Below, piece by piece: positions 1 through 64,000 of a stretch of 64,000 nucleotides of DNA (positions within the stretch are counted from its first letter, which is position 1; each line of letters opens with the position of its first letter). Location: the sequence record EF437941. One strand, written 5' to 3'. Origin of the DNA: Escherichia phage Phi1. A program made the position numbers and the translations under genes. The notes beneath the pieces are model-generated. The model was not told the origin of the DNA. It did not search any database and was given only the letters and a program-made list of their open reading frames with translations.

Positions 1-221
1 TCTACTATGCTCCGTATGTTGCTCTGACTCCGCTGCGTGCAACTGACCCGCAGTCTTTCCACCCGGTTCTGGGCTTCAAGACTCGCTATGGCATCGGTAT
101 TAACCCGTTTGCAGACAGCAAATCCCAGGCACCGTCCGCTCGCATCACCTCCGGTATGTTGAGCAAAGACAGCGTAGGTAAAAACGCATACTTCCGTCGT
201 GTATGGGTTAAAGGTTGCTAA
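1..221 (+). CDS. 23: major capsid protein gp23, C-terminal fragment (5' end outside window)
   Basis: Frame ending at TAA 219-221 translates ...TRYGIGINPFADSKSQAPSARITSGMLSKDSVGKNAYFRRVWVKGC, matching the remembered T4 gp23 C-terminus; lies upstream of gp24 as in T4. Confidence 0.8.
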   Translation, partial: YYAPYVALTPLRATDPQSFHPVLGFKTRYGIGINPFADSKSQAPSARITSGMLSKDSVGKNAYFRRVWVKGC

Positions 222-305
222 TATAAGACATTCCTGAAAACTCCGGTCGGGTGCAATACCCGACTTATCATAAACCTTATGACAGTGTAAAGTGTTAATT
301 CCAAA

Positions 306-335
306 GGGAAGACTCGAAAGGGTCTTCCCTTTTTG
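306..335 (+). terminator. Rho-independent terminator after gene 23
   Basis: Stem GGGAAGAC / GTCTTCCC with loop tcgaaagg, followed by TTTTT. Confidence 0.7.
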
Positions 336-350
336 CGTATTATATCCCGT

Positions 351-358
351 TATAAATA
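351..358 (+). promoter_or_regulatory. TATAAATA late-promoter-like motif with no adjacent ORF
   Basis: Exact TATAAATA, but the nearest downstream CDS starts about 340 nt away at 699. Confidence 0.25.
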
Positions 359-698
359 AGGTTGCAAGCCTATATTCTACTGGGAGCGAAAATAGATACA
401 CACAACAAAGACAGGAAGATGCAGAACATCGGTGGCTATGATATGTGTGATTGCTTTTGATGCTGGATTTATTAAAACACAACAAACAATTTCACCAATT
501 TTCGTAGTAACTGCATGGCAAAGGACCAATGAATGAAATGAGCGTTCATGTTGATATTGGGTCGGATAGATTTGGTAGATATACAGATCTGGTGTATGTC
601 GACCTTGTTATGGCATTCCAGCGTGACGCTAGCGGTAATTTTTGGTTTTGGTACGCTGTTCCCTGAATTAACCCAAAATTCTCCATAAGGAGGAATGC

Positions 699-851
699 AT
701 GAGTAAGAAAGAAAACAGCTATGTTATGACTCGTAAGGAATACAACGAATTGATGTTAGCATTAGCTTATGCAATTATTCGTTCTGATCATGCAATTAAT
801 ATGGTAAACAAAGTTAACCGTAGCGTTGATAATGTTTCTAGGAAGAAGTAA
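699..851 (+). CDS. hypothetical small protein (50 aa)
   Basis: ATG at 699 preceded by strong RBS AAGGAGGA; translation MSKKENSYVMTRKEYNELMLALAYAIIRSDHAINMVNKVNRSVDNVSRKK; below the 60-aa cutoff of the ORF track. Confidence 0.45.
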   Translation: MSKKENSYVMTRKEYNELMLALAYAIIRSDHAINMVNKVNRSVDNVSRKK

Positions 852-889
852 GTTTATTTTGGAATCCTTCGGATTCCTTTTTCTTTTTG

Positions 890-897
890 TATAAATA
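890..897 (+). promoter_or_regulatory. T4-type late promoter (TATAAATA) for gene 24
   Basis: Exact TATAAATA about 38 nt upstream of the gp24 ATG at 935. Confidence 0.5.
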
Positions 898-934
898 TGA
901 TATATCCATTAAGGCAAATACAGGATTCATAAAC

Positions 935-2176
935 ATGACTCATATTTTTACTGAACTGTTGCGGGAATCTACTTCCTCAGTAGCTAACCAGACAGCGCGA
1001 CCGCAACTATTATCATTAACTCGCGCGGTAAACAACCTGATTTTCTCTGATCTGGTAGCGATCCAGCCAACGGATCAACCAGTATCTGCATTGTACGGCC
1101 TACGTTATCTTAATCATGATGGTCAGATGACTTTCCGAACTGCTGCAACCTACGGTGGAGCGGTTGGTGATCGCACAGAGATTGAAGAGTTTTCAAAAGA
1201 AAAATCTTATGACGAAGGCGCACTATTCAAATCAGGCGATGTTGTATACGAAGTTGTGACCGCTGGTACAGTCGGTGAAGATGCCGCAACTCCAGAAGCT
1301 GCGATCTTTAAAGGCGTAATGACAAACAAAATTCGTTTCTATAGCGATTGTGCATCGGTAGAATACTTTGAAGATAAAAACACCGAAATTGCGTCTACCT
1401 CTATGCAGTTTGACAAGTGGCAAGTTAATGTAGGTTCTCGTAAACTGAAAACCTCGTTCACCACTGAATTAATGCAGGATCTTGAGGCAAGCCAAATCAA
1501 CTCTGAAAACTCTGTAATTGATCTTCTGGCTACTGTTGCTTCCGAAGAGATCAACAAAGATATTATTCAGAAGTTGATCACTGTATCATCTCGCTATAAA
1601 ATTAAAGGGATCACCCCTGATGGCGTACTTTCTCTCGTTAGCGTTCAGGATGCACCAACACAAGCGCGTGAACTTTACCGCTATGCTTGCGAGATGAGCA
1701 ATCAAATGTTGCGGACTTCCTCCTTTGCTGGTACATACGTTTTGGCGTCTTCTCGCGTGGTTGGCCTCCTGCAATCTTCCGGTTGGATGGAAGAAACCGA
1801 CAATGCTCTAAGCGAAGGTCGTCTACGTTGCGGTCTGGAAGTGTACGCAGACACGACAACACCTTTCGATTATATGCTCGTTGGTTGTAAGCACATGATC
1901 GGTGATATGGAGAGTGTAGGTTCTCTGTTCTACTCCCCATATACAGAAGCCGACGGCGCTGGCGCGTATAAGAGTGTAATTGACCCTAATAGCTTCCAGC
2001 ATCATGTAGCTATTATGAATCGTTATTCACTCTCTGTCAACCCATACACATCAAAAGTTGATCAGGAAGAACACCAGGTCATCAAGGGTGACGATTGGGG
2101 TAAAATGGCTGGACGTTCAGAAATGTCCTACATTTTAGGAATCGAACTGCCACCGCTTGAGATTGACAACGCTTAA
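935..2176 (+). CDS. 24: head vertex protein gp24
   Basis: ORF 887..2176; N-terminus from internal ATG 935 (MTHIFTELLRESTSS...RPQLLSLTRAV...SDLVAIQPTDQPVSALYGLRYLN) parallels T4 gp24 (MAKINELLRESTTTNSNSIGRPNLVALTRATTKLIYSDIVATQRTNQPVAAFYGIKYLN). Codon 887 is TTG, so ATG 935 is preferred. Confidence 0.9.
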   Translation: MTHIFTELLRESTSSVANQTARPQLLSLTRAVNNLIFSDLVAIQPTDQPVSALYGLRYLNHDGQMTFRTAATYGGAVGDRTEIEEFSKEKSYDEGALFKSGDVVYEVVTAGTVGEDAATPEAAIFKGVMTNKIRFYSDCASVEYFEDKNTEIASTSMQFDKWQVNVGSRKLKTSFTTELMQDLEASQINSENSVIDLLATVASEEINKDIIQKLITVSSRYKIKGITPDGVLSLVSVQDAPTQARELYRYACEMSNQMLRTSSFAGTYVLASSRVVGLLQSSGWMEETDNALSEGRLRCGLEVYADTTTPFDYMLVGCKHMIGDMESVGSLFYSPYTEADGAGAYKSVIDPNSFQHHVAIMNRYSLSVNPYTSKVDQEEHQVIKGDDWGKMAGRSEMSYILGIELPPLEIDNA

Positions 2177-2764
2177 CTAAATATCTAACCAAGACAAGTC
2201 AGATCCGCCCAAGATTTTTTCGACGGCGGATCTATTTTCTTGATGATATAAGTTAAAACATGGTATCCCATGTCTACGGGCAACATAAACAGCAATTCGA
2301 GTTCCTCCCGAAACGATTCCATTAACTTCTTTCGCCCAGAATATCACACAATCTACAGGATCATCAAGTGTCTCACCTAAGACTTGAGCAACATTTCTAG
2401 AAAACAGATTTTGCATGTATAACGGTATAGAACGAGGATTATCATAAACGTGTTCTAATTCATCCATCGCCAGATTTTTTTGTTCTAAGGTTTGCCATGC
2501 AATCACATCATGACCGTTATGCTTGTGGTCATAAAACTTCCAATTTGGAATGAAAATTTTTCTATAATCTGGATCGTAATACTTCATGAAAGCATTGTCC
2601 ATACCGTAAGCCCCTCCAGAATGCGCTACAACGCGATTTTCTGACAATACCCTCCCAATGGTACTAGCCATTATCAAAATGTCGCTAGGCGCTTTTCTAG
2701 AGCCGATTAAAGCACATCTACGAAGTGGTTTTACTCCAAATAGATCTTGTAACTGGTCAAACAT
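2177..2764 (-). CDS. hypothetical protein, possible Rossmann-fold DprA/SLOG-like nucleotide-binding protein
   Basis: 195-aa ORF; motifs ALIGSRKAPSD...HSGGAYGMD resemble DprA/SLOG families. Lacks the KxDG ligase motif, so it is not the RnlB found at this position in T4. Confidence 0.4.
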   Translation of the reverse strand: MFDQLQDLFGVKPLRRCALIGSRKAPSDILIMASTIGRVLSENRVVAHSGGAYGMDNAFMKYYDPDYRKIFIPNWKFYDHKHNGHDVIAWQTLEQKNLAMDELEHVYDNPRSIPLYMQNLFSRNVAQVLGETLDDPVDCVIFWAKEVNGIVSGGTRIAVYVARRHGIPCFNLYHQENRSAVEKILGGSDLSWLDI

Positions 2765-2916
2765 AATATTTCCTCCATAGAAAGCAATATCATACTACAA
2801 GTTAATAACAAATACAAGTATCCGCGTAGCGGAAGCGAGCACAGCGAGCAATAAAACACTTCCAGTAATTGATTAATAAATGTTCGAAACAAATTTTTAT
2901 TATTCTATAAGATAAG

Positions 2917-2942
2917 TCTTCGTTTTGATCATAATTTAATCA
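2917..2942. repeat. direct repeat copy 1 (tcttcgttttgatcataatttaatca)
   Basis: 26-nt sequence repeated exactly at 3066..3091 within the 2765-3177 non-coding region. Confidence 0.7.
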
Positions 2943-3065
2943 TACATGTAAAAACTACACAAAAGGATATCGCTTCGCGAACTCCTACGGAGTATAACAT
3001 TTGTGTTACAATATGTAGTGATTAATAATTAACCAAAGATACATTTTCTATGTTCTAAAGATCTT

Positions 3066-3091
3066 TCTTCGTTTTGATCATAATTTAATCA
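3066..3091. repeat. direct repeat copy 2 (tcttcgttttgatcataatttaatca)
   Basis: Exact copy of 2917..2942, about 149 bp downstream. Confidence 0.7.
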
Positions 3092-3149
3092 AACAGTATT
3101 AATATTGTGCACATGTAAACTAAAATTATGTTAATAACAGATACAAAAA

Positions 3150-3169
3150 AGCCGCCCCAAAGGACGGCT
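3150..3169 (-). terminator. Rho-independent terminator (minus strand)
   Basis: Minus-strand hairpin AGCCGUCC-uuu-GGGGCGGCU (one G-U pair) followed by a U-tract (plus-strand A-run 3145-3149); lies just downstream of CDS 3178..3615. Confidence 0.55.
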
Positions 3170-3177
3170 AATGTTAA

Positions 3178-3615
3178 TTATTTGTTGATAACGATCTGAT
3201 TTCGGCGAATGGTAACATTACTCTTAGAGATGATCAGATCATCCGGCACTACGTTAGTTTTGTATGGTTGGAAGCGAACAAGCATCTGATTGCGTTTAGA
3301 CCCTTCCTTAATCTTGATTTCCATCTGGATATTGTTGCCTACGTGAGCAACCGCAATTTCACCTTTATTCTCATAGACCCACTTGCTGGTAACGTCTCCA
3401 GCAAAAGCCTTAATAACTTGCAATGCTTCGTCGTATGCGGTAGAGCTGTGAACTTTCAGAAGGCCAGCCGTAGCAAGACGTGAGCAGGTGATCGCCGGAG
3501 ATTGCCAAACATCAACATTAATTTGCTCAATCAGAGTAACACCGCCCTGATCAACTGCTTTAAATGCTTCGAACATTGCCTTTTTCATTGCTACGTGGTT
3601 TTTACGGAATTTCAT
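3178..3615 (-). CDS. hypothetical protein (145 aa)
   Basis: Long ORF with RBS-like sequence upstream; no recognisable motifs. Confidence 0.6.
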   Translation of the reverse strand: MKFRKNHVAMKKAMFEAFKAVDQGGVTLIEQINVDVWQSPAITCSRLATAGLLKVHSSTAYDEALQVIKAFAGDVTSKWVYENKGEIAVAHVGNNIQMEIKIKEGSKRNQMLVRFQPYKTNVVPDDLIISKSNVTIRRNQIVINK

Positions 3616-3661
3616 AATTAGTCACCTCTATTGATTAGTTATTCAGAATATTAATTACAAA

Positions 3662-3937
3662 TCAGGACATTGCCCGTTTGAATGCGTCCATTATAACAGT
3701 GTTATTTGGCTTGTCAACACGTTTTTGAACTTTATTTTTAAATTTTTTGTTGATGTGGTGTTTACGATAAACAACCTTTTCACGGTTGGCGTAAGCCTCG
3801 CGTGCGTCTTTTACCATCAACCATGCCTTAGCCGCATCTTGTCCGCTGATCCCGCCAATCTTCTTAGCAATATCAACAAAATTAAGACCGTGGTCTTCGC
3901 GTAGCATGTAAACCATTAACGCTGTTTTCTTGTCCAT
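3662..3937 (-). CDS. hypothetical protein with HTH-like segment
   Basis: Internal ATG 3935-3937 (MDKKTALMVYMLREDHGLNFVDIAKKIGGISGQDAAKAW...) overlaps the stop of the upstream membrane ORF (translational coupling); the helix-turn-helix call is pattern-level only. Confidence 0.45.
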   Translation of the reverse strand: MDKKTALMVYMLREDHGLNFVDIAKKIGGISGQDAAKAWLMVKDAREAYANREKVVYRKHHINKKFKNKVQKRVDKPNNTVIMDAFKRAMS

Positions 3938-4134
3938 CACTTCGCCCCATTGACGATTAACAGGATAGTGATCAGCACCGGAAACTGGATCATGATAGTG
4001 CCAATAAACCGGATAAATGCATTTTCTGACTTCCACACATGACATGCGACTAGCTGATAGACCATCGTTGAAACCAGAACTAGGATATAAACCGAAAGCG
4101 GTGTAACTTCGATTAGTCGGGAAATCTCATTCAT
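3937..4134 (-). CDS. small membrane protein (65 aa, two hydrophobic helices)
   Basis: ORF with GAGGTGA RBS 5 nt upstream of the ATG; hydrophobic segments LSVYILVLVSTMVYQLVA and FIGTIMIQFPVLITILLIV. Confidence 0.45.
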   Translation of the reverse strand: MNEISRLIEVTPLSVYILVLVSTMVYQLVACHVWKSENAFIRFIGTIMIQFPVLITILLIVNGAK

Positions 4135-4304
4135 ACTTCACCTCATACATTCATAAACACAACAACGAATAATACAGTAACAGTTATCAACGCCATTTTC
4201 AACCCCATATTCATAATATTTTCTTCGCCTCACTATGGACAATAGCATGTCGATGCGTGCCATTATAGGCATCTAAATCGCTCTGTCAAGCACAAAAACA
4301 AAAA

Positions 4305-4324
4305 AGCCACCCCGAAGGATGGCT
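4305..4324 (-). terminator. Rho-independent terminator after hoc (minus strand)
   Basis: Minus-strand hairpin AGCCAUCC-uucg-GGGUGGCU followed by a U-tract (plus A-run 4295-4304). Confidence 0.55.
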
Positions 4325-4335
4325 GATAGATTTCA

Positions 4336-5550
4336 TTAAGCAGGATGCGTTTCACGAATGCGTAGAACTCGCTCTAACGTCTCTCGGTCCAGTTTATGTA
4401 ACTCTTTGGAATGATACATGAAACCATTGCGAGATTCCATGCAAGTGCAATCACTATATTTTTCTTCCGCTGCCGCGATTGTCTCCAGATCTTTGGCGTA
4501 CTTGCTGGTTGAATAAACTTCTCGATCACGCCACTCTAACCCAGCCTCATTGAATTTAACAATCTCGTCAAATACCCACCATCCAATGTAGATAAATGAA
4601 GTTTTGCGCCACGGGATCGGGTGTACGTAACGAAACATTTTAACAACTTCCATTGAACATTTTCGGCTTGTACTTGCTGCAACTTCTACTGTTTCATCTT
4701 CGATCTGTTGATATAGTTTAGCAACACACCAGAATTTGGCTGTGTCATCGTAAGTAACACTCTCTTTGAACAGATGACCGTCTGGCATGATAGAAAATCC
4801 TTCCAGTGCTTCGCCGACCTCACTACCGATTAGAGTCGGTGACGGTTGCCCTTCGCGCTGCAAATACCAGTTATATTTGATCGTCAAATTAGGCATACCG
4901 CTAGAATCGCCTACAATGTCCTCTGACACAACATAATTAAGTGATATCTCATTACCTAGTGCCACGGTCTTTGATTCCACCACATCCTGATCTACGTTCA
5001 TTGTTGCCAGCATGATTTTAGTCGATGCGCTAGCGGCTGAATCTTCCGACTCACCCCACACTTTTACAGTATACAAGCCGTTTTTATCTGCTGTAAATTC
5101 TCGGATTGTAATATCCTGTTTTGTGTCTATAACGTCTTCGCCCTTACTCCAACTATAATGTAGTTCATAGTCGTCTGCTGGAGTCTTCCCACCAGAAAAT
5201 TTTACTGTTGCATGTAATTCTACGTCTTTTTGTGATGATACGTAAAAATGCTGCGGTTCGGTGATATTTACGATTAATTCAGCTTCTTCCATGAGGAAAA
5301 CTTCAGATTCTACTGATTCCGTCGTATCGGTATCTTGTACCGTTACTTTATAGCTACCCGCATTTTCACTTGTTGCGTCTGCTACAGTTAGCGTAGCTGT
5401 GTTATTTTCATGCGGTTGGTCGTCTTTTGTCCATGTATATGTCAAATTGCTGGGTAATGGTTCGTCACCCGCTACAGTCGCCGTTAAGGTGAAACCATCT
5501 CCAGCAAGAAAACATCTTTTGTTAGATTGTATTGATACTGTGAAAGCCAT
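4336..5550 (-). CDS. hoc: Hoc, highly immunogenic outer capsid protein (Ig-like repeats plus capsid-binding C-terminus)
   Basis: Ig-like repeats (TYTWTKDDQ...AGSYKVTV); C-terminus YVHPIPWRKTSFIYIGWWVFDEI...ESRNGFMYH matches T4 Hoc YVHPLPHRSSAYIWCGWWVMDEI...ESRNGYIIH. Confidence 0.85.
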   Translation of the reverse strand: MAFTVSIQSNKRCFLAGDGFTLTATVAGDEPLPSNLTYTWTKDDQPHENNTATLTVADATSENAGSYKVTVQDTDTTESVESEVFLMEEAELIVNITEPQHFYVSSQKDVELHATVKFSGGKTPADDYELHYSWSKGEDVIDTKQDITIREFTADKNGLYTVKVWGESEDSAASASTKIMLATMNVDQDVVESKTVALGNEISLNYVVSEDIVGDSSGMPNLTIKYNWYLQREGQPSPTLIGSEVGEALEGFSIMPDGHLFKESVTYDDTAKFWCVAKLYQQIEDETVEVAASTSRKCSMEVVKMFRYVHPIPWRKTSFIYIGWWVFDEIVKFNEAGLEWRDREVYSTSKYAKDLETIAAAEEKYSDCTCMESRNGFMYHSKELHKLDRETLERVLRIRETHPA

Positions 5551-5645
5551 ATAAAGCCACTCCCATCGAAAATCCGAATTTAATTAATTGAAATAGTTGA
5601 TTGTCATCAACCAGATAACCATTGCGAGATTCCAATACATGAGTA

Positions 5646-5810
5646 TTAGAATAGTGATGCAACGAGGCCGAAATAGTATCGATCTCGTCTGGGTATTTGT
5701 TCTGCTATAAAGTCTGCTGTACTAACAACAATCTTTAACAGAAGTGGATGACCAACGGAGCCATAAACCGGATCTTCTGTTTGATGTAATACATTGATTT
5801 TGTTAGACAT
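5646..5810 (-). CDS. hypothetical small protein (54 aa)
   Basis: Internal ATG at 5808-5810 preceded by GAGGA RBS; ORF-track entry 5646..5834. Confidence 0.4.
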   Translation of the reverse strand: MSNKINVLHQTEDPVYGSVGHPLLLKIVVSTADFIAEQIPRRDRYYFGLVASLF

Positions 5811-5890
5811 GTAGTATCCTCTTTTTAATTGCATAACGGAACTACAATTAAAATTATAACAAATATTTCACAACTTTTATCACCCAAAAA

Positions 5891-6616
5891 TTACTTGAGT
5901 GTGTGGAATTGGCTATGTTTAGTCTCTCGCACCTTGACAGACCCATCGCGTTTGATATAATAGATCAGTGACTTGAGGGTGTCGTGTACATACGCGTGCG
6001 GGAAACGCTCTGGATACTTCTTCCAATCTGGAGTATTAACGATCCAGTCGAAAATCCACCACGGGCAGGAGTAGTAACCACGACCGCCACCGATCAAACA
6101 AATGGTCGGACGGAAACCAGTAAGATCGCAAAATGAATCAGTGTCATGTGCTGGGGAACGATGTTCTGCTTCGTCAGAGAAAATGTTTGCTACCGGAGAT
6201 TTCACTTTAACTTCCGGTGCTTCTTCAACATCTGACTTAACTTCTTCGACCACTTGTTCAACTGCTGGAGATTCTTCTTTTGTTTCTTCAATGACGATCT
6301 CAGGTTCTTTCATTGCTTCACCCAGAGACGGATCAACTTCGTCAAATACTACTTTATCATCTGCGGTATCTGCTGCCAGAATAAGATCGTTAATACTGGT
6401 TCCTTCTGCCGGAGTTTCTTCTTCCATTTCGGAAGCCAGTTTAGTTAATTCGGTTTCTACGAACTCGATCATGTTCTCTAGCGAGAGCGTCTTTTTGACC
6501 TTTATATCAAATTGTTTTGCGTAGTCCGCTAATTCTGTTTTAGCTGTTTTCTGTGCTTCTTTGTCGTCGGACGCCGCAATAGCGCGGAGTTCTTCGAAAT
6601 ATTCTTTATCAAACAT
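5891..6616 (-). CDS. inh: Inh-like protein (putative prohead protease inhibitor) with acidic linker and Hoc-like C-terminal motif
   Basis: Lies between hoc and uvsW as in T4; C-terminal CPWWIFDWIVN...YYIKRDGS resembles the Hoc C-terminus IGWWVFDEIVK; acidic low-complexity middle region. Confidence 0.55.
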   Translation of the reverse strand: MFDKEYFEELRAIAASDDKEAQKTAKTELADYAKQFDIKVKKTLSLENMIEFVETELTKLASEMEEETPAEGTSINDLILAADTADDKVVFDEVDPSLGEAMKEPEIVIEETKEESPAVEQVVEEVKSDVEEAPEVKVKSPVANIFSDEAEHRSPAHDTDSFCDLTGFRPTICLIGGGRGYYSCPWWIFDWIVNTPDWKKYPERFPHAYVHDTLKSLIYYIKRDGSVKVRETKHSQFHTLK

Positions 6617-6687
6617 GTTATTCTCCTGATTGGGGGGTGTTTGTATAAATATTTGTATACTGTATTTATTGAGTGAGGCTATTCGCT

Positions 6688-8190
6688 ATGCAAGATATTA
6701 AAATTCACTTTCTGAACTACTCTCATGTTCAAATTGAATGTAGCGATTCAATTTTATTAGAAATGCGAGATTATTTTAGTTTTGAAGTCGAGGGAGCGCG
6801 GTTTCAAAAAAGATTTAAGTATGGTGGATGGGATGGGCGTATTCGTCTTTTAGATTACAACGGAAAGCTGCCAATCGGCCTAACTAAAACCGTGGGAATC
6901 TTCGCTAAAAATATGGGCTATAGCGTATGGGTAGATCCTCGCTTATTCGAAAAAGAACAAGTTACAGAAGAAGAAATTACAAAATGGTGTAATGACTTAG
7001 AATTATATTCCGGTGCTAACAGGATCACCCCTCATTGGTATCAATCAAAGGCCGTCTTTGAAGGTATTCATCATAAACGCCGTATGTTAGTTTTGCCTAC
7101 GTCCGCTGGTAAATCTGCGATTGCTTGTATGTTGTCTCGTTGGTACTTAGAGAATTACGAAGGGAAAGTGTTGATCATCGTTCCTACCACGTCGCTAGTG
7201 CTGCAAATGCGTGATGACTTTGTTGATTATCGCCAGTTTCCTTATGAAGCAATTCATACTATCATGAGCGGTACTAGTAAACACGTAGGTGATCGCCTGA
7301 TCGTTGTTAGTACGTGGCAATCTGCATGTAAACAACCTCGTGAGTGGTTCCAACAATTCGGGATGGTTATTGTTGACGAATGTCACAAAGCCACTGCTAA
7401 AAACCTGCTAAACATCGTTACTGATATGGATCATTGCCAATTTAAGATCGGCATGACTGGTTCCCCTCGTGACGGGAAAGCTAACATGATGCAGTATGTC
7501 GGGCTTTTCGGTGATATTTCTAAGATCGTGAGTATTGACCGCCTGATGGAAGAAGGGCAGGTGACAAAACTGAAAATTAACTGTCTTTTCCTTCGTTATA
7601 CCGATGAGGAATGTAGCGCGGTTAAGGGGCGAGAATATGCGGAAGAGATCAAGTATATTACGTCTAACCCACGACGAAATAAGTTTGCTTGTAATTTGGC
7701 GCTAAAACTCGCTAAGAAGGGAGAAAACGTATTCCTGATGTTCCGCAATACTAAGCACGGAAAACTTATGTATGATGCGTTACAGAAGGTACACGACAAG
7801 GTTTATTATATTGACGGTGGAGTTAAGACAGAAGAACGTGATGAATTTAAGAAAATGGCGGAGGGTGACACCGGGATCATTTGTGTTGCGTCTTATGGTG
7901 TGTTCTCTACTGGTGTTTCAATTAAGAATTTGCACCATGTTATTTTCGGTCATCCAGTGAAGGAATCAACTATCGTTCGTCAGAGTATCGGTCGTGCATT
8001 GCGTAAACATGGTTCGAAAGACATTGCAACGGTCTGGGATCTTATAGATCATCTGGCGGTGAAGACAAAGAGCAAGAATGCTAAGAAACAGTTTAGTCAC
8101 CTTAATTATGCTCTTAAACATGCCCTTGAAAGAATAAAAATTTACAACACCGACCGATTCGAATATGTCACGAAAACCATCGAGATATAA
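6688..8190 (+). CDS. uvsW: UvsW RNA-DNA/DNA-DNA helicase
   Basis: MQDIKIHFLNYSHVQIECSDS...RFKYGGWDGRIRLLDYN matches T4 UvsW MDIKVHFHDFSHVRIDCEES...RFRYGNWDGRIRLLDYN; helicase motifs LPTSAGKS and VDECH. ATG 6688 is preferred over the GTG at 6673. Confidence 0.9.
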   Translation: MQDIKIHFLNYSHVQIECSDSILLEMRDYFSFEVEGARFQKRFKYGGWDGRIRLLDYNGKLPIGLTKTVGIFAKNMGYSVWVDPRLFEKEQVTEEEITKWCNDLELYSGANRITPHWYQSKAVFEGIHHKRRMLVLPTSAGKSAIACMLSRWYLENYEGKVLIIVPTTSLVLQMRDDFVDYRQFPYEAIHTIMSGTSKHVGDRLIVVSTWQSACKQPREWFQQFGMVIVDECHKATAKNLLNIVTDMDHCQFKIGMTGSPRDGKANMMQYVGLFGDISKIVSIDRLMEEGQVTKLKINCLFLRYTDEECSAVKGREYAEEIKYITSNPRRNKFACNLALKLAKKGENVFLMFRNTKHGKLMYDALQKVHDKVYYIDGGVKTEERDEFKKMAEGDTGIICVASYGVFSTGVSIKNLHHVIFGHPVKESTIVRQSIGRALRKHGSKDIATVWDLIDHLAVKTKSKNAKKQFSHLNYALKHALERIKIYNTDRFEYVTKTIEI

Positions 8191-8233
8191 TAAATAGGGG
8201 CTTTAATGCCCCTCTATTCTACGGAGATTACAA

Positions 8234-8470
8234 ATGATTAGCTTTAAACGTTTTTTGGTTGAGGCCGCTATTGACGGTTTCATGCGTAAGATTTATTCTT
8301 GTAATACTATCGAGGGATTAAATGAACTTGAGGCATATTATGAGAAGCGCAAGAAAGAAACAGAATTGAAACCTGCTGATGATATTTCGATCCGTGATGC
8401 CATCGCTGGACGCCGTAAGCAATTGGAAGCGGACAACGAGCCAGAAGAGGAGCCGGAAGAGGATTTTTAA
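8234..8470 (+). CDS. uvsW.1: UvsW.1-like small protein
   Basis: 78-aa ORF immediately downstream of uvsW with acidic C-terminus; T4 encodes a separate ~76-aa UvsW.1 at this position. Confidence 0.65.
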   Translation: MISFKRFLVEAAIDGFMRKIYSCNTIEGLNELEAYYEKRKKETELKPADDISIRDAIAGRRKQLEADNEPEEEPEEDF

Positions 8471-8481
8471 GATATAAAAAA

Positions 8482-8500
8482 GCCCCATCAATGATGGGGC
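8482..8500 (-). terminator. hairpin terminator between the convergent uvsW.1 and uvsY operons
   Basis: Stem GCCCCATC / GATGGGGC with loop aat; a U-tract follows on the minus strand only. Confidence 0.5.
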
Positions 8501-8533
8501 AAAATAAACCAATTAAAATCGGTTATCAACAAA

Positions 8534-8710
8534 TTACATTAACAGCATTGTTTGCTCTACGAGTTGTTCTTGTTCTTCGCCGTTCGCATCTTCACTAATC
8601 GAACGTTCTGTTACTAGCTGTAAGCAGTAGCCAGTGTGAACAACGCCGTTTTCTGTCTGGACTGATAACGCATCCTCGACAGGTTGTTTACAACAAATAC
8701 AGATTTTCAT
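8534..8710 (-). CDS. small Cys-rich protein (58 aa), uvsY.-2-like by position
   Basis: ATG 8708-8710 with GGAGGA RBS; translation MKICICCKQPVEDALSVQTENGVVHTGYCLQLVTERSISEDANGEEQEQLVEQTMLLM; absent from the ORF track (under 60 aa). Confidence 0.5.
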   Translation of the reverse strand: MKICICCKQPVEDALSVQTENGVVHTGYCLQLVTERSISEDANGEEQEQLVEQTMLLM

Positions 8711-8731
8711 AAAAATTCCTCCTGCATGTAT

Positions 8732-9139
8732 TTAGCGACCAGATTCCAACATACGCAATTCTATAGCATTCTTGATCGCAAAGCCACGAGATTTAACGAT
8801 ATCAAGTGCGCGACCAGCAAAATCCATTACCATCTGGTAATATGCAATTTTTGTATCAAGCGGTAAGATCTCGTCGTCTGCTGCCATGACAACTTTCAAT
8901 TCTGATTTCTCATATTCAGCACGACACCAGTCATCACTACGGTTAGTGTAAAAGTCAAGACGATTTTTCATAGCCTTTTTCTTTTTAGCCTCAAGTGCAA
9001 TCGTCTCTCTTTTCGCCTCGCTGTAAATCCTTAACCACTTTGAGTATACTACCGGATTATTCAGCGCCTCCCATTGCAACTTAGTCGCATCGATCTTCAT
9101 GTCAGCTTCTAATTGTTCTTTCAAATCGTTTAGGTCCAT
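8732..9139 (-). CDS. uvsY: UvsY recombination mediator protein
   Basis: MDLNDLKEQLEADMKIDATKLQWEALNNPVVYSKWL...KSRGFAIKN matches T4 UvsY MRLEDLQEELKKDVFIDSTKLQYEAANNVMLYSKWL...KSRGFAIKH. Confidence 0.85.
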   Translation of the reverse strand: MDLNDLKEQLEADMKIDATKLQWEALNNPVVYSKWLRIYSEAKRETIALEAKKKKAMKNRLDFYTNRSDDWCRAEYEKSELKVVMAADDEILPLDTKIAYYQMVMDFAGRALDIVKSRGFAIKNAIELRMLESGR

Positions 9140-9186
9140 AATATCCCCTTATTCACACTAAGACCTATATCATATCACACACAAAA

Positions 9187-9573
9187 TCACTTTGCAAGTC
9201 TTATGCGTAGTTGTTCAAGATCATCTGGGTTATCTATTACTGAAAAGTAGATTGATACTATGATTGAGTTATCGTCGTACTGCGGAGTTACTTCTACTGT
9301 CAGGTTTCGGACCCGTGGTTCATAGTTTCGGATCGCCTCATTGATGTTTTTTGATAAGGTATCCACTGTCAGTGGGTTCATGTTCTCAAACAGTGATTTA
9401 TTGAGATCGCATCCAAACAGTGGATCAAATGGACGAGACCCCTTGCGAGTAGTCACGATCAGTAGAATAGAATCTTTAACCGCTTTAATACCTATGTTCT
9501 TTTTAACGTCGTTATTCCACGATCTGGATATATTGAGATCCAAATCAGTATACATCTGATTAATAGTTGCCAT
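9187..9573 (-). CDS. 25: baseplate wedge subunit gp25
   Basis: TTRKGSRPFDPLFGCDL...FENMNPLT...RNYEPR...FSVIDNPDD matches T4 gp25 TTRKGSRPFDPEFGCDL...FSVIDNPDD; start taken at the ATG giving MATINQMY. Confidence 0.85.
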   Translation of the reverse strand: MATINQMYTDLDLNISRSWNNDVKKNIGIKAVKDSILLIVTTRKGSRPFDPLFGCDLNKSLFENMNPLTVDTLSKNINEAIRNYEPRVRNLTVEVTPQYDDNSIIVSIYFSVIDNPDDLEQLRIRLAK

Positions 9574-9581
9574 GTTATACC

Positions 9582-10211
9582 TCAAAGAATTTTAAGGAAA
9601 CTGGATAGACCTGATAATGAATATACACCAGATTCCCCGCATTCGCACTTGATCGGTACTGCCAGCGTGATTTGATTTCTTGTTAGCTCGTCGATCACTT
9701 CTTCCACTTTATCCGTGGTAAGCATATCCAGCACGCGGTCAAAGTCCTGTGCGTTCAGGTCGTCTATATTGAATTGTTGATCGCCGATCACGATATATTC
9801 GATACATGCAATTACCATCTGCATAATATCAACATCTTCTGTAAACTTAGGTTGACGAAACTTGATTTTTACTTGTCCTAAGTCCAGAATATACGGTTCA
9901 ACTTCTGGTATCTGTGTGCGTGAAACATCAAGAGAATATACTTTCTCTTTATTGCATACACCACACACCCAAGTAGCATCAATTTTCATCTTATTGAGGC
10001 TGTGACACCATAAGAGAAGAAAAAGATATTCTGCTTCGCATTTCTCTAGCTCTAATGCATTGATCCCCGTACATTCATGTATGATCTCTATAACAACCTC
10101 TGACAGCTTGCCAGTCTCTTTTGCTGCTACCAGTTTTTGAAATTCGCCGAAGGTGAAAGCACGGGCGTGTATCAACTTTTCGCCTAATTGGATCTTGAAA
10201 AAGTATTGCAT
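9582..10211 (-). CDS. 26: baseplate hub subunit gp26
   Basis: 209-aa ORF between gp25 and gp51, matching T4 gp26 in size (208 aa) and position. Confidence 0.75.
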   Translation of the reverse strand: MQYFFKIQLGEKLIHARAFTFGEFQKLVAAKETGKLSEVVIEIIHECTGINALELEKCEAEYLFLLLWCHSLNKMKIDATWVCGVCNKEKVYSLDVSRTQIPEVEPYILDLGQVKIKFRQPKFTEDVDIMQMVIACIEYIVIGDQQFNIDDLNAQDFDRVLDMLTTDKVEEVIDELTRNQITLAVPIKCECGESGVYSLSGLSSFLKIL

Positions 10212-10253
10212 AATAAAACACCCTTTATAAACACATAGAATTATTTAGTATTT

Positions 10254-10261
10254 TATAAATA
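10254..10261 (+). promoter_or_regulatory. T4-type late promoter (TATAAATA) for gene 51
   Basis: Exact TATAAATA 20 nt upstream of the gp51 ATG. Confidence 0.45.
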
Positions 10262-10281
10262 CCCGAAAGGGGGATTATACC

Positions 10282-11052
10282 ATGAATATTATCCGAATAA
10301 AACTACCGGAAGGTGTGCAGAGATTTAAACCATTCACGGTAAAAGATTATAGAGATTTCCTTCTGGTGTCAACCGAAATTAAGATGAATCCAGAAGAAGA
10401 ACAAACGATTCTTGATGAGCTATTAGAAGAAATATATCCAGACGTAGATCCGGCATTTCGTGAATATATTTTCCTGAATGTCTTTACTAGTTCAATTGGT
10501 AAAACTAAAATACCTCTTTGTTTTACTTGCCCGACTTGCAACAAAGAAAGAAAAATGTTGCTTAACTTACAGGTTGAAGCACTAAAACCAATCGTTCTAG
10601 AGGCCGCAGGGCTTAAAATAACTTTCCGGTATGTTAAACCATCAACCGACTATGCAAAAACGTTTCTGGATGCGATAGAGCGTGTATCTGATGGTATTAA
10701 TGATTATCTATGGACTGAATTGCCGGAAGAAGTTAGAGAACAGGTTATCGATTCAATCTCATTTGCTGAATTTGAAGAAGTTGTTAAGCAGATGCACACA
10801 ATCAAGATCGAACAAAAGATATCTTGTTGTGAAAGTCATGACCTGAAATACATAGGTCTTCTTCCATTATTCAAATTGTTGTTGAATCCAGATGAGTTAT
10901 TCATCTTTTATCGAATAAACCATCTATTGGCAAAATCAAATTATTCTATCAGTGATCTTATGGATATGTTACCGGTCGAGAGAAACATTGCACTGACACT
11001 GGTCGAGAAAGACGTAAAAGAGGCAAATAATGCAAAGAACGGGGTTTCCTAA
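10282..11052 (+). CDS. 51: baseplate hub assembly protein gp51
   Basis: 256-aa ORF divergent from gp26 and followed by gp27, as in T4; contains C-x2-C...C-x2-C motif. Confidence 0.7.
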   Translation: MNIIRIKLPEGVQRFKPFTVKDYRDFLLVSTEIKMNPEEEQTILDELLEEIYPDVDPAFREYIFLNVFTSSIGKTKIPLCFTCPTCNKERKMLLNLQVEALKPIVLEAAGLKITFRYVKPSTDYAKTFLDAIERVSDGINDYLWTELPEEVREQVIDSISFAEFEEVVKQMHTIKIEQKISCCESHDLKYIGLLPLFKLLLNPDELFIFYRINHLLAKSNYSISDLMDMLPVERNIALTLVEKDVKEANNAKNGVS

Positions 11053-12139
11053 TGTCTCAATAAAACTTTATCAGGATTATGAGGCATTTCTAAATCATCG
11101 CTTTATAGAATTGGGTGCTACCTTTGTTACAATGACTCTGCGTGATTCGATTCGTGGGGTGAACGAAGGATTGTTGCAATTCTATGATAATAAGGCGATG
11201 CATACAAAATTAAACGGGAGAGAGATCATTCAGATTTCGCTATCCACTGCTAATACAGATGAAGTGTTTAACCGAATCTATGGTATCTCTCATAGTAATG
11301 TAACAATTGACCAAAAATCCGACAACATTTTAACATTCCAGTTAAAGAGCTATCACGAAACACTAAACCTTAAATTTTCTCGCTCATTGACAAATAACGC
11401 TGTTAATAACGTAACTAGCATGATTGATGCCATCTATAAGGAAGTTCCTTTATGGAAACCTACTATAAAGGGTGATAACGTTGTTATTCCTCGTTGTCCG
11501 TGGGTTAGTACCATAAATGACTATATGGATTTTGTGAGGGCATACGGGCAAAGCGTAGAAACAGAGTCTTTCGTGTATTGCTGGGAAGATTTTGATGGTA
11601 TAACGATCGCTGGACACGATACAATATTAAAAAATGAGCCAATACCAGCTATAATCTGTGAGCCTAGACTCATGGGGCAATTTATTGATATGTCGCCTAA
11701 TCTGATGGTTTTTAATTTCGAGTGGCAGACTAAGAGCAATGCTAAAGTTAAAAATTCATTTAGCAATGTGACATACACAACTATTGATTTTGTTACTAAG
11801 CAGTATAATAAAATTATTGTTGGTAATGGTGATAATATTGCACACTTTGCTCATGGTGGCGCTTATGGCGATTTAACTTATAAGAATGCGTTTTTGGAAG
11901 GATCTAAACTTGCCACAATAGAACAATATGATTCATATGCTACCGCCGTGTGTCACGGTAATTTTTCGTTGCGCCCCGGTATGGTTATTCGATTCTTTGA
12001 TGAGAAGCAACAAGCACGCAATGATTTTATTGTTGACGAAGTGGTGCATGAAATTAGCCGAGAGCAATCATTAACTCACCTGTATATGATCGGTAACAGC
12101 GAAGAATTACAGGAAGTCAAATTTGAAGGTAAGATATAA
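11030..12139 (+). CDS. 27: baseplate hub subunit gp27
   Basis: MQRTGFPNVSIKLYQDYEAF...RFIELGATFVTMTLRDS matches T4 gp27 [23 protein letters not shown]...RFVELAATITTLTMRDS; C-terminal VDEVVHEISREQSLTHLYM also matches. Confidence 0.9.
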   Translation: MQRTGFPNVSIKLYQDYEAFLNHRFIELGATFVTMTLRDSIRGVNEGLLQFYDNKAMHTKLNGREIIQISLSTANTDEVFNRIYGISHSNVTIDQKSDNILTFQLKSYHETLNLKFSRSLTNNAVNNVTSMIDAIYKEVPLWKPTIKGDNVVIPRCPWVSTINDYMDFVRAYGQSVETESFVYCWEDFDGITIAGHDTILKNEPIPAIICEPRLMGQFIDMSPNLMVFNFEWQTKSNAKVKNSFSNVTYTTIDFVTKQYNKIIVGNGDNIAHFAHGGAYGDLTYKNAFLEGSKLATIEQYDSYATAVCHGNFSLRPGMVIRFFDEKQQARNDFIVDEVVHEISREQSLTHLYMIGNSEELQEVKFEGKI

Positions 12140-12657
12140 TGACAGAAACTAAACCTATGTTAAAATTTGTTGTTCCTGTAAAAAAATTAGAGATAAACGG
12201 GAAACATATCAAGATCCCAAAAATGGGGATTAAGCAACATCGATTATTAAAAGATGTTCGTAGCTGTGATGAAACATTAAAGATTCTTCTTGATTCAATC
12301 TGTCCTGGGTTAAACGCTGCCGAGTCTGAATTGGTTATGCTTAACCTTTGTGCGTTTAATGGTAAGTGTCTGGAAGAAAAAGATGGTCTTAAGCTGTCTG
12401 ATGTGTATATTTGTACAGAGACTGAATTTACTTTAAATGGTAAAGTCTTTAAATTTAAAAATCCAATGTACACTTCTGACCCCATTATCGATGACGCTGA
12501 TTTCTTGAGTCATCATTATCACGATCCTAGTGTAGACTTCCATGATTTCCCAGCTTTTATTATGGATTGGGCTACAGGATTAAGAAAAACTATTGCGCTG
12601 GATACACCGGAAGGTACTATCTATGGTGGAATTAACATATTGGATCGCCTATCATGA
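12139..12657 (+). CDS. 28: baseplate hub distal subunit gp28
   Basis: 172-aa ORF overlapping the gp27 stop (ATGA), matching T4 gp28 (177 aa) by position. Confidence 0.75.
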   Translation: MTETKPMLKFVVPVKKLEINGKHIKIPKMGIKQHRLLKDVRSCDETLKILLDSICPGLNAAESELVMLNLCAFNGKCLEEKDGLKLSDVYICTETEFTLNGKVFKFKNPMYTSDPIIDDADFLSHHYHDPSVDFHDFPAFIMDWATGLRKTIALDTPEGTIYGGINILDRLS

Positions 12658-14387
12658 ATGACGCATTAACATCATTTCGCGGGATGCGCAAGGAAGCGGA
12701 AGAAAACCCGATTGATAAACTTAACAAATTAGATAAACTTGATTCTATTGATAATTTGCAAGCCGCTACCGAATTGGTGGCGGAGACAGTAGAACAAAAA
12801 TCTAATGAAGTTGTTGGTGCGGTCGAGGATAACACCGCAGCCAATGAATTGACGGCAGAAAATACACAATCTACCGCTGGCAATACCAAAAAAACTTATG
12901 AAGAATTGCAAAAACTCAATAATTTCTCTTCTCAGATGAATGAGAAATTACGTGGTTTTGGTGTTATGATGGAACGTAGATTTGGTGTTGTCAGTAAAAT
13001 GGCTAGCGGTATTGGTGCGATTGAAGAAGCACTGAAAAAACCGGAACAACCGCAAACAATGCCATCACCTCAGCCAGTTTTGCCTACTGTACCGGAACAG
13101 CCTAATAATGACAACTATCAAGGTCTTCCAAAGAAAAAACCGGATGTTGATGACCGAAAGAAAAAGAACGCCGCAGATAAGCGTAATGCCGATTCTATGG
13201 AAAATCTTCTTAAAGTTGTTCGTGGAGGATTTAAAGAAACCATAGGTATCTCTAATAAGGTCTTAGGGATGTTATTTAAGATCACCTTGACCGCTATGGC
13301 AGAAGCCGCAAAATGGGGTGCTATTTTGATGGGTATTGTTTTTGTCATTGATACCCTGATGGTTCATTTCAGATATTGGAGTGATTTATTCGAAACAAAA
13401 TTCAATGAATTTATGGATAAGGCCGGAGGATGGGCTGGTCCTATTAGCGATATTTTAACTACTGTTCGTCAGGTTCGAGATTATTGGTCTAAAGGAGAAT
13501 ATAAAGAATTAATTAAATCGCTGGTTATGGGTATTGGTGATGCATTCTATAAAACCTTTATCCAACTTGATCGAATTATCACTACTGGTATTGCTAAAAT
13601 TCTTCGTATGATCCCTGGTATGGGTGATTATGCCGATAAGTTAGAATACGGTGCTTTAAAGTCTGCTGTCGCTCAAGGCTATACGCCAAATGAAAGAGAA
13701 CTCGAATTAATGGATAAGGTCGAGTCTGAACATGAAGAAGACAAATATGGAGAGCGTACTGGTTGGACCGGAAAAGCCCGTGACATTGGCGAAGCTATTG
13801 GGGATTCTATTAAGGATAAAGTTAACGAAGGTCTTGTTAGTCTGGGCTGGAGAGATCAAAAGGATGTTGACGCAGAGAAACGACAAGAAGAATTAAAACG
13901 CGGGGAATATAAGTCTGTTTCTGCTGAACAACGATCTGCTAGTCGTAAACTTAGAATTAAAAGCGAGGGCGCGATCAATAATATTAATGAAGTTATGGAG
14001 AATTTGAGCGGTGACTATGACAAAGAAAGAATGGGAGAGTTGAAAAAGGATATTGATGTTTACCGTGAGCAAGTTCAAGATCCTACATTAGTTGAAAGTG
14101 ATCGTTCTCAGTTAGAGCGTCTTATTGAAAAATTTGATGAGATGTATGCTGATAAAACTAATGGTGTGGTTCCAACTAATCCTGTTCCTGCAACTGAAAC
14201 GGAAACAGCAAAACAAGCGGAACGTACTGAACAAATGCAGAAACAAGCTGCAATCCAGCAACAAACGACAAATCAGACCTCAAACGTAAATAATACACAA
14301 ATTGTAACAAACAATAGAACTGTTAAACAGGGTGCACCAACAACTAGAATTGATGCCCCCGGTACAATTAATATGGGGAACTTTTAA
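12654..14387 (+). CDS. 29: baseplate hub subunit / tail length determinator gp29
   Basis: 577-aa ORF following gp28, consistent with T4 gp29 (590 aa) in size and position; low-complexity and coiled-coil-rich. Confidence 0.75.
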   Translation: MNDALTSFRGMRKEAEENPIDKLNKLDKLDSIDNLQAATELVAETVEQKSNEVVGAVEDNTAANELTAENTQSTAGNTKKTYEELQKLNNFSSQMNEKLRGFGVMMERRFGVVSKMASGIGAIEEALKKPEQPQTMPSPQPVLPTVPEQPNNDNYQGLPKKKPDVDDRKKKNAADKRNADSMENLLKVVRGGFKETIGISNKVLGMLFKITLTAMAEAAKWGAILMGIVFVIDTLMVHFRYWSDLFETKFNEFMDKAGGWAGPISDILTTVRQVRDYWSKGEYKELIKSLVMGIGDAFYKTFIQLDRIITTGIAKILRMIPGMGDYADKLEYGALKSAVAQGYTPNERELELMDKVESEHEEDKYGERTGWTGKARDIGEAIGDSIKDKVNEGLVSLGWRDQKDVDAEKRQEELKRGEYKSVSAEQRSASRKLRIKSEGAINNINEVMENLSGDYDKERMGELKKDIDVYREQVQDPTLVESDRSQLERLIEKFDEMYADKTNGVVPTNPVPATETETAKQAERTEQMQKQAAIQQQTTNQTSNVNNTQIVTNNRTVKQGAPTTRIDAPGTINMGNF

Positions 14388-15445
14388 TGAAAATTAGTGT
14401 TATCAATGATGCCGTTGATAGCTTTAAAGCGGGGGTTAAAACCTCCGCTGGTTTTACCTCAAAAAATAAAGGGAAAACATTAACCGCTCAATTCCCCGCT
14501 GAACGTGCTAGCGGTAATGATGCTAGCGGTTATTATATCAACGACTTATATAATAATGGTCTGTTATTCACTGCATACGATTATACATCTCGTACTACTG
14601 GATCGTTGCGTGATTTCAGGAAAAAGAAAAATGTTGCTAGCGGTTTTGGCGGTAGCGTTAATATCGCTGGTTTTGATTTAAATTTGGGAGGGAGAAATGC
14701 TGCATTTGATCGAGAGGCAATTGCTAATATTCTTCTTCCTCGTAGTCAATCTGACGTTGACGCTGCTAGCCATAAGTTTAATGATGTTGGTGAATCTGTC
14801 ATTTCTCGCGGCGGTGGTACTTTAGGCGGTGCTCTTTCTAATATGGCATCTACTGCCGTTTTTGGTGGTATCGAAAGTATTACTGGTGGATACCTTGCCG
14901 ATCACGGTGAACAGATTTATAATACTGCGCGAAGCATGTATGCGGGTGCTGACGCACGAACTAAAAACTACGTATGGCATTTAACCCCACGTAGTATTGA
15001 AGACCTTCGCAATATTCTGATCATATACGAAACGTTTTTAGAATTGTCTTATGGATCTAGTGGTATTTCCAGCACCGCAAAAGAATTAAAAGCGGAAGTT
15101 GATGCGTGGTATAAAAATACACTATTGAGAAAATCCACCCCAGAGGAAGCGAAGAGAAATGATACTCTGTTTGAAGGGATCACCGATTTTCTATCAAACG
15201 CAATTACTGTATCTAACCCGACAATATGGATGATCTCTAACTTCGGTAAGCGTACATCGTTTGAAGGGCGTAGCGATGCATTTGGCCCCGCTCAGATCTC
15301 AAGTGTACGTCTGGACAAGTCGCCTGATGGTAAGTTTAATGGCCTTGCTATTTCTCCTAACTTGCCTAGTACATTTGTTCTTGAAGTATCATTTAGAGAG
15401 ATCTTGACACTTTCCCGTGGTACTATATTTGGGAGTGCGGTATAA
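14387..15445 (+). CDS. 48: baseplate tail tube cap gp48
   Basis: 352-aa ORF in the conserved 29-48-54 order, translationally coupled (ATGA overlaps). Confidence 0.75.
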   Translation: MKISVINDAVDSFKAGVKTSAGFTSKNKGKTLTAQFPAERASGNDASGYYINDLYNNGLLFTAYDYTSRTTGSLRDFRKKKNVASGFGGSVNIAGFDLNLGGRNAAFDREAIANILLPRSQSDVDAASHKFNDVGESVISRGGGTLGGALSNMASTAVFGGIESITGGYLADHGEQIYNTARSMYAGADARTKNYVWHLTPRSIEDLRNILIIYETFLELSYGSSGISSTAKELKAEVDAWYKNTLLRKSTPEEAKRNDTLFEGITDFLSNAITVSNPTIWMISNFGKRTSFEGRSDAFGPAQISSVRLDKSPDGKFNGLAISPNLPSTFVLEVSFREILTLSRGTIFGSAV

Positions 15446-16377
15446 TGTTTGATTTAAATGATTTTAACGAACAAGCCGCTAACCTTGACTTTCAGCGATC
15501 CAACTTATTCAGCGTGGCATTTGCCACCACTCCAAGTAATAAGACACAAGCGATCCTAGAAAGTATGGGCGGGGCGGTATATGATATTATACCAAATGCA
15601 TTAAATGACTATTTCGGGATTACTCGTGGTGATTATACTGACGCATTAACAAATCTTGCTGTACAGGGTGTTAGGCGTGCTGTTGATTCATCCGGTGTCA
15701 AAAAGTATCTTTTAGGTGCAATGTCATCCCGCGTAGTTCAATCTCTTCTGGGGCAATTTGATGTTGGTACATATGCGCTTGACTGGTTCAATATGGCATA
15801 TAAGACAAGCGGTCTTCTGGTGTATGCTGTTAAGGTTCCAGAAAACAGATTGAATTATGAAATGGACCGTAACCACAATGCGCCAAACATTCGAATTACC
15901 GGACGTGATTTTGATCCGCTTGTGTTGAGCTTTAGAATGGACTCTAGCGCATCAAACTATAGAGCAATGCAAGATTGGGTTAACTCAGTAGAAGACCCCG
16001 TCACAGGGCTTCGTGCGCTTCCTGTTGACGTTGAAGCGGATATTCAGGTCAACTTACATAACCGAATGGGAGTCCCTCACACGATCATGATGTTTAATGG
16101 TTGTGTTCCTGTTGGTGTGAGTGCACCGGAATTAACCTATGAAAACAACAACGAAATTACAACATTCGATGTTGTTTTTGCGTATAGGACTATGCAAACT
16201 GGTGCTGTAGGAGAGCAAGCCGCGCGAGAATGGATTGAGGATAAGGCAATAAACGCAATAACAAACACTTTCGGCAATAATTTACTTGATAGTGGGTTAT
16301 CTGCTGCTGGTAATGCTTTATCGCGTCTAAATGGCGTTGGTGGGCGTGTGGTGAATACTGTCACCAACTGGTTCTAA
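15445..16377 (+). CDS. 54: baseplate tail tube initiator gp54
   Basis: 310-aa ORF following gp48; T4 gp54 is 320 aa. Confidence 0.75.
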   Translation: MFDLNDFNEQAANLDFQRSNLFSVAFATTPSNKTQAILESMGGAVYDIIPNALNDYFGITRGDYTDALTNLAVQGVRRAVDSSGVKKYLLGAMSSRVVQSLLGQFDVGTYALDWFNMAYKTSGLLVYAVKVPENRLNYEMDRNHNAPNIRITGRDFDPLVLSFRMDSSASNYRAMQDWVNSVEDPVTGLRALPVDVEADIQVNLHNRMGVPHTIMMFNGCVPVGVSAPELTYENNNEITTFDVVFAYRTMQTGAVGEQAAREWIEDKAINAITNTFGNNLLDSGLSAAGNALSRLNGVGGRVVNTVTNWF

Positions 16378-16386
16378 TAAGCGAAA

Positions 16387-16410
16387 GGCGGGGATAATCC
16401 CCGCCTTTTT
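16387..16410 (+). terminator. Rho-independent terminator after gene 54
   Basis: Stem GGCGGGGA / TCCCCGCC with loop taa, followed by TTTTT. Confidence 0.65.
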
Positions 16411-16894
16411 ATTTTGCTAAATCATTGCAATATTTTAGTGCCTTAGTTTGAAATTCTGCGCTGTTAAGTTCTTCATAACGGTCATAATCACCGTTTAATG
16501 CTGCCTTTCTTGCTTCTTGCTCTATCTGCATGTCAGACATGATAATACAGCGATCCCGCGCTTTCATCTTCTCAAGTTGTATAGACTCTTCTTTCTGCTT
16601 GCGCAATTCTTCTTGACGCTTCTTTTCTTCTTGTGCTTTCTCTTCCCGCGCTTCTTTGATTGCATCCTTGAACATCTGCGTTTGTGGTGCTAAACCAACT
16701 TTAACGCGATCCACGTCTCGACGTTCCATTTTAGAAATAAAGCATGATTCGATCTGATCATCACTTGCATATGCTGCTTTACATTCACGAAGCAAGAAAA
16801 CCGGATCTGATTTAGCATTCATCATAGCTTCCATGTTGGCACAACCAGTAAGCATGAATGCAGCCGCAAGACCAATCAGTTTAATCATTTTCAT
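16409..16894 (-). CDS. putative lipoprotein (signal peptide plus lipobox LTGC), coiled-coil-rich
   Basis: N-terminus MKMIKLIGLAAAFMLTGCANM is a typical lipoprotein signal; start overlaps the stop of the upstream ART-like gene (ATGA). Confidence 0.65.
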   Translation of the reverse strand: MKMIKLIGLAAAFMLTGCANMEAMMNAKSDPVFLLRECKAAYASDDQIESCFISKMERRDVDRVKVGLAPQTQMFKDAIKEAREEKAQEEKKRQEELRKQKEESIQLEKMKARDRCIIMSDMQIEQEARKAALNGDYDRYEELNSAEFQTKALKYCNDLAK

Positions 16895-17715
16895 TTAGTC
16901 ACCTCACCGAAAATTGTAAATTGTCTACGATTCTCATCGCCGAAAGATTCTACTACGTCGTTTACCTTGACGCAAGTCCCGCGCGGTAAAATTACTTCAC
17001 ATTCGCAAGGGTTCCATGCAATTGACCCAACAACAAAACCTTTATGATCTTTTACGTCAATTACCCATGATACATTACAAGAATGTTGCATCTTTCCGGT
17101 CATGGATTCATATCGATTCTCACAATAAAGGCTAGTGCTATTTGAAAGCCAGCCTCCAAAGATGATCGGTGTCATGCTGGTCGATACAAAGTTTTTAAAG
17201 GTAAACTCCTTATCTTCAATAATACGCTCTATTGTCTGAATGTCAAGATGTTGACCGCGATAAAGAGTACCGTTTAACTTTTCGGTTTTATCCATGACAC
17301 AATCCATCAAATCAACAATCTCTGATATCTCATCGGTCATGTCTTCTTCCCCTAAGAGAGCACCATTTACCCATTCGTATTGTTCAGACACATAATCACA
17401 GATTGCATTATATTCTGCTGGGGTTATGTTGTTATGTTTGTAATGTTTGAATACATTATCTCCAAAGTCTTCGGAGTGTACTTCATACATCACATTAATG
17501 ATTTTCTTGACAAATCCATAATCTTGTGTCTCACGCTCAAGGAAGCGGATAACCTTCACATAATCATCAAAGTTAATCTGATCGCTGATCATCTCAGTGA
17601 TCATGTAACCATTAATCCCCTCAATGTCATATGTTTCGATGTAATTATCCATACGTTCCATCATTGATTCGCGTGATTCTTCTGAAAGACGAAAATCCTG
17701 TAATTTCTTGAACAT
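16891..17715 (-). CDS. Alt-like ADP-ribosyltransferase paralog (ART domain)
   Basis: Carries the Alt C-terminal motifs: LYRGQ, FTFKNFVSTSMTPIIFGGW (compare Alt AFYFKNYVSTSLAPNIFGGW) and ECEVILPRG; 274 aa. Confidence 0.65.
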   Translation of the reverse strand: MFKKLQDFRLSEESRESMMERMDNYIETYDIEGINGYMITEMISDQINFDDYVKVIRFLERETQDYGFVKKIINVMYEVHSEDFGDNVFKHYKHNNITPAEYNAICDYVSEQYEWVNGALLGEEDMTDEISEIVDLMDCVMDKTEKLNGTLYRGQHLDIQTIERIIEDKEFTFKNFVSTSMTPIIFGGWLSNSTSLYCENRYESMTGKMQHSCNVSWVIDVKDHKGFVVGSIAWNPCECEVILPRGTCVKVNDVVESFGDENRRQFTIFGEVTK

Positions 17716-17737
17716 TTTAAACCTCCCATATAACAGA

Positions 17738-17769
17738 AAACGGGGCTAGTATAAAACTAGTCCCCGTTT
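17738..17769 (-). terminator. Rho-independent terminator after alt (minus strand)
   Basis: 12-13 bp stem AACGGGGCTAGT / ACTAGTCCCCGTT with loop ataaa; U-tract on the minus strand. Confidence 0.55.
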
Positions 17770-17793
17770 GAGTCAACCATTATTTCTTAAAAA

Positions 17794-19845
17794 TTACATT
17801 TTAAATTTATCTGGCATTGCGTCTACAGATACCAGATCAGCGATAAGCTGACGTAGAGTTGCCTTATCTGCTTTCTTACGTTCGGTTTTAGCTTCGCTAA
17901 TGAAGCTGGAGAAAGACAGGTCAGAAGCAGGTTTAACAACACCTTCACGGATGAATGCATCACCGTCCGCGATCATCTCACCAGATTCTTGTAATGCTGC
18001 CAGTTCACTTTTGTTCATAATATGTGCCTCAATGTAATAAGTTTCTTGTGAATCCGTAGATGCCGTAGCACGAGTTACCGTATCAAAGGATAACACAACA
18101 CCGCGAGGAAGTAAAATCTCGCATTCTTTGTAAGCAAATGCTTTGTTACCTACTGGCAATACAGGGATGTTTTCCGCGCCAGCAATGGAGAAAGCAACAT
18201 TAGCGCCACCTTCACCGCGAGATCCAGCCATAGAATCTACCCCAGCAACGGCACTAGCCACGTTTGCATTCCAGCCGCCAAAAATGTTAGGTGCAAGGGA
18301 AGTGCTCACGTAGTTTTTAAAGTAAAACGCTTTTTGCTTACGTGCAGTTTCCCACATTTGAGACCGGAAGTCCATACCACGATACAGAATAGTACCCGGA
18401 TCAAGTTTAACGCCATAGTTAGAGAAGGCATTATCCAGTGCATCGCACATCTTGACCAATTCTTCTGGATCTGCGATTCCCTCAAACTCTTCCAGCTTGC
18501 GATCAGTTAGGAAGTTGTTCATATTGATGTATGCTGCATCGGCATATTCGCTCAACACAAAACCTTCCGCGCCCGGCAGATCAAGATCAATATCTGCCAT
18601 CATTTCACCCATGTTGCTAGCAATTGCTTCAAACATACCGGACGCAACATTACGAAGGGCATCGGTTTTAATCTGGGTGATATGACTACGCAGCATTTCA
18701 GCTTTTACATCTGCTGGCATAGACTGGTCTACTCGATCCATTGCCAGGGCGGTGATCTTGTTTTCGAATACTTCCTCGCTCATGATTTCTTTTAAGCGTT
18801 TGATTGATGCTGCGATAACTTCCGCAGACAACGGATCATATTGATCCTGAACTTTTACCAGTTCGCTTACTGCGTATTTTGCATCGGCTTCGCTTTCAAA
18901 AATAGTACGCATGAAACCATAGCGAGTGATAATATCACTTGTCCAGTCATTCAGAGAACGGGCGGTTGAACGTTCTAAGGCTTGACGGTCAATCAGAGTA
19001 TTAAACTGTTTCTTAGGTTCTGCTTCGGTGATATCTTCTTCCGGTTTAAGATTAATTTTTTCTGGATGATTCACATAGTCGCTGTTATAGGTCGCTTGAG
19101 TTTTCAGCATTTCTTCTTTAGTCAAACGAGATTTAGCCGCTACGCGTTGTTCCGCTTCCGCGTTTCGTTCTTCTTCTGACACAAGACTAGCCGCATATGC
19201 CTCATCTTTAGTCAGAGATTCACCAGTAGCCTTAGATACCCAGCGATCACCTAAATCACTTTCTACTTTAGTGAACAAGGATTCATCAAGTTTAATCCCT
19301 TTAATCTTATCAATCGCCATCCCGCGACGCTTGACAACAACTAAAGCGATCTTTTTGCTGGTCATTACTTCCTGCTGGAATACTTCAAACTTCGGTGTAC
19401 GACGCACCAAACGCTCTATAACGCGCTTAACCAGTTCGGTCTTACCTTTCATGCGGGATACGTTAAAACGGAACATAACAGCGTCTAATTGCGCTTTACG
19501 GGCTGTTTCCATAACCACATCAAACGCACTTGCCATAACTGCAATCGGGTTATCGCCTAGACCATTTTTAAGCTGTACAATACGACCGCTTTTGTTCATT
19601 TCGCACAGTACAACATGTGCGGTCTTGTCACCCATACGAATGATTTTAGGTGTTTTGTTGGTGAAGTTACAAAGACGGACAATCACATCTTTATCGCGTG
19701 TCTGTACTGCAAAAAGCTGTTTAGGATTCTGCTTCGGCTTTAAGCACTGTACCGGAGCAATACTGCCAAAGTTTTCTTCCTCTTCCGTCAACAGCCATTT
19801 CTCGAAAGATTCAATCATTAGATCGTCGATTTCTAAGTTAAACAT
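17794..19845 (-). CDS. alt: Alt ADP-ribosyltransferase
   Basis: 683 aa (T4 Alt is 682 aa); FTKVESDLGD, YRGMDFRS, AFYFKNYVSTSLAPNIFGGWN and EILLPRG match T4 Alt FTKVESKVGD, VFYFRNFVSTSLYPNIFGTWM and EVILPRG. Confidence 0.85.
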   Translation of the reverse strand: MFNLEIDDLMIESFEKWLLTEEEENFGSIAPVQCLKPKQNPKQLFAVQTRDKDVIVRLCNFTNKTPKIIRMGDKTAHVVLCEMNKSGRIVQLKNGLGDNPIAVMASAFDVVMETARKAQLDAVMFRFNVSRMKGKTELVKRVIERLVRRTPKFEVFQQEVMTSKKIALVVVKRRGMAIDKIKGIKLDESLFTKVESDLGDRWVSKATGESLTKDEAYAASLVSEEERNAEAEQRVAAKSRLTKEEMLKTQATYNSDYVNHPEKINLKPEEDITEAEPKKQFNTLIDRQALERSTARSLNDWTSDIITRYGFMRTIFESEADAKYAVSELVKVQDQYDPLSAEVIAASIKRLKEIMSEEVFENKITALAMDRVDQSMPADVKAEMLRSHITQIKTDALRNVASGMFEAIASNMGEMMADIDLDLPGAEGFVLSEYADAAYINMNNFLTDRKLEEFEGIADPEELVKMCDALDNAFSNYGVKLDPGTILYRGMDFRSQMWETARKQKAFYFKNYVSTSLAPNIFGGWNANVASAVAGVDSMAGSRGEGGANVAFSIAGAENIPVLPVGNKAFAYKECEILLPRGVVLSFDTVTRATASTDSQETYYIEAHIMNKSELAALQESGEMIADGDAFIREGVVKPASDLSFSSFISEAKTERKKADKATLRQLIADLVSVDAMPDKFKM

Positions 19846-19891
19846 TTTATATCCTCTAGTTGATAACCTATAAACCTATATTTATGAAAAA

Positions 19892-19906
19892 GGGGCTTAA
19901 CGCCCC
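19892..19906 (-). terminator. hairpin terminator upstream of alt (minus strand)
   Basis: GGGGC-ttaac-GCCCC hairpin with flanking U-tract on the minus strand; lies between gene 19914..20126 and alt. Confidence 0.4.
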
Positions 19907-19913
19907 CCTTTTA

Positions 19914-20126
19914 TTATAATGCACCATCGAGCAATTGCTCTAAGGTGTATCCTGAATAGTCTTTTTCAATCAGGGTATATTTTCCTACTCGTTTAATACA
20001 ACCGCGCATTTCAACGTATTCTGCGTAGTTGATGGTACGAGTTGTTCCATCTTCCAGTAATGCAGTACCGATTTCGTTAATGCGGTCATAAGTTACGTCG
20101 GTAATGATGATTTCGATGTTAGCCAT
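19914..20126 (-). CDS. hypothetical protein (70 aa)
   Basis: ORF preceded by the conserved PeSL leader and RBS. Confidence 0.55.
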   Translation of the reverse strand: MANIEIIITDVTYDRINEIGTALLEDGTTRTINYAEYVEMRGCIKRVGKYTLIEKDYSGYTLEQLLDGAL

Positions 20127-20156
20127 TTGATACTCCTTAGTAGTTCGTTTCGGTAT

Positions 20157-20191
20157 GGGTGTATTATGATATACACCCTCTGTTATGTCAA
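20157..20191 (-). promoter_or_regulatory. PeSL-type early promoter cassette (stem-loop plus -35 TTGACA)
   Basis: Plus tgtcaa at 20186-20191 (minus TTGACA); palindrome gggtgtat-tatgat-atacaccc at 20157-20178; conserved leader gtttcggtatgggtgtattat and RBS before the ATG at 20126. Confidence 0.6.
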
Positions 20192-20198
20192 CAACTTT

Positions 20199-20378
20199 TT
20201 AGAACATTTTTGAAATTAATTTTGCTTTGATTTCGCAGAGAACACCTAAAGATTTCTCGTCACCCGCTTTTGCTGCTTCTGATTGCATTTTTGAAATGGC
20301 TTCAATGTCAGTGCAATTATAAGCCGCTTGAACTTTAGCGATTGCGATGATTGCCGATTCGATGGTTAAGTGTTTCAT
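20199..20378 (-). CDS. hypothetical small protein (59 aa)
   Basis: ATG 20376-20378 preceded by GGAGAATCAAAC leader; translation MKHLTIESAIIAIAKVQAAYNCTDIEAISKMQSEAAKAGDEKSLGVLCEIKAKLISKMF. Confidence 0.45.
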   Translation of the reverse strand: MKHLTIESAIIAIAKVQAAYNCTDIEAISKMQSEAAKAGDEKSLGVLCEIKAKLISKMF

Positions 20379-20415
20379 GTTTGATTCTCCTTTCGTTTCG
20401 GTATGTGTGTATTAT

Positions 20416-20440
20416 GGGGGATCACCGATCCCCCTGTCAA
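20416..20440 (-). promoter_or_regulatory. PeSL-type early promoter cassette
   Basis: Palindrome gggggatcaccgatcccc (20416-20434) abutting plus tgtcaa 20435-20440; conserved leader downstream. Confidence 0.6.
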
Positions 20441-20447
20441 CAACTTT

Positions 20448-21002
20448 TTAGTTATTTTTTAATTGCTCATCTTGCAATAGGGAAATCACATGCTGGCGAT
20501 GTTCTTCCGATTGAGGGACACCGAAAAAGTTTGTTTTGTAGAAATACTCTAATCGGTCTTCTCGTGTGCTCTCTTCCATCATGATCGCGGGTAGTCCGAG
20601 ATTTCGGAAACGTCGCTTTTCTGCTGGCGTAAAATCACTGTAATACAGCATAGAATCATCGTTACCAGCAATGCTAAACTCATCATTCATGAAGGAGAAT
20701 ATTGCGTTTAAACGCTGTTTACCGTCCACGATTTCGATCTCATAGCGAGAGCCATCATCAATCTTAGCCATTGCGATAGCACCAACCGGAAAATCATTAA
20801 TCAGGTTTTCGATAAACATACGTTTGTTTTCGGTGTCCCATACCAAAGGACGCTGATAATCTGGGTTCATGTTGATATAGCCATCTTCTAACCACGCCTC
20901 ATAAACAGAGATGACAAAGTTTTTAGTATTGGTATAGTAACGGCGTTTAGGCGTTAAACGGTTCATGTTATAGTCTCCTGAATGGATCATCACGTAAATC
21001 AA
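20448..21002 (-). CDS. DUF262 (ParB-like nuclease/NTPase domain) protein
   Basis: Motifs NPDYQRPLVWD and VDGKQRLNAIFSF match the DUF262 signature (FQR..W ... DGQQR). Confidence 0.65.
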   Translation of the reverse strand: MIYVMIHSGDYNMNRLTPKRRYYTNTKNFVISVYEAWLEDGYINMNPDYQRPLVWDTENKRMFIENLINDFPVGAIAMAKIDDGSRYEIEIVDGKQRLNAIFSFMNDEFSIAGNDDSMLYYSDFTPAEKRRFRNLGLPAIMMEESTREDRLEYFYKTNFFGVPQSEEHRQHVISLLQDEQLKNN

Positions 21003-21300
21003 TATCTTTTAAGAACTCATCCCATGAATGGCGGATATTGTTCTTAATTCTCCAGATAAGCGCAGGGATTGAACGCTCTCCCATCTGGAAGTAAGGATCA
21101 TATGATCCGTATGCCCAATATGCTACTACAATTCCACAATCAGCGCAATAATATTCTATTTCACTTGCTGGCGACCAAAGTCCATCAATATGATCGGTGA
21201 TCCTGCTTTCGATGTTATGGCTATGGCAATCAGGGCAACGGATGCAATGACCTTGTTTATCGTAATTTGACGTTAGCGAATACTTAAACAATCTCATCAT
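20968..21300 (-). CDS. zinc-ribbon protein (CxxC...CxxC)
   Basis: CIRCPDCHSH ... YYCADCG Cys pairs; overlaps neighbouring genes at both ends (coupled operon). Confidence 0.5.
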   Translation of the reverse strand: MMRLFKYSLTSNYDKQGHCIRCPDCHSHNIESRITDHIDGLWSPASEIEYYCADCGIVVAYWAYGSYDPYFQMGERSIPALIWRIKNNIRHSWDEFLKDIDLRDDPFRRL

Positions 21301-22013
21301 AGATCCTTATTGGCTTCAAATACTGCCTTTGCGAATCCTCGCGGGGTAAGTGACCTGATAGTCTTTGTTCTGGTTCCTTTCCCGCCTAGCTTAGAATGCT
21401 GTTTACTGTACCCTTTATTAATATGCAACGGTTTCTTTTCTGGCATTATAAAGCCTTGTCCGGTCCATAAGCAAGTCTTTTTCGGGTACATATCACGGGC
21501 GGCAATATACTCAGGAAACGTAGGATGTTTATCATCTTCCGGCAAATAACCGCCATATTCCCACGGATGGAACATGTAATCAGGCTTACGCCACATACTA
21601 GAGATAACGCTTACAGGATTCTCTATCATGTAGGGAACTCCTAGCCATTCACCCAAATAAGCGGTTATTTTAGCTGCCCGTACATCATGAACTTGAATCA
21701 ATGGTCCTTGTTCTCGTTTCTTTCGTTCAAAGTGTGCAGCGCCACTAACAGCTAAATTGGTGCACGGTGGGAATGCAAATATAATATCCGGTTTCCCCCA
21801 TTCAAGGTCCATTGCTCTTTCCAGCCAGTTCAAATCAATCCAGGTGTTTACATAAGTAATGTTTGGATGTTCAAATCTGGTATTATACTTTTTGTATGTA
21901 CCGTGGTCGGCGTCATCCGCATTAAAGCAGACTACCTTATGACCTGCTTTAGCCCATTCTAGCCCCATTATCCCCGATCCGTCAAAGTTGCAGAATATTA
22001 ATTTTTGTTTCAT
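21297..22013 (-). CDS. short C5-cytosine methyltransferase-like protein (putative)
   Basis: FCNFDGSGIMG (motif I-like FxGxG), IIFAFPPCTNLAVSGA (motif IV-like PC catalytic dipeptide), MIENPV (motif VI-like ENV). At 238 aa it is too short to hold a full target-recognition domain. Confidence 0.45.
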   Translation of the reverse strand: MKQKLIFCNFDGSGIMGLEWAKAGHKVVCFNADDADHGTYKKYNTRFEHPNITYVNTWIDLNWLERAMDLEWGKPDIIFAFPPCTNLAVSGAAHFERKKREQGPLIQVHDVRAAKITAYLGEWLGVPYMIENPVSVISSMWRKPDYMFHPWEYGGYLPEDDKHPTFPEYIAARDMYPKKTCLWTGQGFIMPEKKPLHINKGYSKQHSKLGGKGTRTKTIRSLTPRGFAKAVFEANKDL

Positions 22014-22255
22014 ATACGACCCTTTAACCCAGCACAGATTTTAGTCGGTTCTTTACCGTGCCACATTAAGTAAAGTCCGTTAATGCGACCTTGTTTTGTG
22101 TGTGATTCTTTTCTGATCTTCTTATAGTGTCGTGCTTCCTCAACTGATTGTTTAGAATACCAATCATAAAGGAAGAGGCACAAAGGCCAACCATTAGCGG
22201 CCTTAATGCAGTTATTAAGAAATTCCTTATTGCGTTTAATTAATTTTCTTTTCAC
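22010..22255 (-). CDS. hypothetical basic protein (81 aa)
   Basis: ORF translationally coupled to neighbours (4-nt overlaps). Confidence 0.5.
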   Translation of the reverse strand: MKRKLIKRNKEFLNNCIKAANGWPLCLFLYDWYSKQSVEEARHYKKIRKESHTKQGRINGLYLMWHGKEPTKICAGLKGRI

Positions 22256-22503
22256 GCTGCCCCCATTGGTTTGATAGTAACAGAATCTAAAAGACCTTTG
22301 TTAGCCAGTTCGCGGCAAGTTTTCAGATCCGTAACTTCCCAGCCAGCCGCAATCAGGTTATCGATGAGGCTGTTAGCTACTTCCTCGCTCATGAAAGAGC
22401 ACTGTTTGCCGATGGTGTAGCGCACACGATGTAATTTCAGTTTACGGAAGCCTTTAACGTTCAGGTCTTTAGCGATTTTCTTTGCGGTTTCGATGTTAGC
22501 CAT
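22252..22503 (-). CDS. hypothetical protein (83 aa), first gene of the operon
   Basis: Preceded by PeSL leader GGAGAATCAAACA and a promoter cassette. Confidence 0.55.
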   Translation of the reverse strand: MANIETAKKIAKDLNVKGFRKLKLHRVRYTIGKQCSFMSEEVANSLIDNLIAAGWEVTDLKTCRELANKGLLDSVTIKPMGAA

Positions 22504-22550
22504 TGTTTGATTCTCCTAAGTGGTATCTCGTTTCGATGGTTGTATTGTAG

Positions 22551-22573
22551 GGGGAGTTATCCTCCCCTGTCAA
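22551..22573 (-). promoter_or_regulatory. PeSL-type early promoter cassette
   Basis: Hairpin ggggag-ttatc-ctcccc (22551-22567) abutting plus tgtcaa 22568-22573. Confidence 0.55.
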
Positions 22574-22587
22574 CACTTTTTATAAAA

Positions 22588-22755
22588 TTATTTGTTAATT
22601 TCTGGTGCGTTGCTAGGATAGTAACCTTCTTTAACTCCGAGGTATTTCGCAACCATCCCTACAATCTTCTGTGCTACTACAATGTCAAATTTCAGATAAT
22701 CTTCGCCGTGGGTTTCAATGATATATGCTTCACATGCTGCTTTAGTCTCGAACAT
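22588..22755 (-). CDS. hypothetical small protein (55 aa), duplicated gene copy 1
   Basis: MFETKAACEAYIIETHGEDYLKFDIVVAQKIVGMVAKYLGVKEGYYPSNAPEINK; about 90% aa identity to CDS 25863..26030. Confidence 0.55.
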   Translation of the reverse strand: MFETKAACEAYIIETHGEDYLKFDIVVAQKIVGMVAKYLGVKEGYYPSNAPEINK

Positions 22756-22794
22756 TTTGATTCTCCTATTTCGTTTCGGTATGTGTGTAGTATA

Positions 22795-22817
22795 GGGGAT
22801 CTCCCGACCCCCGTCAA
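22795..22817 (-). promoter_or_regulatory. PeSL-type early promoter cassette (imperfect hairpin)
   Basis: ggggatctcccgacccc (one substitution from the palindrome at 27233) followed by plus cgtcaa (minus TTGACG). Confidence 0.5.
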
Positions 22818-22831
22818 CAACTTTTTTAAAA

Positions 22832-23113
22832 TTATTCGTGATTAGTTTCGATGTTGTGCATTTTGCACCAGTTCAACCAATCACCCATATCTTGATAGTT
22901 GATGCTTTTATCTGCTGCCATCGTTTTTGTCTTGATACCCATATGTGCGTTATGAGTAAGCATTTTTACAGTGAACTCAATTTTATCGCCTTTAGCTTTA
23001 ACATCAACCAGTTTGGTCCACTGGCTACCAGCGCCGCGAATGTTCATACCAACGATGTTTCCGATGTATGCTTCTTTGTTTTTCAGGATTTCGGTTGCTT
23101 TGATGAATTTCAT
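22832..23113 (-). CDS. hypothetical protein (93 aa)
   Basis: ORF with conserved PeSL leader upstream. Confidence 0.55.
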   Translation of the reverse strand: MKFIKATEILKNKEAYIGNIVGMNIRGAGSQWTKLVDVKAKGDKIEFTVKMLTHNAHMGIKTKTMAADKSINYQDMGDWLNWCKMHNIETNHE

Positions 23114-23170
23114 TTTTGATTCTCCAGTTCGTTTCGGTATGGGTGTATTATGCTATGTTCTTACTTTGGT

Positions 23171-23176
23171 GTCAAC
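23171..23176 (-). promoter_or_regulatory. early promoter -35 element with conserved leader, no clear stem-loop
   Basis: Plus gtcaac (minus GTTGAC) with leader gtttcggtatgggtgtattat and RBS before the ATG at 23113. Confidence 0.4.
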
Positions 23177-23183
23177 AACTTTT

Positions 23184-23453
23184 TTAGATATTTTCAGAAA
23201 TAAATTTTAAAACTTGACGTAAATGTTTCTCATCTTTGATAGTCGCCGGAAGTTCTTCTTTTACTTCCTGTGCAAGATAGATATTTCCGTTCCAAGTGAA
23301 AGATCCGTCTTTGTTTACGCGATAGCTGAACATCCACTCGCAATCATTTTCGATTTCATATACACACAGAAGGGTGTAATCGTTAAAGCTATTGATTTCA
23401 AGGTCGAAGCCGTGACGTTTTGCAAAGTTGGTAGTGGTTTTAGTCAGTGCCAT
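23184..23453 (-). CDS. hypothetical protein (89 aa)
   Basis: ORF with conserved leader upstream. Confidence 0.55.
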   Translation of the reverse strand: MALTKTTTNFAKRHGFDLEINSFNDYTLLCVYEIENDCEWMFSYRVNKDGSFTWNGNIYLAQEVKEELPATIKDEKHLRQVLKFISENI

Positions 23454-23516
23454 TGTTTGATTCTCCTAAGTGGTATCTCGTTTCGATGGGTGTATTATGC
23501 TATAGGTCGGATCTGG

Positions 23517-23522
23517 TGTCAA
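23517..23522 (-). promoter_or_regulatory. early promoter -35 element with conserved leader
   Basis: Plus tgtcaa (minus TTGACA) preceded on the minus strand by an A-tract; conserved leader follows. Confidence 0.4.
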
Positions 23523-23552
23523 TTCTTTTTTTAAAATTTTATGCAATAAAAA

Positions 23553-23572
23553 AGCCGACGCTAAGGTCGGCT
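23553..23572 (-). terminator. Rho-independent terminator (minus strand)
   Basis: Stem AGCCGAC / GTCGGCT with loop gctaag; minus-strand U-tract (plus A-run 23546-23552). Confidence 0.55.
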
Positions 23573-23579
23573 AATAAAA

Positions 23580-23888
23580 TCATTTAGACAAATAATCATT
23601 CAGTGCAATCCGGTCGGCGTATGCTGGTGTTACGTCAATCGCAATCACTTTAACGCGTGCTTTCTTGCGACCTGGGTTTTCACGTAACCAGTGCTCATGA
23701 CCGTGAACATTTTTATACTGCGATGCTTCTTCGAAGGTACGGATCGGACCTGGGTAATCAGCGTAAAGGATCTCTAGATCTTCGGTGATGTAAAAATATA
23801 CATCATAATTACTGTTCTCTAGTTTAAGCAGAGACTTTCGGAACATTGGGAGATTTTCGCGGGTAAATTCAAAGATATTATCTTTCAT
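23580..23888 (-). CDS. HxHW-motif small protein, paralog family member 1 of 6
   Basis: YDVYFYITEDLEILYADY...HGHEHWLRENPG...VKVIAIDVTPAYADRI; shares the family pattern with five other ORFs. Confidence 0.6.
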   Translation of the reverse strand: MKDNIFEFTRENLPMFRKSLLKLENSNYDVYFYITEDLEILYADYPGPIRTFEEASQYKNVHGHEHWLRENPGRKKARVKVIAIDVTPAYADRIALNDYLSK

Positions 23889-23916
23889 AGTATTATCCTC
23901 AATAGTTGGATGAGAA

Positions 23917-23932
23917 GGGGCGTTAACGCCCC
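23917..23932 (-). terminator. GC hairpin, possible terminator or RNA-stabilising 3' structure
   Basis: GGGGCG-ttaa-CGCCCC; flanking U-tract is weak. Confidence 0.3.
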
Positions 23933-23938
23933 CATATA

Positions 23939-24226
23939 TTAAAACAGTCCTTCATGTACACCGTAGTAGAGTTCGTCGCTGATAATTTCATTAATGCGAC
24001 GGTGTGCATATTCCTGATTTGCGAAGTTGTCAGCAAGTTCTACTTTAGTTTCGCCGTCATGAGTCCATTTAGTGATAACTTTACCATCTGCAAATTTGAA
24101 GTTGAACTCTTTAGCTACTGCATCGCGTACCAGACGTGCAAACTTATTGTTGCGGATTGCATTGTCGGTTTCGTGTGAAGCGTGAGCAAATTTGTTAACT
24201 TTCAGAGTGATAGTGATGTATGCCAT
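23939..24226 (-). CDS. hypothetical protein (95 aa)
   Basis: ORF with PeSL leader; weak similarity to CDS 27265..27576 (shared AKEFN motif). Confidence 0.55.
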   Translation of the reverse strand: MAYITITLKVNKFAHASHETDNAIRNNKFARLVRDAVAKEFNFKFADGKVITKWTHDGETKVELADNFANQEYAHRRINEIISDELYYGVHEGLF

Positions 24227-24266
24227 AATTTGATTCTCCTAGTTAGAAAGTGTATCTCGTTTTGAT

Positions 24267-24301
24267 GGGGATATTATGCTATATCCCCGATCCGGTGTCA
24301 A
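24267..24301 (-). promoter_or_regulatory. PeSL-type early promoter cassette
   Basis: Palindrome ggggatat-tatgct-atatcccc (24267-24288), which contains the -10 CATAAT on the minus strand; plus tgtcaa at 24296-24301 with 17-nt spacer. Confidence 0.6.
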
Positions 24302-24307
24302 CACTTT

Positions 24308-24586
24308 TTATAAAATAATTTTTTGATATTTTTCTATGATGTTCGTGTAAGTCACATCAACCGCTAGCACCGTTGCTTCGAATCCACCGTTTAGCCAATG
24401 GCTATGATCATGGTCGTGAAAGAAACCTAGACCAGTACGAAGACCTTCTTTATATTCTGCGCGTACATTCAGTTTGTCGTCGATAAACAGATAAAACCAT
24501 GAATTTTTACTAGGATTGATGATACAACCTTTCAGATTAGGGAGAATATCACGACTAAGAATAAACTTATCACCTACTTTGAACAT
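24308..24586 (-). CDS. HxHW-motif small protein, paralog family member 2 of 6
   Basis: SWFYLFIDDKLNVRAEY...HDHDHSHWLNGGFEATVLAVDVT; start taken at ATG 24584-24586, which has a GAGGA RBS. Confidence 0.6.
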   Translation of the reverse strand: MFKVGDKFILSRDILPNLKGCIINPSKNSWFYLFIDDKLNVRAEYKEGLRTGLGFFHDHDHSHWLNGGFEATVLAVDVTYTNIIEKYQKIIL

Positions 24587-24590
24587 AATA

Positions 24591-24911
24591 TTAGTCCTCA
24601 CTTATAAGGTCAAACCAATTGTTTTTCGCATAATGCTTAATGCGTGCTTGATCTGCTTCCGCTGGTGATAGATTCCATGCAACCACTACAACTTCTGACG
24701 CATCGTCATCCGTTTCTGATACCCAATGATTGTGATTCATACAGTTATTTGCTATCGAGTGAGCAAATGATTTCATCACTGGAGACGTATAATCATAGTA
24801 ACGGATTTTCAGATTTTCATCAACATACAAATAGATCGTATAAGGTTTATATTCAGTAACCAGTAACAGACAGTTACGCAATTCTGGGAAAATCTTTTTA
24901 GTTAATTTCAT
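24591..24911 (-). CDS. HxHW-motif small protein, paralog family member 3 of 6
   Basis: YTIYLYVDENLKIRYYDY...NHNHWVSETDDDASEVVVVAWNLSPAEADQ. Confidence 0.6.
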   Translation of the reverse strand: MKLTKKIFPELRNCLLLVTEYKPYTIYLYVDENLKIRYYDYTSPVMKSFAHSIANNCMNHNHWVSETDDDASEVVVVAWNLSPAEADQARIKHYAKNNWFDLISED

Positions 24912-25113
24912 ATTCTAGTTCTCCGTAATACACGGTAATCCATTTTTCTTCATACTTTGTATCTTTCCAACACACAATACCGTTTACTGTGCAATCTTTG
25001 GAATTGACGAATGATTCATATTGTTCCGCATCTTCCATCATTTCATGAGCGGTCTTTTCATCGAATATATCGCAGATCGCTTTATATGCTCGATAATCTT
25101 TAAATTTGCTCAT
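24898..25113 (-). CDS. hypothetical small protein, tandem paralog A (MSKFKDY family)
   Basis: MSKFKDYRAYKAICDIFDEKTAHEMMEDAEQ... is paralogous to the adjacent 25116..25325 product (MSKFKDYKAYQQILRVYEPEFAEKMMEDAS). Confidence 0.55.
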   Translation of the reverse strand: MSKFKDYRAYKAICDIFDEKTAHEMMEDAEQYESFVNSKDCTVNGIVCWKDTKYEEKWITVYYGELEYEIN

Positions 25114-25115
25114 AA

Positions 25116-25325
25116 TTAACACCACTCAAGAGTTTTTGAAAACACATCTATCCATTGTTGAGTATATGCGGTTTCTTTCCATGATACAATACCAGTCGAA
25201 TAATGGTTTTTGTTTCCAGAAAAGGACGGGCATTTTGATGCATCTTCCATCATCTTTTCGGCGAACTCTGGTTCGTATACTCGCAAGATCTGTTGATATG
25301 CTTTATAATCTTTAAACTTACTCAT
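25116..25325 (-). CDS. hypothetical small protein, tandem paralog B (MSKFKDY family)
   Basis: See paralog A; start overlaps the upstream stop (ATGA). Confidence 0.55.
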   Translation of the reverse strand: MSKFKDYKAYQQILRVYEPEFAEKMMEDASKCPSFSGNKNHYSTGIVSWKETAYTQQWIDVFSKTLEWC

Positions 25326-25606
25326 AACAACACCACCGATACATCGTAATCATTCGCGGCCTTATCGGCTTCTTCAACCGACATAATACCTTCTGCGACA
25401 ATTGGCATAGGGTGATCGTGATTCCACCAATGGTCATGTATATCAATTTCAGTTTTGCCGGAAAATGAATCATGTTTGACGTTTTTCACTTTATACCCGA
25501 TGTGACCGTCGTGGTCAATAAAGATATAGTTTCCGAAAATCGGTGTCTGTAAAATCATACCGAAAAATTTTTCTTTGTTGTTCGGGTCGAGTGTAATCAT
25601 TTTCAT
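25322..25606 (-). CDS. HxHW-motif small protein, paralog family member 4 of 6
   Basis: NYIFIDHDGHIGYKV...IDIHDHWWNHDHPMPIVAEGIMSVEEADKA. Confidence 0.55.
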   Translation of the reverse strand: MKMITLDPNNKEKFFGMILQTPIFGNYIFIDHDGHIGYKVKNVKHDSFSGKTEIDIHDHWWNHDHPMPIVAEGIMSVEEADKAANDYDVSVVLL

Positions 25607-25619
25607 AATATATTCCTCT

Positions 25620-25799
25620 TAGAAAGGGATGGTCATTTCTTGAGCTTGTACATTCTCATTAGGATTAAACTTAATCCAACCGATATTGTCTACCAGCATA
25701 TGCACATTTTTATCATATCCTACGTGAGTAGTCAACACTAAATGTGATTTACCTTCAACGATGATTTCCATGTACTTCTGAACTTCGATAGCTTTCATT
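25620..25799 (-). CDS. hypothetical small protein (59 aa)
   Basis: ATG 25797-25799 preceded by GGAGAATCAAA leader; translation MKAIEVQKYMEIIVEGKSHLVLTTHVGYDKNVHMLVDNIGWIKFNPNENVQAQEMTIPF. Confidence 0.45.
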
Positions 25800-25825
25800 T
25801 TGATTCTCCGTTTGTTGTCTTGATG

Positions 25826-25860
25826 GGAGTATCTTACTACTCCCTTTAATCATTGTCAAC
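25826..25860 (-). promoter_or_regulatory. PeSL-type early promoter cassette
   Basis: Palindrome gggagta-tcttac-tactccc (25826-25845); plus tgtcaa at 25855-25860; minus-strand -10 TAAGAT sits in the loop. Confidence 0.55.
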
Positions 25861-25862
25861 TA

Positions 25863-26030
25863 TTATTTGTTAATTTCCGGTGCGTTGCTTGGATAGTAAC
25901 CTTCTTTAACACCCAGATATTTTGCAACCATTCCGGTGATCTTCTGTGCTACTACGATATCGAATTTCAGGTAGTCTTCACCGTGGGTTGCTACAAAGTA
26001 TGCTTCGCATTCTGCTTTAGTCTGGAACAT
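25863..26030 (-). CDS. hypothetical small protein (55 aa), duplicated gene copy 2
   Basis: MFQTKAECEAYFVATHGEDYLKFDIVVAQKITGMVAKYLGVKEGYYPSNAPEINK; the ORF-track entry 25863..26117 reads through the promoter, so the start is set at ATG 26028-26030. Confidence 0.55.
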   Translation of the reverse strand: MFQTKAECEAYFVATHGEDYLKFDIVVAQKITGMVAKYLGVKEGYYPSNAPEINK

Positions 26031-26069
26031 TTTGATTCTCCTATATCTCGTTGGTATGTGTGTAGTATA

Positions 26070-26092
26070 GGGGATCGGTGATCCCCTGTCAA
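26070..26092 (-). promoter_or_regulatory. PeSL-type early promoter cassette
   Basis: Minus strand reads TTGACA-ggggatcaccgatcccc-TATACT: the 17-nt palindrome forms the spacer exactly. Confidence 0.65.
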
Positions 26093-26100
26093 CAACTTTT

Positions 26101-26409
26101 TTATTCTTCATCTTCATTTTTATCTTTATATGCGTACTTCATAAATTTGTCTGCTACTTTGTCCGCGTTTTCAGGTTCTACGTCTGACGCTAGGACAACA
26201 GCTAGTTCGGTTTTGTCGTTTCCATCATACCAATGATTATGAGTGTCGTTTTCTTCGATATAAAACGAATCATTTGGAGTTGTGCGACAATATACGTCTA
26301 AATTCCCATCGATATAAAAGATCCAATCCGAATACAAAATGATTGCGTTAGCCAGATTTTTATTGTCTCTTACAAAAGGTTCCGCGACAAATAGCTTAGT
26401 TTGTTCCAT
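26101..26409 (-). CDS. HxHW-motif small protein, paralog family member 5 of 6
   Basis: DWIFYIDGNLDVYCRT...NDTHNHWYDGNDKTELAVVLASDVEPENADK; start at ATG 26407-26409 with GAGGAA RBS. Confidence 0.55.
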   Translation of the reverse strand: MEQTKLFVAEPFVRDNKNLANAIILYSDWIFYIDGNLDVYCRTTPNDSFYIEENDTHNHWYDGNDKTELAVVLASDVEPENADKVADKFMKYAYKDKNEDEE

Positions 26410-26425
26410 AATATTTTCCTCAAAA

Positions 26426-26617
26426 TTATACAGCTTCGTAAACTTCCCAATGTTCAGCGCCAACACGCTTAACGAAAAGGTTTTCTTTGATGTTATTCAT
26501 AAACGTCTGGATGGATTTAATGCGGTTGGAAGGTTTCCAGTCTTCGTTGGCATTGCGATGATACATAATAACATTACCAGTTCGCTTATATTCAGCAACC
26601 ATTTTAAGACCACACAT
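26426..26617 (-). CDS. hypothetical protein (63 aa)
   Basis: ORF with GAGGA RBS 8 nt upstream of the ATG. Confidence 0.45.
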   Translation of the reverse strand: MCGLKMVAEYKRTGNVIMYHRNANEDWKPSNRIKSIQTFMNNIKENLFVKRVGAEHWEVYEAV

Positions 26618-26674
26618 AATATTATCCTCAATTTGTGGGAGAGTATTACCCCTCCCAATGATTGTTATGTTATA

Positions 26675-26995
26675 TCACACAAAATGGCGTGTCAATGCTT
26701 CTTTTGCGGTTCCGCTAAGACTTTCGATCTCGCCTGGCATAACATCAACCGCCAGAACTTCTACAACATCCTCGGACCCTAACCAGTGAGTATGGCCTTT
26801 GTAGAACTTGATAACCAGACTACCTTCCTCATCCCATTTAACACTATCGCTAGCCCACCACACATCACCGTCGATAAAGTTGATGTAAAGCACACTACGC
26901 CACATTGAATTAATTACTTTCAATACTGCGCCTTTCATCTCTTCCACGGTATGGTCTTCCATTTTGAAGACCTCACCTACCTGAACTTTTGCCAT
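26675..26995 (-). CDS. HxHW-motif small protein, paralog family member 6 of 6
   Basis: SVLYINFIDGDVWWASD...YKGHTHWLGSEDVVEVLAVDVMPGEIESL. Confidence 0.6.
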   Translation of the reverse strand: MAKVQVGEVFKMEDHTVEEMKGAVLKVINSMWRSVLYINFIDGDVWWASDSVKWDEEGSLVIKFYKGHTHWLGSEDVVEVLAVDVMPGEIESLSGTAKEALTRHFV

Positions 26996-27012
26996 TTAGT
27001 CACCTCTCTTTA

Positions 27013-27192
27013 TTACATAACAATCACGCCAGCCGTTGAAAGTTGATGTTTCAACTGAGCATTTTCTGCTACCGTCAAATCAATGATTTCTTGTGACGCT
27101 GCAATCATATATCCATTGGTGATATTGTTTTGCATCAGTTCAATGGTTTCTTCGTTGTAGCGGATTTTAGCGATGATTTCGTTGAAGTTCAT
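27013..27192 (-). CDS. hypothetical small protein (59 aa)
   Basis: ATG 27190-27192 with GGAGAATCAATC leader; translation MNFNEIIAKIRYNEETIELMQNNITNGYMIAASQEIIDLTVAENAQLKHQLSTAGVIVM. Confidence 0.45.
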   Translation of the reverse strand: MNFNEIIAKIRYNEETIELMQNNITNGYMIAASQEIIDLTVAENAQLKHQLSTAGVIVM

Positions 27193-27232
27193 GATTGATT
27201 CTCCTAGTTCGTTTCGGTATGTGTGTATTATA

Positions 27233-27256
27233 GGGGATCTCCCGATCCCCTGTCAA
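27233..27256 (-). promoter_or_regulatory. PeSL-type early promoter cassette
   Basis: Palindrome ggggatc-tccc-gatcccc (27233-27250) abutting plus tgtcaa 27251-27256; -10 TATAAT on the minus strand. Confidence 0.65.
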
Positions 27257-27264
27257 CAACTTTT

Positions 27265-27576
27265 TTAAAGTTTTTCCATGATAACGGTCATAATTACATC
27301 TTCTGCGCGAGCGGTCAGATTATCAGCGTCAGCATGTGGGCGGTTGGTTGTTACAGAGATAACACCGTTGCGCACTGGTTTGATATTGATATCAAGATGA
27401 TCCGCGAAACGTTCGCCAGTTACAGAATGAATTTTGGTGTTAAATTCTTTTGCCAGTGCCTTGCGAACTTCACGAATCAGGGTAGCGTTTTTCAGTTGGT
27501 TCTCCGCGCTCATGGTCTTCTGGGTGTTCATGGTTCCGTCGAAGTCAATCATTGGCAGCGTTACGATGTATTTCAT
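27265..27576 (-). CDS. hypothetical protein (103 aa)
   Basis: ORF with PeSL leader. Confidence 0.55.
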   Translation of the reverse strand: MKYIVTLPMIDFDGTMNTQKTMSAENQLKNATLIREVRKALAKEFNTKIHSVTGERFADHLDINIKPVRNGVISVTTNRPHADADNLTARAEDVIMTVIMEKL

Positions 27577-27628
27577 TTTTGATTCTCCGTTTAAGAAAGT
27601 GTGTTTCGTTTTGATGTGTGTATTATAA

Positions 27629-27651
27629 GGGGATCACCGATCCCCTGTCAA
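27629..27651 (-). promoter_or_regulatory. PeSL-type early promoter cassette
   Basis: Palindrome ggggatcaccgatcccc (27629-27645) abutting plus tgtcaa 27646-27651. Confidence 0.65.
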
Positions 27652-27663
27652 CAACTTTTTGAA

Positions 27664-28140
27664 TTATTTTTCTTGATGCTCGCGCTCGTACTTTTCGAAA
27701 TAAAATTCTACTGGCTGATCGTGGATTGAAAGCAAGCCAAAGCGTTTAGCCGCTCGCAATCCCATATTGCGCTGAATGTACTTCTGGAAGTTCTCGCGTA
27801 TACACTTACGCCAGGATTCTAAGCCCATACAGCTTTTATAAAGATTGCATTGCACACACGCCGGATTCATGTTATCAAGTATATCATGCTCCGGTTTATG
27901 CATTCCTACAACCTTATACTTCCACGATCCATCATCATTACGAGCAATTCGTCCATTTTCATCATAGACTACCTTTGAGCGTCGTAATACTGGTTTGATG
28001 TGGTCTGCGTGCCAGCGATCCCCTAGTTCCTCGCCACAATAGGCACAACGTCCACCATATTTCATTTTCAGGATCTGGCGTTGCTCTTTCTTTGACAATT
28101 TTTTAGGTTTAGGGGCTTTCGCCCCTTCATTATCACACAT
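27664..28140 (-). CDS. HNH endonuclease (putative homing endonuclease)
   Basis: HNH signature CAYCGEEL...WHADHIKP...NMNPACVQCN; start overlaps the 3' end of the DNA ligase gene. Confidence 0.7.
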   Translation of the reverse strand: MCDNEGAKAPKPKKLSKKEQRQILKMKYGGRCAYCGEELGDRWHADHIKPVLRRSKVVYDENGRIARNDDGSWKYKVVGMHKPEHDILDNMNPACVQCNLYKSCMGLESWRKCIRENFQKYIQRNMGLRAAKRFGLLSIHDQPVEFYFEKYEREHQEK

Positions 28141-29635
28141 CGAATACCTCTTTTACTGTATTTGCAGTGGTCTTGTCGTAGCGAATACGTTTGATGATCG
28201 GGAGAAATAAAGAGAACTCCGGTTCATCTTCTTTACGTGATTTGCTTCGAATGTACCCGTTGCATGTCATCTCAATGACTTTTCCGACCAGGTTATGCCG
28301 TTCAGCCCATAACATTTCTCGGTCAAGATCATTTCGACGATCGAACGGAATTACACGTTCAATACCATCATCACATTTTTCGGTTGTGGTGTCAGTCAAT
28401 CCCGATCCGGTGTTAGTCATCATTCGTCCGCACGCACTACGGACAGTAAAACCGCCCACCTTATTAGGATCTTTACTATGCGGATATACATCAACAATTT
28501 CCGCGTCGAAGTCAATCACTTCTTTAAATTTAACCTGATCTTTACTGCGACGATCTTCAAATACACCATGTAAATTTTTAAGGATAATACCTTCTAATCC
28601 CATGTTTACATAGCGATGATATACTTCGCGAGCTTCATCGAGATTGTTAACTACGGTATTTTCGATTATCTGAACACGAGGATCGTTAAGTTCTTCAACA
28701 ATCTGTTTTAGTTCCTCAAATCGATCTTTATACTGCTTCGTTGCTTTCTCGTTACCGTAGTACACATCACGGTCGATAACATCCCAGACAGTGTAAACAA
28801 TACATTGGGCTTCTTCTTTTGGAATAGTTCCTTTCAGTGATTTGTTGAGGATACCATTTCCGGTCTGACGATCTGCAACAACGGATTCTTTCACTGCTTC
28901 CGTTACTGGCGTTAATGGCATTTCCTCTTCTTCAAATATCCATGACAGAGTACCATCATAAACGCTCTCAACGAAGTTCTGCGCTGGTGTTTGCGAAAGG
29001 GTAGGCATATATACCAATTCGCCATCTAGAACAATTCCACGGCCTCGTAAACGCTCTAAAACCGCAAACAAATCATCAAGCCCTTGATAGGTATTACCTG
29101 AGCGGGTATAGATTGCTAATGTTTCCCCGTCAATATCAGCCATCCCACGAGCGCCATCGCTTTTAAGTTGTGCATACGCCGGATACTTGATATTAGCAAT
29201 AGTCTTGTCAGAACATGACGATGCAAGGTGGCACGGCTGCTGGGGGATCAGTTTCTTCCATACCTTGTTTGCAGTGGTAGCGGAACAACCGCATTCCAGG
29301 TCACGATTCAGGACCATCATTGCAACTTTAGCATCATCCTCTGACAAGCAAGTCAGAGTATCGGTAACTAGCTGTAATGCTGCATTACCAGTTACTTGAC
29401 GCGTGGCAAGTTTATTTTTAAAGACCTGTAATGCACCGGATAAAGACAATACAGACGAATAACGCGATGGTTTATCGTATTTCTTTACGCCAAACGTAAC
29501 CTGTTTGCAATATGCCAGATAAAAGCATTCTTTCAGCGTTTCATTGCTCGCGGATTCTTTCAGAATCTTTTCTTTCAGCGATGTTTTGTCTGTTGCTGCA
29601 AGCTGATTAATGATATTAAGAATTGACATTTTCAC
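28133..29635 (-). CDS. 30: ATP-dependent DNA ligase gp30
   Basis: Matches T4 ligase blocks: AMMVLNRDLECG...ANKVWKKLIPQQP, KADGAR, GELVY, NKSLKGTIPKEEAQC, EGIILKN, KFKEVIDFDAEIV. Confidence 0.9.
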   Translation of the reverse strand: MKMSILNIINQLAATDKTSLKEKILKESASNETLKECFYLAYCKQVTFGVKKYDKPSRYSSVLSLSGALQVFKNKLATRQVTGNAALQLVTDTLTCLSEDDAKVAMMVLNRDLECGCSATTANKVWKKLIPQQPCHLASSCSDKTIANIKYPAYAQLKSDGARGMADIDGETLAIYTRSGNTYQGLDDLFAVLERLRGRGIVLDGELVYMPTLSQTPAQNFVESVYDGTLSWIFEEEEMPLTPVTEAVKESVVADRQTGNGILNKSLKGTIPKEEAQCIVYTVWDVIDRDVYYGNEKATKQYKDRFEELKQIVEELNDPRVQIIENTVVNNLDEAREVYHRYVNMGLEGIILKNLHGVFEDRRSKDQVKFKEVIDFDAEIVDVYPHSKDPNKVGGFTVRSACGRMMTNTGSGLTDTTTEKCDDGIERVIPFDRRNDLDREMLWAERHNLVGKVIEMTCNGYIRSKSRKEDEPEFSLFLPIIKRIRYDKTTANTVKEVFDV

Positions 29636-30095
29636 CTCGTTTTGTTAAACGTTCACGAATATCATTGAGGATACTACAAAATTCCGATTCAGTCAATATA
29701 GTCTTTAACGGATCAGTTCCACCTATACTATGACGCAATTTCTTATTTCCGGTAGCGAGTAATGCTTTACAAAATTCTGGGTTATTCCGTGCCATCGTAA
29801 CAAATGCCAGATGTACCAGTCTGTAATAATGCTCACTCATTCGATGAATCGGGCGACCCTGAAAATATAACATGTGATTCTCTATCTTTTCGGTCCTTCC
29901 GGTTCTTTTTGCTTTGCCACCGTGCATCAAAAAGATTTCTCTTTGTCTCTGAGGGTTCTTAAATCTTAGCCCCTGTAAAAATCCTTCTGTGCTGTTAATA
30001 TCGCAACCAAATAGACGGAATGGTCTTTTATTGAAATTACTCAATTCACCCGATGGATAAGGTCCACCCGCATAGATATCAATTTCAGAAGTCAT
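29616..30095 (-). CDS. NADAR-domain (YbiA/DUF1768-like) protein, putative
   Basis: GELSNF...FGCDINSTEGFLQGLRF...ALLATGNKKL parallels E. coli YbiA FSNF...W.TSEHYFQAQKF...LLLAT as remembered. Confidence 0.4.
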   Translation of the reverse strand: MTSEIDIYAGGPYPSGELSNFNKRPFRLFGCDINSTEGFLQGLRFKNPQRQREIFLMHGGKAKRTGRTEKIENHMLYFQGRPIHRMSEHYYRLVHLAFVTMARNNPEFCKALLATGNKKLRHSIGGTDPLKTILTESEFCSILNDIRERLTKRGENVNS

Positions 30096-30249
30096 TGAAA
30101 CTAATCTCGCTAATCAGAGAGAACGGATCATAATCGTCACTAGGAATATCGATAGTAATCGAGTGAGGGTTTACCCATACACCAAACTGGTCTTCTTCGG
30201 TGAATACTTCGGTATGGATTTCGTGGATGTTTACATTCATAGTTTTCAT
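30085..30249 (-). CDS. hypothetical small protein (54 aa)
   Basis: ATG 30247-30249 with AAGGAA RBS; translation MKTMNVNIHEIHTEVFTEEDQFGVWVNPHSITIDIPSDDYDPFSLISEISFNDF. Confidence 0.4.
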   Translation of the reverse strand: MKTMNVNIHEIHTEVFTEEDQFGVWVNPHSITIDIPSDDYDPFSLISEISFNDF

Positions 30250-30301
30250 AATAAAATTCCTTAATAATCAATAACTTACAAAATCATATAGCCAAAATAT
30301 A

Positions 30302-30320
30302 GGCGGGATTATTACCCGCC
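30302..30320 (-). terminator. hairpin terminator after gene 31 (minus strand)
   Basis: GGCGGG-attatt-ACCCGCC hairpin with U-rich flank on the minus strand. Confidence 0.45.
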
Positions 30321-30332
30321 GTTTAAAAATCA

Positions 30333-30656
30333 TTAACCGTAAACTACCACAATATTCTGTTTGTGCGTTACAGTCCATTTCAGGTCGATCTCTTCTTCCT
30401 TCTTAACGCCGTTAATAACGTCTGGATGAGGAACTTTATTCATCTTTCCATGTGGCAGTAAAACAGTTTTACCCAGCAATTCTTTATCTACCGTCTCGCC
30501 AATATCAATAATCTTACCTACCAGCGGAATCTCACCCATAGTGCGCTTTTGCTCAATAATGATCCCCATAGAGCTTTTTACTTCGGTCCCTGCGCTTTCT
30601 GCTTTAGCTTCGATAATTACATAATCACCAAGTGCTTTAGGAGTTTTAACGGTCAT
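30333..30656 (-). CDS. 31: co-chaperonin gp31 (GroES-like)
   Basis: 107 aa; GDYVIIEAKAE...VPHP pattern resembles T4 gp31 (GEYVILVSEPAQAGDEE...NVPHP); T4 gp31 is 111 aa. Confidence 0.7.
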   Translation of the reverse strand: MTVKTPKALGDYVIIEAKAESAGTEVKSSMGIIIEQKRTMGEIPLVGKIIDIGETVDKELLGKTVLLPHGKMNKVPHPDVINGVKKEEEIDLKWTVTHKQNIVVVYG

Positions 30657-30697
30657 AATTTTATTACCTCTTCAAATCAATACAGTTTAATGATGAA

Positions 30698-31018
30698 TTA
30701 TTTATAAATTTCGACGATCTGCGCTGGAGTCAGCCCGTCTACATTAATCAGACTATCAAGCCCAAAACTACGGAAACCTTCAACTGCAATTTCATATACT
30801 GGCAAAGATGTTTCTGATTCTTTACGCGGTTTTTCGACATTAGGAACTAACCACTTTTCGTATGTTTCGAAAGGCATCAGTGCCGGATCTCGCGTGGCGA
30901 TCATCTCGCGGACAGTACCATCTTTCTTAGTAAACTGCAAAGAGTGAGTACCGACCGAAAACATTTTCTTTAGTGCTTCACGAAGTGCGATATTATCAAT
31001 TTGTTCAGTCATTATCAA
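30698..31018 (-). CDS. hypothetical protein (about 105 aa)
   Basis: ORF between cd and gene 31; start may be the third codon (MTEQ...). Confidence 0.55.
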   Translation of the reverse strand: MIMTEQIDNIALREALKKMFSVGTHSLQFTKKDGTVREMIATRDPALMPFETYEKWLVPNVEKPRKESETSLPVYEIAVEGFRSFGLDSLINVDGLTPAQIVEIYK

Positions 31019-31511
31019 TACCCTTCAAATCAGTCAATAATTCTTTTGGAATACGAGTGATCGTAATATCTGCATTGTTCAGAATATCAGCCCAATCACG
31101 CCCACCATTTCGATCATATGTGTCGCAATAATATAGATGTTTAATTCCACTGTTTGCAATTGCTTTAGCGCAATCTGGACATGGTGAAGCAGTACACCAC
31201 ATACTAGCGCCTTCAATCGATACACCGCTACGGGCAGCAAACAAAATAGCATTTAATTCAGCGTGGATCTCGTTTTTCTGTGACCATGCACTATGCTCTG
31301 GTCGTTTTTCTGGGATCATTTTGCCTTCATCATCCAGCCAACCGCTTTTATGTGCATGACAGCTACAATTTACTTGCCCTGCTGGAGTGCCGTTAAATCC
31401 AGTAGAAATAATTCGCCCGTCTTTTTCGATTAGTGCTCCTACCTTCCACGAAACACATTTAGAGTTCTTTGCGATTAGATAGGCGATCTGCATGTAAGTT
31501 TGTGACAACAT
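31005..31511 (-). CDS. cd: dCMP deaminase
   Basis: Cytidine/dCMP deaminase zinc motifs HAELNAI and PCPDCAKAI. Confidence 0.85.
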   Translation of the reverse strand: MLSQTYMQIAYLIAKNSKCVSWKVGALIEKDGRIISTGFNGTPAGQVNCSCHAHKSGWLDDEGKMIPEKRPEHSAWSQKNEIHAELNAILFAARSGVSIEGASMWCTASPCPDCAKAIANSGIKHLYYCDTYDRNGGRDWADILNNADITITRIPKELLTDLKGIDND

Positions 31512-31532
31512 AATATAATCCTCACATATTAA

Positions 31533-31736
31533 TTAACCGTATACGCGAAAGTATTCTACTGATCCGTCGCTATACTGTTTTACATTGAATGTATTCACAC
31601 CATGATTATTTCTCATGATGACATATACACTGCGACGTTCATCGCTAAACGGCATAACTGGCGCTGGTTCAATATCAACACTAAAACCACGTTTAGCAAG
31701 TGCTTCGCCTAATTGCTTGAGTTTATCGGTAAACAT
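31533..31736 (-). CDS. hypothetical protein (67 aa)
   Basis: ORF between pseT and cd. Confidence 0.5.
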   Translation of the reverse strand: MFTDKLKQLGEALAKRGFSVDIEPAPVMPFSDERRSVYVIMRNNHGVNTFNVKQYSDGSVEYFRVYG

Positions 31737-32614
31737 TAAAAGTCTCCGTAGTTAACCTGAAAACATTCTACACCAATTGAGCGGTACATGTCAACCACTT
31801 GATCACGGTCATCTACTGCCAAAACAACATGATAACGCGGTGCAATTTCAGAGAAGAAAATCTCTTTCTTCACTTCATGATCAGGACGACGATCATTAGT
31901 TTCACGTTGAAAGTGATCACTAGGTTCAATACCCTGTTCACGCAACCATTGCAGAGTATCTTCTTCGCAAACATCCTCACGTCCTGAGCATGTAATGATA
32001 CGATAACCATTATCACGATACAGTTTAAGCATTTCGATCACTTGCGGACGCGGTTTATCTTCTTTGACCTTTGTCCAGTCAAACGGATGACGACCGCCCT
32101 TATCCGCTAATGTCCCATCAATATCAAAGATCACTGCCTTTGGCAGCATGGTATTCGGTTTGTATACTTCTTGACCCATATATTCCTGCATCAGATAAAA
32201 TTGGTTGCGCAAATGAGAAAGTGGAATTGCTTTCTCTCCGCGATAGAAATTACGTTTCTTTAGTGTCTCAAATGATTCATTGAACACTTGTTCAGTATAC
32301 ACCGCGTTAAATTCTTTTGCAAGTTCTTTGTAGAATACACGATGTTTTTCTTTCAGGTTAGTATCAGAGATAATGATACTTAATCCGCGTGATAGAGTCT
32401 CACGAGCAATCATTCTCTGAATAGTCTCTACCAGCTTTTCTTTTTCCTTAGTATACTTGTATTTCAAATGTGAGTCAACACCAAACAACATAAGACGAAG
32501 GTCATCACGATTCACATTACGATAATTACTAAACCGTTTACATGTCTCCATAGCCCATGTAGTTTTACCGGACCCAGAACAACCAACGGTTAAAATCACT
32601 TCACATTTCGGCAT
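31736..32614 (-). CDS. pseT: polynucleotide 5'-kinase/3'-phosphatase PseT
   Basis: VILTVGCSGSGKTTWA, NRDD, ISDTNL, AVIFDIDGTLA, VKKEIF, AVDDRDQVVDMYRSIGVECFQV...GDF match T4 Pnk. Confidence 0.9.
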   Translation of the reverse strand: MPKCEVILTVGCSGSGKTTWAMETCKRFSNYRNVNRDDLRLMLFGVDSHLKYKYTKEKEKLVETIQRMIARETLSRGLSIIISDTNLKEKHRVFYKELAKEFNAVYTEQVFNESFETLKKRNFYRGEKAIPLSHLRNQFYLMQEYMGQEVYKPNTMLPKAVIFDIDGTLADKGGRHPFDWTKVKEDKPRPQVIEMLKLYRDNGYRIITCSGREDVCEEDTLQWLREQGIEPSDHFQRETNDRRPDHEVKKEIFFSEIAPRYHVVLAVDDRDQVVDMYRSIGVECFQVNYGDF

Positions 32615-33066
32615 TATTTCTCCTTCGGTTTGCACCGTTCCTCATTAAGTTCTTTTCGATAATAACACATGATCAACTTACTTTCAAGTGTATATCTCTT
32701 AATATCCGCAAGCCAGACTCTGAATTTTTGGGAGTCCTCCCACGACATAGAAACTCTAGGTTTACCGTCTATTGTATCCACTTTCAGGTCAATGTCAACT
32801 TTTTCTATTGGTGCTGGTAGTGGAGGATGTAATTTCGGTTCCTGTGAATAATGGTCCATTGTACACGAAGAAAGCGCAAATACAATAGGCACAGCGAAGA
32901 CATGGATTATGGCGGTCTGAAAATTCTTATGTGCTTTCTTAAACATCCAGTGTATCACGAAAATTGAAAACACCATCAGGATAATAATGCTTGCACCTAT
33001 CCACAGATAATCAACCAGATTAAAATTGCTTATCTGCTCTTGTGTAGGCAATATTTCTATGCTCAT
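32614..33066 (-). CDS. membrane/lipoprotein, candidate o-spanin-like component
   Basis: Two hydrophobic segments, the second ending in lipobox-like ALSSC followed by a Pro-rich stretch; AGGAGG RBS; lies beside pseT where T4 encodes its spanins. Confidence 0.4.
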   Translation of the reverse strand: MSIEILPTQEQISNFNLVDYLWIGASIIILMVFSIFVIHWMFKKAHKNFQTAIIHVFAVPIVFALSSCTMDHYSQEPKLHPPLPAPIEKVDIDLKVDTIDGKPRVSMSWEDSQKFRVWLADIKRYTLESKLIMCYYRKELNEERCKPKEK

Positions 33067-33386
33067 TTAGTAGCCTCCTTTAATTCTTCGGTAAACTCCT
33101 TAAATGAATCATTAAGCTGTTTCTCTACCAACTTGGGTTTTTGTGCTACTACGTAGCCTCGTGTAGCGTCTTTCATTGCTTTGTTTTGTTCTTCTGTAAA
33201 CTTAGTTCTTATTCCGTACATCTCCTTTTGTAGTGAGTCTACGACCTTCATCTTTTCATCGGTCTTTTTCTTATACTCTGTAAATTCCTGATTCAGTCGA
33301 TCTACCTCCTTTTTATTTTCCCACCACATATTGCCACCTACCCCCAGCAACGCAGATATGATAACAATGTATATCAGCTTTGACAT
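33063..33386 (-). CDS. candidate i-spanin (N-terminal TM helix plus coiled-coil periplasmic domain)
   Basis: From ATG 33384-33386: MSKLIYIVIISALLGVGGNMWW then charged coiled-coil; start overlaps the downstream gene by 4 nt. Confidence 0.4.
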   Translation of the reverse strand: MSKLIYIVIISALLGVGGNMWWENKKEVDRLNQEFTEYKKKTDEKMKVVDSLQKEMYGIRTKFTEEQNKAMKDATRGYVVAQKPKLVEKQLNDSFKEFTEELKEATK

Positions 33387-33406
33387 ATTACCCCCAACGA
33401 CAAAAG

Positions 33407-33424
33407 GCGGGGAACTAGCCCCGC
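33407..33424 (-). terminator. hairpin terminator after rnlA (minus strand), tentative
   Basis: GCGGGG-aactag-CCCCGC with minus-strand U-tract; sits just upstream of the candidate i-spanin start. Confidence 0.35.
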
Positions 33425-33430
33425 TTATTA

Positions 33431-34600
33431 TTACCAATCAATCTTATCAGCCGGAATCAGTTTCTTATAATTCCGTAGATAGTAAGTTTTCATTGAATCC
33501 AGAATACGGTCATAATCAAGACCATCAAATGCAATCATCAGACACATGAAAATATATGCTTGTGCATCACCATGTTTACGCGATTCGATAGTCGCATTGG
33601 ACGCATATGTCTTTCTGTCTTCTCCCGCGTGTGCGTTATAAAATTCTGTTGCTGTCGTAAAGGCATTGCGAAGAATAGACCTGAATGCTTCCTCGAATAG
33701 CTCGATTCGTTCCAGTGCTTCCGGTTCTCCTTCATATGCAGCACGCAAATCATCGGTTTCGCTTTCTACGACATAGTAGATCAGGTTATTAGGAAACATC
33801 GATGTGTTTTTAATGTTATGCACACCAATATACCATTCACTCTTCACCTTGAACATTTGACCGTCTTTAGTGCGTGCAACAATTCCTTCGATACCTTCTG
33901 CGGTCCGAACTTCATCAAGAATATTGCTAAAACGCGCTGAATCAACCTGTAACGCATTTACCAGATGAGGACGTAGGATTGAATCGGCGAATAGCATTTG
34001 ATGCGGCACATACTCTCCTGTGACGTTATGGCGTACATTCAGAAGTGTTAGCGACGGTTCAGAATATTCTACAACAATTCGGTTGCTGGGTGCTGTATAT
34101 TCAAAGTTGAAAGTATAATCAGACCCAATATCAGCAATCTTAGCGCGTAGATCCGCATACTTCTCTGAATACAGAAGACCGTTTGCTCTCTCTGCCTGGC
34201 TTGAGTACAAGGCCGCTTTAGACTTCAACTGAACATAGCCGTTATCAATGTATGTGCTTACTAGACTACCGTCCATTTTGTCCATGACCATTTCCACATC
34301 TTCCGGCTTAAAGCGAGCGCGATCATTCTCACCCAAATTAAAAAACTTCTCCATAGGACGAGATGCAATGCGGACAGGTCGGTCTTTATCATCGATTTCA
34401 AACATGATCCCGCGACACTCTAACGCATCTGGTTTATTCCACATTTCCGGTTTGCTCAAGTACAGATAACTAAAAATGCGCATACGGGTTTGCATCGCCG
34501 TAATTTCATCTTTGTAATAGAACGTATCAGATCCGTCACATAGTGCCATCAGATTTTTGAACAATGCTAAAACTTTTTTGTTGTTTTCTTTTGTTGACAT
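33431..34600 (-). CDS. rnlA: RNA ligase 1 (RnlA)
   Basis: LFKNLMALC, RIFSYLYLS, DALECRGIMFEIDDKDRPVRIASRPMEKFFNLGEN, DGSLVSTY, NFEYTAPSNRIV, LLNVRHNVTGEY, RKTYA, LRNYKKLIP match T4 RnlA. Confidence 0.9.
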   Translation of the reverse strand: MSTKENNKKVLALFKNLMALCDGSDTFYYKDEITAMQTRMRIFSYLYLSKPEMWNKPDALECRGIMFEIDDKDRPVRIASRPMEKFFNLGENDRARFKPEDVEMVMDKMDGSLVSTYIDNGYVQLKSKAALYSSQAERANGLLYSEKYADLRAKIADIGSDYTFNFEYTAPSNRIVVEYSEPSLTLLNVRHNVTGEYVPHQMLFADSILRPHLVNALQVDSARFSNILDEVRTAEGIEGIVARTKDGQMFKVKSEWYIGVHNIKNTSMFPNNLIYYVVESETDDLRAAYEGEPEALERIELFEEAFRSILRNAFTTATEFYNAHAGEDRKTYASNATIESRKHGDAQAYIFMCLMIAFDGLDYDRILDSMKTYYLRNYKKLIPADKIDW

Positions 34601-34997
34601 AATTTGTGTTCCATTCTGGTTTAAATTTGGTGATCAAAACAGGTTCTTCGATATCGGCAGTGCTTATAATATCCTTACCCGTTGGATTCTCAATATATAA
34701 CTCAAAGCACTGGCGGTAATAGAATGTTACTGTCTTACCTTCCTCTAGCGCCTTATGAATATTCTTACTCTTGCGAGTATCCGCTGTTGGTGTTTGTCTG
34801 TTAATGCTAGTCCGGTAATAATTGATCCGCTTTCTGAGATTGACAGTCTGTCCAATATATACCAGTTCATCATCAACCACAATAGCATAAAGAACATTTA
34901 AACGGTTCTTCTGAGGCGGTAGAATCACATCACCATCTTTACACTCTAAACATGAATATTTAACGAATCCATAGTTTTCTATTAGCTCATTAATCAT
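34536..34997 (-). CDS. GIY-YIG domain protein (putative homing endonuclease)
   Basis: LYAIVVDDELVYIGQTVNLRKRINYY fits the GIY-YIG motif; 3' end overlaps the rnlA start by about 65 nt. Confidence 0.55.
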   Translation of the reverse strand: MINELIENYGFVKYSCLECKDGDVILPPQKNRLNVLYAIVVDDELVYIGQTVNLRKRINYYRTSINRQTPTADTRKSKNIHKALEEGKTVTFYYRQCFELYIENPTGKDIISTADIEEPVLITKFKPEWNTNYVNKRKQQKSFSIVQKSDGTM

Positions 34998-35047
34998 TAT
35001 CCTTTCCTCACGTCACAACAAAGGCGGGATTTCTCCCGCCCACCTTA

Positions 35048-35446
35048 TTAACTTTCCAGAATATCGCGAGCTTCGTTACGCTCCTTGATGATTTTCAGGA
35101 CAAATTCCAGTTTTTCTTTGTTCAGTGTTCCATTTTCCATCGCTTCTTTGACGGTAAACACCCCGCCACCTTGCCCGTATACAGTGACAGTGATTTCACC
35201 TAACATCGTGGTATGAAAACCGCCAATTTTCGGTGATTCGAAAGAAACAATTACCTCGCGGACAGTATTACCGTCGTTGATTTCTGAGAGGGTAATGTCG
35301 TTTTTGTAGGCGGTTGCTTTAACCATACGGATCAGCATAGTCTGATCTGGGGAGATGGTCATTTTGTCCATTGCATGTTGCAATGCAGCGTAACCGAAAA
35401 CTTTAACGAAGTCCAGAACGTCTTTGCGAGTTTGAAATTTAATCAT
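35048..35446 (-). CDS. hypothetical protein (132 aa)
   Basis: ORF with PeSL upstream. Confidence 0.55.
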   Translation of the reverse strand: MIKFQTRKDVLDFVKVFGYAALQHAMDKMTISPDQTMLIRMVKATAYKNDITLSEINDGNTVREVIVSFESPKIGGFHTTMLGEITVTVYGQGGGVFTVKEAMENGTLNKEKLEFVLKIIKERNEARDILES

Positions 35447-35473
35447 CTTGATACTCCTTAGTTGTTTTGGTAT

Positions 35474-35508
35474 GGGAGTATCTTACTACTCCCGTGATAT
35501 GCTGTCAA
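35474..35508 (-). promoter_or_regulatory. PeSL-type early promoter cassette
   Basis: Palindrome gggagta-tcttac-tactccc (35474-35493); plus tgtcaa at 35503-35508. Confidence 0.55.
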
Positions 35509-35516
35509 CTGCTTTT

Positions 35517-35666
35517 TTATGCAACCGCAAACATCAACATTTGAACATTCTTGGCTGTCTGGCTTTCAAAGTTCTGACATTCTTTGATAATGTCCTCTAC
35601 TTTCTCGCCGGAGATCTCCGCGTAAGTTTCGATTGCCATTTTCAGTACCGCGTCAAAGTTGTTCAT
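35517..35666 (-). CDS. hypothetical small protein (49 aa)
   Basis: ATG 35664-35666 with GGAGAATCAA leader; translation MNNFDAVLKMAIETYAEISGEKVEDIIKECQNFESQTAKNVQMLMFAVA. Confidence 0.4.
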   Translation of the reverse strand: MNNFDAVLKMAIETYAEISGEKVEDIIKECQNFESQTAKNVQMLMFAVA

Positions 35667-35698
35667 TTGATTCTCCTTAAAGTGTATTTCGTTTCGAT

Positions 35699-35733
35699 GG
35701 GGGTATATTAATACCCCCGTTATTCAGTGTCAA
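35699..35733 (-). promoter_or_regulatory. PeSL-type early promoter cassette
   Basis: Palindrome gggggtat-atta-ataccccc (35699-35718); plus tgtcaa at 35728-35733. Confidence 0.55.
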
Positions 35734-35952
35734 CTACTTTTTAATGACAAGTTCGAATTTTGCTACCTTGCGTCCGCGTTTATTGAAAGCAACCCACGGA
35801 CGGTTTTCAATGTAGAACAATTCTTCGCCAATAATGAATACTGGCTGATTGTAAAGTCGACCCATCAGGTCACGTTGACGAATAGTAGTAGATTCGTATA
35901 CTTCGCCCACTACAAAGTGTTTGTTGATAGAGTCGGTGCAAATAAATTTCAT
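35734..35952 (-). CDS. hypothetical protein (72 aa)
   Basis: ORF with PeSL leader. Confidence 0.5.
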   Translation of the reverse strand: MKFICTDSINKHFVVGEVYESTTIRQRDLMGRLYNQPVFIIGEELFYIENRPWVAFNKRGRKVAKFELVIKK

Positions 35953-35979
35953 TTTGATTCTCCTTTGTTTCGTTTCGAT

Positions 35980-36014
35980 GGGAGTATCTTACTACCCCCT
36001 TTATTCAGTGTCAA
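35980..36014 (-). promoter_or_regulatory. PeSL-type early promoter cassette (imperfect hairpin)
   Basis: gggagtatcttactaccccc (one mismatch in the stem); plus tgtcaa at 36009-36014. Confidence 0.5.
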
Positions 36015-36020
36015 CTACTT

Positions 36021-36239
36021 TTACTTGTTATATTCATTCCACCATTGGGTGAGCTTATCAATTATTTTTGTGTTTCTATCCAACTTCTCCCACCGTTTTC
36101 GAGGGTTTATCAACCGGAATAGGTAAGGTGTACTTGTTAAACTAACTCGGTCAAAGTAATATTTGATCAGTTGACATTCAATGATGAGTTTCATCTTTTT
36201 ACGATGAAAATATGCAATGACTTGTTCTTCTGTTTCCAT
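36021..36239 (-). CDS. hypothetical protein (72 aa)
   Basis: ORF with RBS and a -35 element upstream. Confidence 0.5.
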   Translation of the reverse strand: METEEQVIAYFHRKKMKLIIECQLIKYYFDRVSLTSTPYLFRLINPRKRWEKLDRNTKIIDKLTQWWNEYNK

Positions 36240-36285
36240 ATGTTCCTCCGTTTCGGATGTGTATTATGCTATGGCAAGATCCGAT

Positions 36286-36291
36286 TGTCAA
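36286..36291 (-). promoter_or_regulatory. early promoter -35 element (TTGACA), no stem-loop
   Basis: Plus tgtcaa with conserved leader tttcggatgtgtattat; sits immediately after a terminator. Confidence 0.4.
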
Positions 36292-36308
36292 CACCCAACA
36301 ACAAAAAA

Positions 36309-36328
36309 AGTCGCCACTATGGGCGACT
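36309..36328 (-). terminator. Rho-independent terminator (minus strand)
   Basis: Stem AGTCGCC / GGCGACT with loop actatg; 7-nt U-tract on the minus strand (plus A-run 36302-36308). Confidence 0.6.
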
Positions 36329-36339
36329 TTGAACAAACA

Positions 36340-36816
36340 TTAATCATGACCGTGATTTGCAATATCCGCTCGCGTCTTATCTTTGTGATTTCCTACGTCA
36401 AAGACACGATAACCATTTTCACGCAAAACTTTAATCACTTCTGGGTTATCCTCAAAGACTCCGACAACTTCATCTTTATCAAAGGATTTAATTACCTCTA
36501 ATTTGATGTGATAGTCTTTACGAGAATCGGTACGGCCTCTCATAAAGATTTTATCAAAACACACTCCGTTAGAAATTAACCAATCAATTGTTTCCATGTA
36601 AGCATGTGAACTTCGTCCGGTGAGGATGTAAATCAAATGCCCGTTGTCGGAAAGAGCATTAATAACACGAATTACATCGTAAATGGGGGAATCTCCCCCA
36701 CATGCCTTGTTATATTCGATCCATGACTCGACTTTATCAAGATTTTCGGTTGGCATCTTTGCTAGTCGATGTGTTGGATCTGTGATCGTAAAATCTAAAT
36801 CGACAAAATATATCAT
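36340..36816 (-). CDS. HAD-superfamily phosphatase-like protein
   Basis: HAD motif I FVDLDFT (DxDxT) and motif II ILTGR; overlaps the nrdB stop (coupled). Confidence 0.5.
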   Translation of the reverse strand: MIYFVDLDFTITDPTHRLAKMPTENLDKVESWIEYNKACGGDSPIYDVIRVINALSDNGHLIYILTGRSSHAYMETIDWLISNGVCFDKIFMRGRTDSRKDYHIKLEVIKSFDKDEVVGVFEDNPEVIKVLRENGYRVFDVGNHKDKTRADIANHGHD

Positions 36817-37973
36817 AGATATTTCCCGAATCGGTTGTAGTCATCGTCTGTTAAATCGGTATTAACCTGAGATACCAGATACATGATCTCGACTTCTTGC
36901 GCTGCATTCTGTACTTCGTCAGAGTTCAACCATTTACGCATCCACGGTAACGGATGACGACGAACACTAAACGGGCTTTTCAGTCCGGCAGCACGCATAC
37001 GGGAATCTGCCAGGTATTCTACATAGGTTTTCAGAATTTCCGGTGACAGGTTAGGAATTGCCCCCATTGCGAATAGGTGGTCTACCCATTCTTTTTCTTG
37101 CTCGACAACATCCAGAAAGATTTTCGTTGCTTCGCCTTCAAGTTCTTCCGCAATCTGTTTCCACTCATCACCATCAGCCCCCGTTTGCCATTGACGAATA
37201 ATGTATTGTGTGCCTTTTAAGTGAAGTTGTTCATCACGAGCAATAAATTTCATGATCTTCGCGTTACCTTCCAGTAAGCCACGTTCGGCAAAGCTGAAAG
37301 TACATGCAAAGGACACATAAAAACGGATTGCTTCCAGTGCATTAACGCAGTGTGCACACAGATAAATCGAAGCCATCAGATCTCGTTTTGTATCTTCAAA
37401 AAATCTTCTTGCATCATCTAATGCTGTATGATCGTCTCGTTCTTCCCAATAGCGGAGATCTTCTTTTGCATTCTCATACTTACGAATCCAATAAAGAACA
37501 TCATCATAATATTGCCCGATAGATTCCGCTCGCTTCATGATAGCGGGGTTATCGATGATCTGGTCGAACTCACTAGCCGGATCAATGAAACAGTTACGCA
37601 TAATGTGTGTATAGCTTCGGCTATGAATCGTTTCGCTGAATGTCCATGTTTGCAACCATGTATCGAGAGTTGGATCAGATACAATTGGACCAAATGCTGC
37701 GGACGGTGCGCGACCTTGAATAGAATCAAGTAATGTCTGATACTTCAAATTTTCGGTAAAGAAACGCTTTTCAACGTCACCCATATTAAGATATTGAATG
37801 CGGTCGGTTGCAAGTGAAATTTCTTCGGGGCGCCAAAAAAATGACAATTGCTTTTCGATCAGTTCTTCAAATACTTGATGACGCTGAATATCATAGCGAG
37901 CGATACCCAACCCACTACCCAGAAACATTGGTTCGTTCATAATATCAACATGTTCGCGGTTAAATACGCTCAT
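36813..37973 (-). CDS. nrdB: ribonucleotide reductase beta subunit NrdB
   Basis: 386-aa ORF with class Ia R2 hallmarks (FFWRPEE, iron-ligand E/H-rich helices) immediately downstream of nrdA, as in T4. Confidence 0.85.
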   Translation of the reverse strand: MSVFNREHVDIMNEPMFLGSGLGIARYDIQRHQVFEELIEKQLSFFWRPEEISLATDRIQYLNMGDVEKRFFTENLKYQTLLDSIQGRAPSAAFGPIVSDPTLDTWLQTWTFSETIHSRSYTHIMRNCFIDPASEFDQIIDNPAIMKRAESIGQYYDDVLYWIRKYENAKEDLRYWEERDDHTALDDARRFFEDTKRDLMASIYLCAHCVNALEAIRFYVSFACTFSFAERGLLEGNAKIMKFIARDEQLHLKGTQYIIRQWQTGADGDEWKQIAEELEGEATKIFLDVVEQEKEWVDHLFAMGAIPNLSPEILKTYVEYLADSRMRAAGLKSPFSVRRHPLPWMRKWLNSDEVQNAAQEVEIMYLVSQVNTDLTDDDYNRFGKYL

Positions 37974-37988
37974 TAATTCACCTCACTA

Positions 37989-38156
37989 TCACTTTTTAAC
38001 ACAAAAGAACTTAGTATTTCTGTTAACTTCGCTATCCCGTTGCAATTCCTGCATGGCTTCAAAACAATTTTGATGTGATGAAAACTCTACGCTGGTAACA
38101 GTTCCTTTATTATATGATCCTACGCTAACGGAAAGCAATAACCATAATGTAGCCAT
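37989..38156 (-). CDS. small protein with hydrophobic N-terminus, tandem paralog 2 (55 aa)
   Basis: MATLWLLLSVSVGSYNKGTVTSVEFSSHQNCFEAMQELQRDSEVNRNTKFFCVKK; paralog of 38156..38329. Confidence 0.45.
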   Translation of the reverse strand: MATLWLLLSVSVGSYNKGTVTSVEFSSHQNCFEAMQELQRDSEVNRNTKFFCVKK

Positions 38157-38329
38157 TAGTTCACCTTTTGTTTTTCAACGCAATATAGATTCATAAAGCG
38201 TTTATTGTCTTCGCGGATAATCTCGCGAGCTTTAACGCAATCCTGCTTTGTTGCAAACTCAATGCTTGACATATTTCCGTAATTATACATTGAATTGCTT
38301 ATTGCAATCAATAACCATACAGTAGCCAT
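38156..38329 (-). CDS. small protein with hydrophobic N-terminus, tandem paralog 1 (57 aa)
   Basis: MATVWLLIAISNSMYNYGNMSSIEFATKQDCVKAREIIREDNKRFMNLYCVEKQKVN; TAATG stop/start overlaps at both ends. Confidence 0.45.
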   Translation of the reverse strand: MATVWLLIAISNSMYNYGNMSSIEFATKQDCVKAREIIREDNKRFMNLYCVEKQKVN

Positions 38330-38496
38330 TATTCGACAACCTCAAAACATTTATCACCAGGAAGAATAGCCCATTCTATGCCGTATTCATCCTCAACGTA
38401 GTAGCAAGCCCCATCATGTCGAGCATCATATACATCACCGACAACAAAGCTATCAGCTAGTTCAAAATCTACAGCAACACATTTTAATTTGGTCAT
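38329..38496 (-). CDS. hypothetical small protein (55 aa)
   Basis: Start at ATG 38494-38496 (GAGGA RBS): MTKLKCVAVDFELADSFVVGDVYDARHDGACYYVEDEYGIEWAILPGDKCFEVVE; ORF-track entry 38329..38559 reads through the promoter. Confidence 0.5.
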   Translation of the reverse strand: MTKLKCVAVDFELADSFVVGDVYDARHDGACYYVEDEYGIEWAILPGDKCFEVVE

Positions 38497-38533
38497 AATA
38501 AAATCCTCACTTGTTTTTGATGGTTGTATTATA

Positions 38534-38556
38534 GCGGGGATTTCTCCCCGCGTCAA
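38534..38556 (-). promoter_or_regulatory. PeSL-type early promoter cassette
   Basis: Minus strand reads TTGACG-cggggagaaatccccgc-TATAAT: 17-nt palindromic spacer, perfect -10. Confidence 0.6.
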
Positions 38557-38564
38557 CACTTATT

Positions 38565-40808
38565 TTACAGCTTGCAAGATGAGCACTCGCTAGAGTCTTC
38601 CGTACCATCTGCACCGTCGCGAACGTTCGCATAATACAGGGTTTTCAGACCGTAATATTGAGCAAACAACATATCATCTAACACATCAGCAATATCGACT
38701 TTACCAGTCTTATAAGTGCTTGGATCGTAGGATGTATTGGAACTAATCGCCTGATCCACAAACTTCTGCATGATCGCTGCCAGTGTCAGATAAGGCTTGT
38801 TACCTTTCTTGATCAGTGTCCAAAGCAGGTCAATAACATCAGCATTATTCTCTACGTTCGGAATAACCTGATTAAATTGCCCTTCTTTCGATCCTTTAAC
38901 CGATACAATCCCGCGAGGCGGTTCAATACCGTTTGTGCTGTTAGATACCTGAGAAGACGACTCACAAGGCATCAGAGCCGAAAGCGTACTATTACGAATG
39001 CCATATTTTTTCAGGTCTTCGCGCAGTTCTTCCCAATCCATCTCATACACCGGATCAACCAGTTCATCTACTGTCTTTTTGTACCAGTCGATAGGAAGTT
39101 CACCGCGACCATAGCGTGTTTCGTGCATCAGTTCGCAAGCACCCTTCTCTTTAGCCAGTCGCACACTAGCTTTAATCAGAGCATATTGCAAGCGTTCAAA
39201 CGTTTTATGCGTAAACTCGTTAGCGTCTTCATATGTGAAGAAATTATCTGCTAGATATGATGCAAAGTTAGTTACACCAACACCCAGAGAGCGACGTTTT
39301 TTGGCTGTCAGAGCTTGTTCTACAGGATAATCCTGATAATCTAACAGGTTGTCAAGTGCACGCACCATAACCATAGCAATGCGTTCTACTTCTTCCATAT
39401 TTTCGATATCAAAGTTTCCTAAAACATATGCTGCCAAAGTGCATAGGCTGATCTCTGAATCATCACGACCCATCGGTTTTGTAGGCAGAGCAATTTCACA
39501 ACACAGGTTAGATTGTTTAATTGGTGCTACATTACGAATAAACGCCCCGTGATTGTTCATGTTGTCTGTGAACGTTGGGTAGATTCGACCAGTGTTAAAA
39601 CGTTCAATTGCCACCGCTAAAAACAGGTCTTCGGCTTTAACACGAGTTTTACGAACACTCGGATCTTTTTCCAGTTTTTCGTAAAGCTGACGGAAACCTT
39701 CCTCATCTCGGAAGTATAGATCCCACAACAAGCCACCTGCAACATCTGGACTAAACAGAGTAATGTAATCCCGTTTAAGGAATCGCTCTACCATCAGGTT
39801 ATTAATCTGTACGCCGTAGTCAAGATGGCGAATGCGGTTATCTTCCACCCCCTTATTGTTCTTTAACACAATCAGACTTTCAAACTCTAAATGCCACATT
39901 GGGTAATAGAGAGTCGCCGCCCCGCCACGAATACCGCCTTGTGAGCATGACTTAACGGCAGTCTGAAAATGTTTCCAGAATGGGATAACGCCAGTATGAC
40001 GAACTTCACCATGCCCGATCTTAGATCCTTCCGCGCGAATCATGCCAGCGTTGATACCGATACCAGCACGCTTGCTAATATACTTGATGATTGCATTTGC
40101 TGTTTCGTTGATGCCCTGCAATGAGTCATCACTTTCAATCACCACACACGAACTAAATTGGCGTGTTGGGGTACGCACACCTGCCATAATCGGAGTAGGC
40201 AGAGAGATTTGCTTATTCGCAACAGCATTATAAAAATCAATCACATGTTCAAGTCGATTTTCTGTCTCTTCTTGATGCAAGCACATACCGATCAGCATAT
40301 ACGCAAATTGCGGTGTTTCGATGATTTTCTTAGTGCTGCGATCCTGAACAAGATATTTCTCTTTTAACTGCATCGCACCAGCATAGGTCATTTTAAAATC
40401 AAGTTTATGGTCGATGAATTTCTCCAGATATTCCACTTCTTCACGGGAATACTTTTGCAGAATTTCGCGATCATATTTTCCGGTTGCAATATTGCGCTCA
40501 ATATGGCAGTAAAAATCAATCGGTTGGAATTGTCCGTATACTGATTTGCGAAGCGCGAACATTGCAAGGTTACTTGCTACATATTGATAATCTGGTGTTT
40601 CTACAGTAATGTTATCTGCTGCGACCTTAATCAATACTTTCTGGATATCATTGGTAGACATACCTTCTGTCAGAAGTGGTTCAACCATATCAAACAATTC
40701 ATATGGATCAACGTTATGACCTTCGGCTGCCGCTTCCAGAATTTTCATTACTTTTTCTTTTTCAAACGGAACAGTCAGACCGGAAGACTTAACAACATTT
40801 TTAATCAT
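38565..40808 (-). CDS. nrdA: ribonucleotide reductase alpha subunit NrdA
   Basis: 747 aa (T4 NrdA is about 754 aa); ATP-cone N-terminus and class I RNR catalytic blocks (NLCCEI, active-site Cys regions, C-terminal CSSCKL-type Cys pair). Confidence 0.9.
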   Translation of the reverse strand: MIKNVVKSSGLTVPFEKEKVMKILEAAAEGHNVDPYELFDMVEPLLTEGMSTNDIQKVLIKVAADNITVETPDYQYVASNLAMFALRKSVYGQFQPIDFYCHIERNIATGKYDREILQKYSREEVEYLEKFIDHKLDFKMTYAGAMQLKEKYLVQDRSTKKIIETPQFAYMLIGMCLHQEETENRLEHVIDFYNAVANKQISLPTPIMAGVRTPTRQFSSCVVIESDDSLQGINETANAIIKYISKRAGIGINAGMIRAEGSKIGHGEVRHTGVIPFWKHFQTAVKSCSQGGIRGGAATLYYPMWHLEFESLIVLKNNKGVEDNRIRHLDYGVQINNLMVERFLKRDYITLFSPDVAGGLLWDLYFRDEEGFRQLYEKLEKDPSVRKTRVKAEDLFLAVAIERFNTGRIYPTFTDNMNNHGAFIRNVAPIKQSNLCCEIALPTKPMGRDDSEISLCTLAAYVLGNFDIENMEEVERIAMVMVRALDNLLDYQDYPVEQALTAKKRRSLGVGVTNFASYLADNFFTYEDANEFTHKTFERLQYALIKASVRLAKEKGACELMHETRYGRGELPIDWYKKTVDELVDPVYEMDWEELREDLKKYGIRNSTLSALMPCESSSQVSNSTNGIEPPRGIVSVKGSKEGQFNQVIPNVENNADVIDLLWTLIKKGNKPYLTLAAIMQKFVDQAISSNTSYDPSTYKTGKVDIADVLDDMLFAQYYGLKTLYYANVRDGADGTEDSSECSSCKL

Positions 40809-40877
40809 ATTACCTCACTTCATATTTTAGCAGGAACAAGTTTATCCTCCATATTGGGGGCTTTCGCCCCCTTTTGT

Positions 40878-42098
40878 TTATACTGCCATTTGAGCGGTGA
40901 TCGCTGGATGGCTTTGATAGTTGTGAATTTTAAAGTCTTTCGGAGTCTTTGTCAATACCTCATCTAAAGATTTAAATTCCGGCAACTCAATTGTTGGTTT
41001 ATCAAACGGAACACGGCTTAACTGTTCCATAACTTGATCAAAATGGTTTTTGTAAATGTGAGTATCTCCACCAGAGAAAATCAGTTCTCCTACCTCAAGA
41101 TCACACATTTTCGCTATGATGTGAGTTAACAGCGCATAGCTGGCGACGTTAAAGGGCAAGCCCAAAAAGCTGTCTACGCTTCGCTGAAACCACATACAAG
41201 ACAGTTTACCCTCATTGACATAGAATTGCACGAACGGATGACATACACCTAATACAGCATTATGTGTTCCTTGTACGTTCCACGAGTCAATAATGATCCG
41301 GCGATCCGTTGGATTGTTTTTAATTTGTTCAATCACGTTTTGTAACTGGTCTTCCCAAATCTTCGGGCGATAGACATATTCTTCATCGTCTTTAGTGCTC
41401 GATGTGTCTACGTCCATACTAACAAAGATCGTGGTATCCGGTGCTAAAATGTCACCGCCCAGATAATCACTATCAAGCAGATAATCGAAATAACCACTAT
41501 CTACCCATTCCTGGAATCCCCACAAGCAATATGCATCATTAACAAAATTAGATTGAGTCTTCCAGTGGTCTGCTACCAGAATACAATCAAACTCTTCATA
41601 AATCATACCACGCCAGATAGCACATAAACGGTCTTCTGTGTCATTGGTTGGCGTAAAGTCTTCTACCCACGGGTGTTTAAATGTATGTGTATATTTGCTC
41701 TTAACGCGCTTAATTTTGATTTCACCGTGTGGATGAATCGGTTTGCGTCGCCATGACATACCATACATATTTCCGACATTATAACCATTGAATCGCAAAG
41801 GATTCTTTTCTTTCATATCAAGACAGTTGCCGCGCCAAATGTCGAAGGCTTCTTCGTCAAACTTACCGCGTGTAATTTCCTGTAAGCGACGGCGGTCGAG
41901 TGATCCCTCCATAAACCATAGCAACTCGCCAATTACAGAGGATGTAGCCATCTTTTTAGTGGTCAGTAAGGGGAAACCCTTGCTTAAATCAATTCGCATC
42001 TCTGCGCCGAATTTAGAGAGCGTACCTACCCCCGTTCGATCTTCACGAGGCCAGCCATTATCAAGAACATCACGCAATAGTTTCAAATATTCTTTCAT
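40878..42098 (-). CDS. td: thymidylate synthase with a ~130-aa in-frame insertion
   Basis: N- and C-terminal thirds align with T4 Td (RTGVGT, LLWFM, YGMSWRR ... NPTDRRIIIDSWNV, KLSCMWFQRSVDSFLGLPFNVASYALLTHIIAKMCDL, SGGDTHIY, HPAITAQMAV); residues ~119-248 have no counterpart in T4 Td or E. coli ThyA. Confidence 0.8.
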   Translation of the reverse strand: MKEYLKLLRDVLDNGWPREDRTGVGTLSKFGAEMRIDLSKGFPLLTTKKMATSSVIGELLWFMEGSLDRRRLQEITRGKFDEEAFDIWRGNCLDMKEKNPLRFNGYNVGNMYGMSWRRKPIHPHGEIKIKRVKSKYTHTFKHPWVEDFTPTNDTEDRLCAIWRGMIYEEFDCILVADHWKTQSNFVNDAYCLWGFQEWVDSGYFDYLLDSDYLGGDILAPDTTIFVSMDVDTSSTKDDEEYVYRPKIWEDQLQNVIEQIKNNPTDRRIIIDSWNVQGTHNAVLGVCHPFVQFYVNEGKLSCMWFQRSVDSFLGLPFNVASYALLTHIIAKMCDLEVGELIFSGGDTHIYKNHFDQVMEQLSRVPFDKPTIELPEFKSLDEVLTKTPKDFKIHNYQSHPAITAQMAV

Positions 42099-42339
42099 CC
42101 CACATCACCTTTTTCTTATTGATTGCTTTCTTACGCAGTTTTGCTACTGTCTCGTCAATATTGATAAAGACAACGCCCGGATCGAATACAGTAGCAGGTC
42201 TTGAAATGTCGCTATTTTCCTGTACTGGAAGCCATGATGCGCTCGCTTCATCATAGAGATATTGTAAACCGTAATAATCTACGGCTACTGCGTAGTTTTC
42301 ACTGGTAGCCGTCCATAATTGAATAATACCGACTTTCAT
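42070..42339 (-). CDS. hypothetical protein (89 aa)
   Basis: Start at ATG 42337-42339 (MKVGIIQLW...); overlaps the td start. Confidence 0.45.
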   Translation of the reverse strand: MKVGIIQLWTATSENYAVAVDYYGLQYLYDEASASWLPVQENSDISRPATVFDPGVVFINIDETVAKLRKKAINKKKVMWDERIFETIA

Positions 42340-42431
42340 TATTGTTCCCGTCCGCAATGTAAGCACCGACTACCAGCAAACATCAAAGATTCACCACAAT
42401 GTTTGCACTCATAATCTGTAAGAATTTTCAT
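42339..42431 (-). CDS. tiny zinc-ribbon peptide (30 aa), tentative
   Basis: MKILTDYECKHCGESLMFAGSRCLHCGREQ; two CxxC pairs; TAATG overlap with the downstream gene. Confidence 0.3.
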   Translation of the reverse strand: MKILTDYECKHCGESLMFAGSRCLHCGREQ

Positions 42432-42432
42432 G

Positions 42433-43014
42433 TTACGCCTTCTTACGTTCTAAAATTTGTTCGCTGATCAGGTAATTATCAAGGAAGTAATTATGTTCTT
42501 CTTTGGTTACAAAGTCAAAATATAATTCCTGAATCATTTCCTTAGAGATACCAACATCATATTCAAATGGATCGTTGATTCCTGAACGTTGAACATACGT
42601 TAACACAATACGGTCCGCAAAGTCAACCGCTTTTTCAATCAGGGAAGGTCCACCAATAACGCTTACCAAACCTTGCAATTTCTCTATGACTTCTAATAAT
42701 TCCTTCAATCCACCATCATTAGTAATCGCGGTATACACATCAGGTTGTTCGCCGTTTTTTGCTTTCGGTGCTGGCTTACTGGTATCGGTACTAACAACCA
42801 CATTCACACGACCTTCCAGTGCTTTAGGGAGACTTTCAAAGGTATTACGTCCCATTACTACCGCCGCAAGTTCAACATCTCCCATAGTGCGCATTTTAAA
42901 GTTTTCCATGTCCTTTTTGATTGGACGACCCCACGGTAAACCGCCTTTAAAACCAAAAGCCCAATTTTCATCTGACATTTTAGTGTCACCAATCGCAAAT
43001 ACACATTGAATCAT
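42433..43014 (-). CDS. frd: dihydrofolate reductase
   Basis: 193 aa, the same length as T4 Frd; DHFR-like IGDTK...GLPWG-type N-terminus; lies upstream of td as in T4. Confidence 0.8.
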   Translation of the reverse strand: MIQCVFAIGDTKMSDENWAFGFKGGLPWGRPIKKDMENFKMRTMGDVELAAVVMGRNTFESLPKALEGRVNVVVSTDTSKPAPKAKNGEQPDVYTAITNDGGLKELLEVIEKLQGLVSVIGGPSLIEKAVDFADRIVLTYVQRSGINDPFEYDVGISKEMIQELYFDFVTKEEHNYFLDNYLISEQILERKKA

Positions 43015-43029
43015 AATATAAATCTCCCA

Positions 43030-43359
43030 TCAAATCAGTTTGAAATAGTTTTCGTTTACATTTTCTTCTGTGATTGCTGTCTTAAATTCTTGACCGTTAT
43101 CCGGTGTGATGAAATAACGATCAGAATAATCACGAAAACGTTTTAAGTGAGATACCCCAACATTAACACCATTTTCCCAAAAACGAAAGGTAATCATTTT
43201 TGGTTCATATCGATAGTCGCTGGTTAACACAGTACCGTCACCGCGACGGGCTTCATAAACCGTAATACATTCACGATTAGCGGCTTTAAGGCATTCTTCA
43301 ATAGTGCCGCACGAGATAATACTTACCTTTTCATCTACGATTTGTTCTACAGTCCACAT
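43030..43359 (-). CDS. hypothetical protein (109 aa)
   Basis: ORF with GAGGA RBS; a -35 element lies upstream. Confidence 0.55.
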   Translation of the reverse strand: MWTVEQIVDEKVSIISCGTIEECLKAANRECITVYEARRGDGTVLTSDYRYEPKMITFRFWENGVNVGVSHLKRFRDYSDRYFITPDNGQEFKTAITEENVNENYFKLI

Positions 43360-43406
43360 AATATAGTCCTCACTTTGTTTCGATGTTTGTATTATACACT
43401 GTTGCG

Positions 43407-44789
43407 TTACGCTGTCAACTCTTTTTCAAAAGATTTTACGATATACATGATAGTGCTCAATTCAGACGGCGCTACTGTTTCTGTGTAGCCATCCGGCATA
43501 TCTTCTTTTGATATATAGGAAGTTTTATCTTTCATTGCTTCCTTGATCTTGTTCTCTAAGTCTAAGATCTTTTGACCGTCTTGTAAAGTCAATTCATAAA
43601 AGATCTCGTGATCGAACTTAGAAACACGAGATTGGTTTCTCATTCGTTCTTGTGTTGTTAAATTGGTTATTCCAAACTTAACTGCCGTTAACGATTTATG
43701 TTTGTTTAGTTTCTGTACATAAAATGTTCCAGGTTTTATAGGTTGATAGCCCATTTTAGAACATTTTCTGCATCTTGTTCCAGATTGTACAAATTTACTA
43801 TATGTTGGTGTATACTCATGACCCATTTCACATGTAATTTTTAATCTTGTTTCGACCCCAGAATAGCTACCTCCACAAAATCCGTGAAATTTATTATTAC
43901 CCAACACGGAAATTATATTTTTTATTGCATCGTCTTCGTTCCTGCGACCACTACATACTCCACATCTATATCCACCATGAAAAAAATCACTAAACGCAAT
44001 ATTGTACTCGTGTCCATTATTACACGTCATATTAAGTCTCGTCCTTATATTTTCGTATTTTCCACCAACAAATCCATTGAAAATATGGTCTCCTTTGACC
44101 GAATTAATTCTATCTAACGCGGTAGTTTCTGTTAAACGCTTGGTCCCGCAGCATTCTGGGCATCTAGTTCCTTGAATAAAATGACCATACGTTGGTTGAT
44201 ATATGTGTCCATTATTACACTCTATTATTAACTTTGTTTTATGTGCACCAATGTAAGCACCACCAACAAATCCATGAAATTTTTCATCGACCAGTGCGTT
44301 GATGATATTTTGTATAGCTTCATCATTCGATTTTTTGTGTTTATTATTGCAAATTGGACATGTATTGACACCACCAATTATGCTGGAATAACATCTATGG
44401 TATTCGTGACCGTGTTCTTTACATTTTAATATAATTTTAGATGTCGATACATTTTTAAACTCTTCTGTCGTGAAACCCATAAACTCGCTATCTGTTAATG
44501 AAGATTTGATATCATCAATAACTTGTTCGGTTGATTTCTTTGCATTGGGTGCGCATAAACCACACTTGGTTTTTCTTCCAACTAGTGTTTTAATAGTTTT
44601 TGTGTGTGTTGTGTGTCCTTTATCGCACATTATACATACCCTTGTATCACATCCTTTCCAATCATCAACAAACCCGAGAAATTTGTAATTTATAGAGTGA
44701 CAATATTCGCGTACTGTATTCTCGTGAATTGTCGGTTGTTTTTGTCTCTTACCAACGCAAATGTCCTTAGCAAAGTATGTTTTCATCAT
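43407..44789 (-). CDS. multi-zinc-ribbon repeat protein with C-terminal GIY-YIG/T5orf172-like domain (putative mobile endonuclease-like)
   Basis: Four tandem ~50-aa modules of pattern hGF.GG.Y...L...C..GHEY...Y..F..G.RC..C plus an N-terminal zinc ribbon; C-terminus GTFYVQKL...LTAVKFGITNLTTQERMRNQ. Start set at the ATG pair with GGAGGA RBS (44787-44789). Confidence 0.55.
   Translation of the reverse strand: MMKTYFAKDICVGKRQKQPTIHENTVREYCHSINYKFLGFVDDWKGCDTRVCIMCDKGHTTHTKTIKTLVGRKTKCGLCAPNAKKSTEQVIDDIKSSLTDSEFMGFTTEEFKNVSTSKIILKCKEHGHEYHRCYSSIIGGVNTCPICNNKHKKSNDEAIQNIINALVDEKFHGFVGGAYIGAHKTKLIIECNNGHIYQPTYGHFIQGTRCPECCGTKRLTETTALDRINSVKGDHIFNGFVGGKYENIRTRLNMTCNNGHEYNIAFSDFFHGGYRCGVCSGRRNEDDAIKNIISVLGNNKFHGFCGGSYSGVETRLKITCEMGHEYTPTYSKFVQSGTRCRKCSKMGYQPIKPGTFYVQKLNKHKSLTAVKFGITNLTTQERMRNQSRVSKFDHEIFYELTLQDGQKILDLENKIKEAMKDKTSYISKEDMPDGYTETVAPSELSTIMYIVKSFEKELTA
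43413..43418 (-). promoter_or_regulatory. early promoter -35 element (TTGACA) with conserved leader
   Basis: Plus tgtcaa; leader tttcgatgtttgtattata; no obvious stem-loop. Confidence 0.4.
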
Positions 44790-44839
44790 TTTTATCCTCC
44801 GTTGTTCGATGTGTGCATGATACATGACCACATAAGCAT

Positions 44840-44845
44840 GTCAAC
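44840..44845 (-). promoter_or_regulatory. early promoter -35 element (TTGACA)
   Basis: Plus tgtcaa with minus-strand A-tract upstream; the -10 is ambiguous. Confidence 0.35.
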
Positions 44846-44876
44846 ACCTTTTTCATAAATTTTTAGGCAATAAAAA

Positions 44877-44896
44877 AGCCTCCCCGAAGGGAGGCT
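44877..44896 (-). terminator. Rho-independent terminator after gene 32 (minus strand)
   Basis: Stem AGCCTCCC / GGGAGGCT with loop cgaa; minus-strand U-tract (plus A-run 44871-44876). Confidence 0.65.
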
Positions 44897-44906
44897 GTAA
44901 AATTCA

Positions 44907-45881
44907 TTACATCGCTAACAGAGAGTCCAGGTCATCCAGATCAGAAGCGGAGGAAGTACCGCCACCCAGATCCAGCGATGCCATCAGGTCATCAGCGGAA
45001 GAATCTAACGCCGTGCTAGCTGCGTTAATACCAACTACAGTGCTAGCTGCGGTAATACCAGCGTCGAATGCATTCATCTGTGCGTCAAAATCATCAAGCT
45101 GGCTGTTAATCGCTGCCGCAGCACTGGAAGCCGCAGCACCAGCTACCATAGACACACCCATAGTTTTCTTAAATTTGGTTTCCAGTTCATCGAACGGTTT
45201 AAACTGGCTAGGCGCTACAATCTCACTCAGATCAACCATGTTTTCCATCAGGTATTTCTGATATGCTTCGTCTTCAATCTTCGGAAGCTGTGATTGCTGC
45301 ATGACACGAGAATCATCATAGTTGTGGTGTATATCAACCTTCTTAGCTTTCAGGACGAAGTTAGCGCCAGAGAACACACAAGTTACATCTACCGGAACTT
45401 GGCCCATATCGGTATTCACGTTCACCATTGCAACGATCTTATCATAAATTTTCTGACCGAAGCGGAATTTGAATACCTTACCTTCATTTTCTGGTGCTTG
45501 AGGATCTTTCAGTACCAGAATATTTGCGTAGTAGGACGCTTTACGCTTAATCAGTTGCCATTCGGTTTTATCGGTATTGTATAGGTCTTTTTCGTTAATA
45601 TATTTGCACACAGGGCAAGAATCAAAATCACCGTGGGTGCTTGAGCAGTTTTCCCAATACCATTTGCCATTAACTTTGAAGGAATGGTTTACCAGTTTCA
45701 CAATCGGCAGACCGTCTTCTGTCTTAGACGGCAGGAAGCGAATCAGGGCTTCACCGTTACCTGCTGCATCAGTCTTAATCTTCCACTCTTTCGGATCTTC
45801 TTTGGAGAAACCGTTGCCACCTTTCAGTGCGGCCAGTTGAGCTTGCAGTTTGGAGCTATCTTGACGTTTAAACATATTCAC
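44907..45881 (-). CDS. 32: single-stranded DNA-binding protein gp32
   Basis: [51 protein letters not shown]...[16 protein letters not shown]...[30 protein letters not shown] matches T4 gp32; the start may be the second ATG at 45875. Confidence 0.9.
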
Positions 45882-45935
45882 TATTCCTTCTTTTGATTAA
45901 TTTACTAGACTATTATACAGATTTAAATTTACTTG

Positions 45936-46616
45936 TCAACTATTTGTTTCGGCTTTTAATTGAGATATTTCTTTACACTCTTTAACTACTTTAACAAATA
46001 ATGCTCTTGCTTTTGCGGCGTCAATAACAAGTAGTTTCTTGTACGCCTTCATTTTAACACTATAAGTTTGCCAAATCAAGTCTTTGGCTACCTTGTCGTG
46101 TTCGTCGATTATATTTAGAAAGCTATCTAACAACATAAACGACTCAAACGATATAATCCGATTTTGCAGTAGTTTAAATATACCGCTAGTTTCGGTTGCG
46201 GGATTGTATGTAATTAGCTCTTTAAGAGTAACCCCGCGTTTCTCGGAGAAGTATACCAGACTTTTAATGTCATCGTCAAATCTTGTTGCTGCATCGGTTA
46301 TCTTTCCTATGTATTCCATATAAAAGCCGTATGCGTCAACATCAGTGATTTCACCTACCCATGCATCGGTATTAGCTACCAGATTGCTTAGGAATAGGAA
46401 GTATAATTCTCTTAGATTGTACTTTTCCGCTAATTTTGCGAAATAATACTTATCTCTGCGTTTATTGAATGCGGCATCAGACAACCGCATCCTCCAATTG
46501 TATTTTACGCAATCATAACGCCCGTTCATGTGAGCTTTCATCATGCAATATAACATATACACAGATTTAGCATTAATTCGCATATCTGGATCTGGAGGAA
46601 GACGGTTTCTGATCAT
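45936..46616 (-). CDS. 59: helicase loader gp59
   Basis: GRYDCVKYNWRMRLSDAAFNKRRDKYYFAKL...NLVANTDAWVGEI...LLQNRIISFESFMLLDSFLNIIDEHDK matches T4 gp59. Confidence 0.9.
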   Translation of the reverse strand: MIRNRLPPDPDMRINAKSVYMLYCMMKAHMNGRYDCVKYNWRMRLSDAAFNKRRDKYYFAKLAEKYNLRELYFLFLSNLVANTDAWVGEITDVDAYGFYMEYIGKITDAATRFDDDIKSLVYFSEKRGVTLKELITYNPATETSGIFKLLQNRIISFESFMLLDSFLNIIDEHDKVAKDLIWQTYSVKMKAYKKLLVIDAAKARALFVKVVKECKEISQLKAETNS

Positions 46617-46625
46617 ACATACCCC

Positions 46626-46895
46626 TTAAATATCGAGAGTGTTGGTCGGTTCGTCGATCACTCCCTTCCTGAGCGTTCTATTTACTATACATTCTTGTGT
46701 GATCTTGTCAATAATGGACACCGGAATATACTTCTGATAGTGACCATATTCTATAGAGTTTTCCTCTACAAACTGAGTTGTCGCTTCAAGATAAGTCAAT
46801 CCCTCTTCAACAACCAATTTTTCGATTGCAAGACCGTTTGCTGTTTTGTTCGCGGCTTTTACCGCATGTTCATTAAGCATTGAACACCCGATCAT
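46626..46895 (-). CDS. 33: gp33-like late transcription accessory protein (by synteny)
   Basis: Small ORF in the T4 position of gene 33 (32-59-33-dsbA-rnh); sequence match not verified from memory; alternative starts at 46880 or 46873. Confidence 0.45.
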   Translation of the reverse strand: MIGCSMLNEHAVKAANKTANGLAIEKLVVEEGLTYLEATTQFVEENSIEYGHYQKYIPVSIIDKITQECIVNRTLRKGVIDEPTNTLDI

Positions 46896-47148
46896 AGAGT
46901 TCTACCGCTTCGTCGCGTTCTGCTTCGAAGGTTTCGCGCTGTTGCTGGTGATACAGTTTAAACAGAATGCCCCACATTTTACCATCTACGCCTAATTCTT
47001 CTTTAGCACGCTGTTTGATCTCTTTGATCTTATCGCCATATGCTTCTTGAATGGTTTTCTGATCGCTGGCTTCTTTAATCAGTTGTGCCAGGGTATTTCC
47101 GTGCACTGCTTCGTCAAATACTACTTTTTCTTTTTTCTGTTCAGTCAT
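46873..47148 (-). CDS. dsbA: DsbA-like dsDNA-binding protein (by synteny)
   Basis: 91 aa (T4 DsbA is 89 aa), in the T4 dsbA position upstream of gp33. Confidence 0.45.
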   Translation of the reverse strand: MTEQKKEKVVFDEAVHGNTLAQLIKEASDQKTIQEAYGDKIKEIKQRAKEELGVDGKMWGILFKLYHQQQRETFEAERDEAVELYDRVFNA

Positions 47149-47152
47149 AATA

Positions 47153-47752
47153 TTAACCCTCTTTAGTCATTAATTGAAAACCACGTTCAGCTTTTGAGAT
47201 TTCGCTAGGACTTAAATCGTCACCCACATATTCTAGCATCATTTCTCGGATAATGTCAAGTGCTTTTTCATCACCTGATTTTAACTCGAACTCAAGTTCA
47301 TAATGAGCAGTGTCGCCCAATCCTTCGCCTACTTTGCCATAATAGAAAGTGTCTTTGCACATTTCCACTATACCACAACCCATATCTAGAGTCAATGACT
47401 TTCGATATGTCATTACTTGCATTATTGTAGTGATATAGTCGGAGTTTACCCCTAGACTATCAATAAAATGGACGAACTCATCCCAGTTTGAAAATGTCAT
47501 TTCATCGCGGTTGAATAGTCCAGATTCATTATCACCCATTTTGATCATGATCTCTGATTTTCTACAGTCAAGTCGTGCATAAATTCCTTTTTGACGTAGA
47601 GCATGATCTTCGGTATCATAATAAAATTCGTGTTTTAATATGTTATCTCGATCGACGATATTATAACCGTCATACATTGCCACCCACAAATCACAGATGG
47701 TTTCGACGCCAATTTGTGAGTGTGCATAGTATTTTAACTCAAGTTCTTTCAT
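47153..47752 (-). CDS. CYTH-domain protein (CyaB/ThTPase-like triphosphate tunnel metalloenzyme), putative
   Basis: N-terminal KELELKYY (the ExExK motif) and C-terminal YELEFELK acidic strand motif typical of CYTH domains; 199 aa. Confidence 0.45.
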   Translation of the reverse strand: MKELELKYYAHSQIGVETICDLWVAMYDGYNIVDRDNILKHEFYYDTEDHALRQKGIYARLDCRKSEIMIKMGDNESGLFNRDEMTFSNWDEFVHFIDSLGVNSDYITTIMQVMTYRKSLTLDMGCGIVEMCKDTFYYGKVGEGLGDTAHYELEFELKSGDEKALDIIREMMLEYVGDDLSPSEISKAERGFQLMTKEG

Positions 47753-47762
47753 GTGTCAACCC

Positions 47763-48707
47763 TTAGAACTCACCAATTTTCTGCAACATTTTAACTAACG
47801 CATTTGTTACAAAATAGTTATAAATTTTACCGCGTGGTGCTGGTTTAGATTTTTCCCATGACTCAAGAATCTGATTCTGAATATCATCTGGGATGTAATC
47901 GAAGTCAATAAGTTCGCGGTTTTCGTCAAAACGTCGTGCTTCTTCTTCTGTCATCAAAGACTTTGGATCTTCGGCATCGAAAATTTGCTCTAACCATTTG
48001 GTTGCAACTGGTTTAGCTCGTTCCCCTTCCAGTCTAGAGATAATGAAATCACTACGACACTTGACAGAAGCCACACCGTCTTTTGCGTCACCCTTAACAC
48101 ATTTTACCATAAGGTCTTTGTAAGGGCTACCATATTTGCATTTCTTCCATGCTTTCTGTACTGGCGCCCACTGTTTCACGTTTTTGTATTTGTGCAACTG
48201 CGTGTAGTCACCATCACCTGAGTTGATCAGCACCTGGCGACCTTCTACAGAAAACTTTTTAGTTAATACAGCGATTATATCATCTGCTTCAACTTTGTCA
48301 ACCTTAATAACGTGATAAGGCATGTTCTCTTTAAACTCTTCGGTGATCTTATTGATCGCAGCAAAGATCATCTCCCAATCACGCGGATCTGCGTCTCGTT
48401 TTTCCTTACGGTTGCGTTTATAGTAAGGGGCGATATCACGTCGCCAGTAACCTTTGCTTGAATCAAAAGCAAGCACCGTAATAGGGTATTGCTCTTTGAA
48501 TTTTGTCATATTATAACGCATGGTGTCAAGAATAAGATGACGGATCATGCCTTCATTAATAGATCTCCGGTTAAAGGTATGCGAGATAGTCGCAATCATA
48601 AGCTGCGACATATCAATCAAATGCACACCTTCCGGCAGTTTATCTTCTGGATCATCGAAGAAATCATTAAGTGTAGCGGTAGTTTTTGTAAACGGGTTAT
48701 ACGTCAT
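47763..48707 (-). CDS. rnh: RNase H (5'-3' exonuclease, FEN-1 family)
   Basis: IRHLILDTMRYN, KGYWRRDIAPYYKRNR, PYHVIKVDKVEADDIIAVLTKKFSVEG, SGDGDYTQLHKYKNVKQW, ASVKCRSDF, ISRLEGER, LIDFDYIPDDI, PRGKIYNYFV match T4 RNase H. Confidence 0.9.
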   Translation of the reverse strand: MTYNPFTKTTATLNDFFDDPEDKLPEGVHLIDMSQLMIATISHTFNRRSINEGMIRHLILDTMRYNMTKFKEQYPITVLAFDSSKGYWRRDIAPYYKRNRKEKRDADPRDWEMIFAAINKITEEFKENMPYHVIKVDKVEADDIIAVLTKKFSVEGRQVLINSGDGDYTQLHKYKNVKQWAPVQKAWKKCKYGSPYKDLMVKCVKGDAKDGVASVKCRSDFIISRLEGERAKPVATKWLEQIFDAEDPKSLMTEEEARRFDENRELIDFDYIPDDIQNQILESWEKSKPAPRGKIYNYFVTNALVKMLQKIGEF

Positions 48708-48892
48708 ATAGTTCTCTCCACTCTCACAACAACATATTCTCCAAACGAGTTAGATACTTCACGATCATACCCGTATTTCTCCATAACTCGCAGAATTGCA
48801 TTGTTTAATTCGGCGCGGAAATAATTGTAATCCTTATCAGGGATTCTGTCAACTACCCATTTTGCACCGTCTGACAAATCAACTTTAACCAT
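48704..48892 (-). CDS. hypothetical protein (62 aa)
   Basis: ORF overlapping the rnh start (ATGA); first gene of the minus-strand unit that diverges from gene 34. Confidence 0.5.
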   Translation of the reverse strand: MVKVDLSDGAKWVVDRIPDKDYNYFRAELNNAILRVMEKYGYDREVSNSFGEYVVVRVERTI

Positions 48893-48928
48893 AATATATC
48901 ATCCTCTTTGTTTCTATCAAGCCTTATT

Positions 48929-48936
48929 TATAAATA
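48929..48936 (+). promoter_or_regulatory. T4-type late promoter (TATAAATA) for gene 34
   Basis: Exact TATAAATA 28 nt upstream of the gp34 ATG; AAGGAGA RBS in between. Confidence 0.55.
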
Positions 48937-48964
48937 TGATCATACTATAAAAGGAGACCCAATA

Positions 48965-51900
48965 ATGGCAGATTTTTCTCAACATTTCAAGGCCACATTT
49001 GGCTTTGACGCTGGTAATGAAAAGGTCGTCAATGTAGCATTGGCTGATAAGAATGTCAACACCGATGCGGTCAACGTTGAATTTTTCAATTACCATAATG
49101 GTATTACTCAGTATGACACAACTCGCGGTTATGATCAATACGGAACTACAATCTATCAAAACCGTCCGTATTATGCAAAAGAAGATATCACAAAGCCAGC
49201 AGGTGATTTTGACCCGACTAAATGGCAAGCACTGCGCACGGACCCACGTTGGGATTATATTGCAGCAACTTCCGGTGATACTCCTTTACAGTCTGGTGAT
49301 TATATCGCAGCAGATGGTCAATTTGCAAACTTGACTTTCTCTATGCCAACTAAACCAGCAGAGGGAGACACTATAACAGTAAAAGATATCGGTGGCAAGT
49401 GTGGTGTTAACGAATTATCGTTCTTGAGTTCAGGACATGAGTTTTACCATAACGGTAATGTGTATAACCGAAAATGGTATTGTACTACCCCGTATGCAAT
49501 GAACTATTTCATCTTTGTTCGTAATCGTTGGCATGTTTATCAGACAGGAACAGAGCCACGCGGTGTGTACGCACAGCCAGCGATTGATGCTATTCAAATG
49601 CAGAATGGTGATCAGGTATTTCGTCGTAGTTCATTGGGTAATATTACCTTAGTGCTTCCTAAGTTTGCCAACAATGGCGACATGATCCAGACTACAGACC
49701 TTGACGGATTAACCGCAACCAACCACGTTACGGTTAAAGTTCATGAGCACGCAGAAGAACAATCAATTGGCACGTCCGGTCTAAAAGAGATTATCGGTAA
49801 GCGTAGCGGTCATGGTGTATTCATCTTTGACAAGACGGAAAACTTATGGCGTTTGTGGGATGGTGATCAGTCTGTTCGTCTTAAACCGATCATCGATGAC
49901 ACTCGCTTGCAACCTAATAGCTATGTTGCTGTATTTGGTGATCGTGATGTTACTCTGACGCTGCCGACCAATGTCGAGCCGGGTGATCGTATTCAAGTTT
50001 CTATGCAGTATATGCACGGAAACCAGAATTGCCGTATTATCACCGCCACAGAGGATACAAAAATCCTTATGTCGAAAAACATGGTTCAGTTGCCGAAGCG
50101 TAGCGAGTACCCATTCAATGGGACCGATACATGGAAGGAAGTGTCTGAATTGTCGTTCAATGCGGCTAGTGATTATGTACCTTATCTGGAGTTCTCTTAT
50201 TCAGAAGGTGATGATGGTAAGAAACATTGGCTGGTAGCACACTCTCATCCGATCGTCGAACGAGTAGACCCTACTCGTAAAGAGCGTGTGGGTGTAATTG
50301 CACTGGCTACCCAAACTGAAACGAATAAAAACCATGAAGAGAATCCTAGCGACGAAGTTGCAGTAACACCAAAAATGCTGGCTAATAAAACCGCCAACGA
50401 AACTCGACGCGGTATTGCTCGCATTGCGACTCAAGCGGAAACGCATCAAGATACTGGTTCTAACTTCCTGGATGATGTTATCGTTACGCCTAAAAAGTTA
50501 AATGACTGTGTTGCTACCGAAGCCCGTCGTGGTGTGATGGAAATTGCAACCCAGCACGAAACCAATGAAGGTTTAGACGATACCCGCGCTATTACTCCTA
50601 AGAAATTAGAAGAACGTCGCGCTTCCGAAGATCTCGCTGGTATTGCTGAAATTGTTCAGGTTGGCGGTAGTGCTGCCGCTCGACGCGGCGAAGCTGGTAC
50701 AGGGATCTATAACATCAATGACCATGCTAAAATTGTTACGCCAAAAAACATCAACGAAGTCAAGGCGACCGAAACTTCCCGTGGTGTTGGCTATCTGGCA
50801 ACTGACGCGGAAGTGCAAGGGGCTACAGAATCAACCCCGCAAGATGCTTTACTAATCACGACTCGCACGCTAACGAAACGTACTGCTACCGAATCGCGCA
50901 CTGGTATCGCTGAAATTGCAACTCAGGAAGAAACAAACTTAGGTCAAAGTGATAACCATATCATCACGCCTAAAAAGCTGCATACTCGCCGTGCAACGGA
51001 AACTTTACACGGTTTAGCAGAAATTGCAACTCAGCCGGAATTTGACGCAGGTCTTGACGATGCTCGCATTTCTACCCCATTGAAGATTAAAACCTTCTTT
51101 GAGAATGCACAGCGTTTGAAAGTAGATCCGACTCAGGGGCTTAACCTTACTGGTGATTTGTGGCAAGGTATCATGATCCGCGGTCTGGACGCAACCGAAG
51201 ACACAAAAGGTGTCGCTAAAGTTGCTACTACTCAGCTTACGGATGCTGGTCAAGATGATACTACAATCATCACGCCTAAAAAGCTGCAAGGCAAAAAGGC
51301 CACAGAAGGTAAAGAAGGTATTATCCGAGTTGGTACTCAAGCCGAAACCGTGGCTGGTACACTGGCTAATGTAGCAATTTCTCCGAAGAACTTCAAATAT
51401 GTTGTTCAGACAGAGGATACATGGAAAGCAACCGAAGCGCGTCGTGGATTCTTGAAAGTTGCTACTCAGGAAAACTGTTTTGTTGGTGATAATCTGCAAG
51501 GTTCTACTCAAGAACTAGGAAACTACCAGCATGACGGAATTGCTGTTACCCCGAAAGGATTAAACTACGCACTTGCTAATTTCTTACCTAAGATGGCAAC
51601 CGCTCAGAATAGTTTGAAATTAGGTAACGTAGAGGCCGCTAAATGGGCGCGTAGAGACATTGACCAGACCATAGAGAGCAATTACACGTTTAATAAAAAC
51701 GTTAACGTGAAGGGCGATTTAGAGTGCTTAAAATCAGGTTCCTTTGAAACTCTGTATGTGACTAAGAACTCTACTGATGATCCGAGTAATGGTCATCTGG
51801 TGTTGGGTGAGCGTGGAGTTGACGGTCACACCGGAATTACTCTGCATGGCACAACCGCATCGGAAGGCATGAAAAACTCCTGGTCTATTATCGTTGGTGG

Positions 51901-52705
51901 TACTGGAACGGCGCAAGCAGTTAATAGTGGCGCTATCGCTTTCGGTCAAATCAATGATGGTGGAGTCGTCGAGCATTACGCCTTTGCTATGGAACACACT
52001 GGCGACGCGACAGCATATAGAAACTTTATGGCAGGTCGTAACCTGTATGCAAAACAAGGCGGTTTATACATTGTTGACCTGTCTAATCCGGCAATGACTC
52101 GTTCCTCAGATGGTATGCTGAATATCGGTCACGGTGGAAGTGTTAACATCAAGGCAGGTTATCAGAATCTGACTACAGAGATCGCCGGACAGAAATATCA
52201 GATCGTACACACAGGAAACGCTGACGAAGTTCTTAACCGTCAGTTTGTTAAGAATGCTGGCGATACAATGGTCGGTAAGCTGACTATGGATAATGCGCCT
52301 ATTGTTTCTGTTAAGCATGAAGCTAGCGCGGCAACCGCCCCGGCAATCGGTAACATCGGTTTCTGGAATATGCGAGTTACTACCCAGAACATCAAAGAAA
52401 CTTATCCAGAGAAGAAAAACGGTACTCTGATGCAATGGGGTACTGACGCGGACGGGCTTACCCAGCTTTGGTCCCCTGATGGTACTCATAAACATTATAT
52501 CCGTTCCGGTACTGGTGGTCAATGGACCGCATGGGGTGAAATTTACACCAAACAGAACAAACCTACCGCCCAGGAAATCGGGGCAGTAGTTGCAGAAGGT
52601 GGTTTAATGAACTCTATGACGGTGCGTGACTGGATCAAGGTTGGTAATGTTAAAATCATCGCCAATAATCTGACTCGTACCGTAGACTTTATCTGGGAAG
52701 ACTAA
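48965..52705 (+). CDS. 34: long tail fibre proximal subunit gp34
   Basis: From ATG 48965: MADFSQHFKATFGFDAGNEKVVNVALADKNVNTDAVNVEFF parallels T4 gp34 MAEIKREFRAEDGLDAGGDKIINVALADRTVGTDGVNVDYL; about 1246 aa. Confidence 0.9.
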   Translation: MADFSQHFKATFGFDAGNEKVVNVALADKNVNTDAVNVEFFNYHNGITQYDTTRGYDQYGTTIYQNRPYYAKEDITKPAGDFDPTKWQALRTDPRWDYIAATSGDTPLQSGDYIAADGQFANLTFSMPTKPAEGDTITVKDIGGKCGVNELSFLSSGHEFYHNGNVYNRKWYCTTPYAMNYFIFVRNRWHVYQTGTEPRGVYAQPAIDAIQMQNGDQVFRRSSLGNITLVLPKFANNGDMIQTTDLDGLTATNHVTVKVHEHAEEQSIGTSGLKEIIGKRSGHGVFIFDKTENLWRLWDGDQSVRLKPIIDDTRLQPNSYVAVFGDRDVTLTLPTNVEPGDRIQVSMQYMHGNQNCRIITATEDTKILMSKNMVQLPKRSEYPFNGTDTWKEVSELSFNAASDYVPYLEFSYSEGDDGKKHWLVAHSHPIVERVDPTRKERVGVIALATQTETNKNHEENPSDEVAVTPKMLANKTANETRRGIARIATQAETHQDTGSNFLDDVIVTPKKLNDCVATEARRGVMEIATQHETNEGLDDTRAITPKKLEERRASEDLAGIAEIVQVGGSAAARRGEAGTGIYNINDHAKIVTPKNINEVKATETSRGVGYLATDAEVQGATESTPQDALLITTRTLTKRTATESRTGIAEIATQEETNLGQSDNHIITPKKLHTRRATETLHGLAEIATQPEFDAGLDDARISTPLKIKTFFENAQRLKVDPTQGLNLTGDLWQGIMIRGLDATEDTKGVAKVATTQLTDAGQDDTTIITPKKLQGKKATEGKEGIIRVGTQAETVAGTLANVAISPKNFKYVVQTEDTWKATEARRGFLKVATQENCFVGDNLQGSTQELGNYQHDGIAVTPKGLNYALANFLPKMATAQNSLKLGNVEAAKWARRDIDQTIESNYTFNKNVNVKGDLECLKSGSFETLYVTKNSTDDPSNGHLVLGERGVDGHTGITLHGTTASEGMKNSWSIIVGGTGTAQAVNSGAIAFGQINDGGVVEHYAFAMEHTGDATAYRNFMAGRNLYAKQGGLYIVDLSNPAMTRSSDGMLNIGHGGSVNIKAGYQNLTTEIAGQKYQIVHTGNADEVLNRQFVKNAGDTMVGKLTMDNAPIVSVKHEASAATAPAIGNIGFWNMRVTTQNIKETYPEKKNGTLMQWGTDADGLTQLWSPDGTHKHYIRSGTGGQWTAWGEIYTKQNKPTAQEIGAVVAEGGLMNSMTVRDWIKVGNVKIIANNLTRTVDFIWED

Positions 52706-52739
52706 TTAAAGGGGGCGAAAGCCCCCATATGGGGTTATT

Positions 52740-53879
52740 ATGACACAAGAGATAGAATTACGCAACACTGGAATTAGGTTTGCGCATTTCGACGAAGACT
52801 CTGCGACATTTACCAGCATTTCAGAAAATAACTCTGTGATGTATAAGCTGGAAGTGCGCGGATCTAATGCGGATTCTACCAAACCAGCAAGAATTAGATT
52901 TAATGGAGTGGAGATTGTTGGCACTGGCTATGAAAATGGCCTAAATTTTAAAGTTCTTACTCCAACTGGACAATTACACGAAGAAAAGGTATTCTATGGT
53001 CGCGGTGCTGTTTTGGCAATGCGTGATTATCTTTCTTTGCTGAAAGGTGACTATATCATTGCGATGGCAACGCATGGAGAATTGTTTGCAGATCCGATAA
53101 GTGATGATGTATTTTCTAAGCTGGGATCTGTATCATTCCCGAATCACATTTTGTTACAGCAAATGCCTCGTGTATCATATGCAGCAATTTATTCTACTAA
53201 AATGGGTAAAATTGTGTGCGAAGGTATGCAAGCGACCCACGGGGAAGGACAAGATTCATCTATACAAATTGAGAAAGTCTATGATACTATAGATGATCTT
53301 GCTATAACAGGAACACCACAACGATTTTTAGATTATCCGGTTGAGTATGTGAGCGAAGATGCCGAACATTTCGAGCTAATACAATGGCCTCACGATGAGA
53401 TCAGCGCCCCACTTGAGGATTTTAACATAAAGGCAGGTGACAAACTATCAATATCCTTTGAATTGTTCCGTGATAGTGCCGCAGCCGCAGCCAACGTAAC
53501 AGCGCGTTTCTATCACAACTACTTCACCGATGGACAATATCAAACTGGTGTTCGATACAATGCCAGCAAAAAAGACCAATGGGAAAAGTTTGAAGCCGTC
53601 TATACCGTACCGGAAGGAGTTGATAGTGTAGTAACTGGTTGTATCAGATATCCAACCAACTCCAATGAAGGTATTGTTAAAATTAGAAACATACTAATAA
53701 CGCCGATCAGTGGAGTCGTCAAAACTACTGGTCCTACTTCATTTGGTGTTAATGGTGTTAGAACAACTCATATTCAGGATAACGGTGATTTTACTAACCC
53801 TGTAATGAGTCTTCTTAAACTACCCAGAGATAATAAACACATCACATCCAACAACTTTAAAGAGTTTGATGTTGATTAA
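52740..53879 (+). CDS. 35: long tail fibre hinge protein gp35 (by synteny and size)
   Basis: 379 aa between gp34 and gp36 (T4 gp35 is 372 aa); sequence not verified from memory. Confidence 0.55.
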   Translation: MTQEIELRNTGIRFAHFDEDSATFTSISENNSVMYKLEVRGSNADSTKPARIRFNGVEIVGTGYENGLNFKVLTPTGQLHEEKVFYGRGAVLAMRDYLSLLKGDYIIAMATHGELFADPISDDVFSKLGSVSFPNHILLQQMPRVSYAAIYSTKMGKIVCEGMQATHGEGQDSSIQIEKVYDTIDDLAITGTPQRFLDYPVEYVSEDAEHFELIQWPHDEISAPLEDFNIKAGDKLSISFELFRDSAAAAANVTARFYHNYFTDGQYQTGVRYNASKKDQWEKFEAVYTVPEGVDSVVTGCIRYPTNSNEGIVKIRNILITPISGVVKTTGPTSFGVNGVRTTHIQDNGDFTNPVMSLLKLPRDNKHITSNNFKEFDVD

Positions 53880-53889
53880 CATTTTTTAC

Positions 53890-53920
53890 AAGCCGATCCA
53901 TGTGGTCGGCTTTATTTTTA
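53890..53920 (+). terminator. Rho-independent terminator after gene 35
   Basis: Stem AAGCCGA / TCGGCTT with loop tccatgtgg, followed by TATTTTTAT. Confidence 0.5.
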
Positions 53921-54040
53921 TACAGTTGGTTAAAATGTAACCAAAACGAAGAAAGATCTTTAGAATAATAGAAAATTTGTTTCGGTTAAAAATTAGTCAG
54001 TGCCTACGGCACGTCGCGAAGCGATATTTTGTTAACATTC

Positions 54041-54048
54041 TATAAATA
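54041..54048 (+). promoter_or_regulatory. T4-type late promoter (TATAAATA) for gene 36
   Basis: Exact TATAAATA 33 nt upstream of the gp36 ATG. Confidence 0.5.
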
Positions 54049-54081
54049 CTCGGAACTATAACTAATTTTTGAGGTTACTTT

Positions 54082-55572
54082 ATGGCAGATTTGAAATATG
54101 GATCTACTGTAGGTGGATCTCCCATTTGGACGCAAGGAAACTTGACGATCCAGCCAGCGGGGGATCAGCTTTTCTACAAAGGTCATAAAATCTATACCGC
54201 TTTTGATAGACCTTCGGCTACCGATTTTGATGCTGTTAGTGCATCCGAAGGTGGCACATTTCAAAAGCAAGTTCATTTCGAGGAAGGTTTAAGCGTAGGT
54301 AGCGCATCGGCTGGAGAAACTAAAAAGAATGGTATCTTTAAAGGTCAGAGTGACGCTGCTAATTTTGACGGTGTAAGCTGGGGTTTGCATTCATGGAAGT
54401 CAATCGGCTTTGTTAATGCCCGTGATGGCGTTATAATGGCGTATATTGACACCACAACGGGCGAATTTAAGTCTAAAGGGACTATCGAAGGGACAACCAT
54501 TAAAGACACAGGTCAACGCGTCTATAGCCCTGTTAATAAACCAACGAATAATGATTTAGATTTGGTGTCTCGTCGCGGTGATACCCTCACAGGAACATAT
54601 AATTTAAACACCGTCACTGTTAAACTATCGGTTGATTCGAAATTAATTGCAAGGGAACGTGATTTAATTAATTTTGATGCGACTAAGATCTATTATGGTA
54701 ACGTTCTTGATACGTTGGTATTCCGAAGTAAAGATGAGCCTACCATTTTTGTTAATGGCAAAGAAGGTCGTTTTTATCACACCAACAATAAACCAACTAA
54801 AGCCGATGTTGGACTAGGCAATGTCACCAATGATGCACAGGTTAAACGTGCTGGTGATATTATGGAAGGTAACTTGCAAGCGCCTAGAATGTTGGCGACA
54901 AACGATCCTGCTGGTCCGAATGAATTGGTTCGTTTGAGCTACTTTGAGAGAAAATCAATGGTAGCAAATCCAACCATCATTGGAAACGTTGATTGGAACA
55001 CTCTTATTAATCGCGGTATCTATCGTGTGGAAAATGCTGGGTCGGGTACTAATAAACCGTCTGATAGCTATTATAACGGCGTTTTGATGGTATATCGCCC
55101 AGAAGATGCGGTCGGTACTCGTCGAATTGTTCAGGTGTATTATCCTGAATCTATTGACCATCCGATGTGCTGGCGTTCTTGTTCTAATGAATCATGGACT
55201 GCATGGAACTATGTAGATCACCGTAAATTAGCCGATATTCGCTATGTTAACGTAACTGGCGATACCATGACAGGACCGTTAACTGTTCCGGCGGCAAACG
55301 GTGTTAGAACAGCTAAAACTAACTATAATGGGGATAATTGCTATGCAGCCTTAAGTGGTGCTGATGGCACTGCTATGATTCACCGTATCAGTGATATTAA
55401 AGGGACCGAAAAGCTGGGGATCACCCACGACTCAAAGGTCGTGTTTTTCCGTTCTAGAAACAATACTCAAACCGTGGACCGCTATCAGCTTTATCATGAA
55501 GGTAATAAACCTACTCCGGCTGATGTTGGCGCAGTTCCACTTAATGCGGTGATTGATTTTGGTACTTTCTAA
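54082..55572 (+). CDS. 36: long tail fibre distal connector gp36 (enlarged)
   Basis: MADLKYGSTVGGSPIWTQGNLTIQPAGDQLFYKGHKIYTAF matches T4 gp36 MADLKVGSTTGGSVIWHQGNFPLNPAGDDVLYKSFKIYSEY; 496 aa versus 221 aa in T4. Confidence 0.8.
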   Translation: MADLKYGSTVGGSPIWTQGNLTIQPAGDQLFYKGHKIYTAFDRPSATDFDAVSASEGGTFQKQVHFEEGLSVGSASAGETKKNGIFKGQSDAANFDGVSWGLHSWKSIGFVNARDGVIMAYIDTTTGEFKSKGTIEGTTIKDTGQRVYSPVNKPTNNDLDLVSRRGDTLTGTYNLNTVTVKLSVDSKLIARERDLINFDATKIYYGNVLDTLVFRSKDEPTIFVNGKEGRFYHTNNKPTKADVGLGNVTNDAQVKRAGDIMEGNLQAPRMLATNDPAGPNELVRLSYFERKSMVANPTIIGNVDWNTLINRGIYRVENAGSGTNKPSDSYYNGVLMVYRPEDAVGTRRIVQVYYPESIDHPMCWRSCSNESWTAWNYVDHRKLADIRYVNVTGDTMTGPLTVPAANGVRTAKTNYNGDNCYAALSGADGTAMIHRISDIKGTEKLGITHDSKVVFFRSRNNTQTVDRYQLYHEGNKPTPADVGAVPLNAVIDFGTF

Positions 55573-55577
55573 TTTTA

Positions 55578-55601
55578 GCGGGGATTATCTCCCCGCTTTT
55601 C
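55578..55601 (+). terminator. Rho-independent terminator after gene 36
   Basis: Stem GCGGGGA / TCCCCGC with loop ttatc, followed by TTTT. Confidence 0.55.
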
Positions 55602-55642
55602 TAAATAATATTATTCTAATAACCGTTTAAGGATTTTATAAA

Positions 55643-58585
55643 ATGGCAGATTTAAGCAGAATCCAATTTAAACGCACTAGCACTAAAGGTCGTAAACCTG
55701 ATGCTAGTACGATGAATCCGGGGGAATTGGCAATCAACCTTGCGGATCAATATCTTCTTACTAAAAATGATTCCGGTGCTATTATCAATTTAAGTTGTCC
55801 TCCGGTTTATGACCGCGATGTTACAATGGCGGGTAAGGTTAAAGGTAATAATTATATCTTAAGTAAAACCGCCAACTATCTGGAAGATCAGACAGCGCGA
55901 GATCTTAATTACTTTGGTGCTTTCCGAACTAATGGACAAGATGGTCTTTTAGATCTAACTCTTAATGTTCCTCATTCTGCTGGCGTTAATCATGGTCGAG
56001 GATTTACTTTCCGTTATGCGACTGGCGGATCTCGTGTTGAAACCTATGGGTATAATGCACAGGGACAAAAAGCATTTAGCTATAAAATGTATCATGAAGG
56101 TGATAAACCTACCCCATCGGAATTGAACGTTTATAGCAAACAAGAAGTTGACCGTATGTTTGTTAAAACCGTTAAACTTGCTACAGTTCCTGTTGATATC
56201 GTTGACGGTTATTTTAAATTAGCAACTGCAATGATTCCGCAAAACGGTCGTAGTGTATTTTTCCGTATTCATGGTGGTAACGGATATAACGTTACTGCAT
56301 ACGATCAAGTTGATATTGTAGAAATTGTTATTCGCAGTGGAAATAATCGTCCTAAAGGTGTTAACGTTATTGCATACCGCCGAAATACAAACAAAGCATT
56401 TGATGTTTTGGCTGTTAATACTTCGGGTGATAACTATGATATCTACGTGAAATATCAGCGTTACACTGATAACGTTATTGTTGAATTTGGTAAAAGTGTT
56501 GATGTTGATCTGGTGGTTCATGACGTTCCAGACTTTGTTGTTGATCGTCCTGTTGGCGATAATGTTATTGGCGGTCGCGCGGTAACTCTTTTCAACACCG
56601 AAAACAAACGAGGTGTGTTGAGTTTTGACGATAACACACAAAATAGTTATGATATTGTTCACTTGAGTAATGATAGGGGTACTGGACGGAAATATATTCG
56701 TAAATTCCGTAGCAACTATAACGAAATGATCTGGCATGAGACGGTTCAAGGTTCTACTTATCGACTCGCCACGGGTAGTACAGATGCCCAGGAGATTCTA
56801 TCCGTTGAATCTAGTAGCTCTATTGCTGGGACTCATAAAGGTAATATTCTTTCTGGTCGAATGATGTTGGGTGGTGGTAGTAATGTTATTACCTTGCGGC
56901 GTCCTGCTGGTCAATCCAACCATATTACGTTTCAAGATAATCGGACTGGATCTATTACCCGTCAAGGGTGGATCGGTTATGGTAATGCTGATACTAACGT
57001 TTTTGAATGGTATAGTGATGTGGGTGGTAGTTCTATTCGTCACCACATCGACGGACAGATCGAATTTCAGACAGGTAACACAAAACGAGTTTATACTAAC
57101 GCTCAATTCATCTCAATGAATAGCGACGCCTACCGAATGCTCTACGGTAATTACGGTGCATTCTGGCGTAATGACGGCGTTAAAGTTTATCTTCTTTCTA
57201 CTGCCGAAAATGATAAATTGGGCGGGTGGAATGCCTATCGTCCATTCATTTATGATTTAACTTCCGGTAACGTTCAATTAGGCGGTGATGGTAACGAAGA
57301 TGCATTAACGTTAGAACGTGCTTCTCGTGCCGCTCGATTTAGTAATGACGTTTACATTAAGAAAGGGCATTTGACTTTCGACGCTGGGCGATTAAATTCC
57401 CGCGATTATTTCCGGTTTAACCATTGGGGTGATAGCAATAACGCGCGTGATAACATCTTACAGCTTGACGATAGCATGGGTGCACACTTCACCACTGAAC
57501 GTACTTTAGCAACTGGTGCAATTAAAACTAAATTCTTCGGTAATTTGGAATCTGCTGGTCAAATTAAATGGGGTAAAGGGACCGCCACATCTACGTTTAC
57601 TCTACGTGTATGGGGTAGCGATAGCCGTAAACAAATATTTGAATGCGGCGATGAAAGCGGGTGGCATTGGTATACCCAACGCGCGGGCGGTCCGGATACT
57701 TCTGCAATTGAGTTTGCCATCAACGGTACTCTTAGGCCGCAAGCAATTACCACTGGCGGTAATATTATTTTGGGCGGTTCTGATATTGATTTTCGTCGCA
57801 CTGGTAATAAGCATATCTGGTTTAGAGATCCGAACGGTTTAGAGTTAGGCTTGATGTACTGCGATGATGCTGGTGTTATTCGCTTCCGTGGTCAGAAACA
57901 AGCTCAGGCGTGGAAATTTGCAGATAAAATGATCCAGTTGGAATCTGGCACTGTATCCGGTGGCGGTAATGGCCTGATTCGTGGTGAAGTTGCTGGCGGT
58001 AGTTGGGCTAGCTGGCGTGACCGTCCTGCTGGTCTTATGGTTGGGTGTCCTCAATCCGTTGACTCGGCACATAACGTATGGAAAGCGACGCATTGGGGTA
58101 AATATCACATTGCAGCAATGGGTGTACATGTTCCTAGTGGTACTATTACCAATGCTTTAGCTCGCCTAAACGTTCATGACGCCAACTTTGACTTTAGCGC
58201 CTCCGGTGATATGACGATAGGTCGTAACGGTTCGTTTAACGATGTTTACATTCGTTCTGATGCTCGCCTTAAAATCAATAAGGAAGAGTATAAAGAGAAT
58301 GCCACAGATAAAGTTAATCGCTTGACGGTATACACCTATGACAAGGTTAAATCTTTAACCGACCGTACTGTCATTGCTCATGAAGTTGGTATTATTGCTC
58401 AGGATCTTGAAAAAGAATTGCCGGAAGCCGTAACAACTTCTAAGATCGGCGACCCAGATAATCCAGAAGAGATCTTAACAATTTCTAACTCTGCTGTCAA
58501 CGCTCTTTTAATTAAGGCGTTTCAGGAAATGAGCGAAGAATTGAAAGCCGTTAAAGCTGAACTAGCGGAACTTAAAAAGAATTAA
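55643..58585 (+). CDS. 37: long tail fibre distal subunit gp37 with C-terminal intramolecular-chaperone-like domain
   Basis: MADLSRIQFKRTSTKGRKPDASTMNPGELAINLADQ matches T4 gp37 [36 protein letters not shown]; the C-terminal ~110 aa (VYIRSDARLKINKEEYK...NALLIKAFQEMSEELKAVKAEL) looks like a self-cleaving tail-spike chaperone domain. Confidence 0.85.
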   Translation: MADLSRIQFKRTSTKGRKPDASTMNPGELAINLADQYLLTKNDSGAIINLSCPPVYDRDVTMAGKVKGNNYILSKTANYLEDQTARDLNYFGAFRTNGQDGLLDLTLNVPHSAGVNHGRGFTFRYATGGSRVETYGYNAQGQKAFSYKMYHEGDKPTPSELNVYSKQEVDRMFVKTVKLATVPVDIVDGYFKLATAMIPQNGRSVFFRIHGGNGYNVTAYDQVDIVEIVIRSGNNRPKGVNVIAYRRNTNKAFDVLAVNTSGDNYDIYVKYQRYTDNVIVEFGKSVDVDLVVHDVPDFVVDRPVGDNVIGGRAVTLFNTENKRGVLSFDDNTQNSYDIVHLSNDRGTGRKYIRKFRSNYNEMIWHETVQGSTYRLATGSTDAQEILSVESSSSIAGTHKGNILSGRMMLGGGSNVITLRRPAGQSNHITFQDNRTGSITRQGWIGYGNADTNVFEWYSDVGGSSIRHHIDGQIEFQTGNTKRVYTNAQFISMNSDAYRMLYGNYGAFWRNDGVKVYLLSTAENDKLGGWNAYRPFIYDLTSGNVQLGGDGNEDALTLERASRAARFSNDVYIKKGHLTFDAGRLNSRDYFRFNHWGDSNNARDNILQLDDSMGAHFTTERTLATGAIKTKFFGNLESAGQIKWGKGTATSTFTLRVWGSDSRKQIFECGDESGWHWYTQRAGGPDTSAIEFAINGTLRPQAITTGGNIILGGSDIDFRRTGNKHIWFRDPNGLELGLMYCDDAGVIRFRGQKQAQAWKFADKMIQLESGTVSGGGNGLIRGEVAGGSWASWRDRPAGLMVGCPQSVDSAHNVWKATHWGKYHIAAMGVHVPSGTITNALARLNVHDANFDFSASGDMTIGRNGSFNDVYIRSDARLKINKEEYKENATDKVNRLTVYTYDKVKSLTDRTVIAHEVGIIAQDLEKELPEAVTTSKIGDPDNPEEILTISNSAVNALLIKAFQEMSEELKAVKAELAELKKN

Positions 58586-58626
58586 GGAAAACTCCCAGGG
58601 AAGGGAACTACTAAGGAGAAACGGCT

Positions 58627-58866
58627 ATGGTCTATAATATCGTCATTGGTGCTTTGTCTAATTTCGGAATGAAATTATTGTCAAAGTTAATTAGTGAAAA
58701 GATGCTCACTAAAATTTTCTTCTATTGCGCTCGTCGTCTTGCGGCTTATACCAATACGCCAATTGATGATCGTTTTGTGGAAGAACTTTATAAGGAGTTT
58801 AATAAAAATCAGTCAGAAGATAGTAACGAGCAAGATAAACCTAGTGATAGTCAACTACCTAAATAA
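58627..58866 (+). CDS. hypothetical protein (79 aa) in the position of T4 gene 38
   Basis: ORF between gp37 and holin t; no resemblance to T4 gp38 recognised. Confidence 0.45.
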   Translation: MVYNIVIGALSNFGMKLLSKLISEKMLTKIFFYCARRLAAYTNTPIDDRFVEELYKEFNKNQSEDSNEQDKPSDSQLPK

Positions 58867-58899
58867 GAGTACACTGTCATAGTTATCTTAGGGCGTTAT

Positions 58900-59556
58900 A
58901 TGCAAGTTTCTGAAAAAGGGAAAGACTTTGCTATCTCAAATGTCCTGCGCGCTATTTTCACAACTAAAAGCACGGAGTTGCTCGTACTTCGTGTTTTTGC
59001 TGCCGTCGTGTTGTCCATATTGGCATTTGTCGTTTATAGTAAAAACGAGTTATTTGCGCTTTATAAAGAGACTCGTTATGAGACTTATGCTCACATTCTC
59101 CAGGTAGAGAAAGACCGCAATTTTGATAATGCAGCACAGGAGCAGTTACAGATAGTTCATGTGTCGGCTGATGCCGATTTTTCTGCTGTTTTTAGTTTTC
59201 GTCCGAAAAACCTAAACTATTTTGTTGATTTGGTGGCATATGAAGGAAAGCTACCGCACACAATCGATGAAAAAAATTTAGGCGGATTCCCTATCAATAA
59301 AACGAGTGAAGAATATCGTAGGCATCTTTTAGGTAAATCCTATTTTACCGATAAAGATTTCCAGTATATTCCATCAAGAGAAAAGAAATTAGAGAATATC
59401 GATATAGGTTTCATGTATTCTTGTCCTATATTCAATCTCGATAATGTCTATTCTGGTAGTATCGCCATTTCATGGAAGAATAAACCGGATATTGACATTG
59501 AGAATTTAGATACTCTTTGCAATCAATCTGCCAGAATCCTCGGAAGGATTAGATAA
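58900..59556 (+). CDS. t: holin T
   Basis: 218 aa, the same length as T4 T; YKETRYETYAHILQVEKDR...EQLQIVHVSADADFSAVFSFRPKNLNYFVDLVAYEGKLPHTIDEKNLGG...MYSCPIFNLDNVYSG...ARILGRIR matches T4 holin. Confidence 0.9.
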   Translation: MQVSEKGKDFAISNVLRAIFTTKSTELLVLRVFAAVVLSILAFVVYSKNELFALYKETRYETYAHILQVEKDRNFDNAAQEQLQIVHVSADADFSAVFSFRPKNLNYFVDLVAYEGKLPHTIDEKNLGGFPINKTSEEYRRHLLGKSYFTDKDFQYIPSREKKLENIDIGFMYSCPIFNLDNVYSGSIAISWKNKPDIDIENLDTLCNQSARILGRIR

Positions 59557-59562
59557 CTTAAA

Positions 59563-59593
59563 GGGGAAGCCTTTCGGCCTCCCCTTCTTTTTA
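59563..59593 (+). terminator. terminator hairpin between the convergent holin t and minus-strand genes
   Basis: GGGGAAGCC-tttc-GGCCTCCCC (one mismatch) followed by TTCTTTTTATT. Confidence 0.5.
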
Positions 59594-59839
59594 TTGACGC
59601 ATAGAAGCCCCTGAATCACATTTTGACGCTGTATGATGAAAACAGGTAGCGTACCAGTCATCGGCTTGTTTGTCTTCGTCAGAAAACGCGTAATTTCGTT
59701 GTATGCCGTTTTCTACTTTGACCAGTGCAATGGCTGTTTCTGGAAGATCGATCAATCGTACAAAATCACCATCTTCCCACTCTACACGAGCAATATCATA
59801 ACCCATCTCAAAATAAACAATCGCTTGTTCTAATTTCAT
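59591..59839 (-). CDS. hypothetical protein (82 aa)
   Basis: ORF; overlaps the upstream gene's stop. Confidence 0.5.
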   Translation of the reverse strand: MKLEQAIVYFEMGYDIARVEWEDGDFVRLIDLPETAIALVKVENGIQRNYAFSDEDKQADDWYATCFHHTASKCDSGASMRQ

Positions 59840-60159
59840 TCTGGAAACTTCCCGTAAACATTCTCTGCTAATTTACGTGCATCTTTTACAATATCTTTCA
59901 TGTAATGACTATAATTTTTAGCTAGATCAATGATGCAATCAACAAAGAAGTAATAGCGTCGCAGTGCTACCAGCTCAACATCTTCAAGATGACCATTTTC
60001 TCCAATCGCTGAAATATGTTTAAATTCCTTTCGGATCGCGTCCATCGCGACATTAACTTCTTTTATAATATCTTTCGTATTATATGCACCTCGACTAATC
60101 AAAATTTTGGTTAGGTCTTCTGCTTTTTCGTGAAAGTTGTCAATTTCAAACTCGATCAT
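59836..60159 (-). CDS. hypothetical protein (107 aa), paralog of 60274..60606
   Basis: C-terminal DIVKDARKLAENVYGKFPE resembles the neighbour's IIDEARIMTENIFGKF. Confidence 0.5.
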   Translation of the reverse strand: MIEFEIDNFHEKAEDLTKILISRGAYNTKDIIKEVNVAMDAIRKEFKHISAIGENGHLEDVELVALRRYYFFVDCIIDLAKNYSHYMKDIVKDARKLAENVYGKFPE

Positions 60160-60273
60160 AATAACCTCTCATAATTTCACGCTGTTGTGTCAACATTTTT
60201 TCGTGGTTTGCTAATTCTATACATTGTAATAGCATAACCAGTGCAATTTTCAATGATTCATCATCTTTCATAA

Positions 60274-60606
60274 TCAAAATTTACCGAAAATATTCTCTGT
60301 CATAATTCTTGCTTCGTCGATTATTTTCGTCATGTTCATGGTGTAGTTATGATCATTTAGTGCTTTAATGACAACGAGCAAGGAATCTAAAAACACTCGA
60401 TACCGGGTATATTCTACGCTATTTGTGAATACCGATGTTTTCTCTACTTTATCGATCAGATAGCCTAAAACCGATAGCGCCTCGTTTACTTCCCTTGTTA
60501 CTTTATCGGCGCTAAACAACACCGGATAAAGACGCGGTGTGATTAACCGCGCTGCCTCTTTCAATTCTGTCGCTTTCCATGATTCATATTTGTCATAATT
60601 AAACAT
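60274..60606 (-). CDS. hypothetical protein (110 aa), paralog of 59836..60159
   Basis: See the paralog entry. Confidence 0.5.
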   Translation of the reverse strand: MFNYDKYESWKATELKEAARLITPRLYPVLFSADKVTREVNEALSVLGYLIDKVEKTSVFTNSVEYTRYRVFLDSLLVVIKALNDHNYTMNMTKIIDEARIMTENIFGKF

Positions 60607-60618
60607 TATACAATACCC

Positions 60619-60951
60619 TTACAGATGAAAACCTGTTACGATCACCGCATCGATCATACCGCTAGGAATAAACGGTTCGCCCTCTTTTATTTCAACTTTG
60701 AATTGATGCCATTTCGCTAATACTTCTTCCGGTACACCCAGCGATTCGGCGTCTGCTTTAGTTTCATCCATAATCCAACTAGGCTGCATGAGAGCATAGT
60801 TTACATAGTCCATTTCTGTGGTCATGTCATCAATGTTAATATATTTGCAATTGACGCGTTTCAGAATTTCAAATTCTTTATTGTCAACCTGTACCATGTA
60901 TAATTCAGTAGTTTCTGGAATCAGTTCCCACACAATCAGTACATTTTTCAT
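60619..60951 (-). CDS. hypothetical protein (about 110 aa)
   Basis: Start at ATG 60949-60951 with GTGAGG RBS (MKNVLIVWELIPE...). Confidence 0.5.
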   Translation of the reverse strand: MKNVLIVWELIPETTELYMVQVDNKEFEILKRVNCKYINIDDMTTEMDYVNYALMQPSWIMDETKADAESLGVPEEVLAKWHQFKVEIKEGEPFIPSGMIDAVIVTGFHL

Positions 60952-60959
60952 AGTTCGCC

Positions 60960-61328
60960 TCACTTAACAAAGATTTTCTTTAATGCTTTCAGGATCGTTG
61001 CTTCCGGCGCTTCTTCCGGTGGAGGAAGCAATTCTACCACTTCCTCTTCCAACTCGATATAGTCTACCAGATATTCTACATAGAATGCAAGTGCTTCCAT
61101 GAAATTAGATGCTACATCCGATTCGCCACACGCGCCCACATGCATTGTATAAACATCACTGCGATCAAGTTTGTGGATGCTTCCCAGATAGTTTCGGTTA
61201 TACCAGACTTCCCACACTTTCAACTTTCCTGTTTTGGTTGCTGTTTTATAATCCGTTTCATAATGATGCAATTGACGTTGCAAATCATTGATAATAACAC
61301 ATTTTTCGTAATTGTTTTGAATTTCCAT
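60960..61328 (-). CDS. hypothetical protein (122 aa)
   Basis: ORF with acidic, Pro-rich C-terminus. Confidence 0.5.
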   Translation of the reverse strand: MEIQNNYEKCVIINDLQRQLHHYETDYKTATKTGKLKVWEVWYNRNYLGSIHKLDRSDVYTMHVGACGESDVASNFMEALAFYVEYLVDYIELEEEVVELLPPPEEAPEATILKALKKIFVK

Positions 61329-61338
61329 GATGTAATCC

Positions 61339-61530
61339 TCACTTATCGTTAAGAAGTTCTAAAACTTTCTGCCGTACTTTGTCAATATTAGTTGATTCAA
61401 AAACTGTACGGTATCCCCAACTTTGACCGTATGATCGCGAGCAATCCCCATATCCCCATTGTTCAACCTGATAGTATTCAAGGAATGGGTGCTGCCGAAC
61501 TATGATACCATCGCGATTAAAAATTACCAT
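61339..61530 (-). CDS. hypothetical protein (63 aa)
   Basis: ORF immediately downstream of the 3 x 27-bp tandem repeat, with GAGGA RBS. Confidence 0.5.
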   Translation of the reverse strand: MVIFNRDGIIVRQHPFLEYYQVEQWGYGDCSRSYGQSWGYRTVFESTNIDKVRQKVLELLNDK

Positions 61531-61544
61531 AATATAATCCTCAC

Positions 61545-61625
61545 GTCAACAACTTATTTTCGGTTGTACTTGTCAACAACTTATTTTCGGTTGTACTTGT
61601 CAACAACTTATTTTCGGTTGTACTT
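61545..61625. repeat. perfect tandem direct repeat, 3 x 27 bp (gtcaacaacttattttcggttgtactt)
   Basis: Three identical head-to-tail copies at 61545-61571, 61572-61598 and 61599-61625; each holds a minus-strand GTTGTTGAC -35-like element. Confidence 0.85.
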
Positions 61626-61889
61626 CTGCCACTTTCGGTAATACTGCTTGTAATATTGTTTAATGTTTGGTGGTTCGTCACTATACATGTTATCAACCAT
61701 CATGTCAATAAGACCTTCCGGTGTTTGATAGTTACCCGCTCGAATGAGTTCCTTAATCAAAAGATCTTGTGTCGCTTTATACTTGACAATAACAACTGTC
61801 TTTTCTGCCTTTCCAATTCCGATCCGGTCGTTAGCTCTCATAGCATCCCACCAATCTTTTTTAAACTTCATGTTGTTAAATTTCATCAT
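61608..61889 (-). CDS. hypothetical basic protein (93 aa)
   Basis: ORF whose 3' end overlaps the third repeat unit. Confidence 0.45.
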   Translation of the reverse strand: MMKFNNMKFKKDWWDAMRANDRIGIGKAEKTVVIVKYKATQDLLIKELIRAGNYQTPEGLIDMMVDNMYSDEPPNIKQYYKQYYRKWQKYNRK

Positions 61890-62690
61890 TTAACCCTTCT
61901 TATATTCGCAAACATATTGAGTACCATAATCATAGCTAATGCGACCTTTCTCGATTACTTCAAAGCGGATTTCATCGTTTTCCCCTACCCACATTTTGTA
62001 CTCGTTGAAGTATCCTGCTACATCCGGTTTGCTCATACCAACAACCATATTTTTATATTGTTTGCTGTGTGTCAGATTTGATTTAAACACTTCGCGCTCA
62101 TCAACATATACGAAAGAAGACAATTCACCTTCGGTCATGGTCATTTTCAGCTTGCCGCCCTTGTTGCCATAAGTAGAGTTGCCATACAATGGATCTTTGC
62201 GGCTGTCTGTTTCAATACCATCAATGATTTTCCATGTAAATTTTGCAATGCACTGATAAGTGATAGATCCAGAGATTTTCTCTTCTTTCTTCTGTTCTTC
62301 CACCACTTTTGCTTCGTGTTTCGGTTGTTCTTCTTCAACCTTCACAGAAGTCTCTGAATCGCTTTCTGACGCGGTTTCTTCTTTAGGTAATACATTCATC
62401 AAGTTTTGGATTTGAGCGTTGTATACAGCCTCCAGTGGCTGAATCTGCCCGATATTGATCATTGTATCACGAACAGTTTTATTCCAGTTGCGTTGCTCTT
62501 GTTTAAGAGACGGATCAATCTTAACAGCCTTAACATATACCTCATGAAGTTTAGAATCAAGTGCTGAGATTGACTCATTAGCACAAATAAACTTCTCTGA
62601 TTTGGTAGTAGCTTTAGCGCAATCAAAGGACGCAGCATTAGCACCGAAAGTAGTAGCAGAAAGAACGATAGCAGCGATAATGTTTTTCAT
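61890..62690 (-). CDS. secreted protein with LprI/DUF1311-like N-terminal domain (putative)
   Basis: Signal peptide MKNIIAAIVLSATTFGANA; then FDCAKATTKSEKFICANESISALDSKLHEVYVKAV...QRNW resembling the DUF1311 two-Cys motif; acidic linker; C-terminal beta-rich domain. Confidence 0.5.
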   Translation of the reverse strand: MKNIIAAIVLSATTFGANAASFDCAKATTKSEKFICANESISALDSKLHEVYVKAVKIDPSLKQEQRNWNKTVRDTMINIGQIQPLEAVYNAQIQNLMNVLPKEETASESDSETSVKVEEEQPKHEAKVVEEQKKEEKISGSITYQCIAKFTWKIIDGIETDSRKDPLYGNSTYGNKGGKLKMTMTEGELSSFVYVDEREVFKSNLTHSKQYKNMVVGMSKPDVAGYFNEYKMWVGENDEIRFEVIEKGRISYDYGTQYVCEYKKG

Positions 62691-62720
62691 AATATATATT
62701 CCTCAGTGTTTTGTCTTGAT

Positions 62721-62755
62721 GAGAGTATCTTACTACTCCCTTAATCCGGTGTCAA
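62721..62755 (-). promoter_or_regulatory. PeSL-type early promoter cassette (imperfect hairpin)
   Basis: gagagtatcttactactccc (one mismatch in the stem); plus tgtcaa at 62750-62755. Confidence 0.5.
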
Positions 62756-62762
62756 CCACTTT

Positions 62763-62918
62763 TTAAATTTCTTCTACAGTAAAGTCTTCAATGTTGTTGT
62801 GCTCGGCGAACGTTGCTAGACCAGCATCCCATGCATCATCCTCAGAGAAGAATACACCGTAACGTTCATATCCTTTAGCGCCTTCAAATTTAACCATTAA
62901 TTTGTGAGTATGTTTCAT
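62763..62918 (-). CDS. hypothetical small protein (51 aa)
   Basis: Start at ATG 62916-62918 with AGGAGAATCAAA leader; the ORF-track entry 62763..62978 reads through the promoter. Confidence 0.5.
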   Translation of the reverse strand: MKHTHKLMVKFEGAKGYERYGVFFSEDDAWDAGLATFAEHNNIEDFTVEEI

Positions 62919-62955
62919 TTTGATTCTCCTTCGTTGTCTTGATGAGTTTAGTATA

Positions 62956-62978
62956 GGGGATCGCCGATCCCCTGTCAA
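62956..62978 (-). promoter_or_regulatory. PeSL-type early promoter cassette
   Basis: Palindrome ggggatcgccgatcccc (62956-62972) abutting plus tgtcaa 62973-62978. Confidence 0.65.
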
Positions 62979-62989
62979 CTATTTTTAAA

Positions 62990-63250
62990 CTATTTTCGCC
63001 ATTCACCGGAAACGATGAAGTTTGTAAAGTGATTGTGGTCCGTGATAATGTCATTAAGTACCATATGCGGATATGCTTTAGTGTAATCACGTTTACGATC
63101 AGTCATCCAGCCAACGAAAGTCGGTGCAAAGTACGGCACACCGTCAGACGATGCCATATTAAACCCTTTATCAGCCATAAATGCAGCCGCCCTAAGATTT
63201 TTAATTGAAGTAGTGCGACTAATTTCAAAAACTTTATCGGTAAAATTCAT
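62990..63250 (-). CDS. hypothetical protein (about 86 aa)
   Basis: Start taken at ATG 63248-63250, just after the stop of the upstream gene. Confidence 0.45.
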   Translation of the reverse strand: MNFTDKVFEISRTTSIKNLRAAAFMADKGFNMASSDGVPYFAPTFVGWMTDRKRDYTKAYPHMVLNDIITDHNHFTNFIVSGEWRK

Positions 63251-63251
63251 T

Positions 63252-63464
63252 TTAATAAGCCCCCACTCGTGCATTAATGCGCATTTTCTGCATAGCCATG
63301 ATCTGGTTTACTGCTTCTTCTTTGCGTTTTTGCGTGATAACGTGACCAGATTCCGCAAACTCTCCCGCAACTTCTTCTACGATCTCGCGAACTTGAGAAC
63401 GTCCAAAGATGCGGTTTCCTTCGTAGCTCATAAATTCAGTCACTACTTGCTCAATAGATTTCAT
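63252..63464 (-). CDS. hypothetical protein (70 aa)
   Basis: ORF with GGAGAATCACA leader and a PeSL upstream. Confidence 0.5.
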   Translation of the reverse strand: MKSIEQVVTEFMSYEGNRIFGRSQVREIVEEVAGEFAESGHVITQKRKEEAVNQIMAMQKMRINARVGAY

Positions 63465-63491
63465 GTGATTCTCCTTCTTTCGTTTCGGTGT

Positions 63492-63526
63492 GGGAGTATG
63501 TTAATACTCCCATTTCTTTACGTCAA
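63492..63526 (-). promoter_or_regulatory. PeSL-type early promoter cassette
   Basis: Palindrome gggagtat-gtta-atactccc (63492-63511); plus cgtcaa at 63521-63526. Confidence 0.55.
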
Positions 63527-63529
63527 CAA

Positions 63530-63691
63530 CTATTTTAAATTATTTTCGACCTTCATCCATTCCGCGTATTCTTGCGCGGCTACTTTCGGATTTAGTCCGT
63601 CTTCGTACATTGCTTCAAGTAATTCTTCGTCGGTGGGCTTATACCCTAGATAAGCCTCCACCTGATTTTTCCAAATTTTATACCAGTTCAT
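63530..63691 (-). CDS. hypothetical small protein (53 aa)
   Basis: Start at ATG 63689-63691 (MNWYKIWKNQVEAYLGYKPTDEELLEAMYEDGLNPKVAAQEYAEWMKVENNLK). Confidence 0.45.
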   Translation of the reverse strand: MNWYKIWKNQVEAYLGYKPTDEELLEAMYEDGLNPKVAAQEYAEWMKVENNLK

Positions 63692-63695
63692 ATTA

Positions 63696-63968
63696 TCACC
63701 AATCAAGAGCGCGTGTCTCTGCGTCTTCCCATGCTTGATCCATAACAGCCTTGAAAACATATTCTAGAGTATCATCTTTAGAGAATCCGAAGACCTTAGA
63801 CGGGATATCTTCAATTGCTACTCCCACAACTTCTGCATTACGCGCTTGGCAGTAATGCAACTCTAAGTTATCGAGATAGCGACCGCCTAATTTCTCCATA
63901 TCATCCCAGCATTTCCAGTAACCTACTTTATCTGCAATTGCTAACACTTTGCTGTTTTTGTTGCTCAT
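63696..63968 (-). CDS. hypothetical protein (90 aa)
   Basis: ORF; the conserved leader ctttgattctcc... begins at 63969, so another PeSL is cut off by the window edge. Confidence 0.5.
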   Translation of the reverse strand: MSNKNSKVLAIADKVGYWKCWDDMEKLGGRYLDNLELHYCQARNAEVVGVAIEDIPSKVFGFSKDDTLEYVFKAVMDQAWEDAETRALDW

Positions 63969-64000
63969 CTTTGATTCTCCTTTTGTCTGGTATGTGTGTA

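Follow-up and report, generated by a model that had tools for sequence, protein, structure and literature searches.

Five genes lie head to tail on the minus strand of Escherichia phage Phi1 DNA, and their products include a methyltransferase-like protein, a zinc-ribbon protein and a protein with a DUF262 domain. The question raised by this locus is whether the five proteins form a dedicated DNA- or nucleotide-modification or anti-restriction module, as the original prediction suggested, or whether the genes are independent acquisitions that share a transcript. The window, i.e., the whole stretch of DNA that was analyzed, comprises 64,000 nucleotides (record EF437941). Its source genome is that of a Krischvirus, an RB49-like coliphage, with 98.6% identity to GEC-3S. 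The five ORFs are located on the strand and at the coordinates that had been predicted, and the CDSs annotated in public records of Krischvirus (GEC-3S, TB34, ELT3 and SAP) agree with them. Flanked on either side by a PeSL promoter/stem-loop cassette, they constitute a single early transcription unit, with the following features in the order of transcription:

22544..22573, minus strand: upstream PeSL, -35 TTGACA, GGGGAGGATAACTCCCC, C, -10 TACAAT, with the stem-loop GGGGAG..CTCCCC; early promoter of the five-gene unit.
22252..22503, minus strand: 83-aa protein (phrog_14908).
22010..22255, minus strand: 81-aa protein (phrog_7065); it starts with a GTG that overlaps the stop of the gene before it (GTGA).
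21297..22013, minus strand: 238-aa compact Dcm-family DNA cytosine-C5 methyltransferase; the C-terminus bears IRSLTPRGFAKAV.
20968..21300, minus strand: 110-aa zinc-ribbon protein (109 aa from the second ATG) with the pattern CxxCxxC...CxxC (C19, C22, C25, C52 and C55).
20448..20966, minus strand: 172-aa stand-alone DUF262/ParB-like NTPase-fold protein with YQRPLVW, DGKQR and NFFGVPQSEEH; no nuclease domain.
20411..20440, minus strand: downstream PeSL, TTGACA-GGGGGATCGGTGATCCCCC-ATAAT; it terminates the five-gene unit and serves the next small gene as promoter.

Head-to-tail overlaps of 4 to 35 nt had been described between these genes. Three 4-nt overlaps are indeed read from the sequence, at the junctions of the 83-aa and 81-aa genes (GTGA), the 81-aa and 238-aa genes (ATGA) and the 238-aa and zinc-ribbon genes (ATGA), but the 35-nt overlap does not exist. 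It is an artefact of taking the longest ORF, since the DUF262 gene starts in the public records at the ATG at 20966, with AGGAGA ahead of it, and encodes 172 aa; the 184-aa version, starting from TTG at 21002, was rejected. The zinc-ribbon stop and the DUF262 start are thus separated by a 1-nt gap.

The five-gene block is 97-99% identical across 55 Krischvirus records. An insertion of ~850 bp in ELT3, FL37 and ELT4, suspected from matches in two pieces, turned out to be a second match to the neighboring PeSL repeats, and the gene order in these phages is the same as in the window. An extra 79 bp in SAP, relative to TB34, was likewise rejected as lying inside the operon: it is a tandem duplication of the PeSL that follows the operon, and SAP and TB34 do not differ in the five genes.

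At both ends of the unit, sigma70 -35 and -10 elements flank an intergenic G/C-rich stem-loop (22544-22573 and 20411-20440). The single PeSL promoter foreseen ahead of the operon is clearly recognizable: its hexamers match the sigma70 consensus at 11 of 12 positions, and the composite pattern is expected by chance 0 times. In RB49 and phi1, a PeSL has been shown to combine a promoter with a terminator, and modular shuffling of these elements has been described (PMC2839356). The unit in the window resembles the PeSL-bounded cassettes of these phages (PMC2839356, PMC4122927) in the sigma70 promoter with embedded G/C stem-loop at both ends, in its location in a hyperplastic region and in its small, translationally coupled ORFs. 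With five genes, it is longer than most of them; otherwise, there is no substantive difference. The locus is probably an early PeSL-to-PeSL accessory cassette of the Krischvirus hyperplastic region containing a compact Dcm-family methyltransferase, in which five independently acquired genes would have been joined by translational coupling without forming a dedicated multi-protein system.

The product of the largest gene belongs to a family of compact DNA cytosine-C5 methyltransferases that is very common in phages. The C5-methyltransferase-like motifs noticed earlier are all present and conserved among 75 diverse homologs (31-54% identity to the 238-aa protein). Motif I reads FDGSG at residues 10-14 (family consensus LFDxTG/SG). 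Motif IV is PPC(T), with the catalytic C84 invariant in 75/75 homologs, and motif VI is ENP, with E131 and P133 invariant and N132 present in 73 of the 75. Motif VIII QxRxR is absent, and a conserved K178-K179-T180 is found on the equivalent strand; K178 is conserved in 74/75 homologs, and the two lysines are predicted to bind the substrate. The subclade to which the protein belongs has Asn31 where strand 2 ends, in place of a conserved Asp.

The AF2 model of the 238-aa protein (pLDDT 91.2) has the fold of a C5-type class I SAM-dependent methyltransferase, extending past the Rossmann core, and its best structural matches in Foldseek are DNMT3B and DNMT3A (E 1.5e-8). C84 and E131, the motif IV Cys and motif VI Glu whose placement had been proposed as a check, occupy the conserved positions of this fold. 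Sequence-based comparisons with distant enzymes give weak signals. A profile of the diverse family, compared with the PDB, placed PPC, in the correct register, opposite PPCQ in DNMT2 and M.HaeIII (E 0.4-0.7, motifs I-IV), and hhalign of a close-homolog profile with the single E. coli Dcm sequence aligned motif IV only (PPC on PCQ, E 0.24). The sole match of this second profile in the PDB, a kinase, was spurious. Pfam PF00145 aligned over motifs I-IV with 15.0 bits (E 0.017), below the gathering threshold of 22. Single-sequence phmmer searches of PDB sequences with the 238-aa and 172-aa proteins found nothing; NCBIfam gave no match to the 238-aa protein and nothing useful for any of the five.

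Among phage proteins, the assignment is clear, as the 238-aa protein falls in phrog_757, the compact phage Dcm family, with an E of 9e-91. At 90% identity, the family comprises over 7,321 clusters, and at 50%, it comprises 1,956, nearly all of 200-280 aa; members are found in 1,523 of 50,697 phage records. RefSeq/GenBank records already label the gene DNA methyltransferase, Dcm or C-5 cytosine methylase, and one member of the family has been characterized by experiment, so the locus can no longer be regarded as lacking any described counterpart.

The absence of room for a canonical target-recognition domain (TRD), pointed out from the sequence, is real in comparison with M.HhaI: ~85 residues lie between motif VI and IRSLTPRG, versus ~150 in that enzyme. 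It does not set the protein apart from DNA methyltransferases in general, as its best structural matches, DNMT3A and DNMT3B, have a minimal TRD and yet methylate DNA. The catalytic domains of these two enzymes share 13-17% sequence identity with the 238-aa protein, which is ~50 residues shorter, has neither the regulatory domains nor a DNMT3L-type partner and carries Lys-Lys instead of the Arg-x-Arg of motif VIII. The canonical type II C5-methyltransferases of PF00145 (E. coli Dcm, M.HhaI and M.HaeIII), on the contrary, measure 327-472 aa; the phage protein lacks their 80-100-residue TRD as well as their QxRxR and, unlike the bacterial enzymes, is not accompanied by a cognate restriction enzyme or Vsr. 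A split enzyme like M.AquI, with the zinc-ribbon or the 81-aa protein as second subunit, was considered and rejected because the 238-aa protein has a C-terminal helix resembling motifs IX/X and because a homolog acts alone.

This homolog is the Dcm of K42, a T1-like, KarlJaspers-like phage of the Drexlerviridae, which is reported to trigger the retron Ec86/Eco1 (bioRxiv 10.1101/2023.08.16.553469). Expression of the 711-bp K42 gene alone increased the 5mC content of msDNA, as measured by LC-MS, and a quadruple mutant in C82, E128, K175 and K176 was dead (bioRxiv 10.1101/2023.08.16.553469); the result is echoed in PMC12916289. In the alignment, K42 Dcm is represented by a Warwickvirus Dcm of the same genus (236 aa, 711-bp gene), a proxy tied to K42 by genus, gene length and the four residue numbers and not by the K42 sequence. 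This protein is 55% identical to the 238-aa protein over the full length (E 3e-93), and through it, C82, E128, K175 and K176 align with C84, E131, K178 and K179 of the window enzyme. Both enzymes share the Asn and a DHG motif after strand 2, are encoded in early accessory regions and model onto DNMT3A. The segment between the strand at 180-185 and LGGK (~residues 185-215), presumed to be the target-recognition loop, is divergent between the Krischvirus and Warwickvirus proteins; hence, the methylated site may differ between the Krischvirus and the K42-type enzyme.

From the conserved residues and the K42 enzyme, we infer that gp238 is a DNMT3-like, SAM-dependent enzyme that methylates cytosine C5 in DNA. 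In the proposed mechanism, which is the canonical one, Cys84 (PPC) would attack C6 of a flipped-out cytosine and Glu131 (ENP) would protonate its N3, after which the methyl group of SAM would be transferred to C5, with Lys178 and Lys179 replacing the canonical motif VIII arginines. Gp238 probably needs no partner; at an early stage of infection, it would methylate phage DNA as it replicates, with host DNA as an incidental substrate, and this methylation would protect a short site from 5mC-sensitive restriction, whatever the dcm status of the previous host. A simple link between methyltransferase genes and restriction resistance was not seen among the Drexlerviridae of the BASEL collection (PMC8594841), which makes an anti-restriction benefit less certain. 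The site proposed for the enzyme of T1-like phages is CCWGG. This sequence is depleted, but CCSGG is equally depleted, so the counts are unusable for inferring the site of the enzyme. Literature searches found no experimental work on a Krischvirus methyltransferase or on phage DUF262-only proteins.

The product of the last gene consists of a DUF262/ParB-like domain alone. The DUF262 signatures had been recognized in the 184-aa version, and they stand in the corrected 172-aa product, which scores 72.9 bits against Pfam PF03235 (cutoff 33.2). YQR..VW and DGKQR are invariant across the DUF262 subfamily. The protein has the ParB/Srx fold, and its QR and DG(K/Q)QR motifs, checked against the ParB/NTPase core as had been proposed, align to that of BrxU and SspE. 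With its nucleotide-binding signature (QR...DGKQR) intact, the protein most likely binds or hydrolyzes an NTP, and it possibly binds DNA. Its PADLOC matches (NsnA, PD-T4-2_A and others) were set aside, having only the common domain behind them. The GmrSD-family type IV enzymes (BrxU and Eco94GmrSD) and SspE carry at their N-terminus the domain that makes up the entire phage protein, but they measure ~580-770 aa. The phage protein ends after DUF262, and no DUF1524/HNH nuclease is encoded in the operon or by its neighbors; without this domain, it cannot act by itself as a restriction enzyme. In this respect, it resembles the GmrS1-type ParB_n-only partners (PMC12373910), which are also DUF262-only proteins without a nuclease. 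Those are, however, host-encoded beside a DUF262+HNH partner, and no such partner is present in the operon or in the flanks examined. DUF262-only proteins of 160-190 aa form a clade that occurs in many T4-type phages. Within the cassette, a slight novelty is confined to the stand-alone DUF262 protein.

The zinc-ribbon protein was correctly recognized by its CxxC motifs: the cysteines of the CxxCxxC...CxxC pattern are invariant in the homologs of the related contig L012 and of the Nonagvirus JenK1. It belongs to phrog_2993 (E 7e-34) and weakly matches Pfam Zn_Ribbon_TF; its homologs occur in 291 phage records, and neither Dcm nor DUF262 genes neighbor them. In PADLOC, the 83-aa protein weakly resembles the C-terminal part of RT_UG35 (E 3e-5), and its homolog in L012 is 72% identical. 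For the 81-aa protein, which carries the same annotation in the public records, the L012 homolog is 68% identical.

Could these proteins nevertheless act together, with the zinc-ribbon or DUF262 protein supplying the target recognition that the methyltransferase is missing? The tight translational coupling behind one promoter, the retention of the block in 55 Krischvirus records and the very small TRD-equivalent region are in favor of such a dedicated modification or anti-restriction module, as are the two-gene GmrS/GmrSD systems, in which DUF262-only proteins can work with partners (PMC12373910). However, in a sample with ~12 loci from phages other than Krischvirus, the three genes for the methyltransferase, the zinc-ribbon protein and the DUF262 protein are found together in Krischvirus only. 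Profile HMMs gave zero cross-matches over independent loci, five with Dcm and seven with DUF262, in a sample (completed by JenK1 for the zinc ribbon) that is small and not a genome-wide statistic. The Dcm loci of SSE121, a T4-like metagenomic phage, a 48-kb Salmonella phage and a Warwickvirus contain no DUF262 or zinc-ribbon genes, and the DUF262 loci of RB43-like, P22-like, Vibrio prophage and metagenomic phages contain no Dcm. In Nonagvirus and Felixounavirus, zinc-ribbon homologs are present without Dcm or DUF262. Furthermore, contig L012 possesses the other four genes in the same order (56-72% identity) and no methyltransferase, the 81-aa and zinc-ribbon genes being directly coupled. The Dcm of K42, expressed without partners, methylates DNA, the example of DNMT3A/B indicates that a DNA methyltransferase can do with a minimal TRD, and PeSL co-transcription in RB49-type hyperplastic regions normally packages unrelated accessory genes (PMC2839356). 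The five-protein module is, hence, unlikely. The four-gene synteny in L012, for its part, could reflect function instead of common ancestry.

A role of the DUF262 protein in counter-defense is improbable as well. It could serve as a decoy that binds or co-assembles with host GmrSD, BrxU or SspE enzymes, or competes with them for a nucleotide or DNA ligand, neutralizing modification-dependent restriction that is possibly provoked by the phage's own 5mC. Such a role is consistent with a complete DUF262 domain with invariant QR/DGKQR and no nuclease, with BrxU and SspE being among its closest structural relatives and with the spread of the 160-190-aa clade over many T4-type phages. It would also suit the location of these genes in early accessory regions of several lineages, for example, in the P22-like ea region beside abc2 (anti-RecBCD) and Ead/Ea22. 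On the other side, SAP has the identical DUF262 gene, yet it is reported to be BrxU-sensitive. The invariant NTPase motifs suggest an enzymatic and not a purely steric role, and ParB-like domains serve many other functions (partition, transcription control and nucleases). An adaptive version, for which the chances are slim, combines the two ideas: in Krischvirus, the nuclease-less DUF262 protein, possibly with the zinc-ribbon protein, would neutralize sensors of 5mC or Dcm activity to which a phage with a Dcm is exposed, namely GmrSD/BrxU-like type IV enzymes and the retron Ec86/Eco1, native to the E. coli B strains used as hosts. If true, this would turn the cassette into a "modification plus liability-insurance" unit and make the DUF262-only clade a new class of phage anti-defense proteins.

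The modified cytosines reported in SAP (5hmdC and glucosyl-methyl-dC), in a genome without dCMP hydroxymethylase or glucosyltransferases (PMC13390438), might point, together with Asn31 in place of the conserved Asp, to an enzyme adding a non-methyl group (for example, hydroxymethyl or carboxymethyl), but this is highly improbable: TB34, a Krischvirus with a 100% identical operon, has canonical cytosines, with no modified nucleoside detected by HPLC/MS (PMC13390438), the K42 homolog, in which this Asn and the DHG motif recur, produces 5mC according to LC-MS, a site-specific post-replicative enzyme is unable to replace all cytosines, and the full T4-type modification set of SAP might stem from a co-purifying T-even phage. 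The TB34 result also counts against 5mC formation by the enzyme; methylation at a 5-bp site would, however, yield well under 1% 5mC.

With the reading of the locus as a cassette of independently acquired genes, a candidate new system is struck off, and the annotation becomes sharper for a gene block that every RB49-like phage carries, including several phages in therapeutic use. A fitting name for the 238-aa protein is compact Dcm-family C5 DNA methyltransferase. The compact Dcm family is a known trigger of the retron Ec86 and therefore bears on host-range prediction. E. coli B natively carries this retron (bioRxiv 10.1101/2023.08.16.553469), and as Krischviruses are propagated on E. coli B, their enzyme may not trigger it. 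The site of the Krischvirus enzyme could partly explain the behavior of these phages toward restriction systems and toward the native retron of E. coli B. The small nuclease-less DUF262 proteins, finally, represent a coherent clade in T4-type and temperate phages.

The phage is assigned by its sequence to Krischvirus, the RB49-like T4-type coliphages. A sequence search gave 98.6% identity over the 2.27-kb region with Enterobacteria phage GEC-3S, and the region is kept at 97-99% identity in 55 records. All five minus-strand ORFs of the original prediction are present and agree with the CDS calls of public records; the observation is confirmed, with one start codon corrected. The features are as follows.

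Genes of the five-gene unit and the PeSLs bounding it
22544-22573: upstream PeSL promoter, TTGACA + GGGGAGGATAACTCCCC + TACAAT
22252-22503, minus strand: 83-aa protein
22010-22255, minus strand: 81-aa protein
21297-22013, minus strand: 238-aa methyltransferase
20968-21300, minus strand: 110-aa zinc-ribbon protein
20448-20966, minus strand: 172-aa DUF262 protein
20411-20440: second PeSL, closing the unit

Read directly from the DNA, three junctions have start/stop overlaps of 4 nt (GTGA, ATGA and ATGA). Overlaps of up to 35 nt had been proposed; the 4-nt ones stand, while the 35-nt one came from a 184-aa ORF that is a longest-ORF artefact. The DUF262 gene starts at the ATG at 20966, 1 nt after the zinc-ribbon stop codon and preceded by the Shine-Dalgarno sequence AGGAGA, as in public records, and encodes 172 aa. 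A PeSL combines a sigma70 early promoter with a stem-loop terminator embedded in it, and such elements flank shuffled accessory modules in the hyperplastic regions of RB49 and phi1 (PMC2839356). The single promoter proposed for the operon is a textbook PeSL, and a pattern scan found no signal of comparable strength between the two PeSLs. Directly downstream (17794-19845 and 19914-20378, both minus strand) lie two more PeSL units, each with a single gene (ORFs of 59 and 70 aa), and an Alt-like ADP-ribosyltransferase of 683 aa, beyond which the GEC-3S annotation has a second ADP-ribosyltransferase.

The five cysteines of the 110-aa zinc-ribbon protein do not vary even among homologs with as little as 43% identity; Nonagvirus and Felixounavirus have homologs. 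For the 83-aa and 81-aa proteins, the only matches are to PHROGs of unknown function. The 83-aa product (22252-22503, minus strand) also weakly resembles, in PADLOC (E 3e-5), positions 722-785 of the 938-position profile of RT_UG35, a DRT defence reverse transcriptase, with which it could share a small domain.

Judged on sequence alone, the 238-aa protein is a borderline case: its Pfam PF00145 score is 15 bits, where the cutoff is 22, and searches of NCBIfam and PDB sequences returned no match. It does match phrog_757, "DNA methyltransferase" (E 9e-91). Clustering of its family gives over 7,321 clusters at 90% identity and 1,956 at 50%, almost all of 200-280 aa. The family is represented in 1,523 of 50,697 phage records, from Drexlerviridae, Dhillonvirus, Vequintavirus, Webervirus, Campylobacter phages and others, where its usual annotation is DNA cytosine methyltransferase or Dcm. 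When 75 members that share just 31-54% identity with the window protein are aligned, C84, E131, P133, P150, Y176, W183 and P191 prove invariant, and P82, N132, K178, T180, R220 and G226 nearly so. Neither an unrelated fold nor a cysteine away from the active site was found. The lack of room for a canonical target-recognition domain holds against M.HhaI, yet the closest structures, DNMT3A/B, are DNA methyltransferases in which this domain is minimal.

An experimental anchor is provided by the T1-like phage K42 (KarlJaspers/Bas06-like), whose 711-bp dcm gene was disrupted in all escapers of retron Ec86. Expressed by itself, K42 Dcm raised C5-methylcytosine in msDNA by LC-MS, and the C82A/E128A/K175A/K176A mutant was inactive; the effect needed the msDNA CCTGG motif, and the AlphaFold model superposes on DNMT3A (bioRxiv 10.1101/2023.08.16.553469). 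Activation of Ec86 by phage Dcm methylation was restated later (PMC12916289). Warwickvirus Phunderstruck, of the same genus and genome size as K42 and used here as its proxy, has a 711-bp gene whose product carries exactly C82, E128, K175 and K176; its full-length identity to the window protein is 55% (E 3e-93), with these residues aligned to C84, E131, K178 and K179. This places the window protein, as a predicted enzyme, in a phage Dcm family of which one member has been characterised and acts autonomously. The K42 target site should not be assumed for the Krischvirus enzyme, because the segment around residues 185-215 differs between the window and Phunderstruck proteins.

The hosts listed for the matching records show that several Krischviruses are propagated on E. 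coli B. These strains natively carry Ec86, triggered by a Dcm of this family (bioRxiv 10.1101/2023.08.16.553469). Either the Krischvirus site differs or the phage escapes the retron otherwise.

Residue 31 of the 238-aa protein (21297-22013, minus strand), at the end of strand 2, where the SAM ribose is usually bound, is Asn in the Krischvirus/Warwickvirus subclade and Asp in 71 of 75 diverse family members. After it, the subclade has D36-H37-G38, which does not vary, and a short insertion. The K42-type enzyme shares these features, so activity is evidently retained despite the Asn.

Among the backgrounds whose neighbours had Pfam labels, all three, unrelated to each other, have an HNH_3 (PF13392) endonuclease gene of 165-176 aa, 0-2 genes from the Dcm-family gene.

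HNH_3 genes in Dcm-family loci
L004: 5567-6097
L005: 3490-4020
L006: 5211-5708
L007: 3728-4225

This proximity may reflect chance, HNH homing endonucleases being common in phages, or a mobility association. The Krischvirus operon has no HNH_3 gene.

The hydroxymethylcytosine pathway is absent from RB49-type phages, whose DNA is considered unmodified (PMC2993671, PMC6563267). In a 2026 study, the cytosines of Krischvirus TB34 were canonical; for SAP, 99.96% identical to TB34, the study reported 5hmdC and glucosyl-methyl-dC, with pathway genes not identified and no leads from SNP analysis (PMC13390438). The five operon genes are identical in both phages, so the operon does not explain the difference. 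The sole sizeable difference at the locus is a 79-bp tandem PeSL duplication in SAP, directly downstream of the DUF262 stop codon (SAP locus L008 1501-1579 against TB34 locus L002 1500; equivalent to window ~20380-20447), which accounts for 79 of the 112 bp separating the genome lengths. A hypermodification role for the Dcm-like enzyme is very unlikely. That no modified nucleoside was detected in TB34 is compatible with 5mC at specific sites that make up well below 1% of the cytosines.

Against maximal-order Markov expectations for window 1-64000, restriction sites are strongly avoided: GAATTC (0 observed, 17.3 expected), CTGCAG (0, 6.1), CCWGG (26, 67), CCSGG (11, 31) and GGCC (29, 70). GATC is not avoided (363, 336). 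The CCNGG depletion could stem from restriction avoidance or, should the phage Dcm act on these sites, from deamination of 5mC.

The DUF262 identity proposed for the 172-aa protein is borne out. Pfam GmrSD_N/DUF262 matches far over threshold (E 5e-20); YQR..VW, DGKQR and N..GVPQSEEH are invariant in the stand-alone subfamily, whose profile matches the solved DUF262 proteins BrxU (E 4e-5), SspE (E 0.008) and two others, with the QR and DG(K/Q)QR motifs of BrxU and SspE in register. The 172-aa protein has close relatives, 160-190 aa long, in T4-type phages that infect Enterobacter, Yersinia, Pectobacterium, Pantoea, Klebsiella and Citrobacter, and also in a P22-like phage (ea region, near abc2 and Ead/Ea22) and a Vibrio prophage. 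It is a genuine ParB-like domain protein.

In the loci sampled outside Krischvirus, Dcm-family genes have no DUF262 or zinc-ribbon gene beside them in Salmonella phage SSE121, a T4-like metagenomic phage, a Salmonella phage of 48 kb and a Warwickvirus; stand-alone DUF262 genes lack Dcm in RB43-like, P22-like, Vibrio-prophage and metagenomic phage contigs; the JenK1 zinc-ribbon homolog has neither. With tblastn and profile HMMs on six-frame ORFs, no Dcm and DUF262 co-match was found outside Krischvirus in any fetched locus. In the phage of the metagenomic ENA contig k141_110561, about 70% identical in DNA to Krischviruses, positions 23-1522 hold the 83-aa (72%), 81-aa (68%), zinc-ribbon (66%) and DUF262 (56%) genes in the same order and no methyltransferase gene. 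The 81-aa and zinc-ribbon genes are directly coupled there by a 4-nt overlap, which makes the methyltransferase a precise gene-sized indel in an otherwise syntenic string; an additional 46-aa ORF precedes the DUF262 gene.

These separate distributions, the autonomy of K42 Dcm and the bundling of unrelated accessory genes in PeSL units make a cassette of independent genes the best reading. Cooperation of the operon proteins as a module is improbable: the methyltransferase, DUF262 and zinc-ribbon genes co-occur in Krischvirus alone, among about a dozen loci, and the contig phage has the other four genes without the methyltransferase, although their leftover synteny could hide a functional link. 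Still less probable is that the stand-alone DUF262 protein counteracts defences sensing the phage's own Dcm activity.

The domain recognition of the original prediction was good and its observation real. An undescribed DNA-modification or anti-restriction module lacks support. The methyltransferase, a predicted enzyme, is a new addition to a phage Dcm family that is known, has an experimental anchor and already carries this annotation in GenBank. The stand-alone DUF262 protein, for which no functional study of phage representatives was found in the literature, is the sole part of the operon with some novelty.

Follow-up and report, generated by a model that had tools for sequence, protein, structure and literature searches.

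An old duplicate of a PeSL-bounded gene module in Escherichia phage Phi1, with evidence of continuing exchange between the copies

A pair of 55-codon genes in the hyperplastic region

The window, a stretch of 64,000 nt from Escherichia phage Phi1 (EF437941), is 98.7% identical to GEC-3S and belongs to Krischvirus, the genus of RB49-like T4-type coliphages. Between alt and the DNA ligase gene lie over 20 hypothetical genes, with 10 promoters annotated in GEC-3S; this is the hyperplastic setting of PeSLs, the promoter-early stem-loop cassettes. Two minus-strand genes of 55 codons concern us here, both confirmed as real from the ORF list and their translations, as the initial annotation had them. 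Copy A, an early gene (22588..22755), is the ortholog of RB49 ORF191 (RB49p191) and GEC-3S BN201_0197; its paralog, copy B (25863..26030), corresponds to RB49 ORF205 and GEC-3S BN201_0208. The protein identity first put at about 90% comes to 49/55 residues (89.1%), and 142/168 nucleotides are identical (84.5%), with 19 of the 26 differences at third codon positions. No other paralogs in the 64 kb are as close, the remaining pairs being 25–46% identical, and a third copy, even a partial or degenerate one, was found in the window by neither tblastn nor blastn. With dN at 0.055 and dN/dS at ~0.05 between A and B, both copies are shown to be maintained by strong purifying selection.

The PHROG 8009 profile matches both copies over residues 1-55 of 55 (E 6.8e-38 and 5.9e-38). 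This full-length likeness is to a family with no assigned function, for which no Pfam model was found, and belonging to it gives no hint of what the protein does. Homologs outside the pair are 83% (L020), 70–72% (Swiduovirus and Skatevirus) and 40% (Sashavirus) identical, and a search of 5.8 billion proteins returned four clusters only, none of them named and none with a Pfam domain. Judged by their six residue differences, A and B appear to be sisters, each nearer the other than any known homolog. An AlphaFold2 model from a five-sequence alignment reached a pLDDT of 64.7 and a pTM of 0.33. Because that pLDDT marks the model as weak, what follows on function is little supported: our best guess is that this early protein is small and helical and that its conserved C-terminal motif, KEGYYPSNA, may contact a host or phage partner.

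PeSL cassettes around each copy

A PeSL had been reported before each copy, at 22795-22817 and 26070-26092, and both are indeed there; these intervals span the -35 box and the stem-loop, and the -10 boxes adjoin them. PeSL-A (PeSL193/191; 22756..22831, minus strand) comprises an AT-rich tract, a promoter, a stem-loop and a 5'UTR with an AGGAG Shine-Dalgarno, and GEC-3S has a promoter annotated at this place. Its -35 box TTGACG lies at 22812-22817, its stem-loop GGGGGTC-GGGA-GATCCCC at 22795-22811 and its -10 box TATACT at 22789-22794. PeSL-B (PeSL206/205; 26031..26100, minus strand) likewise has a promoter, a stem-loop and a 5'UTR with a Shine-Dalgarno, the -35 box TTGACA being at 26087-26092, the stem-loop GGGGATC-ACC-GATCCCC at 26070-26086 and the -10 box TATACT at 26064-26069. 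The predicted sigma-70 promoters are near consensus (A, TTGACG-17-TATACT, 10/12; B, TTGACA-17-TATACT, 11/12). Between their -35 and -10 boxes lie 7-bp stems without a T-run, GGGGGTC/GATCCCC in A, where the window has a G.U wobble, and GGGGATC/GATCCCC in B; hairpin minimum free energies are -13.9 kcal/mol for A (z -1.7, weak) and -13.8 kcal/mol for B (z -3.1).

Both cassettes have the PeSL layout, an AT-rich tract with the stop codon of the preceding gene and, at the 3' end, the Shine-Dalgarno and the start codon. Read from the sequence, their ends are TAATTTTAAAAAAGTTG...AGGAGAATCAAAATG in A and TAAAAAAGTTG...AGGAGAATCAAAATG in B, and the Shine-Dalgarno sequence is the same in the two. The RB49 ortholog of PeSL-B, PeSL206/205, is a promoter giving ~13,000 Miller units, and PeSL211/210 of RB49 acts as a terminator (Arbiol et al. 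2010, PMC2839356).

Downstream, module A is bordered by PeSL191/190 (22504..22587, minus strand), whose stem GGGGAG-GATAA-CTCCCC sits between -35 and -10 (-18.3 kcal/mol, z -4.3). Its sequence is unlike that of the cassette downstream of B, PeSL205/204 (25799..25862, minus strand), which is of another subclass, with a stem GGGAGTA...TACTCCC that straddles the -10 box TAAGAT.

Extent of the repeat

Nucleotide alignment gave gap-free similarity from ~22828 to 22587 in A and from ~26103 to 25862 in B, beginning in the AT-rich tract just 5' of the -35 box and ending 1 nt past the stop codon. Similarity thus extends beyond the promoter cassette and across the gene; the flanking DNA outside the two repeats is unrelated. 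Both edges coincide with PeSLs, the upstream one falling within a PeSL and the downstream one where the next PeSL begins. The period is 3275 nt, and one period (22756..26030, minus strand) takes in copy B, the 11 orthologs of RB49 ORF204 to ORF193 and the accompanying PeSLs.

PeSL similarity was considered as a marker of the upstream duplication edge and dropped, as cassettes before unrelated genes are equally or more alike. PeSLs of the same subclass are 81–92% identical regardless of the gene behind them; PeSL-A is 92% identical to the cassette at 27256, which serves an unrelated gene, and 86% identical to PeSL-B. Because all PeSLs of the subclass resemble one another, the upstream edge cannot be placed: a gene that landed beside a resident cassette and a cassette copied along with its gene both fit the sequence and cannot be told apart by it. 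The initial annotation saw in the pair direct evidence that cassettes travel with small gene modules. With PeSL-A nearer the 27256 cassette than PeSL-B, the window offers no such direct evidence, and co-duplication of cassette and gene is not shown. The idea of a PeSL module does find indirect support in comparison with other genomes: natural deletion and fusion junctions of these modules (see below) lie inside PeSLs, and an RB49 mini-circle carried ORF191 (PMC2839356).

Age of the duplication

Dating against related phage genomes made the duplication old. Paralog dS for A versus B is 1.04 (NG86) or 0.67 (LWL85), rising to 1.73 over codons 1-40 and falling to 0.28 over the last 15 codons; these estimates are imprecise, the gene being only 168 nt, dS near saturation and the date blurred by gene conversion. 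Orthologs of A, B, ORF190, 193, 194, 198 and 204 in nine Krischvirus genomes have dS of 0–0.17, the one exception (0.28) being the PTE-Eco09 B copy with its conversion tract. On average, sequences differ by 3.8 nucleotides within A and by 3.9 within B, as opposed to 23.5 between A and B. Of 57 Krischvirus records, ~50 have both copies at fixed, syntenic positions, RB49, JSE and GEC-3S among them, and at least one copy is kept in all 57. The best explanation is a duplication older than the divergence of all Krischvirus genomes sampled. A tiny, strongly constrained gene can evidently show high protein identity without recent duplication, which corrects the dating error made for this pair.

Exchange and deletion between the copies

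Recombination was analyzed in 27 alleles from 17 genomes, taken from GenBank phage records fetched singly; a scan of IMG/VR gave two loci only. The A-locus copy of PTE-Eco09 is B-type from the -10 box to codon 8, and that of kvi is B-type at sites 99-120 (3e-4). Conversely, the B-locus copies of Brandy and PTE-Eco09 carry A-type states at six diagnostic sites in a row, 51-75 (9e-5 for such a run by chance). Tracts cover 5, 6 and ~10 consecutive diagnostic sites, the two run probabilities given being those for 5 and 6. Sites 141 and 153 are polymorphic in both loci, and 60 of 276 site pairs are incompatible in the four-gamete test (Rmin 4). Judged from these alleles, which are A/B mosaics, the two copies with their cassettes evidently still recombine, and short conversion tracts evidently run both ways, A-type into the B locus and B-type into the A locus.

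The 3' end of the gene stands apart. Over codons 41-50 the A/B identity is 97%, versus only 70–83% to outgroups with the same peptide. Synonymous differences in the 5' and 3' parts give a Fisher p of 0.052, borderline by itself, and codons 3-15 and 32 persist as a divergent island next to the homogenized end. Because polymorphisms there are common to both loci, gene conversion explains why A and B are alike at the 3' end, and by this comparison it has evidently homogenized the ~15 final codons.

Larger exchanges are seen as well. FL04 and Cognac lack exactly the equivalent of 22756..26030, with one fused module remaining between ORF206 and ORF190; B x A crossovers have evidently deleted the 3.3-kb interval at least twice. 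Crossovers between adjacent PeSLs evidently deleted module A alone in Brandy, JK32 and UPWr_E1, and A plus six downstream genes in MIZ4/5. The junctions in Brandy, JK32, UPWr_E1 and MIZ4 lie between the -10 box and the Shine-Dalgarno. That single-copy genomes reflect loss and not gain is argued from parsimony and age, the junctions themselves being reversible.

Origin of the pair

We consider it probable, at roughly 80%, that A and B go back to an ancient duplication of a single-gene module with PeSLs at both ends, that this duplication pre-dates the split of the sampled Krischvirus genomes and that the copies still recombine. In calling the pair a true duplicate of a small module with PeSLs at its borders, the initial annotation was right. 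The module copied would have been the PeSL promoter and stem-loop, the 5'UTR and the 55-codon ORF, in the hyperplastic region. We infer that the original duplication used the PeSL mechanism described in Arbiol et al. 2010. By one route a PeSL-bounded mini-circle would be excised and then reintegrated at another PeSL of a co-replicating genome; by another, PeSLs would undergo unequal exchange. The end state of mini-circle integration elsewhere would also be reached by unequal exchange and subsequent insertions between the copies, and what suggests integration at a different PeSL is just the dispersed, PeSL-bounded arrangement. Copy A is probably parental and B derived and faster-evolving: in L020, a distant contig, an ORF194 homolog (41% identity, E 3e-25) is directly followed and overlapped by the homolog of our pair, the neighborhood that copy A has, and four residues are derived in B (Q3, A14, N15 and T32) against one in A (A7).

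The age originally proposed, with one copy made from the other shortly before sampling and its PeSL carried along, would suit the 89% protein identity, the pair's standing as the closest paralogs of the window and the almost identical DNA of the last 15 codons. It is nevertheless refuted by the synonymous divergence, 1.0–1.7 across most of the gene against 0–0.17 among orthologs, and by the conserved synteny of both copies, and gene conversion accounts for the 3' end; we give it almost no credence. A larger segmental duplication, with A and B the best-preserved remnant of an old multi-gene block, was rejected and seems very improbable. Old paralogs do abound in the region, and an HxHW-family gene lies upstream of each copy, as do 23939-24226 (upstream of A) and 27265-27576 (upstream of B), which look related by eye. 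Such a block would have included a relative of these two genes and an HxHW-family member, upstream of each copy. The other paralogs are, however, only 22–46% identical, against 89% for A/B, blastp at E 1e-3 missed the pair just named, the two blocks do not correspond one-to-one in gene order, and the DNA immediately beyond PeSL and stop codon is unrelated.

Less far-fetched, though still unlikely, is a xenologous origin, in which B would be a diverged ortholog from another phage lineage, brought in by PeSL insertion at co-infection, making A and B pseudo-paralogs. An encapsidated mini-circle is one example of a vehicle, and Arbiol et al. reported such mini-circles (PMC2839356). The family is patchy across unrelated phages (Swiduovirus, Skatevirus, Sashavirus and an unclassified contig) and so horizontally mobile, and near-saturated dS fits divergence in separate lineages. 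Against this, A and B differ at six residues, versus 9-12 to L020 and ~30% to the siphovirus genes. They also share H16, derived relative to the outgroups, yet polymorphic (Y16 in three A-locus alleles). No donor lineage with a B-like allele turned up among the 5.8 billion proteins, where sampling of the family is thin at four clusters only.

Relation to known PeSL shuffling

PeSLs were defined in the RB49/phi1 hyperplastic region that holds ORF191 and ORF205, and an RB49 mini-circle with ORF191-194 was sequenced after inverse PCR, its crossovers falling in the stretch from the -10 box to the ATG (Arbiol et al. 2010, PMC2839356). Shuffling at PeSLs comprises insertion, deletion and replacement between phages (PMC2839356; Comeau et al. 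2014, PMC4122927). The present case shares with that system its genus, region and cassettes; copy A is ORF191 and PeSL-B the tested PeSL206/205, and the deletion junctions found here, from -10 box to Shine-Dalgarno, match the published mini-circles. It is a further instance of a known mechanism. Because that mechanism is not new and the protein lacks an assigned function, the biological pay-off is limited. Duplication, paralogs and gene conversion are absent from PMC2839356 and PMC4122927, and a literature search for phage-specific duplication or gene conversion in hyperplastic regions found nothing relevant. What is new relative to those two papers is the paralogy of ORF191 with ORF205, along with tract exchange between the loci and B x A fusions losing 3.3 kb.

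PeSL shuffling is the published account of plasticity in T4-type hyperplastic regions, and what it has documented so far is excision, deletion and replacement only; that a mini-circle can reinsert at a different PeSL was hypothesized, and never observed, in Arbiol et al. 2010 (PMC2839356). A PeSL-bounded dispersed duplicate is compatible with reinsertion. It is tempting, if speculative, to see in ORF191/ORF205 a natural record of this "paste" step. A single-gene mini-circle would have left the ORF194-side locus and entered another PeSL 3.3 kb off; the derived copy B would then have diverged under selection in its N-terminal helix while conversion held the C-terminal motif identical. Retention of at least one copy in all 57 records would, on such a reading, therefore point to an important early function.

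At the population level, the data mark 240-bp PeSL+gene repeats as active recombination substrates in nature, through both gene conversion and 3.3-kb deletions. The pattern resembles interlocus (ectopic) gene conversion in cellular genomes in its mosaic divergence, shared polymorphism, four-gamete incompatibility and divergence island; it differs in that the host of the exchange is a lytic phage and the repeat is 240 bp. Exchange probably proceeds through the T4-type recombination-dependent replication machinery, and some exchanges may have occurred between co-infecting genomes and not within one.

Two copies of a promoter-gene module

Two 55-codon ORFs with the translations first reported for them lie on the minus strand: copy A (22588-22755), ortholog of RB49 ORF191, and copy B (25863-26030), ortholog of ORF205. 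They share 49 of 55 residues and 142 of 168 nucleotides, making them by far the closest paralog pair within the 64 kb; no third copy of the gene was found in the window. Gap-free similarity opens in the AT-rich tract just 5′ of the -35 box (∼22828 for A, ∼26103 for B) and stops one base past the stop codon (22587 and 25862), and the flanks outside this repeat are unrelated. Pairwise nucleotide alignment thus carries the similarity beyond the promoter cassette, and the observation of a duplicated gene stands. Each copy is preceded by TTGAC(G/A), a 7-bp G/C-rich stem-loop, TATACT, a 5′UTR and AGGAGAATCAAAATG. The promoter-early stem-loop (PeSL) coordinates assigned initially, 22795-22817 (PeSL-A) and 26070-26092 (PeSL-B), are right for the -35 box plus stem-loop, and both hairpins are at ∼-14 kcal/mol. 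In other Krischvirus genomes the PeSL-A stem has GGGGATC; here (22795-22812, minus strand) it pairs GGGGGTC with GATCCCC through a G.U wobble and folds with a z-score of just -1.7.

Every gene of the surrounding region (21000-28000) is on the minus strand, with small hypothetical genes in a row between the alt and DNA ligase genes. The region is 98.7% identical to that of Enterobacteria phage GEC-3S, in whose counterpart ten promoters are annotated, and 91–95% identical to some 60 further records of Krischvirus, the RB49-like "pseudo-T-even" T4-type coliphages. A single canonical intrinsic terminator, with stem and T-run, occurs within 22000-28200, at 23553-23572 (minus strand). PeSL stems in this interval have no T-run, so their reported terminator/attenuator activity must differ in mode or be weaker.

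PeSLs were defined in RB49 and phi1 by Arbiol et al. 2010 (PMC2839356), who found PeSL206/205, which precedes the ortholog of copy B, to be active as a promoter. An inverse-PCR "mini-circle" that they sequenced carried ORFs 191-194 and originated from a PeSL crossover at a point downstream of the -10 box and upstream of the ATG; ORF192 of RB49 was their model case. Duplication, paralogs and gene conversion go unmentioned both in that paper and in its 2014 follow-up. The A/B pair is a new, well-documented case of this known mechanism, to which the interlocus conversion and paralog-mediated deletions described below are modest additions.

Age of the duplication

Purifying selection is evident: 19 of the 26 A/B nucleotide differences fall at third codon positions, and dN is 0.055 against a dS of 1.04 (NG86) or 0.67 (LWL85). 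By segment, dS is 1.73 over codons 1-40 and 0.28 over codons 41-55. For orthologs compared between the window and nine further Krischvirus genomes (A, B, ORF190, 193, 194, 198 and 204), dS was only 0–0.17, the lone exception being the B copy of PTE-Eco09 (0.28), which has a conversion tract. Mean pairwise differences were 3.8 nt within A alleles, 3.9 nt within B alleles and 23.5 nt between A and B, and most of 57 Krischvirus records have two matches at the same relative positions. Together these comparisons place the duplication, judged by sequence divergence, at least ten times further back than the diversity sampled across the genus. The initial annotation was therefore wrong to call it recent.

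Exchange between loci

We assembled alleles from the window and from 16 related loci, 12 at the A position and 15 at the B position. Tracts had been exchanged between the two positions. The A-locus copy of PTE-Eco09 (protein MFQTKAECEAYIIETHG) is B-type from the -10 discriminator via the 5′UTR to CDS site 24, and the A-locus copy of kvi is B-type at sites 99-120 (chance 3e-4). Conversely, Brandy and PTE-Eco09 have A-type states in their B-locus copies at six diagnostic sites in succession (51-75), a run with a chance of 9e-5 among 26 sites. Whisky has a B-type 5′UTR at its A locus, and both loci are polymorphic at sites 141 and 153. The four-gamete test was failed by 60 of 276 informative site pairs, with an Rmin of 4 within 168 nt. 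Every homolog has the same peptide across codons 41-50; there A and B agree at 97% of nucleotides, whereas outgroups match them at only 70–83%, so this 3′ similarity reflects homogenisation rather than nucleotide constraint. Residue F12 of the window's copy B occurs in no other allele of the set.

The cassettes themselves, 17 of which were taken from the window, each from AT-rich tract to ATG, do not establish that the two PeSLs were duplicated together. PeSL-A matches the cassette at 27256, behind which lies an unrelated 59-aa gene, more closely (92% identity) than it matches PeSL-B (86%) or the cassette at 20440 (84%); PeSL-B is 83% and 81% identical to those at 27256 and 20440. Across genomes, cassette sub-elements sort independently between the A and B loci: the loop (GGGA, GGT or ACC), the -10 box (TATAAT or TATACT) and the 5′UTR (ACCGAAACGAAATAGGAG or ACCAACGAGATATAGGAG). 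The ACC loop of the window's B locus is present at the JSE A locus, and the A-typical GGGA loop at the E26 B locus. Given this sorting, and cassettes so alike before unrelated genes, the upstream edge of the original duplication is unreadable from the sequence.

Natural deletions and extra genes

Module A (PeSL, 5′UTR and gene) is absent from Brandy and JK32, with identical junctions, and from UPWr_E1. In these three, ORF193 is followed by the -35 box, stem and -10 box of PeSL-A, joined ...ACACACAT|CAAGACGAGATAC... to the ORF190 5′UTR. MIZ4 and MIZ5 lack ORF191 through ORF186, and their junction sets a cassette with its stem-loop between the boxes onto the 5′UTR of an ORF185-like gene. FL04 and Cognac are short of a whole repeat period, 3275 nt with 11 genes and one copy, leaving the order ORF206, one PeSL, one 168-nt gene, PeSL191/190 (the cassette downstream of copy A), ORF190. 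The FL04 crossover lies inside the promoter part of the cassette, with A-type sequence from the 5′UTR on; Cognac retains a B-locus stem-loop and B-type 5′UTR and is A-type by codon 3. Since the crossover points and also the ORF206 alleles differ, two independent events is the simplest reading.

Other changes border the modules. Genes upstream of B are lost in phiS and PTE-Eco09, and different extra genes lie just upstream of A, namely ORF192 in RB49 and EpJSE_00199 in JSE. ORF192 is absent from the window, as in phi1, leaving PeSL-A directly after ORF193. At least one copy of the 55-aa gene is kept in 57 of 57 Krischvirus records.

Genes 22252-22503 and 19914-20126 (both minus strand) have their first 16 nt in common, ATGGCTAACATCGAAA (MANIE; 22488-22503 and 20111-20126). 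They are otherwise unrelated, with no blastp match even at E 100. PeSL-type homology seems to reach into the first codons here, and the identity suggests past crossovers within gene starts; the MIZ4 deletion joins exactly these two gene-start contexts. A B-type copy on a 1.7-kb Logan contig (P0004, 77 aa) has a called ORF that begins within the translated PeSL (MHTYQRDIGESK...) and no longer follows the family once past about codon 40 in the gene, residue 53 in the call. Either truncation or rearrangement of a module in another Krischvirus-like genome or an assembly artefact could account for it.

Origin of the pair

Beyond Krischvirus the 55-aa family is rare, with 4 clusters among 5.8 billion proteins. 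Siphovirus homologs are 70–72% (Swiduovirus, Skatevirus) or 40% (Sashavirus) identical. Two separate acquisitions could in principle have produced the pair, but A and B are nearer each other than any non-Krischvirus homolog, which, with sampling thin, favours duplication within the lineage. An unclassified metagenomic 7.6-kb contig (Logan SRR5584643_240, positions 3723-4165) holds an 83%-identical homolog that overlaps the stop codon of an ORF194 homolog (41% identity, E 3e-25; window 23184-23453) and is translationally coupled to it, with no cassette between. Linkage of the 55-aa gene to ORF194 is older than the PeSL-rich Krischvirus arrangement. In the window ORF194 lies close to copy A, and relative to outgroups B has four derived residues (Q3, A14, N15, T32) and A has one (A7). 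The ORF194 linkage and the fewer derived residues in A suggest, with moderate confidence, that copy A is parental and copy B derived.

We infer that the within-lineage duplicate was born of recombination between PeSLs. A mini-circle could have reintegrated at another cassette, or unequal exchange of adjacent cassettes could have been followed by gene insertions between the copies; the end states of these routes are indistinguishable. The proposal of a module duplicated in a PeSL context survives, while the claim that cassettes travel with their genes does not follow from the window alone.

The encoded protein and neighbouring paralogs

Both copies match PHROG 8009, a family without assigned function, and the 55-aa protein had no Pfam match. 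A weak AlphaFold2 model (pLDDT 64.7) predicts helices at residues 5-16 and 19-39; its low-confidence tail holds the most conserved motif, KEGYYPSNA, and A/B residue differences cluster in predicted helix 1 and at residue 32.

Interleaved with modules A and B are six small proteins (about 95–120 aa) forming a divergent paralog family, 22–32% identical, whose shared motif is an invariant H-x-H-W, with a V-x-V-L-A-x-D-V-like segment after it (23580-23888, 24308-24601, 24591-24911, 25322-25606, 26101-26466 and 26675-26995, all minus strand). Of these, blastp recovers a single pair. Tiny genes are commonly duplicated in the plastic regions of this genome: a tandem pair beginning MSKFKDY (24898-25125 and 25116-25325, minus strand) is 46% identical (E 6e-19), and a second tandem pair of small paralogs (37989-38156 and 38156-38329, minus strand) is 38% identical.

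Follow-up and report, generated by a model that had tools for sequence, protein, structure and literature searches.

Are the six small genes with an H-x-H-W motif that lie between the DNA ligase gene (gp30) and alt in Escherichia phage Phi1 members of one family, and what might such a family do for the phage? The window, that is, the whole 64,000-nucleotide stretch of DNA that we analysed, is 98.7% identical to phage GEC-3S and belongs to the RB49 group of T4-like coliphages (Krischvirus); the gp30-alt interval is a hyperplastic region. All six open reading frames are on the minus strand, at the coordinates given by a first-pass annotation made from the letters of the sequence:

23580..23888, minus strand: m1, 102 aa, HEHW at residues 64-67 (nt 23688-23699)
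24308..24586, minus strand: m2, 92 aa, HSHW at residues 61-64 (nt 24395-24406)
24591..24911, minus strand: m3, 106 aa, HNHW at residues 60-63 (nt 24723-24734)
25322..25606, minus strand: m4, 94 aa, HDHW at residues 57-60 (nt 25427-25438)
26101..26409, minus strand: m5, 102 aa, HNHW at residues 57-60 (nt 26230-26241)
26675..26995, minus strand: m6, 106 aa, HTHW at residues 68-71 (nt 26783-26794)

These correspond exactly to the annotated GEC-3S coding sequences BN201_0200, 0202, 0203, 0206, 0209 and 0211, with equal lengths of 309, 279, 321, 285, 309 and 321 nt, and each has a Shine-Dalgarno sequence of the GAGG/GGAG type 5-9 nt upstream of its ATG. The dN/dS values between orthologs are mostly 0-0.24, that is, the orthologs are under purifying selection. 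Annotated CDS identity, ribosome-binding sites and dN/dS together show that m1-m6 are real genes under coding constraint. The window holds no seventh family member.

The H-x-H-W of all six products falls in one alignment column. When the window is translated in six frames, its 607 ORFs of 40 aa or more (51,797 residues) contain the pattern H.HW six times, always in m1-m6, while 0.56 occurrences are expected from composition. Across the family alignment of 34 sequences neither the second His nor the Trp ever varies, and over 90% of the sequences have the first His, which is replaced by Ser in two members (P0083 and P0085) and absent from a third (P0091). In a leave-one-out test, profiles were built from five orthogroups and the sixth was sought among the 607 ORFs of the window. 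The omitted orthogroup was the best non-training match each time, with E-values of 1.9e-12 for m1, 3.7e-10 for m2, 1.4e-13 for m3, 4.2e-4 for m4, 2.3e-10 for m5 and 5.7e-10 for m6; m4 was thus the weakest, and the next-best unrelated ORF of the window had an E-value of at least 0.02. Profile-profile comparison (hhalign) of m1 with the other orthogroups gave 98% for m3, 91.5% for m5, 85% for m6 and 80% for m2. The links of m4, the member most diverged from the rest, were weak by this method (62% with m5). Conservation is high over the full length within orthogroups, and only a skeleton is common between them, as is expected for subfunctionalised binders.

The same proteins are present in PHROGs, with end-to-end matches at E-values of 1e-49 to 1e-72, as five unlinked groups of 'unknown function': m1 and m3 match phrog_9345 (E=4.5e-49 and 4.2e-52), m2 matches phrog_17255 (E=2.3e-65), m4 phrog_15972, m5 phrog_15965 and m6 phrog_16486. 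Both m2 and m5 cross-match phrog_9345, and m4 has no PHROG cross-match. On the combined strength of these cross-matches, the profile-profile scores, the leave-one-out profiles and the predicted fold described below, the five PHROGs merge into one superfamily, and m1-m6 are confirmed as a single paralogous family with homology beyond chance. The first-pass annotation had proposed a six-member paralog family with a common architecture, to be given up if the HxHW positions failed to align or if profile searches scattered the ORFs among unrelated families; the motif stands in a single column in 6/6, every member is recovered by the leave-one-out profiles, and the models of m1 and m4 agree in topology. 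Its term 'His-rich' suits m4, with seven His per ~100 residues, and overstates the case for the other five (3, 4, 4, 2 and 4 in m1, m2, m3, m5 and m6). That the similarity is due to chance, or that one or more of the six ORFs fall outside the family, would draw on pairwise identities of 22-32% and on the behaviour of m4 in PHROGs and hhalign; recovery of each member, a motif count far above expectation, the like topologies and the structural matches of m1 within Krischvirus make it exceedingly improbable, and for all members except m4 it is already refuted.

AlphaFold2 models of m1 (pLDDT 85.9, pTM 0.81) and m4 (pLDDT 92.4, pTM 0.85) have an identical order of strands and helices, which points to one predicted fold common to the family. 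The predicted structure is compact, with a small five-stranded beta-sheet or half-barrel core, a variable loop, a short HxHW helix and a C-terminal helix. In both models HxHW is at the start of the short helix, and the fold, predicted with confidence, has the N-terminal residues as its first strand. Searched against BFVD, the m1 model has significant matches exclusively to Escherichia phage proteins (from kvi, PHB13 and JSE), which we read as family members. The products have pI values from 4.3 (m5, which is very acidic) to 6.9 and GRAVY values of zero or below in 6/6; most are acidic, with charges down to -13. Judged by pI and GRAVY, they are best explained as cytoplasmic, soluble proteins that are probably not of DNA-binding character.

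The first-pass annotation had placed each gene near a PeSL. The genes do lie in PeSL-bounded blocks, as the following elements show, but in each block another gene comes first after the PeSL:

27219..27282, minus strand: PeSL cassette, repeat families D2 and D3; annotated promoter in GEC-3S
26043..26107, minus strand: PeSL cassette, repeat families D2 and D4; closes the m6-m5 block
24252..24316, minus strand: PeSL cassette, repeat family D4; closes the m4-m3-m2 block
23553..23572, minus strand: terminator-like hairpin and T run, 8 nt past the m1 stop; annotated terminator in GEC-3S
23473-23537, following the hairpin at 23553..23572: PeSL, repeat family D4

The four PeSLs delimit three blocks, which hold m6 and m5, then m4, m3 and m2, and finally m1. 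The first block (a 59-aa gene, m6, a 63-aa gene and m5) is headed by PeSL 27219..27282, inside which is a perfect TTGACA-18-TATAAT promoter (27256..27227, minus strand, 12/12). The second (a 55-aa gene, a 59-aa gene, m4, two phrog_8471 genes, m3 and m2) is headed by PeSL 26043..26107 together with a promoter-like site at 25859..25831 (10/12), a further such site being at 26092..26064 (11/12), both on the minus strand. The third (a 95-aa gene and m1) is headed by PeSL 24252..24316, which contains a minus-strand promoter at 24301..24273 (11/12). The hairpin at 23553..23572 is the only terminator-like site within 23000-28200, and no late promoter TATAAATA is present in the same interval. The promoter matches in the PeSLs heading each block show a putative early sigma-70 promoter context for m1-m6. 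Experiments in RB49/phi1 have shown that PeSLs serve both as early promoters and as terminators (Arbiol et al. 2010; PMC2839356). In what that paper and Comeau et al. 2014 (PMC4122927) report of PeSL-bounded hyperplastic cassettes in RB49/phi1, the same phage group, the present locus finds its likeness: units of early promoter and stem-loop, with slot-wise gene replacement. A term search of Arbiol et al. 2010 (PMC2839356) returned no mention of the m1-m6 family, its paralogy or HxHW.

Each of four cultured Krischvirus genomes that were compared (GEC-3S, RB49, LF73P4 and JK32) has the same six genes in one and the same order. Uncultured T4-like phages also have related arrays, and the subfamilies are already distinct in divergent ones; m5, with m5-like genes in L003 and L004, is the most widespread subfamily among these uncultured relatives. 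Alternative alleles are found at single slots (m4, m5 and m3/m2). For m4 the genus has two allele types, the m4 of the window being 55-58% identical in amino acids to the RB49-type allele, and phages kvi and JSE carry a truncated m1. By tblastn against 50,697 phage records, matches were found only in Krischvirus records. An exhaustive HMM scan of 1.84 billion representatives returned ~20 clusters of small proteins (~70-200 residues), all phage-encoded where the source is known; the exception, a 1034-aa MAM-like repeat protein (P0096), was rejected as spurious because its E-value is a sum over seven repeats, none scoring above 11 bits, and the Trp is unaligned. One member, P0087, is a natural two-domain fusion of the family. 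A further, word-indexed search based on a broader profile gave no new relatives, a scan of IMG/VR gave one locus only, and no T4 homologue was found in two profile-scanned stretches of T4 (the alt-ligase region included) or in the 1.84-billion-representative search. The family's range is best explained as limited to T4-type phages of the RB49-like group (Krischvirus) plus a small number of uncultured relatives. The genes duplicated long ago and the array has stayed stable, with diversification proceeding via slot alleles, not fast point evolution. Of the 'repeated duplication and diversification' suggested earlier, duplication and divergence are borne out; active expansion is not, given the same order in four genomes and the low dN/dS.

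The earlier statement that the family has no characterised homologue was upheld. Scans of the six genes with Pfam, NCBIfam and PADLOC, and of 34 members with Pfam, gave nothing above cutoffs, four different family profiles had no significant match among PDB sequences, and literature searches for the HxHW motif and for Krischvirus anti-defence work returned nothing relevant. PADLOC had no family at E<=1 for any of the six, a silence that is weakly informative either way since PADLOC covers defence and not anti-defence proteins. A His-x-His is also carried by histidine triad, cupin, JAMM/MPN and metallo-beta-lactamase proteins, and m1 and m2 read HxHxH. The histidine triad signature (H-phi-H-phi-H-phi-phi with hydrophobic phi, in the HIT alpha+beta fold) is not present. 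The JAMM/MPN profile PROCT was matched by 2 of the 34 members, at best with 18.7 bits against a cutoff of 23.6, and no Ser-x-x-Asp follows HxH at the spacing of the E...H-x-H-x7-S-x2-D site. Cupin_2 was matched by a single member (E=0.19; 11.9 bits against a cutoff of 27.2), and the two-motif beta-barrel of cupins differs from the predicted mixed alpha/beta fold of about five strands. The nearest known systems include small beta-barrel domains (KOW, Tudor/Spindlin, Sm, FeoA and DUF1541). They also include Tis1, which confers immunity to the type VI effector Tas1 (PDB 6ox6_B); it gave a sub-threshold score at 6-12% identity and is without HxHW.

We tentatively favour a reading, held with less than even confidence, in which m1-m6 are early cytoplasmic binding modules acting against host or defence targets, with HxHW as their common functional site. 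The six, ancient paralogs of one orphan family, would be transcribed early by the host sigma-70 RNA polymerase from PeSL promoters. Their common scaffold of ~100 residues, soluble and neutral to acidic, would be used as a binding module. HxHW would be the shared functional element, either a metal or ligand site of two His, to which a partner subunit may add the rest, or a conserved contact surface, and the paralog-specific loop before it, with the remaining surface, may direct each copy to its own host or defence target. The array would then amount to an accessory tool set for takeover or counter-defence. The early sigma-70 promoters, the absence of late ones, the hyperplastic location and the unmodified cytosine of RB49 all fit such a putative role (PMC2839356; PMC4041780). 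The narrow phyletic range, the slot-wise allele swaps and the truncation of m1 support an accessory character; a fast arms race would less typically leave copy number stable and purifying selection strong. As to the metal site, the two His are conserved and the 34-sequence alignment has no third or fourth ligand column; in the models, His at i and i+2 at the start of a helix would not be ideally placed for chelating one ion. The P0087 fusion and the spacing of m3 and m2, where the m2 ATG is 4 nt past the m3 stop, hint that copies work as dimers.

A bolder version, which we consider rather unlikely, has a new fold whose homo- or heterodimers are centred on a His4 site for a metal or ligand, to which two HxHW motifs contribute, with the six paralogs as a modular counter-defence toolkit, each disabling a different host immunity or stress pathway. 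RB49-type phages would face those pathways because the cytosines in their DNA are unmodified; RB49 DNA is indeed unmodified, and its targeting by Cas9 has been demonstrated (PMC4041780).

It is unlikely that the proteins are small enzymes or small-molecule 'sponges', for example for a nucleotide signal, in which the His pair would serve catalysis or phosphate binding and the Trp base stacking: they match no 2H, HIT, MBL, cupin or known sponge family in sequence or fold, some natural variants do without the first His, and six differently diverged copies with just three residues in common would be unusual for an enzyme. Quite unlikely, too, are regulators associated with nucleic acid, the ribosome or RNA polymerase that tune early transcription or translation through a small beta-barrel of the KOW/Sm/Tudor type. 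All comparisons with such barrels scored below significance, Pfam KOW was matched by 0/34 members, and the acidity of most members is unfavourable for nucleic-acid binding.

Very improbable is packaging in the capsid and injection with the DNA, as for T4 IPI* or the neighbouring Alt. The capsid-targeting sequence of T4 is MKTYQEFIAE. The m5 N-terminus, MEQTKLFVAE, loosely resembles it and the genes adjoin alt, but the N-termini of m1-m4 and m6 do not fit, the N-terminal residues belong to the first strand of the m1 and m4 models, and the genes lie behind early promoters; we reject this reading on account of the lack of late promoters. Equally improbable is a remote relationship to the copper-binding SH3-like domain DUF1541 (YdhK/CopL), in which conserved His and Met are predicted to form copper-binding clusters in CopL (PMC5947656): the m2/m6 profile matches B. 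subtilis YdhK chains (E 0.065-0.22, over VGDxVxL...MKGA...VYxVDY), but HxH aligns to a His-tag and hhalign gives 0.1%. The profile similarity is not significant, and the relationship was rejected.

Hundreds of early genes in T4-like phages have had no known function, and some have proved to encode inhibitors of host machinery or immunity. The HxHW family is now well defined: its fold is predicted with confidence, its signature consists of three residues, its expression context is clear and its alleles vary in nature. Together these make it a compact, tractable target: six small soluble proteins with HxHW as one obvious mutational probe. If they are inhibitors, these proteins would add a new structural class.

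The six genes under study (m1 to m6) are present where the first-pass annotation had drawn them, on the minus strand, and their lengths equal those of six annotated CDSs of GEC-3S, the best-matching phage record. They share a 6-kb stretch with three further paralog pairs; in coordinate order, with a neighbouring HNH endonuclease gene:

22534-22833: 300-nt direct repeat, first copy (55-aa gene and its PeSL, a promoter/stem-loop repeat cassette)
23580-23888, minus: m1
23939-24226, minus: 95-aa gene, phrog_7474 pair (end-to-end match, E ~1e-43)
24308-24586, minus: m2
24591-24911, minus: m3
24898-25125, minus: phrog_8471 tandem paralog, ~70 aa, between m4 and m3
25116-25325, minus: phrog_8471 tandem paralog, ~70 aa, between m4 and m3
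25322-25606, minus: m4
25809-26108: 300-nt direct repeat, second copy, 78% identity
26101-26409, minus: m5
26675-26995, minus: m6
27265-27576, minus: 103-aa gene, phrog_7474 pair (end-to-end match, E ~1e-43)
27664-28140, minus: HNH endonuclease gene, 158 aa

A GAGG/GGAG ribosome-binding site precedes each of m1-m6. The proposed H-x-H-W (HxHW) motif aligns across all six, with H64, H66, W67 and A83 invariant (m1 numbering). The second His and the Trp are still invariant in alignments of 27 and 34 family sequences, and the first His is retained in >90% of them, the exceptions being Ser in two m5-type orthologs and a missing residue in the homolog P0091. Among 607 six-frame window ORFs the string H.HW occurs six times, only in m1-m6, against 0.56 expected. 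The description 'His-rich' is, however, overstated: m5 has only its two motif His, and m4 alone is rich (7 of 94 residues). In charge the proteins range from neutral to strongly acidic (pI 4.3-6.9); no member is hydrophobic on the whole.

Apart from m1-m3, pairwise similarity among the six is weak, but their proposed unity as one paralog family stands up in four profile tests. PHROG cross-hits firmly join m1, m2, m3 and m5, and m6 marginally (E=0.01). Comparison of orthogroup alignments (orthologs of one member across phages) with hhalign links m1 to m3 at 98%, m5 at 91.5%, m6 at 85% and m2 at 80%, and m4 to m5 at 62%. Profiles omitting one orthogroup recover the omitted member as the top non-training window ORF at E 1.4e-13 to 5.7e-10, and m4 likewise at E=4.2e-4. 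Lastly, a profile made from all six picks out no additional member among the window ORFs. AlphaFold2, given the family alignment, produced confident models of m1 (pLDDT 85.9, pTM 0.81) and m4 (pLDDT 92.4, pTM 0.85), whose elements follow one another in an identical order. The N-terminus forms a short strand and then a helix of one turn, followed by three more strands and a variable loop. A short helix begins at HxHW, and after it come a fifth strand ('VLAxDV' segment) and a long C-terminal helix ('PxEAD...' segment).

The family is phyletically narrow. Searching 5.8 billion proteins with a word index yielded 86, all orthologs of m1-m6 and none with a Pfam domain. When 1.84 billion representatives were scanned exhaustively with a profile, only 20 proteins reached E<=1e-3, among them divergent members of 84-111 aa and a natural fusion, P0087, with two family domains in 203 aa (823-1434 of the metagenome contig L002); another match, P0096, was rejected as a spurious repeat protein. 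With tblastn, divergent members matched only Krischvirus among 50,697 phage records. For bases 23000-28000 of the window, 57 phage records give matches; the named taxa among them are without exception RB49-like coliphages (Krischvirus, Straboviridae), with GEC-3S on top at 98.7% identity.

We compared arrays by running the family profile over retrieved loci. GEC-3S, RB49, LF73P4 and JK32 each carry six members in the order m6-m5-m4-m3-m2-m1, and an IMG/VR contig carries five. The 2.1-kb L002, into which five family domains are packed, keeps array order (m6-like, P0087, m4-like, m3-like). L011, a 169-kb Krischvirus-like metagenome genome, has six members, with two divergent m3-like genes (7989-8671) in the usual place of m3 and m2; the pair is swapped and the count kept. 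A T4-like contig with almost no DNA in common with cultured phages carries a pair of m5-like genes in the interval from ligase to alt. Two scanned T4 stretches hold no family member.

In GEC-3S the region is a run of ~23 genes labelled 'hypothetical protein', with annotated early promoters among them; at one end it adjoins the genes for ATP-dependent DNA ligase and an HNH endonuclease, at the other a DNA methyltransferase gene and alt. Since the T4 interval from alt to gene 30 holds a single small gene, alt.1, the region is hyperplastic and specific to this lineage. The HNH gene, also in GEC-3S, JK32 and L011, is probably a homing-type insertion; its start overlaps the end of the ligase gene (28133-29635). 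A 172-aa L011 gene, matched by gene order and length to window 20448-20966 (minus), has a precomputed PF03235 (GmrSD_N/DUF262) match, and an NCBIfam search with the window protein gave no match. If real, the match would mean that a phage carries a domain familiar from type IV restriction enzymes.

Eight repeat copies of ~65-80 nt, each a GC-rich hairpin adjoining TTGACA-N17/18-TATAAT, are PeSL cassettes, which were shown in RB49/phi1 to work as early promoters and terminators and also to mediate cassette shuffling (PMC2839356, PMC4122927). Three PeSL-bounded blocks hold all six members: 59-aa gene, m6, 63-aa gene, m5; 55-aa gene, 59-aa gene, m4, two phrog_8471 genes, m3, m2; and 95-aa gene, m1, terminator. 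The claim that each lies near a PeSL thus stands at the level of blocks, but no member is the first gene after one. Both phrog_7474 genes are. The 300-nt repeat has the look of an entire cassette duplicated locally. The phrog_8471 genes have an 88-nt repeat at their 5' ends (72% identity), and near-identical translation-initiation regions, TTGAGGATAATAxTATG, precede m1 (23886-23914) and the 63-aa gene between m6 and m5 (26615-26643), which is unrelated to m1.

By the Nei-Gojobori method, dN/dS in comparisons of the window with four relatives falls at 0-0.24 for most pairs, and the few larger values come from <10 substitutions. Nearly every column is conserved within an orthogroup, and only a common skeleton between orthogroups. 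The m4 slot has two allele types (window and GEC-3S; RB49, JK32 and LF73P4) that are 55-58% identical in amino acids, with dS saturated; m5 identity between the window and L007-L010 ranges from 74 to 96%. The array is old and made up of subfunctionalised genes that purifying selection maintains, and alleles at single slots are occasionally replaced. Of the suggested duplication and diversification, paralogy and allele replacement hold; the family is not one in recent expansion. Two m1 orthologs, P0071 of phage kvi (85 aa) and P0086 of phage JSE (80 aa), are cut short by apparent frameshifts that fall in or just past the stretch with the motif; these phages may do without a full m1, or the sequences may contain errors.

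m1-m6 are a real family of six paralogs that look expressed and are under constraint; they have one predicted fold, a signature of three residues and the context of early genes. As to function, we tentatively suggest that they could be small cytoplasmic binding modules acting on host or defence targets early in infection. HxHW would be the functional site common to all paralogs, with specificity set by the variable loop and surface; P0087 and the tight m3-m2 spacing hint that copies act as dimers. The cytosines of RB49 DNA are unmodified (PMC4041780), and phages of this kind plausibly depend on proteins as counter-measures, which is context and not evidence for function. Rival readings are an enzyme or small-molecule sponge, or a regulator of the KOW/Sm-like kind that acts on nucleic acid. 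Two more were not supported: packaging as an internal protein, the array region having no T4-type late promoter, and, by profile comparison, a DUF1541/CopL relationship.

No characterised relative was found, in keeping with the first-pass annotation: database entries call the proteins 'hypothetical protein' and spread them over five PHROGs, all of unknown function, and the RB49 papers that were searched by term have no mention of the family. Both its sequence and its predicted fold make the family an orphan. Multi-copy accessory gene families are already known from T4-type hyperplastic regions, so the array is filed as an instance of a familiar phenomenon, and a specialist is unlikely to be surprised. 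What is new is the unification of m1-m6, formerly five PHROGs, as one family, which makes a clean, tractable candidate.
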